A stretch of DNA of 64,000 bases. Source: Eledone cirrhosa. Lineage: Eukaryota. The stretch covers positions 366,296,001 to 366,360,000 of the forward strand of contig OZ024743.1 in the NCBI GenBank assembly GCA_964016885.1. Reading direction: 5' to 3'. Shown piece by piece: positions 1 to 64,000 of this stretch (position 1 is the stretch's first letter; the number at the start of each line of letters is the position of its first letter). The notes under the pieces were generated by a model, which saw only the letters and a list, made by a program, of their open reading frames with translations, searched no databases and was not told the origin of the DNA. The translations under genes and the position numbers were made by a program.

Positions 1-287
1 ACCATCTAGTATTACTTGGTTTACAATACGTGTGGTCAAGGTATCACCTACCGACCCAGGTGCTTTCAGCATTCCCGATGGACTGGCTGCTTTCCCAATC
101 TTTATATCCTTAATTGCCTTACTTACTACACTGCTGCTGACCTGTACAGCTGGGCCCTCTGTAGGATCCACTTGGGGTAGGGTCATTTTTTCCCATGAAT
201 TCTCCTCATTTAGTAATCTTTCAAAATGGCTCTTCCACACACCTTTCCTTTTGGCATCATCATCGTTTAACCTCTATCTTCCACGCT
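1..287 (-). mobile_element. Degenerate RTE LINE fragment (EN-RT linker and start of RT)
   Basis: The minus strand translates to [28 protein letters not shown]...KAIKDIKIGKAA, homologous to the same region of the RTE ORFs at 43584-45935 and 54530-57361. Confidence 0.85.
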
Positions 288-465
288 AGCATTATTCATT
301 TATTTATTTATTTATTTATATATCATATATATATATATATATTTATTGATTTATTTATATATATATCATATATATTTATTTATTTATTTATATATATATC
401 ATATATTTATTTATTTATATATATATGTATTATTTATTTATATATATATCATATATATATATAAT
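288..465. repeat. (TA)n/(TTTA)n compound microsatellite
   Basis: Directly visible simple repeat abutting the RTE fragment. Confidence 0.95.
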
Positions 466-1871
466 GTTTGTTTATAATTCTTATTTTTGATATTTATGTT
501 GTGTAACATAAGAAAAGGCGTCTTGCAGAAAAAATAAGTAACCATTGAATTTTCTAAACCTTTTTTGCATTTCTGTCTCTACAAGTATGGTATATTTAAG
601 TTTGTGTGTGAGTATAGTATTACTGGTATTTATTTTCAGTAAGATATCTCTAGGAAATGTAATATGGTGTTTTGCCTGAGGGATGCAACATCATAACTGT
701 GATACCATTTTCAAACAGTAACCTATATAGCACAAATTTATCTTTAGTTGTTTGCAATATTTTATTCCCATTTCTGTACTTGGTGAAGAGCTCAAGTTAG
801 AAATTTAACTAAACATATGTTACAAAGAAAACCTCCTTCCTCCAATATTTTCATCATCATCTTTTTTGCATCCGTTTCTCTATGCTTGCATGGGTTAGAC
901 AGAGGACTGATGTCGTACAATAGCACACATCATTGGGCACTCCCTGGAACCATTTGTTGTCTTTAATCTCAATGCTAAAATTCAATGCATAAACTGAATG
1001 GGTTTTTGTTTATAGTAAACATCATAATCATAATTTTTATGTCTGCATTTTTCATGCTGGTTTGTGTTAGATGGGACATTTGGGGCAGTCTTTTACAGCT
1101 AGATGCCCTTCCTAATCCCAAATACTTTAGTTACCTCTTAGAACATGAAGGTATAAACTGTGGATAAAAAACAAATAAACAATGTGAAAAATATCCCTTT
1201 TATCCTTCATGCATTGCTGTTAGCAATCAATAGTAAACATATTACAATTTATGTTCTGTATATGGTGTTTATGGAAGCCCTGTTCAGTCATGACTGACCA
1301 ACTTCCTCTACCAGGTGCAAGCCTGAGGCCTAGGCAAGTTATTTTTGTGAGATACTAGCAGTCACCCATGCATGCAAGCCTCCTTCTCTCCATGCTATTA
1401 ATGTTGTCAAGAGAAAATAAAAGGCTGGTACTATTTGGCACAGCTCATTTTTTCCAGTTGAGTGTACTAGAGCAATGTGAAATAAAGATTTATTATATCT
1501 ATGTATGAATATTTTTTTTGTAATACGACCTATCTATGTATTACTCCCTACATTATTTTAAAAGAAGAATCATCACCATCATATTATATGCATTTTCCAT
1601 ATTGGCCTGGGTTGGGAAAGTTGTCGTGTTGAGACTAGACAAGGCAGATGACCATGTCTTATATGTCACGTTTTCTACAATTGAATGTTCTTACTAATGC
1701 CAACCATTTTATAGCATGTACTGAGTTCATTTTATCATGGATTAGCAGTACTTTACAGAGTGAACTGTGTGCATTTTATCATGACACCAGCACTATGACT
1801 TTATAGAGTAGGCCTGGTATATTGTATTTAGCTACTTATTTTTATTCCTTATAATATCTATTTTTGTTTCT

Positions 1872-2075
1872 AAAGACAATAATTGTTTCTACTTTTGACA
1901 CAAGGCCAGCAATTACTGGTGTATTACTGGTACTTTATTTTATCGACCCCATAAGGATGAAAGGCAAAGTTAACCTCGGCAGGATTTGAACTCAGACCGT
2001 AAAGGGCCGTAACTCTATGCGTCAAAGCATGGCGTCCGACCCTCTACCAATACTGCCAATCCAAAAGACAATAAT
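1872..2075 (-). mobile_element. tRNA-derived SINE family 1 (Meta-domain-like centre), full copy with 12-bp TSD
   Basis: Reverse complement of the copy at 34055-34250, with B-box GTTCAAATC and centre CTTTGCCTTTCATCCTTA(C/T)GGGGTCGATAAAATAAAGTACCAG. Flanked by the direct repeat AAAGACAATAAT (1872-1883 and 2064-2075). Confidence 0.85.
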
Positions 2076-2096
2076 GTCAAATCCTATTCTCAAGTT

Positions 2097-2337
2097 CAGT
2101 GGTTCCCAAACTTAACTAGTCATGTAATCCTTATATAACTTTCCAAAACTCACAGAACTCATACCAACAGTTTACAGACAGTCCCCACTACACGAATTTT
2201 AATGATATATTAAATTGTTTTAGAGAAAGAATTTATTCATTCAAAACATATAATGAATTAATATTAAACTTTATTAAAAGTTATTTTATCTTATGAATCT
2301 CTAGAGTTTAAAAAAATTCAATTTGGGAAACTCACTG
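2097..2337. mobile_element. hAT/Charlie-like MITE (degenerate)
   Basis: Termini CAGTGGTTCCCAAACTT and AATTTGGGAAACTCACTG form an imperfect TIR of Charlie type. No clean 8-bp TSD. Confidence 0.5.
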
Positions 2338-4066
2338 CTAGATGTTTCCTTTGGAAAAATTTTAATTTATATCTGGTTACATATCTATAATGCTAACTGA
2401 TGACCAAATCTAGGTAAATAATACTACAAGTGCACGTATAGTGTTCATACATTTGACTAAATCCCCTGAAGGTAACAATCCAAGGATTGGAATAAAAAAA
2501 AGAATAAAATAATTGTTTATACTTTTGGCACAAGGCCAGCAATTAACCAGTGTATTACTGGTACTTTATTTTATCGACCCCGTAAGAATATTAAATGCAA
2601 AAGCCATTTCTTATATGTTGAAAAAAGCTCATTATCAACAAGTCAGCATTTACAGGCATGAAAATAAAAAAAATAATAAAATAATATTTAAGAATCGGCA
2701 TAAATTCTTAAATGTTTTAATGGTATAGGCAGATGAGGCTAAGGAATAGGTGTATGATATTGATTGTGGTGTGTGTGTGTGTGGGGGGGGGGGGGGGGTG
2801 ATAAAATGATAAATGAAATTCAAAGCTCACACTGATACATGTTTAGGTAGCATCATAGGAGGTTTCTCAAGTGGTGGTAGGAGGCCTCAGTCCTGTTGTA
2901 GAAAGCAAAATGAAATGAAGTCTCTTTCTCAAGAAAACATTTCACCACATAAGACCAGCAATCAAACTCACTACTACCTTATGATTGTGAGTCTAGCACC
3001 CTAACCACTAGGCCACTTACACCTTCATGATGATGGTGATAATAGTGTGGATGATGATTGTGATGCTGCTGCTGCTGGTACTGCAGAGATTGTGAGTGAG
3101 TAATCATTGATGGTAGGCTAGTGTGAATGGATTGAAACTATGTAAAAATGTCTTTGTGTGTACAATATCTTAATTTAACCTTCTCACGTTCCAATTTGAT
3201 CTAAGTCAATTATATTGGCGAGCAAGCAGAGATAATCTTATTCTGTATCATCAGACGATGAGAAGATAGCTCGGGAGATGAAAAACAGCGCATATTTTAT
3301 GAGATTTGTCATTAGCTATTTGACAGTGGGATTAATTTGCCTCATTCTTGCTTCTAACCTTTTCCATTATCTCTTGAATACAAAAGCAAAGATGATGCAT
3401 TAGTGATGTGGCCTGCAGTTGTAGTTGAGTCATCACTGTTAAAACTATAGTGTCCACCACATAAAGCAAAAACTGAAGGCAAATGTTGCGTGTTATATAC
3501 ATCATCTATATCATAGGAATGTGTATATACTGCCTTCAGTGTATGTGTGTATGTGTATATATATATATATGTGTGTATGTGTATACGTGTGTGTGTGTTT
3601 GATGTACTGTCATTTGTGTACTTCAATGACATGTTAAGCATTTTCAAGTGCCTTTTAGCTACAGAATGGGTTAATAAATTGGTTGCATAAATCCAGCGCT
3701 ATCGTTCAATACTGTATGTACATGGACAATTTTCTAATGTAATAAGAAAACAACAAAAACTAAAACAATATTTGCATGCGCAGATGTTTTAGAATCACTC
3801 ACATGCACACATGCACTTTCATATAATACAACTAAGCATAGATGTGTGTGTGTGTGTGTGTGTGTGTACATATGTATACACTGCTGGCATGAAAAAGTGG
3901 ATATATGCCACATGCACAGCTACACATGCACACACACTCATTCATACAAGCACAGACATATATGGGGTATTCCAAATATTGAACAGCTGGCTTTAGTGAC
4001 TGGTGATAAGCTCCCAGAAAATTTGATTCAGACAAAAAGGTTTTTATATATATATATATGCAGACA

Positions 4067-4110
<44 letters not shown>

Positions 4111-4419
4111 TCTATGCACAGACAAACACATATATATATATATATATATATAGATATATACATACACAGACAAACATATATATATATATATACTTTGTTT
4201 TTGTATTTGTTTTGCAAAATGATTGATGTGAAAACATGTGTTGAAACAGATATTGTTATAATTTGGGAGTGTCATGCTGTCAATAAAAACACATGTACCA
4301 GTTGAATTTCACTTCAATTTATTATTATAATTTTCTGTTGGTTAGTCTAATAACCAGATGGTTGTTTAGTTGTTTGGTTGTCATCATTCTGTGATCTCCC
4401 AATGTATTATATATATATT

Positions 4420-4460
<41 letters not shown>

Positions 4461-4486
4461 TCATAATTTAACACCTGTCTTCCCTG

Positions 4487-5029
4487 CTGAAGGATGACAA
4501 CTGTATAAAAAGGTGCATAGCACTCAAAGCTGATGGAAGCCTTGAAGTGAGATCCAGGAAAACTTGGGATGAGGTGATAAAAGCTGACCTTGCTCAATTG
4601 CACCTCTCAAAGGTGATGACACAGGACCAAGATCTCTGGTGTTATGCAGTAATACAGAAGATCCGCCTTCCCATATGTACAGGATGAAGCTTAAGCATAT
4701 ATATAGTATCTCCCACGAGGACATGCTAACGCATACATCTAGTCTAACCTCCAGCCCACACTGTAAAATGGTTGTAATGGCGATATGACAAAAAGCATCC
4801 AGCCCACACCATAAAGTGGTTGTGTAGGTGTCACAATAAAAAGCAATCAATATTCACTGTAAATATGGTTGGTGTTAAGAAGGGCATCCAGCCGTAGAAA
4901 CCAAGCCAAAATCAGTTTTGTAGGATCAAGACATGGTCACCTGACATGGCCTTTCTCACAACAGGACAACTCGTCTAACTTATGCTAGTTTGGAAAAACG
5001 AACATTAAACAGTGATGATGATGATGATG
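4487..5029 (+). mobile_element. Diverged 3' end of an RTE LINE (same family as 39113-40013)
   Basis: Remnant coding (DDNCIKRCIALKADG...RKTWDEVIKADL), matching 3' UTR and (GAT)n tail. Confidence 0.8.
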
Positions 5030-5310
5030 TATGATAATGCATATGGTACTATCTCACTCTGTCTCTCTCCCTCTCTATATATAAATGCATTTTGTATGCT
5101 CTGTAAAGTAGTTGGTATTAGAAAGGACATGCAACCATAAAGAACTTACCAAACACGGAATGTATGAGCAAGATGAGGTCTTACCTATGCCAGCATGGAA
5201 GGTGAATGTAACATGATAATGATGATGATGCCAACTTGCAAAATGGATATGCTTTGTTGAGATTTAATAGGCTTGAAACATTTAAGTTGGCCTTTAGATA
5301 AGGCTTGCTC

Positions 5311-5515
5311 TTAACCCTTTAGCATTTAAACCAGCCATATCCAGCCAAAATTCTCTCACTTCTTTCTGTTCAAACCGGCTGTAACTGGCCACTCATACTG
5401 ATGTTAAGGTATTGTCCTCAAAATAGATATCAAAATCTCATAGATTCGATATGTGAGATAATTACCATGAAAATATAATAGTAAATATTGGGTAATATAA
5501 ATGCTAAAATGTTAA
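5311..5515. mobile_element. piggyBac-type MITE
   Basis: TTAA-CCCTTTAGCATTTA ... TAAATGCTAAAATG-TTAA: a TTAA TSD with a CCC-starting imperfect TIR. Confidence 0.65.
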
Positions 5516-5653
5516 ATCAGCCAAATCTTTGGGAGGTATCTTATTTGCTTGCTTTGATGACATAGCACACTTAAAGGAAGTTTTGATTATGAAATTACAA
5601 GGATAGTTTTGATTGGTTAGAGTTTTTTCTCCACTAACCATATTCAGAGAGTG

Positions 5654-5697
<44 letters not shown>

Positions 5698-5944
5698 GTG
5701 AAAAATGGAACGGAAACAAAACACAGAGGCAGTACGAGAGATATATATATATATTTACATATATATATATATAATATGATATAAAATGTAATGTAAGAAC
5801 AGAATGTGTAAAAGCCATGCTGTCTAAATAATTAAGTAATTCATGCTTATGTCTCTGTAGGAAGTTATGACTTGTGTAATTTGTATTTAGGCTTCTTTTA
5901 TTGTTCCAGATTTTCTAGTACCTTTAAGTTTATTTCTCTAGCTC

Positions 5945-6148
5945 CTTTTCTTTGTCTTTTTTGTTGTTGTTTTTCTTCTTTTCTTCTTTTCTTCTTTTCT
6001 TCTTTTCTTCTTTTCTTCTTCTTTTCTTCTTTTCTTCTTCTTTTCTTCTTTTCTTCTTTTCTTCTTCTTTTCTTCTTTTCTTCTTCTTTTCTTCTTCTTT
6101 TCTTCTTCTTTTCTTCTTCTTCTTTTCTTCTTCTTCTTCTTCTTCTTC
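5945..6148. repeat. (CTT)n/(CTTTT)n pyrimidine microsatellite
   Basis: Directly visible; explains the poly-F/S/L and poly-K/R/E ORFs. Confidence 0.95.
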
Positions 6149-7699
6149 ACCACATTAGTTGAATACAATACATTAAGGGATCAGGTCATAAGTTCAAACT
6201 CTGACTCATGCCATTGTGTATGTTGGGTCCTTTTAGTCAAGGCTGAATTGCTTCTGTTCTCTAATACCTCTCCACCTCCATAGTTGAGCAGTTAGGAGTG
6301 GGGTTTCTTCTTCAGAGGCGAATTTCAATGATAAAAAAGTAAATAAATATTCATCCAATTCTTATTCATATTCTTTTCCTGTTATATATATGTATTTCTT
6401 TTTTTACTGTTTTATTCTGTTAATGGATTCAATCATTAAACTCAGACCATGCTGGCCTTGAAGGGGTTTTCTAGTGGATCATATCTATTATTTTATCAAC
6501 CTCTTTTATTTTTGTTGGATGCTAAATTACAGGACATAAACAGACAGAAGCACACACACACACAGAATGAGCATCTGCAGTTTCTGCCTACCAAATTCCT
6601 CTAACAAAGCATTAATGAAGCCAAAAGGCTATAGTAGAATATACTTGCCCAAAGTGAATTCCTTATGTGTGTACCTATTTTAAGTTTTTGAATGCATGCA
6701 GCTCCTCCAAAGGTGATTAGAAGAGTTATTAGAGTCCATTTGTGTTGGACACTCTGAGTTCAAATCCTGTTGTGGTCATCTTTGCTTTTCATCCTTCTAG
6801 TTTTGCTAAAATGAAAAATCAGTCCAGAGTAGTGGATTGGCAGAATTGTTAGAGTTCTATTCTGTCCACCAGGGCCACGGGGCAGCCAGCACATAGGCCT
6901 CTGTTTGCTCACAATAGTGAGAGATGGGTAGAGTGGGAGAGATGGAGGCAGTGACAGTGGGAGTTTGGTTCCATTGTGTTCGGACTTGGTGTATATGTAT
7001 ATATCACACCACATTTTATTCACAGTTGTATAAATATGTATGTACCCTAGTGACCCGAGGTCATTGAGCAAGTACATTTGCTTCATGGGTGCCCAGGCCA
7101 GCGTAATTTATATATCCTACTCTTATAGCTTCCATTTTGGTAGGCAAATGGAAGGATAAAATGGGTTACTTACAGTAAAAATAAAATTTTCTTTTCCATG
7201 CTAATAAGGATTGAATGGGACTTTCTGAAGCAGTTGGGTGCCCTTCCTGATGTCAACACTTTTAGTCATCTGATATGACATGCAAAGATATGATGTACAT
7301 CCACTTTGCATACTGGCATGGGTTGAATATGTAGTCATCATGCAAGACCAGTCTGGTTGGATTGATCTCATTTTGCTTATACAGTTTATATTTTGCATGG
7401 TTTTATGGCTTGATACCTTTCTTAATGTCGACTGCTTTCCAAAGTGTACTGGGTGTATTGTTTTGTTGCACCAGTACTACTACTTTATAGAGTAGACTGG
7501 GTGTATTTTATCATGTCATTAGCACTAGAGTAGTTGTATCATGCTTGTCTAAGAACCTTTAAGTTATATTCCAAACACTGAGTAAGTTCCAAACATTGAG
7601 GAAGTTAACTATATTACTAAATCTCTTCAAATTTTTGATTATTCTAAAAATCGTATCTACTTCTGTCTAGCAAATTTATTGAAATTCAATTATTATATT

Positions 7700-8255
7700 A
7701 TATATATAAAAACAAAATTAAGTAATGGAAGAAATAGGGGAAGTGGAAAGAAGGGCAGATCTGTATGGGAAAGTAAAGGAAAGGACTATAAAAACCGTAA
7801 AGAAGAAAAGGAAGGAAAGAGCAAAGGCTATTAGGCAATGGAATAAATAGAGGGGGAAAGGGAAGAGGGTGGCGGACTTTATGCCTAGGTCGGGGAGATG
7901 TTTTGGTTGTGCCTCGCAGACAAAACTGCTAAGGCATTTCTGCACACAATGTCCAGTGACGCCTGCTGCAACAGCCACCCCACCTCATGGGCCTCCTTCC
8001 TTAGACAGGCTGTTGTTCCGATTTTGCAGAGGAACTTGGCTGTATGGGGTCCAAAGATGCCTAAGGTGTCGATGGCGACCAGTGCAAAGAGGAAGCGGCC
8101 AGACAAGCCTCAGTATTTGCTTGTCTTCCTGTCAACTGCATTGTGGGCTGCAGTTCTGGGGTTTATGGCTGAAGTAACTAAGTTGGAGGTGAAGAACATG
8201 GATCCCCAAACACTGTAGCTTCTGATCTCTCACCATCTTTACTTTCTCACAATGC
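7700..8255 (-). mobile_element. 3' remnant of a restriction-like-endonuclease non-LTR retrotransposon (CRE-like)
   Basis: Minus strand reads AAHNAVDRKTSKY*...FALVAIDTLGIFGPHTAKFLCKIG...LLQQASLDIVCRNALAVL. This matches the KxxKY...AxETLGxxG...QRxSxAxQRGNAxxV pattern at the C-terminus of CRE-type elements. It contains stops. Confidence 0.65.
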
Positions 8256-8469
8256 TTGTGCTACTATAAAATCTGAGATACATATAGATATAACAGTAAT
8301 AAACAAACAAAAAAAAAAAGCATCCATTGCCAATAAGATAAGTAACAGATAAAAGTACTGGTATCAATTGACTACATCCTTGAAGGCAGTGTCCCAACAT
8401 CACCAAAATTCAGTGAGTAAATACACTAAACAAAGCAAATTAAAAGTAAATATATTTTAGTTGCAATAT

Positions 8470-9390
8470 AAGCAATTGATTGGCAGAATTGTTTCAGTGT
8501 TGTACTAAATGGATTGCAGTATTTACTTAAGCCTCATTACATTCTGAATTCAAATACTATACCAAAGTCATCTATGTCTTCTATCATACCTGAGTTGTAA
8601 GTACCAGTCATTATAATTGATTGTTCCCCTCCCCTACAACTTTCTGGCCTTGTGCCTATGTTAGAAACAATTATTTGGTACCAATAATCTAATAAATAAG
8701 CTCAAATTATTATTTTTTAAATCTCAGGTCAGCTCTTCTGAGAATAAAGAAAATATAATGAAATATAAAATATACATAAATATAATAATGAATATTCCTA
8801 AATATTGCCTGAATATTGTCTGAGATGAGAAATTATCAGGTGAATTGACAGTATAGGTAAAGGGTCGGATGCCATGCTTTGCATTCATAGTTACATCCCT
8901 TTACGGTCTGAGTTCAAATCCTGCCGAGGTTAACTTTTCCTTTCATCCTTACGGGGTTGATAAAATAAAGATAGAGATAATTGCTGGCCTTGTGCCGAAA
9001 ATAGAAACAATTATTATACATTGAGTTACCGGGAGTGGATCAACAGAATTTGTTCTGGCTTTCTACATTCTAAGTCCCAAACCCACAGAAGTCCACTTTA
9101 CAGTTCATCCTTTTGAAGTCACTAAATAAAGTTCCATTTTATTACTGGAGTTAATATAATCGACTTACTCCTCCCTCTAAATTGGTGGCATTGTACCTAA
9201 ATTATAAGTTATTATTATACATTGATTCATTGGATGTGGATTGGAAGAAATCTTGGTATTAGTCAAAATACTCTGCAGTATTTTGTTCCAGCTCTCTACA
9301 ATGTAAATTCAGAAACCACGAAAGGCAACTTTGATAAAATAAAGTAATAGTCAAGTACTGGGGTAGATTTAATTGACTTCTCTCGACACA
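8470..9390 (+). mobile_element. Head-to-tail cluster of about four SINE family 1 copies of varying age
   Basis: Repeated GATTGGCAGAA / TTCTGAGTTCAAAT / TTTCATCC / AGAAACAATTATT modules. The best copy is at ~8850-9015. Confidence 0.7.
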
Positions 9391-9873
9391 CTCCCAAAGA
9401 TGTTAGTCTATAATAATGAATTTCTAAGCTATAAAAAACTTTTAATCCATACCACCAATCAAAAATGTTGATAAATAGATCTAAAAACCCGGTCATATCT
9501 TCATTTCAGTATAGTGTTTACGTGTCTTAGTACAGGTATGTTGTAGCAAAGTCTAGTATACTGACTGATAAAAATGACATCACCAGGCGTGTAACCTTCA
9601 CCTGGTGATGTCATTGTTTAAAAAACTTAACAAACAAAACCTTCTGCTATTTTGCTTTAGGGATTATATTTGTTGCTGTTGTTGTCTATATATATATTGA
9701 ATGTATTCACTCTTAATTATTTTGATGTTTATTATAGTCCTACTCAGAATTATTGCCCTTCTAGATATGTCGGTGGGATCCACCATGTCTTGCAAGTATA
9801 TTCCATATTTATATTTATATGCATACATGTACATTGATATGTGTATATGTACATTAGTATATAAAGGGCTTGT

Positions 9874-11535
<1,662 letters not shown>

Positions 11536-11794
11536 ATGAGATCGTGTAGGTGTCACGACAAAAAACACACAGTCCACGCTGTAATGTGGCCGTGTAGGCA
11601 ACACGGTAAAAACCTCCCAGACCCACACTGTAAATGTGGTTGGTGTTAGGAAGGGCATCCAACTGTAGAAAACCTGCCAGACAGTCCTATGCGAGCAAGA
11701 CAATCACTCTTGCCTCAAGTGGGACTACCCCCGTCCAAACCCATGCAAGCGTGGAACACGGACGTTAAACGTTGATGATGATGATGATGATGAT
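11536..11794 (+). mobile_element. Isolated 3' UTR of RTE family A (severely 5'-truncated copy)
   Basis: Near-identical to 16868-17121, ending in (GAT)n, with (TA)n on both sides. Confidence 0.92.
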
Positions 11795-12773
11795 ATATAT
11801 ATATATATATATACACATATATATATATACATACATATATACATAAATATTCAATAAGATTAACATTATGGTGCAGGTTCGCTCCACTTGTGTTCCTTCA
11901 ATATCACCTTCGGGTTTGATTCCTTGCTGGCATCTTGGTTCACTTTTTTTCCATCTCCAAGGATTATTTTACATGATTATCTTAATTTTATTTATAGTAT
12001 TGATTATTATTGTGGTTATTTACATTGGGACGTAAACATTTTAAATTTCACAATTTAAATGTTTTTGTTAAATTTTATTCAGAAGATATTTTACAAATGG
12101 TCCTGTATGGCTGCATGAAAGAATGTTCAATACTAAAAAGATAAAGCAACAATAAATAGACATTACATCATTTTATTTTTTTTTAGTATTTTTTTTTTAT
12201 TTTGGGGTGGCAAGCATATGAATTTGTAAACCTCTCACAGTAACCTATCAGCATTGAAAAATCTGGTGTGTAAATAAAAATGAAAATGCAAACAAAATTT
12301 TAACTGATAATTATATTGTTTGACTAGGTTTTTGTAATGAATCATATATTCAAATCTGGGATGATTTGTTAGTTTCAACTATATCAAGAATTGGACTGCA
12401 CACATAAATAGGTTCATGTATGCAATTATGTGATCATGTTTGGGGATATGCAGTAGAAGATACATATCTCAAAGTATATACATATAGTCTTACAATCATA
12501 GACACATTCACATACAGACTCACATGCTTGTTTACATACATACAAACACACATACACACATCATTATAGCAAACACATATATGCTGTGATCTGAAAGGAC
12601 TAACATCAAAGATATATAGTTCTACAATACAAAAGGACACACACATGTATACACACTCAGAAGTTAACATCATGAAAGCTGTACACTTACAATGTCCAGT
12701 GTTAGGTTGTACTAAGTGCAGACATCAAAGACCGAGACTTGCACAATAAACACACCTACAAATACACACACAT

Positions 12774-12815
<42 letters not shown>

Positions 12816-12933
12816 TACTATAACATATACACACACTCATACAAATACACACACATTACTATATATATATATATATATGTATATATATGCACTACTATAA
12901 CACATACACACACTCCTACAAATACACACACAT

Positions 12934-12999
<66 letters not shown>

Positions 13000-13048
13000 C
13001 TATAACACATACACACACTACCACATACACACACCACACCACAATAAT

Positions 13049-13312
13049 ACCTATTACCAGATACACACACACACATACCTATTACTAGGCACACACATAC
13101 ACCTATTACTAGGCACACACATACACCTATTACTAGGCACACACATACACCTATTACTAGATACACACACATACCTATTACTAGGCACACACATACACCT
13201 ATTACTAGGCACACACATACACCTATTACTAGATACACACACACACCTATTACTAGATACACACACACACACATACCTATTACTAGATACATACCTTTTA
13301 CTAGACATATGC
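13049..13312. repeat. ~24-bp minisatellite (CCTATTACTAGGCACACACATACA)n
   Basis: About ten copies with variable (CA)n; explains the LLLGTHIH repeat ORF. Confidence 0.9.
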
Positions 13313-13736
13313 ACATTACTACTACCACTACTACTACTACTACAGAATTGCACACTTACTTACACATCCACACATCTTGTACAATTCTACTAAGATGATG
13401 CCAAAGATGGAAGCTTCCACAATAAACAAACAGTTCTCCCTCAAAGACATTCCATTTCTGTTTGTTCTGCATCCAGATTGCATTGATCATGACACCATAT
13501 AGATGATGTGTAGGTTTGACATCCAGGCTAATGGACTCTATACAAATATATCATTAATCATGTACACACATGCTTACACAAACACATGTTTCCATACACA
13601 ATTATACATACATGTACACACCCATGCATACACACATTTATATAGACGTGCATAGATACACACACATACTTATATATTTCTAAGAAACACAGATATGTAA
13701 ATAGTTTAACACACAATCACACACATATACATTTAT

Positions 13737-13804
<68 letters not shown>

Positions 13805-14054
13805 CAGTACTTACAATCTGGACACACTCACACACACTTTGGTGTTATGACAATACTATACATCATTTCACCTCTTTTATTATTGAACATTCACGTGAAT
13901 TCTACCGACCAATCAAAATTATAGTGCTTATTCACGTGACATTCAACAACCAACCAAATCACGAACGCTCTATCTCAAAATTATTTTTGAAAAGCATTTG
14001 AAATGCGCAACCGGTAAAAAAATTAAAACTAACACTGAATACTAACCATTTATC

Positions 14055-14205
14055 AGTAGAGGGTCAGACGCCATGCTTTCCAGCATAGTTACGTCCCTTT
14101 ACGATCTGAGTTCAAATTCCGCCGAGGTTGACTTTGCCTTTCATCCTTACGGGGTCGATAAAATAAAGTACCAGTAATGCCTTGTGCCAAAAGTAGAAAC
14201 AATTA
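14055..14205 (+). mobile_element. SINE family 1 copy
   Basis: Same B-box and centre as 34055-34250. Other partial copies lie at ~2510, ~20325, ~21203, ~23563, ~33935 and ~36342. Confidence 0.85.
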
Positions 14206-14306
14206 ATTATTACTAATTTATACTTATTCCTAATTAAACTATTTTTCACTGGAAAAAATCTTTCAGCATTTTCTTTTCTTTTTTACTTATATATATATAT
14301 ATATAT

Positions 14307-17121
14307 GATCCGGGGAACACACAAGCCAGGTAGATTATATCCTTACCAGAAGACGTGACAGAGTGTCTGTTGTAAACACTAAATCCCTCCCCCATGAAGA
14401 ATGCACCTCCCAACATAGACCTCATAGTCAGGACGAGACGTACTCGACAGCAGAAGAGGACTATCCTCAGGAGAAAAATATGGAAGCTAAAGGACCCCAC
14501 AGCCAGGAATAAATTTCAAAGCATATTACTTGATGCTTTCGACAGTAAGGAAGAACATTTAGAGTCGGACAATATAGAGGGAGAGTGGGAATTTCTGAAA
14601 GCAAACCTGCTGTTGGCGACAGACGAAGTCTGTGGCTGGAGCAGGCCTGTAGGCAGGAGGAGAGTAACATGGTGGTGGAACAGTAAAGTGGAGGGGTCAA
14701 TTAAGGCCAAAAAGCAGGCTTGGAAAGTATGGCGGGATGGGGGAAGTAGAGAAGACTATCAAGTGGCCAGGAGGGAAGCTAGGAGACAAGTGTACTTAGC
14801 AAGAAGGGAAGCTGAGGAAAGAAAGTTCAAGCATGTTCTACAACGCGATGACCAAAAACGTGAGGTGTTCAGGATTGCTAGGCAATGCGTCAAGGAAAAC
14901 CGTGATATTGTCGGAGAAGTGTGTACTAAACGACGATGGCACACTTGCCATCACCGACGCTGATAAGAAGGTAGCTTGGAAGTGTCACTATGAAAGGCTA
15001 CTAAATGAGGAGAATAAATGGGAGAAAGACAGTCTCCCCCATATCGACCCAATAGAGGGACCAGCAGTGTTAGTCGAGGGGAGTATAATAAGTAAGGCAA
15101 TCAAGGATATGAAGACGGGTAAGGCGGCTGGGCCTTCGGAAATAGTTGCTGAGATGCTGAAGGCATCTGGCACGGTGGGACACACCATGGTCACCCGCAT
15201 AGTTAACCAAGTCGTACAAAATGGGGTTGTTCCGAAGGACTGGCATAGCAGCATCATCGTTAACTGTTATAAGGGTAAAGGAGACGCCCTAGATAGGAGT
15301 AACTATAGAGGCATTAAATTAATCGACCAGGTCATGAAGGTCACGGAAAAAGTAATAGCGCAACTAATCAGAGAGAGAATTGACCTAGATGAAATGCAGT
15401 TCGGGTTTGTGTCAGGCAAAAGTACCACAGACGCTCTTTTCATAGTACGACAACTACAGGAGAAGTACCTAGCTAAAGGTAAACCCCTCTACTTAGCTTT
15501 TGTCGACTTGGAGAAAGCCTTCGACAGAGTCCCCCGCTCCATTATCTGGTGGGCTCTTAGAAAACTAGGCGTTGACGAATGGCTTGTGAGGGCTATACAA
15601 GCCATGTATAAAGAAACAGTCAGCAAGGTTAGAATTAACAACGAATATAGTGAAGAGTTTAGCGTAAAAGTCGGCGTCCATCAGAGCTCTGTTCTCAGCC
15701 CACTACTATTTATTATTGCCCTTCAGGCTATAACAGAGGAGTTCAAGACAGGCTGCCCATGGGAACTCCTATACGCAGACGACCGGACACTCATAGCGGA
15801 ATCAATGGCCGAGCTAGAGAAGAAATTCCAAACATGGAAGCACGGCCTAGAGTCAAAAGGACTTAAAATTAACCTGGCTAAGACCAAAGTACTAGTTTGT
15901 AGGAAAGAAAACAAGGCGGCGGTCCCTTCTGGGAAATGGTCGTGCTCGGTGTGTAGGAAAGGCGTAGGTAGAAACTCCATTTTATGTCCTAAATGCAAAG
16001 TATGGGTGCATAAAAGATGTAGTGGGATCACAGGTAAGCTAACTAAGAACATAGATTTTACATGTGGCCGGTGCTCTGGTGCAATAAGTAGCAGCAAGTG
16101 CCCACAAAATACTAGCTCTTTCAATTGCGCAGAGGGTTCTATAGAAATAGTGGACAGCTTCCGTTACCTGGGCGATAAAATCAGCAGTGGGGGAGGGTGC
16201 TCTGAAAGTACTGTAGCTAGAGTCAGAACTGGTTGGAAAAAGTTCAGAGAGCTTATACCACTATTAGCTGCTAAAGGGTTCTCACTAAAAATGAAAGGCA
16301 GGTTGTACGATGCCTGCATACGAACAGCAATGCTGCATGGCAGTGAGACCTGGGCATTGTGTGCAGAGGATATACGCAGACTAGAGAGGAACGAAGCTTG
16401 CATGCTCCGCTGGATGTGTAACAGTAATATACGTGAACGGCAAAGCATAAACGAACTAAGGAAAAAATTAGAGATAAGAGGGATCAGATGTTGTTTACTC
16501 GAGAGAAGGCTACGTTGGTATGGACACGTGATGCGCATGAAAGTCGATAGCTGTATAACAAAGTGCAGGGCAATAAAGATAGACGGTAGTCACGGAATAG
16601 GCAGACCTAGAAAAACCTGGGACGAGCTGATAAATTCCGACCTCACACACTTACACCTCTCCAAGACAATGTCACTGGACCGAGACCTTTGGCGGTACTC
16701 AGTAACAGAGAAGACCCGCCTTACCTAAATATATAGTAAAACCTACTCCAGCCAGTAGGCATCTCTAACAAAATACACCCCGTCCCACCACCACCACCCC
16801 CACCTCATCCACACCACCCCGTTCTATGTAAAGTTATGTTGGTGCCGCGCCATCGAGGCCGAAACAAATGAGATCGTGTAGGTGTCACGACAAAAAAACA
16901 CACAGTCCACGCTGTAATGTGGCCGTGTAGGCAACACGGTAAAAACCTCCCAGACCCACACTGTAAATGTGGTTGGTGTTAGGAAGGGCATCCAACTGTA
17001 GAAAACCTGCCAGACAGTCCTATGCGAGCAAGACAATCACTCTTGCCTCAAGTGGGACTACCCCCGTCCAAACCCATGCAAGCGTGGAACACGGACGTTA
17101 AACGTTGATGATGATGATGAT
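14307..17121 (+). mobile_element. RTE LINE family A, 5'-truncated
   Basis: End of the APE domain, linker, RT, ~390-bp 3' UTR and (GAT)n tail. Near-identical to 43191-45935 in the opposite orientation. Confidence 0.96.
14394..16728 (+). pseudogene. RTE ORF (linker, RT with PHD-type insert), frameshifted near 14915
   Basis: RT motifs [21 protein letters not shown] (G>S relative to HQGS in sister copies), YADD and FRYLG. A 2-nt deletion splits ORFs 14394-14963 and 14833-16728. Confidence 0.92.
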
Positions 17122-17126
17122 ATATA

Positions 17127-17780
17127 GCGGCGATGAATTAGTTTTGCGAGGTTTTTTATATGAAATCGTGTGTCGAAACAAATATTGTTATACTTGGGGA
17201 GGGTCATATTTGTGTAATATTGCCAGAATTAATAACAGAACACACTCACTGTTTGGTTGGTTTTTGCTTCTCGCTTCTGTGTCTTTTATATCGGTAATCT
17301 AACTTACTCTAACGGAAATAAATAAATAAATAAATAAATAAATACATACACAAGCACATAAATACACACTAGTCACCCATCACAAAGCAAACAAAACACT
17401 ATACACACACGCAAACGCATGCGCAAAGAAGACAAAATAAAATAAACAAACAAGCAAATAAATAAATAAATATATAGACAGACTGAATAAAAATGGCGTA
17501 GACATACAATACAACAGGAGGAAAATATAGCACCACTGACGATGTTGCAGATGTGCAACGAAAGATTTATGATAAACTATATATATGTGTTTGTGTCTAT
17601 ATTGTATCTGTATTATTTTTGACCGTCGGTCAGTCAATAGCAACATTGAGGACCGAGTAAGTTAGATTACCGATATAAAAGACGCAGAAGCGAGAAGCGA
17701 AAACCAACCAAACAGTGAGTGTGTTCTGTTATTAATTCTGGCAATATTACACAAATATGACCCTCCCCAAGTATAACAGT

Positions 17781-17782
<2 letters not shown>
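17127..17782 (+). mobile_element. HHR-bearing non-coding element with inverted terminal duplication (PLE pLTR-like)
   Basis: 128-bp inverted repeat 17182-17309 / 17655-17782 with a few mismatches, around a spacer carrying a hammerhead motif. TA-bounded. Confidence 0.65.
17525..17582 (+). ncRNA. Type I hammerhead ribozyme motif (partly decayed)
   Basis: ACCA-CUGACGA-U-GUUGCA(GAUG)UGCAAC-GAAA-GAUU-UA-UGAU. Intact core and 6-bp stem II, but stems I and III are weak; outer AUAUAG/CUAUAU pairing. Confidence 0.6.
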
Positions 17783-17811
<29 letters not shown>

Positions 17812-17881
17812 ATCAAGGTTTAGCAAATAGAGAAGAAGTTTTTAAATAAATTTTAAAAAGTTTACTGTACTTACTATATTT

Positions 17882-17965
17882 ACCCTTACCGCGCGGTTCC
17901 AAGTCTCAAAATAAATGGATAATCCATGCGGCACACCATTGAGAAGGAGACTTTCATCAGAGGGT
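17882..17965 (-). ncRNA. Type I hammerhead ribozyme motif with A13G core change
   Basis: ACCCU-CUGAUGA-AAGUCUC(loop)GAGACUU-GGAA-CCGCGCGG-UA-AGGGU. Stems I and II are perfect, stem III is the palindrome ACCGCGCGGU, and the site is GUA. Confidence 0.8.
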
Positions 17966-18067
17966 TCTTCTCGAGTTCAAATCACGAACTTCCGCCATAC
18001 AGAACTGTTCCCGGATGAGAGTGTATGATGAAGAAACAATCTTGTCTAGTGCCGTGTATATATATAT

Positions 18068-18427
18068 ACAAAATACTCTCTAACAAAATACACCCCGTCC
18101 CACCACCCCCACCCCATCCACACCACCCCGTTCTATGTAAAGTTATGTTGGTGCCGCGCCATCCAGGCCGAAACAAATGAGATCGTGTAGGTGTCACGAC
18201 AAAAAACACACAGTCCACGCTGTAATGTGGCCGTGTAGGCAACACGGTAAAAACCCCCCAGACCCACACTGTAAATGTGGTTGGTGTTAGGAAGGGCATC
18301 CAACTGTAGAAAACCTGCCAGACAGTCCTATGGGAGCAAGACAATCACTCTTGCCTCAAGTGGGACTACCCCCGTCCAAACCCATGCAAGCGTGGAACAC
18401 GGACGTTAAACGTTGATGATGATAATG

Positions 18428-18429
<2 letters not shown>
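18068..18429 (+). mobile_element. Isolated 3' UTR of RTE family A
   Basis: Near-identical to 16762-17121; TA-bounded. Confidence 0.92.
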
Positions 18430-18499
<70 letters not shown>

Positions 18500-18531
18500 T
18501 TACATATATATACATATATATATATATTTAC

Positions 18532-18562
<31 letters not shown>

Positions 18563-18602
18563 CGATATTAACAAATGGAAACTATATTTATAAAACCATA
18601 TT

Positions 18603-18667
18603 TATTTCATTATACATATTTCAAGGACACCAAGTTAAATTACGGTGTGCTTTCATCAGATAAAATA
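18603..18667 (-). ncRNA. Type I hammerhead ribozyme motif, intact core
   Basis: UAUUUUAU-CUGAUGA-AAGCACACC(12 nt)GGUGUCCUU-GAAA-UAUGUA-UA-AUGAAAUA. 8-bp stem I, 8 of 9 pairs in stem II, near-palindromic stem III, AUA site. Confidence 0.82.
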
Positions 18668-19067
18668 TAATATAGAGCAGTTTTATAAATAAATATTGAC
18701 ATACCCTTAAAGAATGCAACCATTACTGTTGGAATCTCTTGGATAGTGGAGTTATAACTTTAATTATATTATTAGGTAAGTTAGTATTGGATATTTTTAA
18801 ATAAGCCGTTGGGTTACGGAGAAAGAGCAGAACAACAGAGAGAAAAAGATAGAGAGAGAGGAGACAGAGAAAGGAGAGAGACCGGAAACTCTAAGTCATA
18901 TCTTGTTGAGTTATCTTAACATTTGAGATGAAATGAATAAATAAAATTAGAAATGTTAATAATCATGAATGGAATATTTTTACTCCAAATATTTGTTGAG
19001 TGCTTTATATCAGTTATAAAAATATTTGCTTGTTGTATCCCAACAATTTAAATAGAACTTTTATAAT

Positions 19068-19383
19068 GGAGGCACGTGGCTTAGTGGTTAGAGCATTGGC
19101 CTTGCAATCGAAAGGTTGTGAGTTCAATTCTCAGACCGGGTGATGTGTTGTTTCTTTGAGCAAGGCACTTTATTTCACATTGCTCCAGTTTACTCAGCTG
19201 TAGTCCCTATCATTCCACTGCAAAGTGGTTGTGTAGGTGCCACGACAAAAAAGCACCCAGCACTCACTGTAAATGAGGTTGGTGTTAGGAAGGGCATCCA
19301 GCTGTAGAAATCAAGCCAGAATCAGTTCCCGTCCCACCCTTGCAAGCAAGGAAAAAGCGGACGTAAAATGAAATGATGATGAT
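19068..19383 (+). mobile_element. tRNA-derived CORE-like SINE family 2 with RTE-derived tail
   Basis: A-box TGGCTTAGTGG, B-box GTTCAATTC and a CORE-like segment CTTTGAGCAAGGCACTTTATTTCACATTGCTCCAGTTTACTCAGCTGTA. The tail matches the RTE 3' UTR at ~39825-39900 and ends in (GAT)n. Confidence 0.88.
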
Positions 19384-19456
19384 ATATATATATGCATATA
19401 TATACATATATATATATATATATACATATATACTTATATATATATATATACATATC

Positions 19457-20010
19457 TGTTAGAACACGAAAAGTGTGAAACAACAGAATGTTCACTTTTC
19501 GTGTTCTAACATATATGCCTAGCTTCTTTAAAAATTTTTCGGGGATAGCCGTGGTGGTGGTGATCGTATGTCATTGGCTAATTTTCAACCAATCAGAGTA
19601 CCTCTCTCTATATCTCTTCCACTGTTACTTACGCCTGTTTCTCTCTATCTGTTCCGTCTCTATATATATCTCTTACTCTTTCGCTTTGCACTCCTCCCCT
19701 TCAATACCATCTCTCCCCCTCTCTATATATTTGTTACTCTATCGCTGCACGCTCCTCTCCTTCAATATATCAATTACACACGCTTTACACTCCTTTATCC
19801 CCAGCGCCCCTATATATACACCCCCCCTCTCCCGCATCTATATTTTAATGTACCGTTGCACCGTGAATATATGTGTCTATATATATATACATATATATTG
19901 TATATACACATTCATGTATGTGTATACACACTCATGTATGTATATACACTGGTTTTATGTGTGTATTGTAAATTTGTACTGTTAAAACACGAAACTAACA
20001 TTCGATTGAC
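19457..20010. mobile_element. Candidate non-autonomous DNA element (HINE/DINE-like layout)
   Basis: Perfect 19-bp hairpin at 19457-19511, an internal CT/TA-rich tract, and GTTAAAACACGAAACTAACATTC at 19981-20003 as an imperfect inverted copy of the left end. Confidence 0.4.
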
Positions 20011-20741
20011 ACTTTGATTACCTGTACAAGCAATAGTTATTAGAATGCTGTTGAAGTGTGTATATATTTTTGGGGGACATCCTGTATATACACACATTAT
20101 ATATAATACAATAAACAGATAAATACACACATATATATATGAGCTTATTTAATTATAAATATTGTGAATTTTTAACTCAGTTCAATTATATATATAAATG
20201 GCTTCTTCAGGACTAGAACTGTTTCATTCGAAAGAAATCATCATAATATTGAGAGGGGGGACTAGATAAAATATTTCAAAGCAGACGATAGAATTAAGGC
20301 AATTTAAATTTTAAGCATTTGCATTTTTGCCTTTCATCGTTACGGGGTCGATAAAATAAAGTACCAGTAATACACTGTCACTAGACGACTTTCAAATTGA
20401 ATTGTTGGTTCCATTTCTTTAGTATTTTCAATTGTAGTTATCTACTTAAAAAGCGTTACACGGTTAGAGACATAATTCGTAAGTTATATCTTCCCTATTA
20501 AACCATTGCATTATTTCGCCTACAATAGAACAAAAATGAAATGTTCTTTAAAGAAACAGGAATATAACTTTATAAAAAAAAAAGTTGCATCCGCTTCTTT
20601 TATCATTGATAATTTTTTCGTTTTAATATTAATTGTTTTTTGTAGTTGTTTATATTAAAAATCTTACTGTAATATTTACTTAAACGAAGGCAAACATCTA
20701 AACTTATAGATTAATCTTGAGCGAAGGACTAGATAAATCTC

Positions 20742-20808
<67 letters not shown>

Positions 20809-21927
20809 GAAGAATGATAAAATTTCAAGCAAAGAGTTTAATTAGGTATATTTTGTAATATTATTAACTAATTATTATAATTAACGCGCATATTTTGCTA
20901 TCCTCAAACACGTTTACACATGGCATGAAATATAACTAATCCGAGATGGCTAGGTTTCATCTTCTAACTGGATATACGAAATCCATTATGTCTTGACAAC
21001 AACATGAGGTAACATTATGTTATTCACAGACACACTTTGTACACTGTTCCATATCAGAATGTATTTCCTTCGTCACATTCACAAACAGTATTGAAAATAT
21101 GTTCTTCGGCAAATAAAAATGTTTTGTTCATAATATTTCAACGAGCGATTGCTCTACTCCACGCACGACCACCATAAATTAATGACCAGCTCAACACAAG
21201 TATTGGTAGAGCGTCAGACACCATGCTTTGCAGTATTGTTATGGTCCTTTGCATTCTAAGTTCAAATCCTGCCGAGGTTAACTTCGACTTTCATACTTAC
21301 TAATTCGATAAAATAAAGTACCAGTAATGGACTGCCGTAATGGATTTGTGCCGAAAAATAGAAACACTATTAATGTGCAATAAGAGCAAAATATAACGAC
21401 ATTGCTCAATTATTTTATCTAATGTTGTAATAACACAAGGAAATGTTGTTTGTGTATTTTTTTTTATATTTGCTCATAGGCTTTTACAATTTCGCTCAGC
21501 CAACAACTATTAAAAAGTGAGTTGCTTAAGATAACAATTTAATCACAAATTGTTGCTATCTTTTAATACACTCCAACAAGTCATCAAATTATGTACAATA
21601 AAAACAAATCTTATTAATTTGCTCAGGGAATATAAAGAAAATGTATATACACTGATAATTGCAATTGTATGTAAATATTTTGTTTTTGTATTGTATATTT
21701 TATGTTTTCTATTATGTATAATATATTGATTTAATATTGATTGTTTTTTGTAGTTGTTTATATTAAAAGTCTGAAAATATTTTTATACATCTTACACTAA
21801 TATTTATAAGATAATTTATAATAACAATTACATAATCTAATTACATTACAACGATAATTTATTATTAATATATATCCTGTTTAACTAGAGTTATTACAAG
21901 CGTTGCCTTAAAAAAATATTAAACTAG

Positions 21928-22767
21928 ACATGAAAAATGCGCAAGCTCAAAAGTGCCACAGAATGTTATAATAAACCTTCAAAAGTGTGGGACTAGAGTT
22001 GTTGCTAAAAAATATTGTAATCATTATATATCGTACATTCTGTGGCATCCTTTATAAAAATAGCTTAAACCAACGAAGCCTTTATTTTTACGCTATTTCA
22101 CTTAGTTAATTCTTAGAGTGTAACATATAAAAATAAATACATCTATGTTTAATGTAATAACAGCTATAAATAATTACGTAATATTATTATCATATACTCA
22201 TAGTAACAAAATAATTGTGTTGAAACTTAATATGATGCTTATATGAACGATCAAATCTATAATGATAATTTCTTAAATATACTAATAGTAAAATAATTTA
22301 GTTATCTATTGTTACATTTTCATAGAACTATAATATTAACAATCGTATTGCATTATCAAATTTTTATCACTACAAACTTTCATATTGGAATTACCACTTA
22401 TTATTACTTCGCTTTCGTACTTTTACAGCTGTAGATATTGCGCTGTATCTTATATCTAATATCAATATCTCGTGGTAATTTGCATGAAGTGTAAAATAGG
22501 TTTATTAATAATATTACGTAATTATTTATAGCTGTTATTACATTAAACATAGATGTATTTATTTTTATATGTTACACTCTAAGAATTAACTAAGTGAAAT
22601 AGCGTAAAAATAAAGGCTTCGTTGGTTTAAGCTATTTTTATAAAGGATGCCACAGAATGTACGATATATAATGATTACAATATTTTTTAGCAACAACTCT
22701 AGTCCCACACTTTTGAAGGTTTATTATAACATTCTGTGGCACTTTTGAGCTTGCGCATTTTTCATGT
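21928..22767. repeat. 262-bp inverted repeat with 316-bp spacer
   Basis: 21928-22189 is the reverse complement of 22506-22767; no mismatch seen by eye. Confidence 0.93.
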
Positions 22768-22888
22768 TATATATATATACCCTTGCAAGCAGGAAAAAAG
22801 CGAACGTAAAATGAAATGATGATGATGAATGATATATATACATTATATATATATACATATATATATATATGTATATATATGTATACAT

Positions 22889-23553
22889 ATCATCATCATC
22901 ATCAGGTTTAGCGTCCGTGTTCCACGCTTGCATGGGTTTGGACGGGGGTTTTCCCACTTGAGGCAAGGGTGGTTGTCTTGCTCGCATAGGACTGTCTGGC
23001 GGGTTTTCTACAGTTGGATGCCCTTCCTAACACCAACCACATTTACAGTGTGGGGCTGGGAGGTTTTTACCGTGTTGCCTACACGGCCACATTACAGCGT
23101 GGACTGTCTGGCGGGTTTTCTACAGCTGGATGCCCTTCCTAACACCAACCACATTTACAGTGTGGGGCTGGGAGGTTTTTACCGTGTTGCCTACACGGCC
23201 ACATTTACAGCGTGGACTGTGTGTTTTTTGTCGTGACACCTACACGATCTCATTTGTTTCGGCCTGGATGTTGTGGGACCAACATAACTTTACATTGAAA
23301 GGGGCGGTGTGGGTGGGGTGGAGGTGGTGGGACGGGGGTGTGTTTTGATAGAGGTGCCTACTGACTGTAGTAGGTTTTTACTTTGTATTTAGGTAAGGCG
23401 GGTCTTCTCTATTACTGAGTACCGCCAAAGGTCTCGGTCCAGTGACATTGTCTTGGAGAGGTGTAAGCGTGTGAGGTCGGAATTTATCAGCTCGTCCCAT
23501 GTTTTTCTGGGTCTGCCTACTCCGTGGCTACCGTCTATCTTTATTGCCCTGCA
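22889..23553 (-). mobile_element. 3' end of RTE subfamily A2 (duplicated 3' UTR)
   Basis: Near-identical to 54024-54693, including a 112-bp tandem duplication. Encodes CRAIKIDG...EKTRLT*. Confidence 0.94.
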
Positions 23554-24019
23554 TATATACATATTAACTTTGCCTTTCATCCTTACGGGGTCAATAAAAT
23601 AAAGTACCAGTAATACACTGAATAATTGCTGGCCTTGTGCCAAAAGTAGAAACGATTATTTTAGTTTAATGTAAGAAATGTAGAGAATAATAATAATAAT
23701 ATTAATAATAATAATGTCGTTTACAATTGTTTCGCTACTCCATATAATATTTCTGGATCAAATGATTATATATCATTATTGATCTGGTTCAGTTGAAAAT
23801 AATATATATATATATATACATATATATACATATATATACATATATATATATATATAATGCCTATGTTGATATGTTGAAACACACACATGCACACACATAC
23901 ACATATGTGTGTGTATGTATATATGTGTATATATATATGTTTGTGTGTATATATATATATATGTGTGTGTGTGTGTTTGTATATGTGTGTGTGTGTGTGT
24001 TTGTATATATATATATGTT

Positions 24020-24062
<43 letters not shown>

Positions 24063-24065
24063 TTG

Positions 24066-24100
<35 letters not shown>

Positions 24101-24401
24101 ATACATATATATATATACACACACACCAAGAGAGACAGGTGCAGACCATTACAAAAATATACTCCTGCATATGTAAACAGAATATACATAGATTAGATGC
24201 TAGATCAAGGGTTCTTGATTTTCAAATTCAGTGCATGCAATCACTTTCTCCCATCTAATGACTTGGGAATTATTTTCACACAACTGTTCACTTGAAAATC
24301 TCAACTGTCTGCTGTCAATAGGCAGATGTGATGAAATTCTCTAAGAGGCTAAATCATGAATAACCCTTCTACTACTCATATAACTTCAACATAACACTAA
24401 T

Positions 24402-24438
<37 letters not shown>

Positions 24439-24647
24439 ACGCACACGCACACGCACACGCACACATTTGAATTTATGAATGAAAAGGCCTCATTATCTAT
24501 CAAGTACTGCTAGCTTGTGTATGTGTGTGTGCATACCTACATATATATATTGCATACATATGTATGTTGAAGTGTATAGAAATATATGTGGATGTATGTA
24601 GAAACATATAAGGTGGCATATGTAATAATCCTGCAAATCAATTAAGA

Positions 24648-26348
24648 TTTAGGTGCCTTTCCAGAGATCTAGGACACCTGGTACACACACATCAGCCAGA
24701 GAATACCTTCTCTATTTAAGGCTTTTAACATCTCGGGCCGGATTTCATCCTCCCCAGCAGCCTGGCCTCATTTGAGGTTTGTGACCTCAGCCTCTCGGAG
24801 ATTAGTCACCGCTCCCAGATGCACCTCATTTACACCTGAAGATGCTGTTGTGATCAGGTTTAGAAGATCAGCAAGGTATTCTCTCCACCTCGTGAATATG
24901 CGCCTCTATGAAGAAAGGAGAACTCCAGATGGATTCTTGATAGCAAATGTGGAGGAGGGCTTCTAATTACGAAGTCGGTGGGTGGTTTGCTAGAACACTT
25001 TATTTACTGATCTGAAGTCAGATTCCAGCTTAACTCTAAAGTCCTCTCATGTCTTAACTTTTCAAAAAGGGAAACAAGAGAGATTGTTCCAATTATAGAA
25101 AGATCTCCTTGTTAAGCCTCCCCGGTAAAGTCTATGCTAAGTGTCTGGCAAAAAGATGCAGCATGATTGTCAAGTCCAAGCTACCTGATGCAGCACAGCC
25201 AACCAAATATTTACACTGCAGCAGGTATTCAAGACATCATCTGGGTATTGCCATGAAGTATATTCTTTTTTTGTTGACCTTGAGAAAGCATATGACAGCA
25301 TTCCTTGGGACCTGCAGTTGAAGGTTCTGCAGGAGAATGGGATTGGTGATCAGCTCCTTGCTGCCCTGATGTCTCTATATGAATGCCCAAGTATTTGTGT
25401 TCGGATAAATGGTGCTAAATCGAAGCCATTCAATGTGGAGTCAGACTCCGCCAAGGGTGCGTATTGTCACTTCTCCTGTTCATTATTTACATGAACAGGA
25501 TTGACATGTGCAGCCAGGTTGGAAGTGGTATCATGTCTGGTGGGTGTAAAATCAGTTGGCTGGACTTTACAGATGACATGGTGTTACTCAACTTAACAGA
25601 AGATGATTTTTAACTTGCACTTGATAGGTTTGATGCTGAGTGCTGCATGCTGGAATGAAAATCAGTGCTGCAAAAACTGAGAAACTCATCCCGTTAAGGA
25701 AGCCTGCACAGTGCACTCTATATCTGAATGGAGTTCCACTGAAGCAGATCGAGACGTTCAAGTATCTTGGGCCTGTGTGCATGAGTGATGGAAGGCAGGA
25801 GGCTGAATTAAGTGCAAGAATAGCTGGAGCTGGTGCAGTAATGTGCCAGCTTCAGCATTCAGTAATCGGAAGAAGGGAGGTAGGCATAAAAGCCAAACAT
25901 GCTATCGGTATTCATGCCAACCCTTACCTGTGGTCATGAATCTTGGGTTATAACTGAAAGAATATGATCACAAATACAAGCAGCCAAAATGGGATTATCC
26001 CGAAGATCTTTGGAGTAATGTTACTCGATAAAGTGCGTGTTTGGAGATCAGAGAGCCACTACTTCTCTGAATTGAGAGATCACAGCTCCGATACTATGGA
26101 AATGTGGTTAGAATGTCTCATGAAAGAAACACTGGACAGAATTTATGGGCAAAACCAACCGGTAAGAGACCCAGGGGTAGACCCTGAGCAAGATAGTTGG
26201 ATAATATCCATGAGCTTGGCTGGTCATGCTTGAGGATCCAACCCGATCAGTTAGAGGCAGTTGCTTCTGACAGGACCCACTGGAGTGAGTGTTTGAGTAC
26301 TCTGCCTCCACGACCCTCTCAAGAATAAGTGGGCAAAGAAGAAGAATA
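24648..26348 (+). mobile_element. Old RTE-type LINE with inverted 5' segment
   Basis: The plus strand from ~25061 gives FKKGNKRDCSNYRKISLLSLPGKVYAKCL, FVDLEKAYD, RQGC, FTDD and FKYLG. The minus strand at 24648-25060 gives the upstream RWREY...GQAAGEDEIRPEMLKAL...SGKAPK. Many stops and frameshifts. Confidence 0.85.
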
Positions 26349-26760
26349 ATTGAAATTTATCCAACTGAGTGTGCTGGTAATAGATTACAAGCTGCTAACC
26401 ATTTCTGCTGGTTGTCCAATTCATGGCAGTTAACCATGTCTCTGCATAGGCCATTTGGCTATCAGTTATAAAAGTTCTCTTACATTAAAATGTGGTGAGG
26501 TTGAGTGACATGAGTGTGGTTTGGAAGAAAATAATTTGAAGATTCTGACTATCATTTCCATTGTACTCAAAATGGTAATAAGTGAGATAGCTCTTTTCAG
26601 AATGTGGTTCAAAATATTAATTTAATCACAGTTGACTAAATGAGGATTTAACTCTATTGACACATAGCCGCTTAAGACCACATCTAGTTCTATGATACAA
26701 AATTATTGATTTTAAAATAAATAAAGGAAGTATGTTTGGAACATGTTAGGCGAAGTTTGG

Positions 26761-26961
26761 AATTGAAATAGAAGCTTCACCATAATATTTTGACTAAATA
26801 GTATAGTCTAATAATGGGGCATATAAATCAGCTGAATGGAAACGGATGAGTATCATGTGTGCTAATACTCATCTTTTTCCATTGTGGGTTTATATGCCCC
26901 ATTATTAGACTATACTATTTAATCAAAATATTATGGTGAAGCTTCTAATTCTATTTCAATT
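26761..26961. repeat. ~200-bp fold-back (MITE-like palindrome)
   Basis: ~59-bp arms 26769-26827 / 26889-26947 with one mismatch, plus inner stems AATGGAAA/TTTCCATT and GATGAGTAT/ATACTCATC. Confidence 0.85.
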
Positions 26962-29900
26962 TTAAAATATTGGAATTAAAACCTGCCTCACTGTTAAATG
27001 TAAATATGTTTTAAGCACCAACTTAACTCTTTCATTACCATATTTCTAACAAAGCCACTGCCTGTGATTTTCAGAGAGTCTCGAAAATAATCAAGAATTT
27101 GGAAGGATTTAGTAATATAACTAACTTTCTCATTATTAAATTGTTGTTAGGAACATAATAAATGCTCTCACATAAAATTATAATGGAAGGTTTTTTTTGA
27201 TAAAAATAAACAGTTTTATATCATTGAACTAGGGGCTGTTTCAGGTTGTTTATTATTAAAACGATTAAATAATAGAAAAGTTCAAATGCTTGATTATTTT
27301 CCAAATTAATTTAAAGCCATATGATATATATTTATTTAAAAGTATGATCATGAAAGGAATAATCTAAATAATTTTCTGTACTTAGCTCTAATATGTTCCT
27401 AAATTTTCCACCTGGAATGTACTATTATTGTTATTGTAACAACCACCTCTACTTGTTTATGTCTCAGCTTCATCCTGCCTGCAATCCTTGCTATACAACT
27501 GGCTGTCACCATATTAATTAGTATCTATCATCATTGCTGTGTTAGTTGTTTTGGTAATTGGATAATCCTATGATGACAACATGATGGCAAATTATGATAA
27601 GTCTGGAGTTCACAAAGAGCTGCTAGATTCTTATTAGTATTTTATATCTTTCAATAACATCATCATCATCTTATTTAGGGTTGCTTATCCATACTTGTAC
27701 AGGTTGGACAAGATGTTTTGAGGCAGTTTTCTATGGTTGGATGCCCTTCTTGATGCAAAACCCTACTATATATTCAAGTATAATATATAATGCTGTTGCT
27801 CATTTAATTACTACACTAGAAGTATCAACTTGCTTCATGCCTCTACAAATATACTCGTTCTGCTTGAAATAGCAGCTAAATCTTTTTCATATAAATTTTT
27901 AAGGCCATTAAAACTTGCACACATTGAGATATACTGTAAATACCACAGCTAAAATGCCTTTGATCACAGCTCTACTTTGTCAGTTTTGATCTGAAGTTAA
28001 CTACAGCAGCAATAAGGTGCAAAATTTCAAATTGCATATGCACACACTCACAGTTACAACAACTGAAAGTAGAGACCAAAGAACAAGGAATCAGACTGTA
28101 CCAGGTGAAAATGGATAACTGATAAAAAGACTGGAAAAAATAAAAATTCTTCAGATACCTGCAGATGGTTTAAATCAAATGGCAAGTTTATGCTCTTGAC
28201 AGTTTTACACTGAAGTAGAGGTTCTTAATAAAAAAAAAAAACACCAATGCTTACTTTAAGTGTTTTCAAAAAGAGTTGGCATCTGAAGGTTAAGTTTTGC
28301 ATCCTATATCAGATGATGAGCATAAGCTTGAGATTTTGTGATTATGGTGATGTAAGTAAATACTTCTGAACTTTTGGACCAAATTGTTCCTGCCAACTTA
28401 GGATATTATGAGTCTAATTATACTGACAAGAAAACCTAGCTTTCCTTCCTTCCATTTCTCTTTGTTCTAATTAACAGCTCAGTTGCATTTCACTCAGTAT
28501 TGCCAGATGTTAACGACAAGCCCTTCATTTACAATTAATACACATTTTGTTTTAGATTTATCTTCTCTCATATTATAAGAAAAAAAAAAACCGAAAAATA
28601 AGGGTCAAATTACTGTTATTCCAAACAACCATTATTATTCAATCTTGTCTCAAGTGGCATAACATGTCACAATATGGCACTCGGTAAAATATGATCAGAA
28701 CACACAAGAGCAAGTACATGTGTATTTTGAGAATGTAAATGTTTTTTTTTATTAATATGAATGTAATCATGTTGTGTGTGACTATATGTAGGACTAAAAC
28801 TCAGTCATCACTGAAAAGAAATGTAATTATTGGTAATGTCACTTTCCTCTAATTCTACAAAGTAGTTTGAAAAGCATCAACATTTTTTGTAATATTTATT
28901 GTTCTAACTACAAGGTGGTGAATTGGAAAAAGTGTTAGAACTCTAGATGAAATACCTTGTAATTTATTCTGGCCCCTTCAATTCTGAGTTCATATTCAGC
29001 TGGGGTCAACTTTGCCTTTCATCATTCTGGGAATCAATAAAATACCAGTCTATGGTGGTGTATTGTCAGATTCACTAGCGCATTGGATGGGATGCTTTGC
29101 AATATTTGTGCGAGCTAAATTCCCCTCTAATCACATAAAAAAAAAGGAAATATTAGATAATTGATTTTAGATGCACTCTACCTGTAAGAGATGGGATGGT
29201 ATAGATGGAATACTTTTGATCATAAGTTTGCTTAACTAAAGCTAACCTAATAAATAACATGATTTCTGCTCTCCTTCTTTTGTTATTTCTCCAAAGTATA
29301 TCATATACACTTGTGGACACAGTCATGAGTGGTTACTATGTTTGCATTGCTATTATGAAGCCTGTGGTTGGATTCTATTTTGTAACGTAATGGGCAAGTG
29401 TCTTTACCAGGACCTTGGATCATCCCAAGCCATGTGAGTGAAATTGGGTCAAACAAAACAGTAGAACACTGTTAGACAGACTATGTATAATTCATAGGTC
29501 CTGACTCTTCACATATTGTGCCACATTCATTCAGATTAAGATATACATTAATAGTAAAAGTGTCTGTGGAATACTCATCCACTTTAAACATTAATTTAAA
29601 GAGTAGGATGCAAAGTTGATCAAACAACTGAATGTAATCGTTGAAAATGATGAAGGACCCATTCTCACATACTCAATCCTTAATATTCAAAACAATATAA
29701 TTCTGGAACTTGCTCTCTACCTTTGTAGTCATCTGTTACTTTATGCTAATTCAATTTAAACATCAACTACCCAAACCACCCTTATACATCCTGATCCTCC
29801 AGACTAGGAAATTCTACAGGAAGTTAAGCACCTATCTTCCTTTTAGATTAACAAATGGAAAGTTTATTACTTCCATAATTTCTATTTACAGTATTGCTGC

Positions 29901-30774
29901 TAACACAATCATTTCTAAGGTGATTGTTACCAGCATTATTACACATTTTACATTTAATGGCTGTCTTACTCATTACATTTAACTACATTTTCATTATTTC
30001 TTTACCCATTTCAAATTAACATGATTCCCCTACAAGAACAAATACCAAGTTTGCTTTATAGAATTTTGTTCACAACATGGTGCCAAAATCAGGCAAACAG
30101 GTTAAGTACCAATATTCAGGAATGGTGGAATAATTTAGTCCAAGATATTGGACTAAAGGATTTCAAAGATATGAGCTGAAAATCTGCCAGAGTAATTGTT
30201 TTGTATTTATAAGCAAAGTACATTAAACTACTTCACTTATTCTGCTGAGATGTTAAAGTAATAATAAATAATGGTTTGGCAGGAAAGAAAGCAGGGTATA
30301 ATAATTCCTGTTGTGAGTGAAAAAGATAATGAAGGTATGAGTTTATTAAACTAAACAATACATGCATATTTGTAAAGCTATCCAAATACTCATGGTAAAA
30401 TAAAACTAAGTACAATTGTGAAAACAAACAATATAAATAAAAAATATTAATAAATGACAACTTGAAAATGCTTTTATCATTTTTATGTAGAAAATTAATT
30501 ATTTTGAGACATTTTCAGATTTTCTCGAAAAATTTGAATTAGTTCCTCCTTTTTAACTTCTGTTTCTTCCTCTCTTCTCTCCCATTTCATATTTTAATAC
30601 TCTCCCTCTTTCACATCTTTCATTACATTCTTCTTCACCATTCTTCATGGAAGTGATATGTTGAAGAGATTGTTAAATTCTAAAGTCATTGTGTATGTAC
30701 ATAATTGTTTTCCAAGAGTCCTTAACTCAATCTGTTGATCTGTCTTTCTCTGCTACTCTCTCTCTGTCTCAAAG

Positions 30775-30836
<62 letters not shown>

Positions 30837-30974
30837 GTCATCACAGATTGAAGTCATTTCAATACCAACCCACCTGATCTGCCCTCTATAAAGTGTTCTT
30901 ATGAATTAATATCCTGATCAAAACTTCATAAATATCAATTAAGTTTCAGCTGGTCTATTCCAGCATTACATATA

Positions 30975-31497
30975 TATTGCCCTGTCTTACTATATTCCAT
31001 AGTAGGTGGCAGTGAGAGGGAGGGGGTGTCAAGGTGTTGGATGGGAGAGGATACTTGTTGCTGGTATTGAGGGGACTGTAGAAGAGGGGGTTGCGAATCT
31101 GTCCTGTAGAGGTCAGCGCGCCACACCACCACGGCGTTGCCCTTGTTTGTCAGTTTGCTAATGATGTCATTGTCGTTTCGAAGGAGCAGAGAGTGGCGAG
31201 TTCAGCTCGAGAGAGGTTGCTCCATTTGGAGATTTGGCGGAATTTGAATCGGTTTGTGGTGCTATGGCAGGCATTGACAAAAGTGTCCAGGATGCTAAAT
31301 TGTCCAGGTGCTTGCATCTATTGAGATGGTTGCCGGCCCGAGGCCAAGCAATGGTCCAGGTTGTTTGGAGCCGGTGATATACCATGGAAGTGCACCTGCA
31401 GTTTAGTGTGGCACAAGAACTGTTCAATGTCCGCTCAAGTGCAGAATTCTTCACTATGTGGTGTGAGGTATGAAGCGCAGGCCTCTACTGAGGAGGG
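30975..31497 (-). mobile_element. Penelope-like element RT N-terminal fragment (DKG region), degenerate
   Basis: Minus strand with one frameshift: NLSRAELATLCS/LRNDNDIISKLTNKGNAVVVWRADLYR. This matches the PLE motif NLsxxExxALxxLxxxxDIxIKPADKGxAVVVW...Y. Short TA runs on both sides. Confidence 0.75.
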
Positions 31498-32644
31498 ATA
31501 TATATATATATAAGGCATGTATGCTAAACCAAATAACAACAAATGGCTCTAAACCTTCAGGATATTTATATTCAACCATAAGTAGAGAACAACATACACA
31601 CAATGTGTGAGTATGTTCTGAAAGTGAAATTTTTATTTTTATGCTATTGTTTGTGCTGACATATTAATTACATGTGTAACTTAGACACAGTCATGCAAAG
31701 ACTCATATTCACACACATCAATGAATATCTATAAATACTCATACTAACACTCATACAAATACACATGTGCATCTACTAAAAGTTATTATTCACATGCAAT
31801 TATTATACAAATACATTTTTATATATGTATGTTTAGAATCTTTACAAACCTATATATATACACATACACACAATTATATCTAAATATACCACTACACAAT
31901 TGCACATAAGAATGAAGAGAAAGATCTTCATATCATGCGTAAGAGGAATTTAATCTCTTCCATATGGTCTGTCAAGTTGCCAACATCATTACAATTTACT
32001 CTCACAACTCTTTGTATTCTGCACCCTTAATAAAATATTCTATTAATGGGATGGCTCATTAGTTGTTTAAATAGATATCAGGTCTACTTTTACTATATAC
32101 AAAACATAAACTTCCTACCAAATTTTCAGCTAACTCTTGAAGTATCTAGACTTTAGGCCCTTGTTATAAATGATATGACATATATACTTGTAGATAAGTC
32201 TCATTTTTTTTTTATTTTTACTACAGCATTAGGTGCAAAAAGCAGCATGCGACTTACTAAACCTTGCCTTGGGCTTGAAATATTAATGCAGTCACAATAT
32301 TGTAAACACAAGAGGGATGTGACTTATGTATGAGTATATATATGATATTCCCATTTTTAATGTAATTCTTCTCATAAGTGGATTTATGGTACATGGGTCA
32401 TGAGTTGTGTATTTTGTTGCATATAGTAGAGGAATATAATTCTACATGCCACAATTGTTCTACAACCCCAGGTGATCTCTAAACTAACCATAACCATAAC
32501 AGTAGGGTGGCTGAATTGTAAGATAGATTTTAATTTATTTTCTAGAAAGACAAACAACAATGTAGAGCTTCCTTTATTGATTTGGGAATAAGAAGTCAGG
32601 ACTTCTTGAAAAGGTTCCTTTTTAGTGCCGTATATATTGGTATA

Positions 32645-33200
32645 TACAAGCCTCACTCCCTCTTCCTTTCTTGAGCCATAACCATAGCCACCATGAACTC
32701 CAGTGAATCCACCCTGGTACTGTCCAACATGTCTGTTGAAGTCGCCTGCCAAAAGGATGAGGTCTCTTTCATCAGTAACTGAGGTTGTCTGTAAAGGTTC
32801 CTCTTAGAAACGGTCCTTTTGTTCTCTACTTAGTCATGCCCATGGTGTATGGGTAGATGTAATAGTCACCATTCTATTTCCTACAGTTAATCTATGCTTG
32901 ATAATTCTGTCACTTACTCTAACTACCTCTATCACCTTATCTATTCGTTTCTCAGCTAGTAAGATGCCTACACCACCTACCCCATGTTCATTTCCTACAC
33001 AGTAAAGTTTGTATCTATGTTGTTTGCATATGAGTAGTCTCGCTGAGACACCCCTCCATCTCACCTCTTGTACATAGCATACATCCACTTCTCTCCTCTC
33101 TAACAGCTCCACAATTTCACTTGAATTTACCTTTCAGGGTGCCAACACTGAGAGTGGCATTCCTGGTATTTGTAACTTGACAGTGGTTCGTTCCTTGAGT
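32645..33200 (-). mobile_element. RTE LINE 5' part (APE endonuclease), degenerate
   Basis: VDVCYVQEVRWRG...GVGGVGILLAEK...VSDRII and AGDFNRHVG...GVHGGYGYGSRKEEG. Confidence 0.88.
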
Positions 33201-33497
33201 AACAGTTCTTTGTACCTGAAAGGGGGGAAAAGCTTGATGACAGTTGAGGTATTCTCATACATGGTTGCTCTAGCCAACCCACCACCATGCACATCACTAA
33301 CATAACTAGTGTTAGCCCTGTATACACAAATAATGTGAATCTTATGTGTTGTGCTTACCATAATTTTATCAGGGTTTTTCTAGCTGGATACCCTTCCTAT
33401 CACCAAATACTTTACAGTGTGGACTGGGTGCATTTTTCGTGCTACCAACACTAAAGAGTTTGTCTTCATAGACTCAAGAGTCCTCTCCACCCTATAT

Positions 33498-33720
33498 CAG
33501 TTTTTATTCAGAGTGTCTACTCTCCCAGGCAGGTTGCCTTCACTATGGCTTACAGAGTCCATGCCTGCACCATGCAGTCATTTTTAATCAGAGCCACAAC
33601 CCTTCTAGGCTGGTTGCTTTCACTATGGCTTACGGAGTCCATGTCTACACCATGCAGTCATCTTTAATCAGTCACTGCCGTCCTAGATGGGTTGCCTTCA
33701 CTACAGCCCCATACAGTCAT
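33498..33720. repeat. ~80-bp tandem repeat (about 2.8 copies) upstream of the RTE 5' part
   Basis: GGTTGC(C/T)TTCACTA recurs at 33532, 33612 and 33690. Confidence 0.8.
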
Positions 33721-34054
33721 ATAAGAATATATAATGAACTGTTATTCTTATCATTGTTAATATTGTCAGTGTTGGACAAAATGTTCCACAATATATAATT
33801 TCAACTCTCTACATTTTGAGTTTAAATTCTGCCACGGTCAACTTTGGGGTCAATATAAAATACCAGTCAAGTACTGGAGTCAATTTAATCAACTTCTCCC
33901 TCCTCTCAAAATTGCTGGCTGCTTTGAAATCATTAATCCCGTCGAGGTTAACTTTGCCTTTCATCCTTACGGGGTCAATAAAATAAAGTACCAGTAAGGA
34001 ATGGGTAATTGCTGGCCTTGTGCCAAAATTAGAAACAATTATTATGATTATTAA

Positions 34055-34250
34055 GGGCGGTGGATTGGCAGTATCGGTAGAGGGTCGGACGGCATGATTT
34101 GACGCATAGAGTTACGGCCCTTGCCATTCTGAGTTCAAATCCCGCCGAGGTTAACTTTGCCTTTCATCCTTACGGGGTCGATAAAATAAAGTACCAGTAA
34201 TGCACTGGGTAATTGCTGGCCTTCTGCCAAACGTAGAAACAATTATTATA
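34055..34250 (+). mobile_element. SINE family 1, full copy, last of three tandem copies (33755-34250)
   Basis: tRNA-like head GGCGGTGGATTGGCAGTATCGGTAGAG, B-box GTTCAAATC and Meta-like centre. Flanked by the direct repeat ATTATTAAGG. Confidence 0.88.
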
Positions 34251-34489
34251 ATTATTAAGGAGTCTCTGAGAGAGAGAGGGAGTGACTGACCTGATGGCTA
34301 CGATTATTTTTGGATGGGGCAGGAGGGGGGGGGGGGGCACAAGCAAGGCATCGGAAATGGAAACAAATGTTTCTTCTTCCAAGGTGAAGAAGAATATAAA
34401 ATACAATAACAGACTTGTTAAGGATGCCTGGATAGAGAATCCCTACTATGCCCCACCCCCACCCACAGATGGATATAACATCGTTTAAT

Positions 34490-35480
34490 ATATTTTCCTC
34501 TTTCTCTTTTGTTTTCCCCCTCCTATCTTGAATTATTTTCCATTTTCTCTCGCCTTTTCATTCTTTTTTTTGTTGTTAATATTTTTTCTTTTGTTTGTAT
34601 TTTTATCTGGTCCTTCAGTTATTGTTTCCTTTGTTATTGTTATTCTCTCTCCCCCTCTATCTCTCTCTCCCTCCCTCCCTCCCTCTCTCTCTGCCTCCCT
34701 CTCTCTGTCTGTTTCTCTCCTCCCTCTCTTCCTCATTATTACCCTCCCCCCCTCTCTCCCTCACTTCACCTCTCAGAAATTATTGATAATTGCTATTTTT
34801 CTTTTCCATCTTTCTCTCTTCTCCTTCTCTTGGAAATTGTTATTTGATAATTCCTCTCTTTCTTTTCTCTGTCTCTCCCTTCCTCTTTTCTTCTCTCTCT
34901 CTCTTGGAAGCTATTTTTTTATTTGGCAATTTTGTTTCTTTTTCTTTTCTGCCACCCCTCCTCTCCTTCCTAAACCTTCCTTTTGTTTTCTTTTCTACAA
35001 TATTCTCCACTATTCCAGTTTAACTACTACATCTATTAATCTGACCCCTTCTCCTCCTCCACACTACAGGAATCTCTTTTATTTCTTTATCTATTTGTTA
35101 TTGTTGTTGTTCCAATATTTTTGTCTGTCTGTGTGTCTGTGTTTACAATCTTTGTTTTTATCTTTGTTTTATTTTGTTATTGGTAGTTGTTTTTTTGTTT
35201 TGTTTTGTCTATTTTTGTCTATCATTAGGTTTTTTTTCCTGTCTTCTGACTTTTTACTATCTATTTCATTGTTCTTCTTACACATTTTCTTTTCTTTCTT
35301 TTTTTACCCTCTCTCATTTTCTCTTTTATTTTTCTTTCTTTTCTCTCTCTCTCCCACCCTACTTCTATTAATTTCTAATTTTTTTTTGTCTCTTATCACT
35401 TTTCTCCCCCCCCCCCCCCTCTCTTCTCTGTCTAGTTCTTGTTCTCTGTCAACCTAACCCTTTCATTCTACCTCTTTCTT
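34490..35480. repeat. Pyrimidine-rich low-complexity tract
   Basis: CT/T-rich sequence; explains the 309-aa F/L/S ORF. Confidence 0.85.
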
Positions 35481-36493
35481 CCCCATCTATATATACATTT
35501 GTTCTTTGACTGAAGCCATGCTGGGGCACCACTTGGAAATTACTCAATCATGTTGAATCCAGTACTATTTTTTTCAAGTTTTATTGATTTCTTTTTGTCA
35601 AACCGCTAAGTTACAGGAACACAACCACCCACAGACATAGTAGATGCACATATGAGCATGTATACAATGGGCTTCTACAGCTTTGTCTATCAAAGTATTC
35701 TTGATACAGAATTTAAGGTTCAATTAGACTAGGATTAAGCTTTATGTCTAGTATATGAAAGAAAAGAAAAGAACTGACCCATTAATGGGATTGAGGAAAA
35801 ATATTGTATATCGTCATTTTATTACTATCTGCTAGTCACAGCTGATGGTGGCAAGACTTTATCACTGACAGGACATTGGTCAATGTGATGCTATACTAAA
35901 AGATAAATGGTCAAAATATTTCATAGTGGGAGTGAACTTGAAACAAATTCCTTAACCACACAGGATACCTGCACCTATCAATATATTTTCTTCTGTTCTT
36001 ATCTACCAACATCTCTTCTCTCTCTTTTTCTCTCATAATATATTTATACTCTCCATATCCCCCCCCCCTCCTCACTATCAGTGTATTTCTACTCCCTTCT
36101 GTCTCCTTTCTCTCTTACATTATGTCCCCATCTTTTCCGACAAACTTGCTTCTTTCTCTTTTTCTACTTCTAAACACCTTATTTTTCCTCTCCACATCTT
36201 ATTTGTAATTTCTTTCTTGCTTTCTTTCTTTCTCTTTTTCTCTATCTCTAGTTACGACCCCCCCCCCCCACCCCACCCCTTCATTGCTTTTGGGGTCCAA
36301 CCTTCCTAGCACATACCTATGCATTATATATATATACAATTGGGGTGGATTGGCAGTATCGGTAGAGGATCGGACGCCATGCTTTCCAGCATAGTTACGT
36401 CCCTTTACGATCTGAGTTCAAATCCCGCCGAGGTTGACTTTGCCTTTCATCCTTACGGGGTCAATAAAATAAAGTACCAGTAATGCACTGGGT

Positions 36494-36528
<35 letters not shown>

Positions 36529-36667
36529 TGTAGGTGTGTGTGTGTGTACAAGTTCTCTTTCAAAAGTAATTCTTCTAATTACTCTCTCCCATCTTTTACC
36601 AAATTCCTAGATTGCTATCTATCACACAAAGAAAATCTTTCTTTTATCACACAGACAGCCATCACCC

Positions 36668-36700
<33 letters not shown>

Positions 36701-36810
36701 GGCAACCATCATCATATATATGTGTATGTGTGTCTAGACACATAAGCACACACATATATACATGGCATTGTTTCACTTTCTCTCTCTATCAAAATTAGGC
36801 TTTGTGTTCC

Positions 36811-36901
<91 letters not shown>

Positions 36902-37089
36902 TATGATGCTTTACATAGATGTTATATGTAATTGTTATTCATTACATTATATATATTACAACAGTAACTACCAACATATAAACATGTATATATACATGCC
37001 ATGTACAATGTATATTTAAATTTGTTTATACATACATTATAGCAATTGATTAAAAAAGCACATATACATACTATGCATTCCTTTCCCCG

Positions 37090-37960
<871 letters not shown>

Positions 37961-38562
37961 GTCAGGTCACCAGTTGGTGCTACTGGTAACATGTATCCCA
38001 GTACAACCTGTCCCATGGTCGGGTCGTTGGCGACTAAACTGGCAACCCCACCAAGGTTTCTTGGTGAGGAGGGTGACTTTGGACATCCTGCAGGACTAAA
38101 AACAAAACCTGGCAAAGGAGCTCTTAAGAGTCAATGGCCATCCAAAATCACCAGGAGAGATGACCCCTTAGCCTTTGTCAAGGCAGAATTCTAAGAGAAG
38201 GAAAACTCTGATATAACACCTGCAACCCTGATGGTATCCAATGATGTTGACTTATTCTTCTTTTTGGTAAATATCATCTTGGTTAAGAGAGTGGGACTGG
38301 CTTTGTGCAGTGCCTTTGCTCACTATAAAAGCTTCACGGCACAGGCATTGCTTTATATCTGGAGATCTCTCTACACTTGTCGTCACATGGTACCAAAGGC
38401 CCAACACTATGTGTCAATAATTGTCACAGGTGTAGTGTTTGTACCAGAGTTTTCAAGTCGCTGGCTGGACTAAAAGTCACACTTGTTTAGCGCATCGGTA
38501 GGGGTTCTCCTACATGGATATAGGGTAGTGGCCGTACTCGAAAACGAGTTGGCAGCCACCAT
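37961..38562 (+). mobile_element. Bipartite non-autonomous RTE derivative (5' UTR joined to 3' end)
   Basis: RTE-5'-UTR-like motif GAGAAGGAAAACTCTGA, then a zinc-finger remnant [17 protein letters not shown]. The terminus GGCCGTACTCGAAAACGAGTTGGCAGCCACCAT matches the end of the RTE at 40784-43013. Confidence 0.72.
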
Positions 38563-39112
38563 GTATATATATATATATATGTATTTATATATATATATAT
38601 ATATGTATGTATATATATATATATATATGTATGTATATATATATATATGTATGTATATATATATATATGTATGTATATATATATATATATGTATGTATAT
38701 ATATATATATGTATGTATATATATATATATGTATGTATATATATATATATGTATGTATATATATATATATGTATGTATATATATATATATGTATGTATAT
38801 ATATATATATATGTATGTATATATATATATATATGTATGTATATATATATATATATGTATGTATATATATATATATATGTATGTATATATATATATGTAT
38901 GTATATATATATATGTATGTATATATATATATATGTATGTATGTATATATATATATATATATGTATGTATATATATATATATATGTATGTATATATATAT
39001 ATATATGTATGTATATATATATATATATGTATGTATATATATATATATGTATGTATGTATATATATATATATATGTATGTATGTATATATATATATATAT
39101 GTATGTATGTAT

Positions 39113-40013
39113 GTAAACAGTAGACAGCTTCTGCTACCTAGGTGACCGAATTAGCAGCGGAGGTGGGTGTTCAGAAAGTACAATAACTAGGGTAAGAACG
39201 GGATGGAAGAAGTTCAGGGAACTACTACCACTGCTAGCTGCAAAAGGTTTCTCCCTCAGAAAGAAAGGCAGACTGTATGATGCGTGTATCCGAACAGCGA
39301 TGTTACATGGTAGTGAGACCTGGGCGCTGAAGGTGGAAGACTTACGTAGATTAGAGAGAAACGAAGCCTGCATGCGTCGATGGATGTGTAACAGTAATAT
39401 ACGTGAACGACAAAGCATAAATGAATTGAGAGAGAGACTGAGCATAAGAGGAATCAAATGCTGTGTGCAGGAGAGGCGGTTGCGCTGGTATGGACATGTG
39501 ATGCGTATGATGGATGATAGCTGCATAAAAAGGTGCAGAGCACTAGAAGTTGATGGAAACCGCGGAGTGGGGAGACCCAAGATGACCTGGGATGAGGTGA
39601 TAAAAGCCGACCATACCCAATTACACCTCTCAAAGGCAATGACACACGACCGTGACTTCTGGCGTCACACAGTAATACAGAGTACCCGACCTCCCATGGG
39701 TACAAGCTGAAGCATATAGACAATATGCCCCACACCCCCCACACCCCCCACCGCAAGGTGGTCGTGGAGGCGCCACGGCAAAAAAGCACCCAGCCCACAC
39801 TGTAAAGTGGACATGTAGGCGCCACAAAAAAGCACCCAGCACTCACTGTAAATGAGGTTGGTGTTAGGAAGGGCATCCAGCTGTAGAAATCAAGCCAAAT
39901 CAGTTCCTGTATGAGCATGGCATGGTCAACCGACCAGACACTGCCCACAACAGGACAACCCGTCTAACCCATGCTAGCGTGGAAGAACGGACATAAAACG
40001 GTGATGATGATGA
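39113..40013 (+). mobile_element. RTE LINE family C, 3' fragment
   Basis: VDSFCYLGD...MLHGSETW...RLRWYGHV, stop at 39710, 3' UTR and (GAT)n tail. Related to but distinct from family A. Confidence 0.93.
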
Positions 40014-40211
40014 TATGTATGTATATATGTATGTATATATATATGTATGTATATATATATGTATGTATATATGTATGTATGTATATATATATATATGTAT
40101 GTATATATATATATGTATGTATATATGTATGTATGTATATATGTATGTATATATATATGTATGTATATATGTATGTATATATGTATGTATGTATGTATAT
40201 ATGTATGTATG

Positions 40212-40245
<34 letters not shown>

Positions 40246-40251
40246 TGTATG

Positions 40252-40282
<31 letters not shown>

Positions 40283-40387
40283 GTATATATATATATATGT
40301 ATGTATATATATATGTATATATATATGTATGTATATATATATGTATGTATATATGTATGTATATATATATGTATATATATATGTATG

Positions 40388-40427
<40 letters not shown>

Positions 40428-40445
40428 TGTATATATATATGTATG

Positions 40446-40476
<31 letters not shown>

Positions 40477-40643
40477 GTATATATATATGTATGTATATAT
40501 ATATGTATATATATATGTATGTATATATATATGTATATATATATGTATGTATATATATATGTATGTATATATATATGTATATATATATGTATATATATAT
40601 GTATATATATATATATATATGTATATGTATGTATATATATATG

Positions 40644-40674
<31 letters not shown>

Positions 40675-40783
40675 GTATGTATATATATATGTATATATAT
40701 ATATGTATGTATATATATATGTATGTATATATGTATATATATATGTATGTATATATATATATGTATGTATATATATATGTATG

Positions 40784-43013
40784 TACAAAGGTGGCAAGAG
40801 CACTTTGATGATCTTTTGAATCGGCCGTCAGTGAAGATTTCCTCAATCTCATTCCAGAAAGTCCTGTGAAAGTAGCTCTCGCAGAACCTCCAACGCTTGT
40901 GGAGGTTGCAGTGGCTATCTCGAAGCTGAACAGTGGAAGATCTCCAGGTATGGATGGCATACATGCTGAGCTCCTACAATATGGTGGTGAGAGACTCCTG
41001 CAACATCTTCACTCTTTGTTTGGCAGGATATGGGCTAATGAATCCGTACCTGAGGACTGGAGAGATGCAGTAATGGTGGTCTTGTACAAGGGAAAGGGTA
41101 ACAGGAATGATTGTGGGAACTACAGAGGTATATCATTGCTTTCTGTCGTAGGGAAAGTTTTATGTAGGGTGCTTCTGGACCGTCTGCTGACACACATTGC
41201 AGATTGTGTTCTTCCTGAAAGTCAATCTGGTTTTCGTGCTGGACGCGGCACTACTGATATGATCTTCTCAGCTAGACAGCTCCAGGAGAAGTGCATGGAA
41301 CAAGGCTTGGATCTGTATCAGGTTTTTGTTGATCTGACAAAAGCTTTTGATACTGTTAACAGAGATGCATTATGGAAGGTTCTCCAGAAACTTGGTTGCC
41401 CTAAGTTCCTTGCTTTAGTTAGGTCTTTCTATGACGACATGAAGGCTTGGGTTAATGTCGGAGCCTATCTCAGTAAAAAAAATGGAGTGAAACAGGGGGA
41501 TATTCCAGCACCGACCCTGTTTGCCATATACTTTGCAATGGTTTTCTGTATTGCATTCAGGAATTGCGAGCATGGTGTTTACATCCGATATCGAACCTTA
41601 GGTAAGATATTTAACATCAGGCGCTTTGCTGCAAAGACAAAAGTATTTACATCAATCATAAGAGACCTCTTGTAGCGCACACAGAGAGTGATATGCAGCA
41701 CATTTTGAATGCATTTTCTGACGCTTGCACTGCCCTAGGGTTAACTGTCAGTCTCAAGAAAACCGTCGTCATGTACCAACCTGCTCCTGGTAAGCAGTAC
41801 ACTGAACCAAATATCTATGTGTATGGCAAACGACTTGGAGTGGTTGATCAGTTTGTCTACCTGGGAAGCACTGTCAATCGATACGGCAACCTTGACAGTG
41901 AAATCTCACTTAGGATTAAGAAAGCAAGTGATGCTTTCGGAAATCTAGAAAGGCGACTTTGGGGTCGGCGAGACATATGCAAGAAGAGAAAGGTAAAAGT
42001 GTACAAGGCATGTGTGCTCTCTTCTCTTCTTTATCCCTGCGAGACCTGGGTCACATATCGACACCACCTTAAGCAACTGGAGCGTTTCCATCAGATGTGT
42101 CTCAGACGGATCCATGGTGTTCACTGGAGGGACCACATCAGTGATATCGAGATTTTGGAAAGCTCTATGTGTGACAGTATAGAAGCTCTTGTGCTTAAGC
42201 AACGACTCCGTTGGAGAGGTCACCTTTCCAGGATGAAGGATTCTAGAATAGCAAAACAACTCTTTTATGGAGAGTTGGTTAAAGGAAAATGACCGTCAAA
42301 TAAACCAAAAAAGAGGTATAAGGATTCCTTGAAAGCCTCTTTGAAAGACGCTAACATCTCTGCTGATACATGGGAAAATATTGCTGCTGATAAATGGAGA
42401 AAGACTGTATATGAGGGAAAGGTTGCCTTTGAGGCATCTCGAATCGCACACGAGAAAGTAAAGCGGGATGTGAGGAAGGGCATTGCTGTTGCACTTCCAG
42501 ACGGCGAGGGTCCTCCTATGGTGCTGACATGCAGCGTCTGTGCGAGACTCTGCCTAAGCAAAGCTGGACTCGAAAGTCATCTTCGCAGTAATAAAGTAAG
42601 ACCAGTGGTTGACTACCAGGCTGCTGTTGGAGATGCTACTCATCATGCTTGCCAAGCATGTGGTAGAGAATGTAAATCAGCAGGAGGGCTCAAACGACAT
42701 GCAAAAGTACACGAACTCCAACCACAGCCGACTATTCCCAGTGAATGTTTTGGCTGCTGACTCTGTGCAAGACATTTTAGATCATTGGCTGGGCTAAAAA
42801 GCCACATTCGATCGCAGCGCTGTTAGTTGCTATCGTGTGTGTGTGTGTGTATAGATATGTTTATATTTGTGCGTGTGTGTGTATATATATGTATATTATT
42901 ATTGTTGGTGTTGTCATTATTATTACTATTATTGTTATTATATATATATATATATATATTTTTTTTTTCTCGTGCAATGGCCATACTCGATAACGAGGGG
43001 GCAGCCATCATCA
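40784..43013 (+). mobile_element. RTE LINE family B, 5'-truncated and inactivated, with three C-terminal C2H2-type fingers
   Basis: RWQEHF, NYRGISLL, FVDLTKAFD, GVKQG and FVYLGS; YADD is deleted near 41672. Fingers CSVC..H, CQAC..H...H and C*LC..H. The 3' UTR is split by a microsatellite and ends in (CAT)n. Confidence 0.92.
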
Positions 43014-43190
43014 TATATATATATGTATGTATATATATATATATATGTATGTATGTATGTATGTATATATGTGTATGTATGTATGTATATGTATGTATGT
43101 ATATGTAAGTATATATATATGTATGTATATGTATGTATGTATATGTAAGTATATATATATGTATGTATTTATATGTATATGTATATATGT

Positions 43191-45935
43191 ATCATCATCA
43201 TCATCATCATCAACGTTTAACGTCCGTGTTCCACGCTTGCATGGGTTTGGACGGGGGTAGTCCCACTTGAGGCAAGAGTGATTGTCTTGCTCGCATAGGA
43301 CTGTCTGGCAGGTTTTCTACAGTTGGATGCCCTTCCTAACACCAACCACATTTACAGTGTGGGTCTGGGAGGTTTTTACCGTGTTGCCTACACGGCCACA
43401 TTACAGCGTGGACTGTGTGTTTTTTTGTCGTGACACCTACACGATCTCATTTGTTTCGGCCTCGATGGCGCGGCACCAACATAACTTTACATAGAACGGG
43501 GTGGTGTGGATCGGGTGGGGGTGGTGGGACGGGGTGTATTTTGTTAGAGATGCCTACTGGCTGGAGTAGGTTTTACTATATATTTAGGTAAGGCGGGTCT
43601 TCTCTGTTACTGAGTACCGCCAAAGGTCTCGGTCCAGTGACATTGTCTTGGAGAGGTGTAAGTGTGTGATGTCGGAGTTTATCAGCTCGTCCCAGGTTTT
43701 TCTAGGTCTGCCTATTCCGTGACTACCGTCTATCTTTATTGCCCTGCACTTTGTTATACAGCTATCGACTTTCATGCGCATCACGTGTCCATACCAACGT
43801 AGCCTTCTCTCGAGTAAACAACATCTGATCCCTCTTATCTCTAATTTTTTCCTTAGTTCGTTTATGCTTTGCCGTTCACGTATATTACTGTTACACATCC
43901 AGCGGAGCATGCAAGCTTCGTTCCTCTCTAGTCTGCGTATATCCTCTGCACACAATGCCCAGGTCTCACTGCCATGCAGCATTGCTGTTCGTATGCAGGC
44001 ATCGTACAACCTGCCTTTCATTTTTAGTGAGAACCCTTTAGCAGCTAATAGTGGTATAAGCTCTCTGAACTTTTTCCAACCAGTTCTGACTCTAGCTACA
44101 GTACTTTCAGAGCACCCTCCCCCACTGCTGATTTTATCGCCCAGGTAACGGAAGCTGTCCACTATTTCTATAGAACCCTCTGCGCAATTGAAAGAGCTAG
44201 TAGTTTGTGGGCACTTGCTGCTACTTATTGCACCAGAGCACCGGCCACATGTAAAATCTATGTTCTTAGTTAGCTTACCTGTGATCCCACTACATCTTTT
44301 ATGCACCCATACTTTGCATTTAGGACATAAAATGGAGTTTCTACCTACGCCTTTCCTACACACCGAGCACGACCATTTCCCAGAAGGGACCGCCGCCTTG
44401 TTTTCTTTCCTACAAACTAGTACTTTGGTCTTAGCCAGGTTAATTTTAAGTCCTTTTGACTCTAGGCCGTGCTTCCATGTTTGGAATTTCTTCTCTAGCT
44501 CGGCCATTGATTCCGCTATGAGTGTCAGGTCGTCTGCGTATAGGAGTTCCCATGGGCAGCCTGTCTTGAACTCCTCTGTTATAGCCTGAAGGGCAATAAT
44601 AAATAGTAGTGGGCTGAGAACAGAGCCCTGATGGACGCCAACTTTTACGCTAAACTCTTCACTATATTCGTTGTTAATTCTAACCTTGCTGACTGTTTCT
44701 TTATACATGGCTTGTATAGCCCTCACAAGCCATTCGTCAACGCCTAGTTTTCTAAGAGCCCACCAGATAATGGAGCGGGGGACTCTGTCGAAGGCTTTCT
44801 CCAAGTCGACAAAAGCTAAGTAGAGGGGTTTACCTTTAGCTAGGTACTTCTCCTGTAGTTGTCGTACTATGAAAAGAGCGTCTGTGGTACTTTTGCCTGA
44901 CACAAACCCGAACTGCATTTCATCTAGGTCAATTCTCTCTCTGATTAGTTGCGCTATTACTTTTTCCGTGACCTTCATGACCTGGTCGATTAATTTAATG
45001 CCTCTATAGTTACTCCTATCTAGGGCGTCTCCTTTACCCTTATAACAGTTAACGATGATGCTGCTATGCCAGTCCTTCGGAACAACCCCATTCTGTACGA
45101 CTTGGTTAACTATGCGGGTGACCATGGTGTGTCCCACCGTGCCAGATGCCTTCAGCATCTCAGCAACTATTTCCGAAGGCCCAGCCGCCTTACCCGTCTT
45201 CATATCCTTGATTGCCTTACTTATTATACTCCCCTCGACTAACACTGCTGGTCCCTCTATTGGGTCGATATGGGGGAGACTGCCTTTCTCCCAATTATTC
45301 TCCTCATTTAGTAGCCTTTCATAGTGACACTTCCAAGCTACCTTCTTATCAGCGTCGGTGATGGCAAGTGTGCCATCGTCGTTTAGTACACACTTCTCCC
45401 CGACAATATCACGGTTTTCCTTGACGCATTGCCTAGCAATCCTGAACACCTCACGTTTTTGGTCATCGCGTTGTAGAACATGCTTGAACTTTCTTTCCTC
45501 AGCTTCCCTTCTTGCTAAGTACACTTGTCTCCTAGCTTCCCTCCTGGCCACTTGATAGTCCTCTCTACTTCCCCCATCCCGCCATACTTTCCAAGCCTGC
45601 TTTTTGGCCTTAATTGACCCCTCCACCTTACTGTTCCACCACCATGTTACTCTCCTCCTGCCTACAGGCCTGCTCCAGCCACAGACTTCGTCTGTCGCCA
45701 ACAGCAGGTTTGCTTTCAGAAATTCCCACTCTCCCTCTATATTGTCCGACTCTAAATGTTCTTCCTTACTGTCGAAAGCATCAAGTAATATGCTTTGAAA
45801 TTTATTCCTGGCTGTGGGGTCCTTTAGCTTCCATATTTTTCTCCTGAGGATAGTCCTCTTCTGTTGTCGAGTACGTCTCGTCCTGACTATGAGGTCACTA
45901 ATTATCAGTCTATGTTGGGAGGTGCATTCTTCACG
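43191..45935 (-). mobile_element. RTE LINE family A, 5'-truncated
   Basis: Near-identical to 14307-17121, with a (GAT)n tail; TA-bounded. Confidence 0.97.
43584..45935 (-). CDS. RTE reverse transcriptase ORF (uninterrupted, lacks most of APE)
   Basis: Open frame with DLEKAFD, HQGS, YADD, C4HC3 insert and FRYLG. The upstream Met comes from flanking TA sequence. Confidence 0.9.
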
Positions 45936-46060
45936 TATATATATGTATATATGCAAATAACTACATGTATCACCTATCCTTCCTTTTTTTCTCTCTCTCG
46001 ATATGTAAATACTTTATGTATATATATATATGTATATGTATGTATATATATATATGTATG

Positions 46061-46091
<31 letters not shown>

Positions 46092-46184
46092 GTATATATA
46101 TGTATATATTTATGTATATATATGTGTATATATGTATATATATATGTATATATATATGTATATGTATGTATATGTATGTATATG

Positions 46185-46271
<87 letters not shown>

Positions 46272-46314
46272 GTATATATATGTATATATGTATATATATA
46301 TGTATATAAATATA

Positions 46315-46363
<49 letters not shown>

Positions 46364-46536
46364 ATATATATGTATATAAATATATATATGTATATATATA
46401 TATATATATATATGAATATAGACATAGAATATTCGAAAATATTCTGTATGTTTATAATAAACATTTTGAAGACCTAATCGCTATAGAATAGAATACGTCA
46501 CGTATTACAATTAGATTCTCGATAAAAGCAAGGGAA

Positions 46537-46579
46537 GTAATCTACGCGTTTCATTCTTGTTAGAAATCATCAGGACTAC
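46537..46579 (-). ncRNA. Minimal type I hammerhead ribozyme
   Basis: GUAGUC-CUGAUGA-U-UUCU(AACA)AGAA-U-GAAA-CGCG-UA-GAUUAC. Confidence 0.85.
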
Positions 46580-46846
46580 ATATCCAGTGCTTTTATCGAG
46601 AATGACACAGCTAGAGACTTATAGAATACTTAGCTGTGTACAGGAACTGGTTTGAAAGAGCGGTTGCCGGTCCGGCAGAAATTAGAAATTGGAATAAATG
46701 CTCTGAAATAGCGATATATATGTGAATATAGACATAGAATATTCGAAAATATTCTGTATGTTTATAATAAACATTTTGAAGACCTAATCGCTATAGAATA
46801 GAATACGTCACGTATTACAATTAGATTCTCGATAAAAGCAAGGGAA

Positions 46847-46889
46847 GTAATCTACGCGTTTCATTCTTGTTAGAAATCATCAGGACTAC
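46847..46889 (-). ncRNA. Minimal type I hammerhead ribozyme
   Basis: Identical to 46537-46579, 310 bp away. Confidence 0.85.
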
Positions 46890-47036
46890 ATATCCAGTGC
46901 TTTTATCGAGAATGACACAGCTAGAGACTTATAATTTCTGCCGGACCGGCAACCGCTCTTTCAAACCAGTTCCTGTACACAGCTAAGTATTCTATAAGTC
47001 TCTAGCTGTGTCATTCTCGATAAAAGCACTGGATAT

Positions 47037-47079
47037 GTAGTCCTGATGATTTCTAACAAGAATGAAACGCGTAGATTAC
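47037..47079 (+). ncRNA. Minimal type I hammerhead ribozyme
   Basis: GTAGTC CTGATGA TTTCTAACAAGAAT GAAA CGCG TA GATTAC; predicted cleavage 3' of A47073. Confidence 0.85.
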
Positions 47080-47346
47080 TTCCCTTGCTTTTATCGAGAA
47101 TCTAATTGTAATACGTGACGTATTCTATTCTATAGCGACTAGGTCTTCAAAATGTTTATTATAAACATACAGAATATTTTCGAATATTCTATGTCTATAT
47201 TCACATATATATCGCTATTTCAGAGCATTTATTCCAATTTCTAATTTCTGCCGGACCGGCAACCGCTCTTTCAAACCAGTTCCTGTACACAGCTAAGTAT
47301 TCTATAAGTCTCTAGCTGTGTCATTCTCGATAAAAGCACTGGATAT

Positions 47347-47389
47347 GTAGTCCTGTTGATTTCTAACAAGAATGAAACGCGTAGATTAC
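47347..47389 (+). ncRNA. Hammerhead ribozyme copy with A6U core change
   Basis: The core reads CTGTTGA (T47356) instead of CTGATGA; otherwise identical to the other three. Confidence 0.8.
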
Positions 47390-47542
47390 TTCCCTTGCTT
47401 TTATCGAGAATCTAATTGTAATACGTGACGTATTCTATTCTATAGCGATTAGGTCTTCAAAATGTTTATTATAAACATACAGAATATTTTCGAATATTCT
47501 ATGTCTATATTCACATATATATCGCTATTTCAGAGCATTTAT

Positions 47543-49426
<1,884 letters not shown>

Positions 49427-49427
49427 C

Positions 49428-50012
49428 TTAAATAGGTCTACAGTTAAATTCTCATACTCTACAACAAATAACATAAAACAAAATATAAGTGCATATAATG
49501 CATATAAATGTAAGAAAACCATAAGTATACCACCAGTACATCAAATTAACAATAATATCTCCTCAAATACAGAATTAACGAAAGGATGTAACTGTAGAAA
49601 CAAAACAAACTGCCCATTAAAAGGGAATTGTCTTGTTAACAACATAGTCTATAAATGTAATGTTAAAACTAAAGATTCTATTTGCTCATATATAGGAGCT
49701 ACCTCTAACAATTTTAAGACAAGGTATAATACCCACAAACATAGCTTTAAAAATGCCGCACTGGCTAATACAACATCTCTAGCAGAAAAAATCAATAGTT
49801 ATAAAAATAAAAATATAAAATATGATTTGACCTGGAGTGTGCTCAAAAGAGCCACCCCTTATCAAAATAATAGAAAGGAATGTAGATTATGTTCCCAAGA
49901 ACTATTTGAAATAATGAAGTCTAGGGATATCTTATTAAATAAAAGACAGGAATTAATTATATCGTGTAATCATAAACTAAAAAAAACATTTAAATATTAT
50001 AAACCTAATTAA
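49428..50012 (+). CDS. C-terminal GIY-YIG endonuclease of a 5'-truncated Penelope-like element (Naiad-like)
   Basis: [10 protein letters not shown]...[22 protein letters not shown]...[20 protein letters not shown]...CRLC..E...LLNKRQE...CNH: a Cys-rich linker plus IVY/YIG, R, E and N catalytic positions. The frame is open to TAA at 50012. Confidence 0.9.
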
Positions 50013-50200
50013 TAACATTATTCTAGAATTTAATTTAATTTAAATGTTAGTTAACCTATAAATTTAATTTAATTAATATTTTATTACAGATGAGAAAATA
50101 TTATGTAATCATAAATTTTGAAAAACCTTTAAATATTACTAATATATACTCAGTAATTTAATTTATAGATTAATTTTAATTTATTCTAACCTTTTATTAT

Positions 50201-50242
<42 letters not shown>

Positions 50243-51779
50243 TATAATTCTTTTACAGATAAAATATAACAAAATAATATCATGTATCCAATGACGGAGA
50301 AAGAATTTTTAGTATTATAGACCTAATTAATATACATTTTGGAAATATATTTATTATTTGGTTTTAGTTTTAAACAACCTAAAACTTTAATTTTAATTTG
50401 CTTAAAATTAGTATCCTTGTACAGACGAATTGCAGAATGTCATGTAATCATAGAATGGGATGTGTTTTGGATATATACCTAGTTAATATATTCTGTGCAA
50501 ATTTTTTGAAAAAGATATGTATATCTATATGTATATGTATATGTGTGTGTTGTGTATGTGTATCTGTATGTACGTTTATGTGAGTATATATGTATATATG
50601 TGTATATATATGTATATATATATATATATGTGTGTATATGTATATATATGTGTATGTGTATGTATATGTATATGTATGCGTATTAATTTTGATTTTTATT
50701 TGCATATAATTATATTATGCTATTGATGAAATACAATATCTGCTTTATGTATTGTATACCTAATTAACATATACTAATTAACGTATACTATTGAAATAAA
50801 TATATAATTTTTAATTTAGTTAACATATAATTTATATGCTACTACCGATGTAATACTTTATTTTATTTTTATTTGGGTTTCTTTTCCCTATTACTAAATT
50901 CATCTCCTAATATTGATACCATAACGTTATTAACTTTAATTTAGTTATAATGTAATTAATAATCTACTACTGTTTGACTTCATAATTCTGCTTCAAATAT
51001 TATAAACCTAACTAATTTACACCTTGGGAATCAATATGTTGACTATCTTTGTTTAGTTAACATATGATTAATGGTATACTTTTTTTGTTTTGAGATGCAT
51101 AGATTTCGTATTTCCTAGCACTGAAAATATGTAAGAACATACATTGAATTAAGATACGGAAAATATTATATGTTTCTTGAAACATATATTTACTTTGATC
51201 CCCTTCTCCAAACCCCCCCTTTCCCCCATACTATTATCATCTGTTTTTGTAAGCGTATATGTATGAATATATGTGTAGGTGGGTGTCTATATAGGTTTTG
51301 GTATTTATTTCTAAATATAAAAATACATATATGAGCATGTAAATATGAATGTAGGATTGAGTGTGTATATATGATTGTACATACATATGTATGTATATAT
51401 ATGTATATATATGTATTATATATGTATGTGTATGTGAATGTGTGGTATGTATATGTGTATGTATATGTATATATGTGTATGTATGTGTATGCTTGTATAT
51501 AGGAATATATATATGTGTATATATGTATGTATATGTATATGCGTGTTTGTATGTATGTGTATATGGGTTCTGTATATATTTGTATGTCTCTCTATTTATA
51601 TGTTTATCTTCGTATCTATGTGATATATGTGTGTGTGTGTGCACGTATGCATATGTATGTGTTTATGTGTGTTTGTATGTGTGTGTGTATATATATGTGT
51701 ATTTGCGCACACTCACATACACATATATATATATATATATGTGAGTGTGTATGTGTGTCTGTGTGTGTGTGTGTGTGTG

Positions 51780-51829
<50 letters not shown>

Positions 51830-51973
51830 GATATATATGTATATATATATATATATGTATATAGGTGTCTATGTGTGAATATATGTCTTTATTCGTATGT
51901 GTGTATTTATGTATGTATATATTTATGTGTATGTATGTATGTGTATGTATGTATGTATATATATATATATATG

Positions 51974-52006
<33 letters not shown>

Positions 52007-53160
52007 ATATTATTCTTTATTATTATTGTAATATAACTTATGTGTATATGTGTATAAGTGAGGTTATGTATGTATATATACTATGTGTATATATAAGAGT
52101 AATGAAATATATATATGTGTATATATGTGTCCATGTCTGTTTTTTATGTGTGTGTATATATATATATGTATGTGTATATATATATATATATATATATGTG
52201 TACGTGTGTGTATGTGGATATATATATATATATATATATATATACATGTGGGTGTTTGTATGTGTATTTATGGTGGTATGAGTGTGTGGATATATATGTT
52301 TATGTATATGTATGTATATGTATATGTATATATATGAGTCTATGTGTGTGTGTATATATATGTTTATATATATATATATATATATATATGTGTATGTGTG
52401 TATGTGTTGCGCGTGTGTGTGTGTGTATTTATATCTTTTTATATGTGTATGTGTATGTTCGTGTAAATGTATGTGTGTGTATGACTATATAGGTATGTGT
52501 ATATGTATGTATGTGTAAATATCTCTATGTGCGCGTACATGTATGTATGTGTATGTATATCTGTATGTGTATGTACATTATATTATATTTATTATATTTT
52601 ATTGTTTTTATTTTTTTATTTTTCTTAATTTATAGATACATTTATATTAGGCAGTCTGGTCTGACAATCTAATACTGACCCCTCCCCCCCCCTCCCACCT
52701 AATTTCTGTATCTTGATCTTGAAATGTGTGTGCAAGTGTTTTATATGAGTGACTTAATTTCTATTTGCTTATGATTTTATATCCACATATATAAATGTGA
52801 GTGGGGGAGTGTGTGTGTTTGTATGTTCGTGGTTATGTGTATATTTATGCATATACGCACATGTATGTGTGATTATACTGATATGTGTAAGTATGAAAAA
52901 AATATATTTATATGCTTGACTCCATAAGTATCATTGCGTATCTTATCAGCGCATTAAGCTTACAGAGATATTAACCTTGAAATTTTGTGTTTGCATCCAT
53001 CTTTTTAGTATGCACATACAAATTATACACACATTATTGTAAAATATGTGTAAGGTTTTTACATGTATATACACACACCAAACTGCTTTTAACCCTTTGT
53101 GTTTTCATTGGTCAATTTTGAACTGATATTTTGAATTGTTGTTATTATCAATAAATATAC

Positions 53161-53315
53161 TTCATTATTTCTGAAGACGGCGTATATATGAGTTAGGTAT
53201 GTATGTTTAATCTTGATAATTTGTATAATTTTGTATAATTTTGTACATAGATCTGTTAAATATGCATACCAATTATAACACATATATACCCTAGAAACGA
53301 TCGTTAAATAGTGAA
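53161..53315 (+). ncRNA. Type I hammerhead ribozyme with very long stem II
   Basis: UUCAUUAUUU-CUGAAGA-[~115-nt hairpin]-GAAA-CGAUCG-UU-AAAUAGUGAA. 10-bp stem I and palindromic stem III ACGAUCGU. Stem II helices are GUAUAUAUG/CAUAUAUAC and GGUAUGUAUGUUUAA/UUAAAUAUGCAUACC. Confidence 0.8.
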
Positions 53316-53514
53316 CTTTTTTTGTTTAATATAAGGAATTGTTTGTTCATTATTTGTTTAATATTTTATCTTGACTCTGTATACCGTTTATCTTTCACCG
53401 AAAGTGGATTTTCATTACATCTCTTCTTTCCATGATATCTGGAATACATTGAGTTCTTCATACGGATTGCACACTACCGTAAACTCTTGGTAGATTTATC
53501 TACATATATATATG

Positions 53515-53545
<31 letters not shown>

Positions 53546-53561
53546 GTATATATATGTATAT

Positions 53562-53911
53562 ATCATCATTTCATCATCATCATTTCATTTTACATCCGCT
53601 TTTTCCCTGCTTGCAAGGGTGGGATGGGAACTGATGCTGGCTTGATTTCTACAGCTGGATGCCCTTCCTAACACCAACCTCATTTACAGTGAGTGCTGGG
53701 TGCTTTTTTGCCGTGGCACCTCCACGACCACTTTACAGTGGAATGATAGGGACACCAGTCCCTATCATCTCATTTCTACAGCTGAGTAAACTGGAGCAAT
53801 GTGAAATAAAGTGCCTTGCTCAAGGAAACAACACATCACCCGGTCTGAGAATTGAACTCACAACCTTTCGATTGCAAGGCCAATGCTCTAACCACTAAGC
53901 CATGTGCCTCC
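53562..53911 (-). mobile_element. CORE-like SINE family 2, full copy
   Basis: Reverse-complement homologue of 19068-19383; TA-bounded. Confidence 0.9.
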
Positions 53912-53958
53912 ATATATACATATGTATATATATATACATATGTATATATATGTATATA

Positions 53959-54007
<49 letters not shown>

Positions 54008-54023
54008 GTATATATATATATGT

Positions 54024-64000: not shown

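What the first reader, a model, noticed from the sequence alone, without database searches (positions are those of the whole stretch)
46413..47548. 310-nt hammerhead monomer array: candidate retrozyme / viroid-like circular RNA element
Seen: a non-coding 310-bp unit, near-identical across about 3.7 copies. Each copy carries a minimal type I HHR (stem I GUAGUC/GAUUAC, CUGAUGA, GAAA, palindromic ACGCGU stem III, GUA site) set on a perfect 16-bp helix (ATTCTCGATAAAAGCA/TGCTTTTATCGAGAAT). The rest of the unit is packed with stems: ATGTTTAT/ATAAACAT, AGAATATT/AATATTCT, AATACG/CGTATT, TGCCG/CGGCA, ACACAGCTA/TAGCTGTGT, ATAGCGAT/ATCGCTAT. Known: animal non-LTR retrozymes are tandem units of a few hundred nt with minimal type I HHRs that cleave as dimers, give circRNAs and are thought to be mobilised by PLEs. 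Inferred: a minus-strand transcript is cut at 46853 and 46543 to release an exact 310-nt monomer. I do not know whether this family has been described.
Basis: partly seen in the sequence, partly recalled or inferred. Interest (0 to 1): 0.9.

Follow-up and report, generated by a model that had tools for sequence, protein, structure and literature searches.

The report
Two-armed ribozyme retrotransposon, likely circle-copied
This is one of roughly 1,600 insertions of a young, non-coding jumping element built from a 310-base unit with a hammerhead-ribozyme motif; each sits in a TA repeat as two back-to-back runs of copies, a footprint that likely records a Penelope-type reverse transcriptase circling one small RNA ring from both ends of a DNA cut.

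Summary
The 310-bp unit and its hammerhead are real. The locus, however, is not one 3.7-copy tandem: it is two head-to-head arms (1.7 units on minus, 2.0 on plus) inside (TA)n, and one of the four ribozyme cores is mutated. The core motif occurs 14,356 times in the 3.0-Gb genome (control 0). In 27 of 28 two-armed loci one arm ends short and the other carries an extra ~36-nt tail. Junctions show microhomology, and four informative sites show 12-14-bp target duplications. These are Penelope-like element (PLE) integration marks; a resident Neptune-type PLE family shows the short/long pair in 8 of 8 loci. Units are locus-homogeneous (196 of 232 identical to their locus type; 12 types in 25 loci; arms agree in 16 of 19), and 1 of 58 arm starts lies at the ribozyme cut. 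Best reading: a non-autonomous, PLE-mobilised retrozyme whose circular monomer is reverse-transcribed by rolling circle from both cut strands, with some later local duplication. Cleavage, circular RNA and the partner PLE are not shown. No cephalopod retrozyme or two-armed retrozyme turned up in the papers searched.

The parts
46015..46412 (.). Left (TA)n/(TATG)n target microsatellite
46413..46933 (-). Left arm, 1.7 units read leftward; 'short' 3' end at 46413 (unit position ~271, merges with TA); 5' start at unit position 62
46932..47548 (+). Right arm, 2.0 units; 'long' (tailed) 3' end at 47548 (unit position 307)
46932..46933 (.). Head-to-head junction with 2-nt overlap
46847..46889 (-). Minimal type I hammerhead 1, intact core; predicted cut after 46853
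46537..46579 (-). Minimal type I hammerhead 2, intact core; predicted cut after 46543
46543..46852 (-). Predicted cut-to-cut 310-nt monomer; the only one in the window flanked by two intact cores
   Evidence: release and circularisation are inferred
47037..47079 (+). Minimal type I hammerhead 3, intact core; predicted cut after 47073
47347..47389 (+). Hammerhead 4 with core A6 changed to U at 47356; likely inactive
   Evidence: core consensus from PMC7151607 passage
47013..47101 (+). 16-bp helix (47013-47028 with 47086-47101) enclosing the hammerhead; present in each full unit
47513..47548 (+). About 36-nt 'tail', present at only one of the two outer ends
47132..47286 (+). Block best conserved with subfamily B (unit 201-310 plus 1-45); spans both end sites; candidate PLE-protein recognition element (inferred)
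47549..49426 (.). Right (TA)n/(TATG)n target microsatellite
49428..50012 (+). Separate 5'-truncated Neptune-type PLE fragment (linker and GIY-YIG part) at the far end of the same TA run; not contiguous with the array

Best explanation
This is a non-coding, hammerhead-bearing retroelement family that sits in TA repeats as two head-to-head runs of a 310-nt unit with Penelope-type ends, and it is likely copied by a borrowed Penelope-like enzyme rolling round a circular monomer RNA from both strands of one staggered cut. Shown: the architecture, the two fixed ends, the tail, the target duplication, junction microhomology, one sequence type per locus, and conserved ribozyme structure. Inferred steps: (1) read-through transcription of an array; (2) hammerhead cleavage as a dimer through the palindromic stem III, then ligation to a 310-nt circle by a host ligase; (3) a PLE RT-GIY-YIG protein, likely Neptune-type and dimeric, binds the conserved block and nicks both strands of (TA)n 12-14 nt apart; (4) one 3' end pairs with the AU-rich short site (unit ~271-281) and the other starts ~36 nt downstream; (5) each RT circles for up to about 10 laps; (6) the two cDNA ends join through 1-6 nt of microhomology and repair fills in the duplication; (7) some long arms grow later by local duplication.
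For: PLE signature: 27 of 28 two-armed loci have one short and one long end, with none short/short or long/long. Of the 17 chosen without regard to their ends, 16 show it. A resident PLE family shows the same in 8 of 8 two-armed loci, and subfamily B in most of 18 loci viewed. This matches the inverted copy with a one-sided 30-40-bp tail in PMC8557442 and the two RT start sites with both strands cut and extended in PMC11167929. One event: 12-14-bp duplications abut both ends in 4 loci with informative flanks (L032, L131, L133, L140). Overlaps of 2 nt or more occur at 17 of 28 junctions against 18% expected, p 7e-7. Two independent primings: the short arm is longer in 13 of 27 loci and the long arm in 14 (Wilcoxon p 0.70). 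Primer pairing: TA overwrites unit position 272 or earlier at 24 of 30 short ends. Monomer bottleneck: 196 of 232 monomers equal their locus's commonest type, there are 12 types in 25 loci, and arms agree in 16 of 19 against 14% expected between loci. Only 1 of 58 arm starts is within 3 nt of the ribozyme cut. No locus carries a clearly inherited parental junction (L127 is ambiguous). Ribozyme selection: 22 of 45 consensus pairs change on both sides across A and B; in B the C3-G8 pair is C-G in 28 and U-A in 68 of the first 100 listed matches (hand count). An independent run holds many different head-to-head joints and TA ends (X1).
Against: No RNA evidence was obtained, so cleavage and circles are untested. 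Only 1 of 9 Xenopus dimers cleaved in vitro in bioRxiv 10.64898/2026.07.22.740005. In the PAc system hammerhead cleavage was dispensable and uncut RNA was the main template. Stem II of family A is weak, with a U-U pair at its base and -0.6 kcal/mol. 7 of 33 private variants recur in more than one unit of a locus, including a 7-unit periodic pair in L189, so local duplication does occur. The longest arms (14 to 22 or more units) are mostly the ones showing it. Homogeneous master arrays copied as uncut linear transcripts would also give one type per locus. No autonomous PLE sharing the tail was found, and the tails of resident PLEs are longer (about 55-90 nt where read). The sample is 36 loci, mostly from the first 54 Mb of one contig; 14 were chosen for having a tailed end. 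The covariation counts reflect two subfamilies, not independent events.
Confidence: 0.65

Rival explanations
1. PLE protein copies uncut linear multimeric transcripts of existing arrays, and arrays are regrown and homogenised locally by unequal crossover. The ribozyme is a passenger.
For: Unit-shared variants occur in L031, L185, L189 and L190. Uncut RNA was the main template in vitro. Local amplification is the model in the 2026 preprint.
Against: Twelve locus-fixed types in 25 loci need repeated one-unit bottlenecks and regrowth while arrays are still nearly mutation-free. Arms run to about 10 units while parental arms average about 4.6, yet no clearly inherited junction was seen in 28 loci. 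The catalytic pair and stems are compensated.
Confidence: 0.25
2. The inversion arises by fold-back self-priming, with one arm being a DNA copy of the other, rather than by two primings.
For: Proposed for rotifer Penelope inversions in PMC3846280 (passage). Both arms share one sequence type. Two loci join through the unit's own 16-bp inverted repeat.
Against: Neither end class is consistently the longer arm (13 against 14). Junctions join unrelated unit positions through 1-6 nt rather than palindromes. Both target strands are extended in vitro.
Confidence: 0.1
3. The RT jumps end to end across linear ribozyme-cut monomers.
For: It would give tandem copies without any circle.
Against: Monomer joints at the cut site are exact, and sequence types are not mixed within arrays. 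Only 1 of 58 arm starts is at the cut.
Confidence: 0.04
4. The unit is only the terminal repeat of a coding PLE, or the palindrome is an assembly artefact.
For: Its hammerhead core and stem II match a coding PLE's at 25-26 of 28 bases. PLE fragments lie within 10 kb of 6 of 35 loci.
Against: None of those fragments is contiguous in sense with a unit. Each locus has its own junction, and an independent run shows many such joints.
Confidence: 0.03

Closest known systems
Metazoan non-LTR retrozymes (Cervera and de la Pena 2020, PMC7229834; review PMC7761336)
   Same: Non-coding tandem units of 150-450 bp, low GC, a type I hammerhead in each unit, a self-paired monomer, and PLEs in the same genome. 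A weak palindromic helix III and a U-U pair at the base of helix II also occur in the axolotl variants.
   Different: Described as head-to-tail arrays with no motif naming the helper. Here most loci examined are two inverted arms with a one-sided tail in (TA)n. Circular RNA is shown there and not here.
EN+ Penelope-like elements, Neptune type (PMC8557442, PMC11167929, PMC3846280, PMC4209133)
   Same: Inverted 5'-truncated copy, one-sided 30-40-bp tail, microsatellite target, short target duplication, microhomology junction, and a minimal hammerhead upstream of the two end sites.
   Different: No ORF. The repeated unit is 310 nt and arms hold up to 10-22 units. The tail sequence matches no coding PLE seen here.
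Xenopus retrozymes as non-autonomous PLE derivatives (bioRxiv 10.64898/2026.07.22.740005)
   Same: A PLE-dependent tandem hammerhead repeat; the core resembles a resident PLE terminal repeat.
   Different: That work argues from co-occurrence and sequence trees and suggests local amplification. Here the insertion footprints indicate arrays written at integration.
MRC1 and other non-autonomous Chlamys elements (PMC8557442)
   Same: Non-autonomous PLE dependants with multicopy head-to-tail insertions.
   Different: Green algae and an N-terminal-EN clade, mostly without hammerheads, and with 3' ends similar to their autonomous partners. No such partner was found here.

Membership tests
Non-LTR retrozyme | Tandem units of 150-450 bp, dispersed, GC below 50% | tested here: met
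   310-bp unit; 14,356 core matches; arrays of up to 22 or more units
Non-LTR retrozyme | Type I hammerhead in each unit | tested here: met
   Core and stems, covariation; 3 of 4 intact in the window; Rfam below threshold
Non-LTR retrozyme | No protein-coding region | tested here: met
   Longest stop-free stretch is 59 codons on the looped unit
Non-LTR retrozyme | Target-site duplication longer than 4 bp | tested here: met
   12-14 bp in 4 informative loci of 28; most of the rest are pure TA and cannot be read
Non-LTR retrozyme | Self-cleavage | not testable with these tools
   Needs in vitro transcription
Non-LTR retrozyme | Accumulates as circular RNA | tested here: inconclusive
   No usable RNA data; see Tried and rejected
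PLE-mobilised (non-autonomous) element | Inverted 5'-truncated copy with a one-sided 30-40-bp tail | tested here: met
   27 of 28 two-armed loci; tail about 36 nt
PLE-mobilised (non-autonomous) element | Microsatellite target bias | tested here: met
   TA-type flanks at nearly all ends, L140 being the exception
PLE-mobilised (non-autonomous) element | 3' end shared with an autonomous PLE | tested here: inconclusive
   Only the hammerhead core and stem II are shared with PLE-C. No tail match in the PLE ends held, but few families were sampled.
Autonomous PLE | RT plus GIY-YIG ORF in the element | tested here: not met
Viroid-like replicon | Ribozymes in both polarities or RNA-to-RNA replication | tested here: inconclusive
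   No antisense core in the unit; a relic-like match is weak, 6 of 400 shuffles as good; replication cannot be tested here

The most novel reading that the evidence does not exclude
About 1,600 young loci are a genomic record of twin-primed rolling-circle retrotransposition. One PLE enzyme dimer opens a TA repeat and sends two reverse transcriptases round the same 310-nt ribozyme circle from two fixed start sites. This would be direct footprint evidence that animal retrozyme arrays are written at insertion from circular RNA by PLE machinery, and that the PLE tail and inversion come from priming on both strands. It also points to a ~155-nt conserved block as a portable recruitment signal.
Probability: 0.55. 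Interest if true: 0.8.

Novelty: new variant of a known kind. Interest (0 to 1): 0.62.

Why it matters
How animal retrozymes move has been a hypothesis. Rolling-circle copying by PLEs (PMC7229834) competes with local amplification of a PLE end (2026 preprint), and both papers call the mechanism unresolved. This family is young, numerous and keeps readable ends, so the question can be settled by counting across about 1,600 loci. It can also be tested in vitro with one 310-nt RNA and a resident intact PLE protein. The same loci test the twin-priming explanation of PLE tails and inversions. The element class itself is known.

Tried and rejected
Expression: no RNA holder listed (6 runs, none on record as RNA). 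Four of the six were laid. X4, X5 and X6 each gave one 340-nt contig (310+30, a closed loop) at depth 10-15 under other organism labels. A tandem array, a circle or trace carry-over would all give that, so it is not used. Rfam on 14 kb gave only microsatellite noise. Partner search: the abundant 830-aa Neptune-type family has unrelated ends. In L038 a B array abuts a truncated Neptune-type ORF head-to-head, but that PLE's end is unrelated. None of 15 tail-selected loci was a coding PLE. A DNA search with the PLE-C end found nothing because common words are skipped; a pattern search then gave 17,272 matches. Two pattern searches meant to exclude A/B units could not be run, so the partner remains open. 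An antisense hammerhead relic at unit 59-102 was rejected as weak: 28 of 44 matches, 6 of 400 shuffles as good, and B scores the same elsewhere. An internal Pol III promoter was rejected by eye: the A/B-box look-alikes are about 9 nt apart and T4 runs interrupt the unit (consensus recalled, no call). The variant at 47139 recurring in four loci is explained by ascertainment, since the query carried it. Pfam did not recognise the PLE RTs, so their assignment rests on motifs. Earlier-findings look-ups were empty. Literature searches found no cephalopod or two-armed retrozyme. The family may be listed in any of these.

Full report
OBSERVATION. The layout is different. Tandem Repeats Finder sees 2.0 copies at 46932-47548, and 46413-46933 is the reverse complement (530-nt inverted arms). 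The locus is a minus-strand arm of 1.7 units and a plus-strand arm of 2.0 units joined head-to-head with a 2-nt overlap, inside 412 and 1,886 nt of TA-type repeat. Hammerhead cores start at 46883 and 46573 (minus) and at 47043 and 47353 (plus); the last has A6 changed to U. Only the minus arm could release a full monomer, 46852-46543. It folds well below shuffles (z -4.2; circular z -4.5), with stem I and the 16-bp helix at 96-100% pairing probability. Rfam support is weak (HH9 19.2 bits). No frame of the looped unit stays open beyond 59 codons.

FAMILY. The genome has 3.0 Gb in 1,796 contigs. The core pattern matches 14,356 times, with 0 for the reversed control. This misses CUGAAGA variants, and 1 of the 100 listed rows was unrelated. 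A tail-plus-TA pattern gives 2,058 forward matches; reverse matches are counted up to three times. Of 62 distinct sites in the 100 listed rows, 24 were family A by hand count, which gives roughly 1,600 A loci as a rough estimate. An older subfamily B is colinear with A, has a different hammerhead and shorter arms, and has the same ends.

ARCHITECTURE. I examined 36 A loci: the window, 6, 15 and 14. One search used 34 of them, leaving out the one-armed L034 and L036, and found 28 two-armed loci. The others were one-armed, interrupted or cut by a gap or the fetch edge. In 27 of 28, one arm ends at unit ~281 and the other at 305-310, with none short/short or long/long. Eleven of the 28 had been chosen for a long end; among the 17 unselected, 16 fit. 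At 24 of 30 short ends TA replaces unit position 272 or earlier (one internal unit row excluded). The true short end is therefore ~271, the tail is ~36 nt, and the target repeat appears to pair with the AU-rich template. Four loci with readable flanks have 12-14-bp duplications against both ends, the clearest being L140, outside a TA run. Junction overlaps of 2 nt or more occur in 17 of 28 against 18% expected (BLAST overlaps compared with exact simulated ones). The short arm is longer in 13 loci and the long arm in 14. Run X1 holds at least 15 different head-to-head joints and TA loose ends, so the form is not an assembly artefact.

PLE LINK. PMC8557442 (passages; supplement searched) describes an inverted 5'-truncated copy, a one-sided 30-40-bp tail and (TA)n bias, and lists Naiad and Hydra PLEs in octopuses. 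PMC11167929 (parts 1-2 of 4) shows a PLE protein cutting and extending both strands from two internal start sites that bound the tail, with a predicted dimer. This genome holds young Neptune-type PLEs, classed by the cysteine linker, GIY-YIG and C-terminal CCHH-like motifs: an 830-aa family and PLE-C, with an uninterrupted 758-codon frame between two hammerheads (L216) and 17,272 core matches. PLE-C has the short/long pair in 8 of 8 two-armed loci (two corrected on reading). Its core and stem II match family A at 25-26 of 28 bases, but its tail is different and longer. No PLE ORF is contiguous in sense with a unit in 35 loci plus the window; 6 of the 35 have fragments nearby. The helper is not identified.

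TEMPLATE. Across 25 loci with two or more full monomers, 196 of 232 equal their locus's commonest monomer and there are 12 such types. The two arms agree in 16 of 19 loci against 14% between loci, and the three misses involve arms with one or two monomers. One of 58 arm starts lies at the ribozyme cut, so templates were not cut linear RNAs. Each insertion seems to pass through one monomer sequence and come out as many copies, which a circle gives directly. Against this, 7 of 33 private variants recur within a locus, L189 has a 7-unit periodic pair, and three of the four loci with arms over 14 units show such sharing. Local duplication therefore adds to long arms, and linear copying of homogenised master arrays is not excluded.

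RIBOZYME. In a 14-unit A/B alignment, 22 of 45 predicted pairs change on both sides, including stems I and II and the long helix. These changes mostly separate the two subfamilies and are few independent events. In B the core positions 3 and 8 read C-G in 28, U-A in 68, C-A in 3 and U-G in 1 of the first 100 of 1,865 matches. C3-G8 pairing is supported by the rescue experiment; that U3-A8 stays active is recalled, not found. Stem III is a 6-nt palindrome (duplex -7.5 kcal/mol), which fits dimer cleavage (PMC4209133 passages). Stem II is weak, and most Xenopus dimers did not cleave.

COMPARISON AND NOVELTY. It meets every DNA-testable feature of non-LTR retrozymes (PMC7229834 parts 2-4 of 6; PMC7761336 passages). 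Cleavage and circles are untested. It works like a non-autonomous PLE. Those papers propose rolling-circle copying by PLEs as a hypothesis. The 2026 preprint (parts 1 and 3 of 5 and passages) suggests local amplification. PMC3846280 (passages) suggests fold-back priming for inversions. Eight searches found no cephalopod retrozyme and no two-armed, tailed retrozyme array; unread supplements, Repbase and Dfam may hold it.

VERDICT. A real, young, abundant retrozyme family in a PLE-type two-armed form. PLE mobilisation in one event is about 0.9 likely. The full circular, twin-primed mechanism is about 0.65 likely. Interest 0.62.

Noticed in passing
L046:9179-9472, L156, L162, L165, L174; A large branch of subfamily B has a U3-A8 core in place of C3-G8 (68 of 100 listed matches). 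B arms are mostly under 2.5 units, so weaker cleavage might go with shorter arrays.
   Followed up: partly
L216:4465-6738 (minus); PLE-C, an uninterrupted Neptune-type element with 17,272 hammerhead matches. Many copies are tiny two-armed inserts whose arms both begin 5-15 nt upstream of the core.
   Followed up: partly
L038:4914-10000: A subfamily B array abuts a 5'-truncated Neptune-type ORF head-to-head at about 6857; possibly a mixed insertion or a nested one.
   Followed up: partly
unit positions 245-265; Nine of 27 short-end arms start 6-26 nt upstream of their own end site, near whole laps and at a UUCG hairpin (about 2 expected). It could be RT stalling or microhomology bias.
   Followed up: no
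window 43190-45933, 14302-17126, 54242-59011: Three copies of a young LINE with RT and PHD-finger domains; two are 99% identical over 2.7 kb and inverted.
   Followed up: no
window 49428-50012: A truncated Neptune-type PLE fragment at the far end of the same TA run.
   Followed up: partly
L045:3613-4500; At least ten other minimal-hammerhead families occur in TA runs. One (family D, in L045) repeats in tandem and may be another retrozyme.
   Followed up: no
L127:2944-3355: The same inversion junction occurs twice within one locus.
   Followed up: no
runs X4, X5, X6; Near-identical 340-nt looped contigs under three other organism labels; carry-over, diet or transfer not resolved.
   Followed up: no
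window 22989-23246 and 54130-54387: A 112-bp tandem duplication within a dispersed repeat at the LINE 3' region.
   Followed up: no
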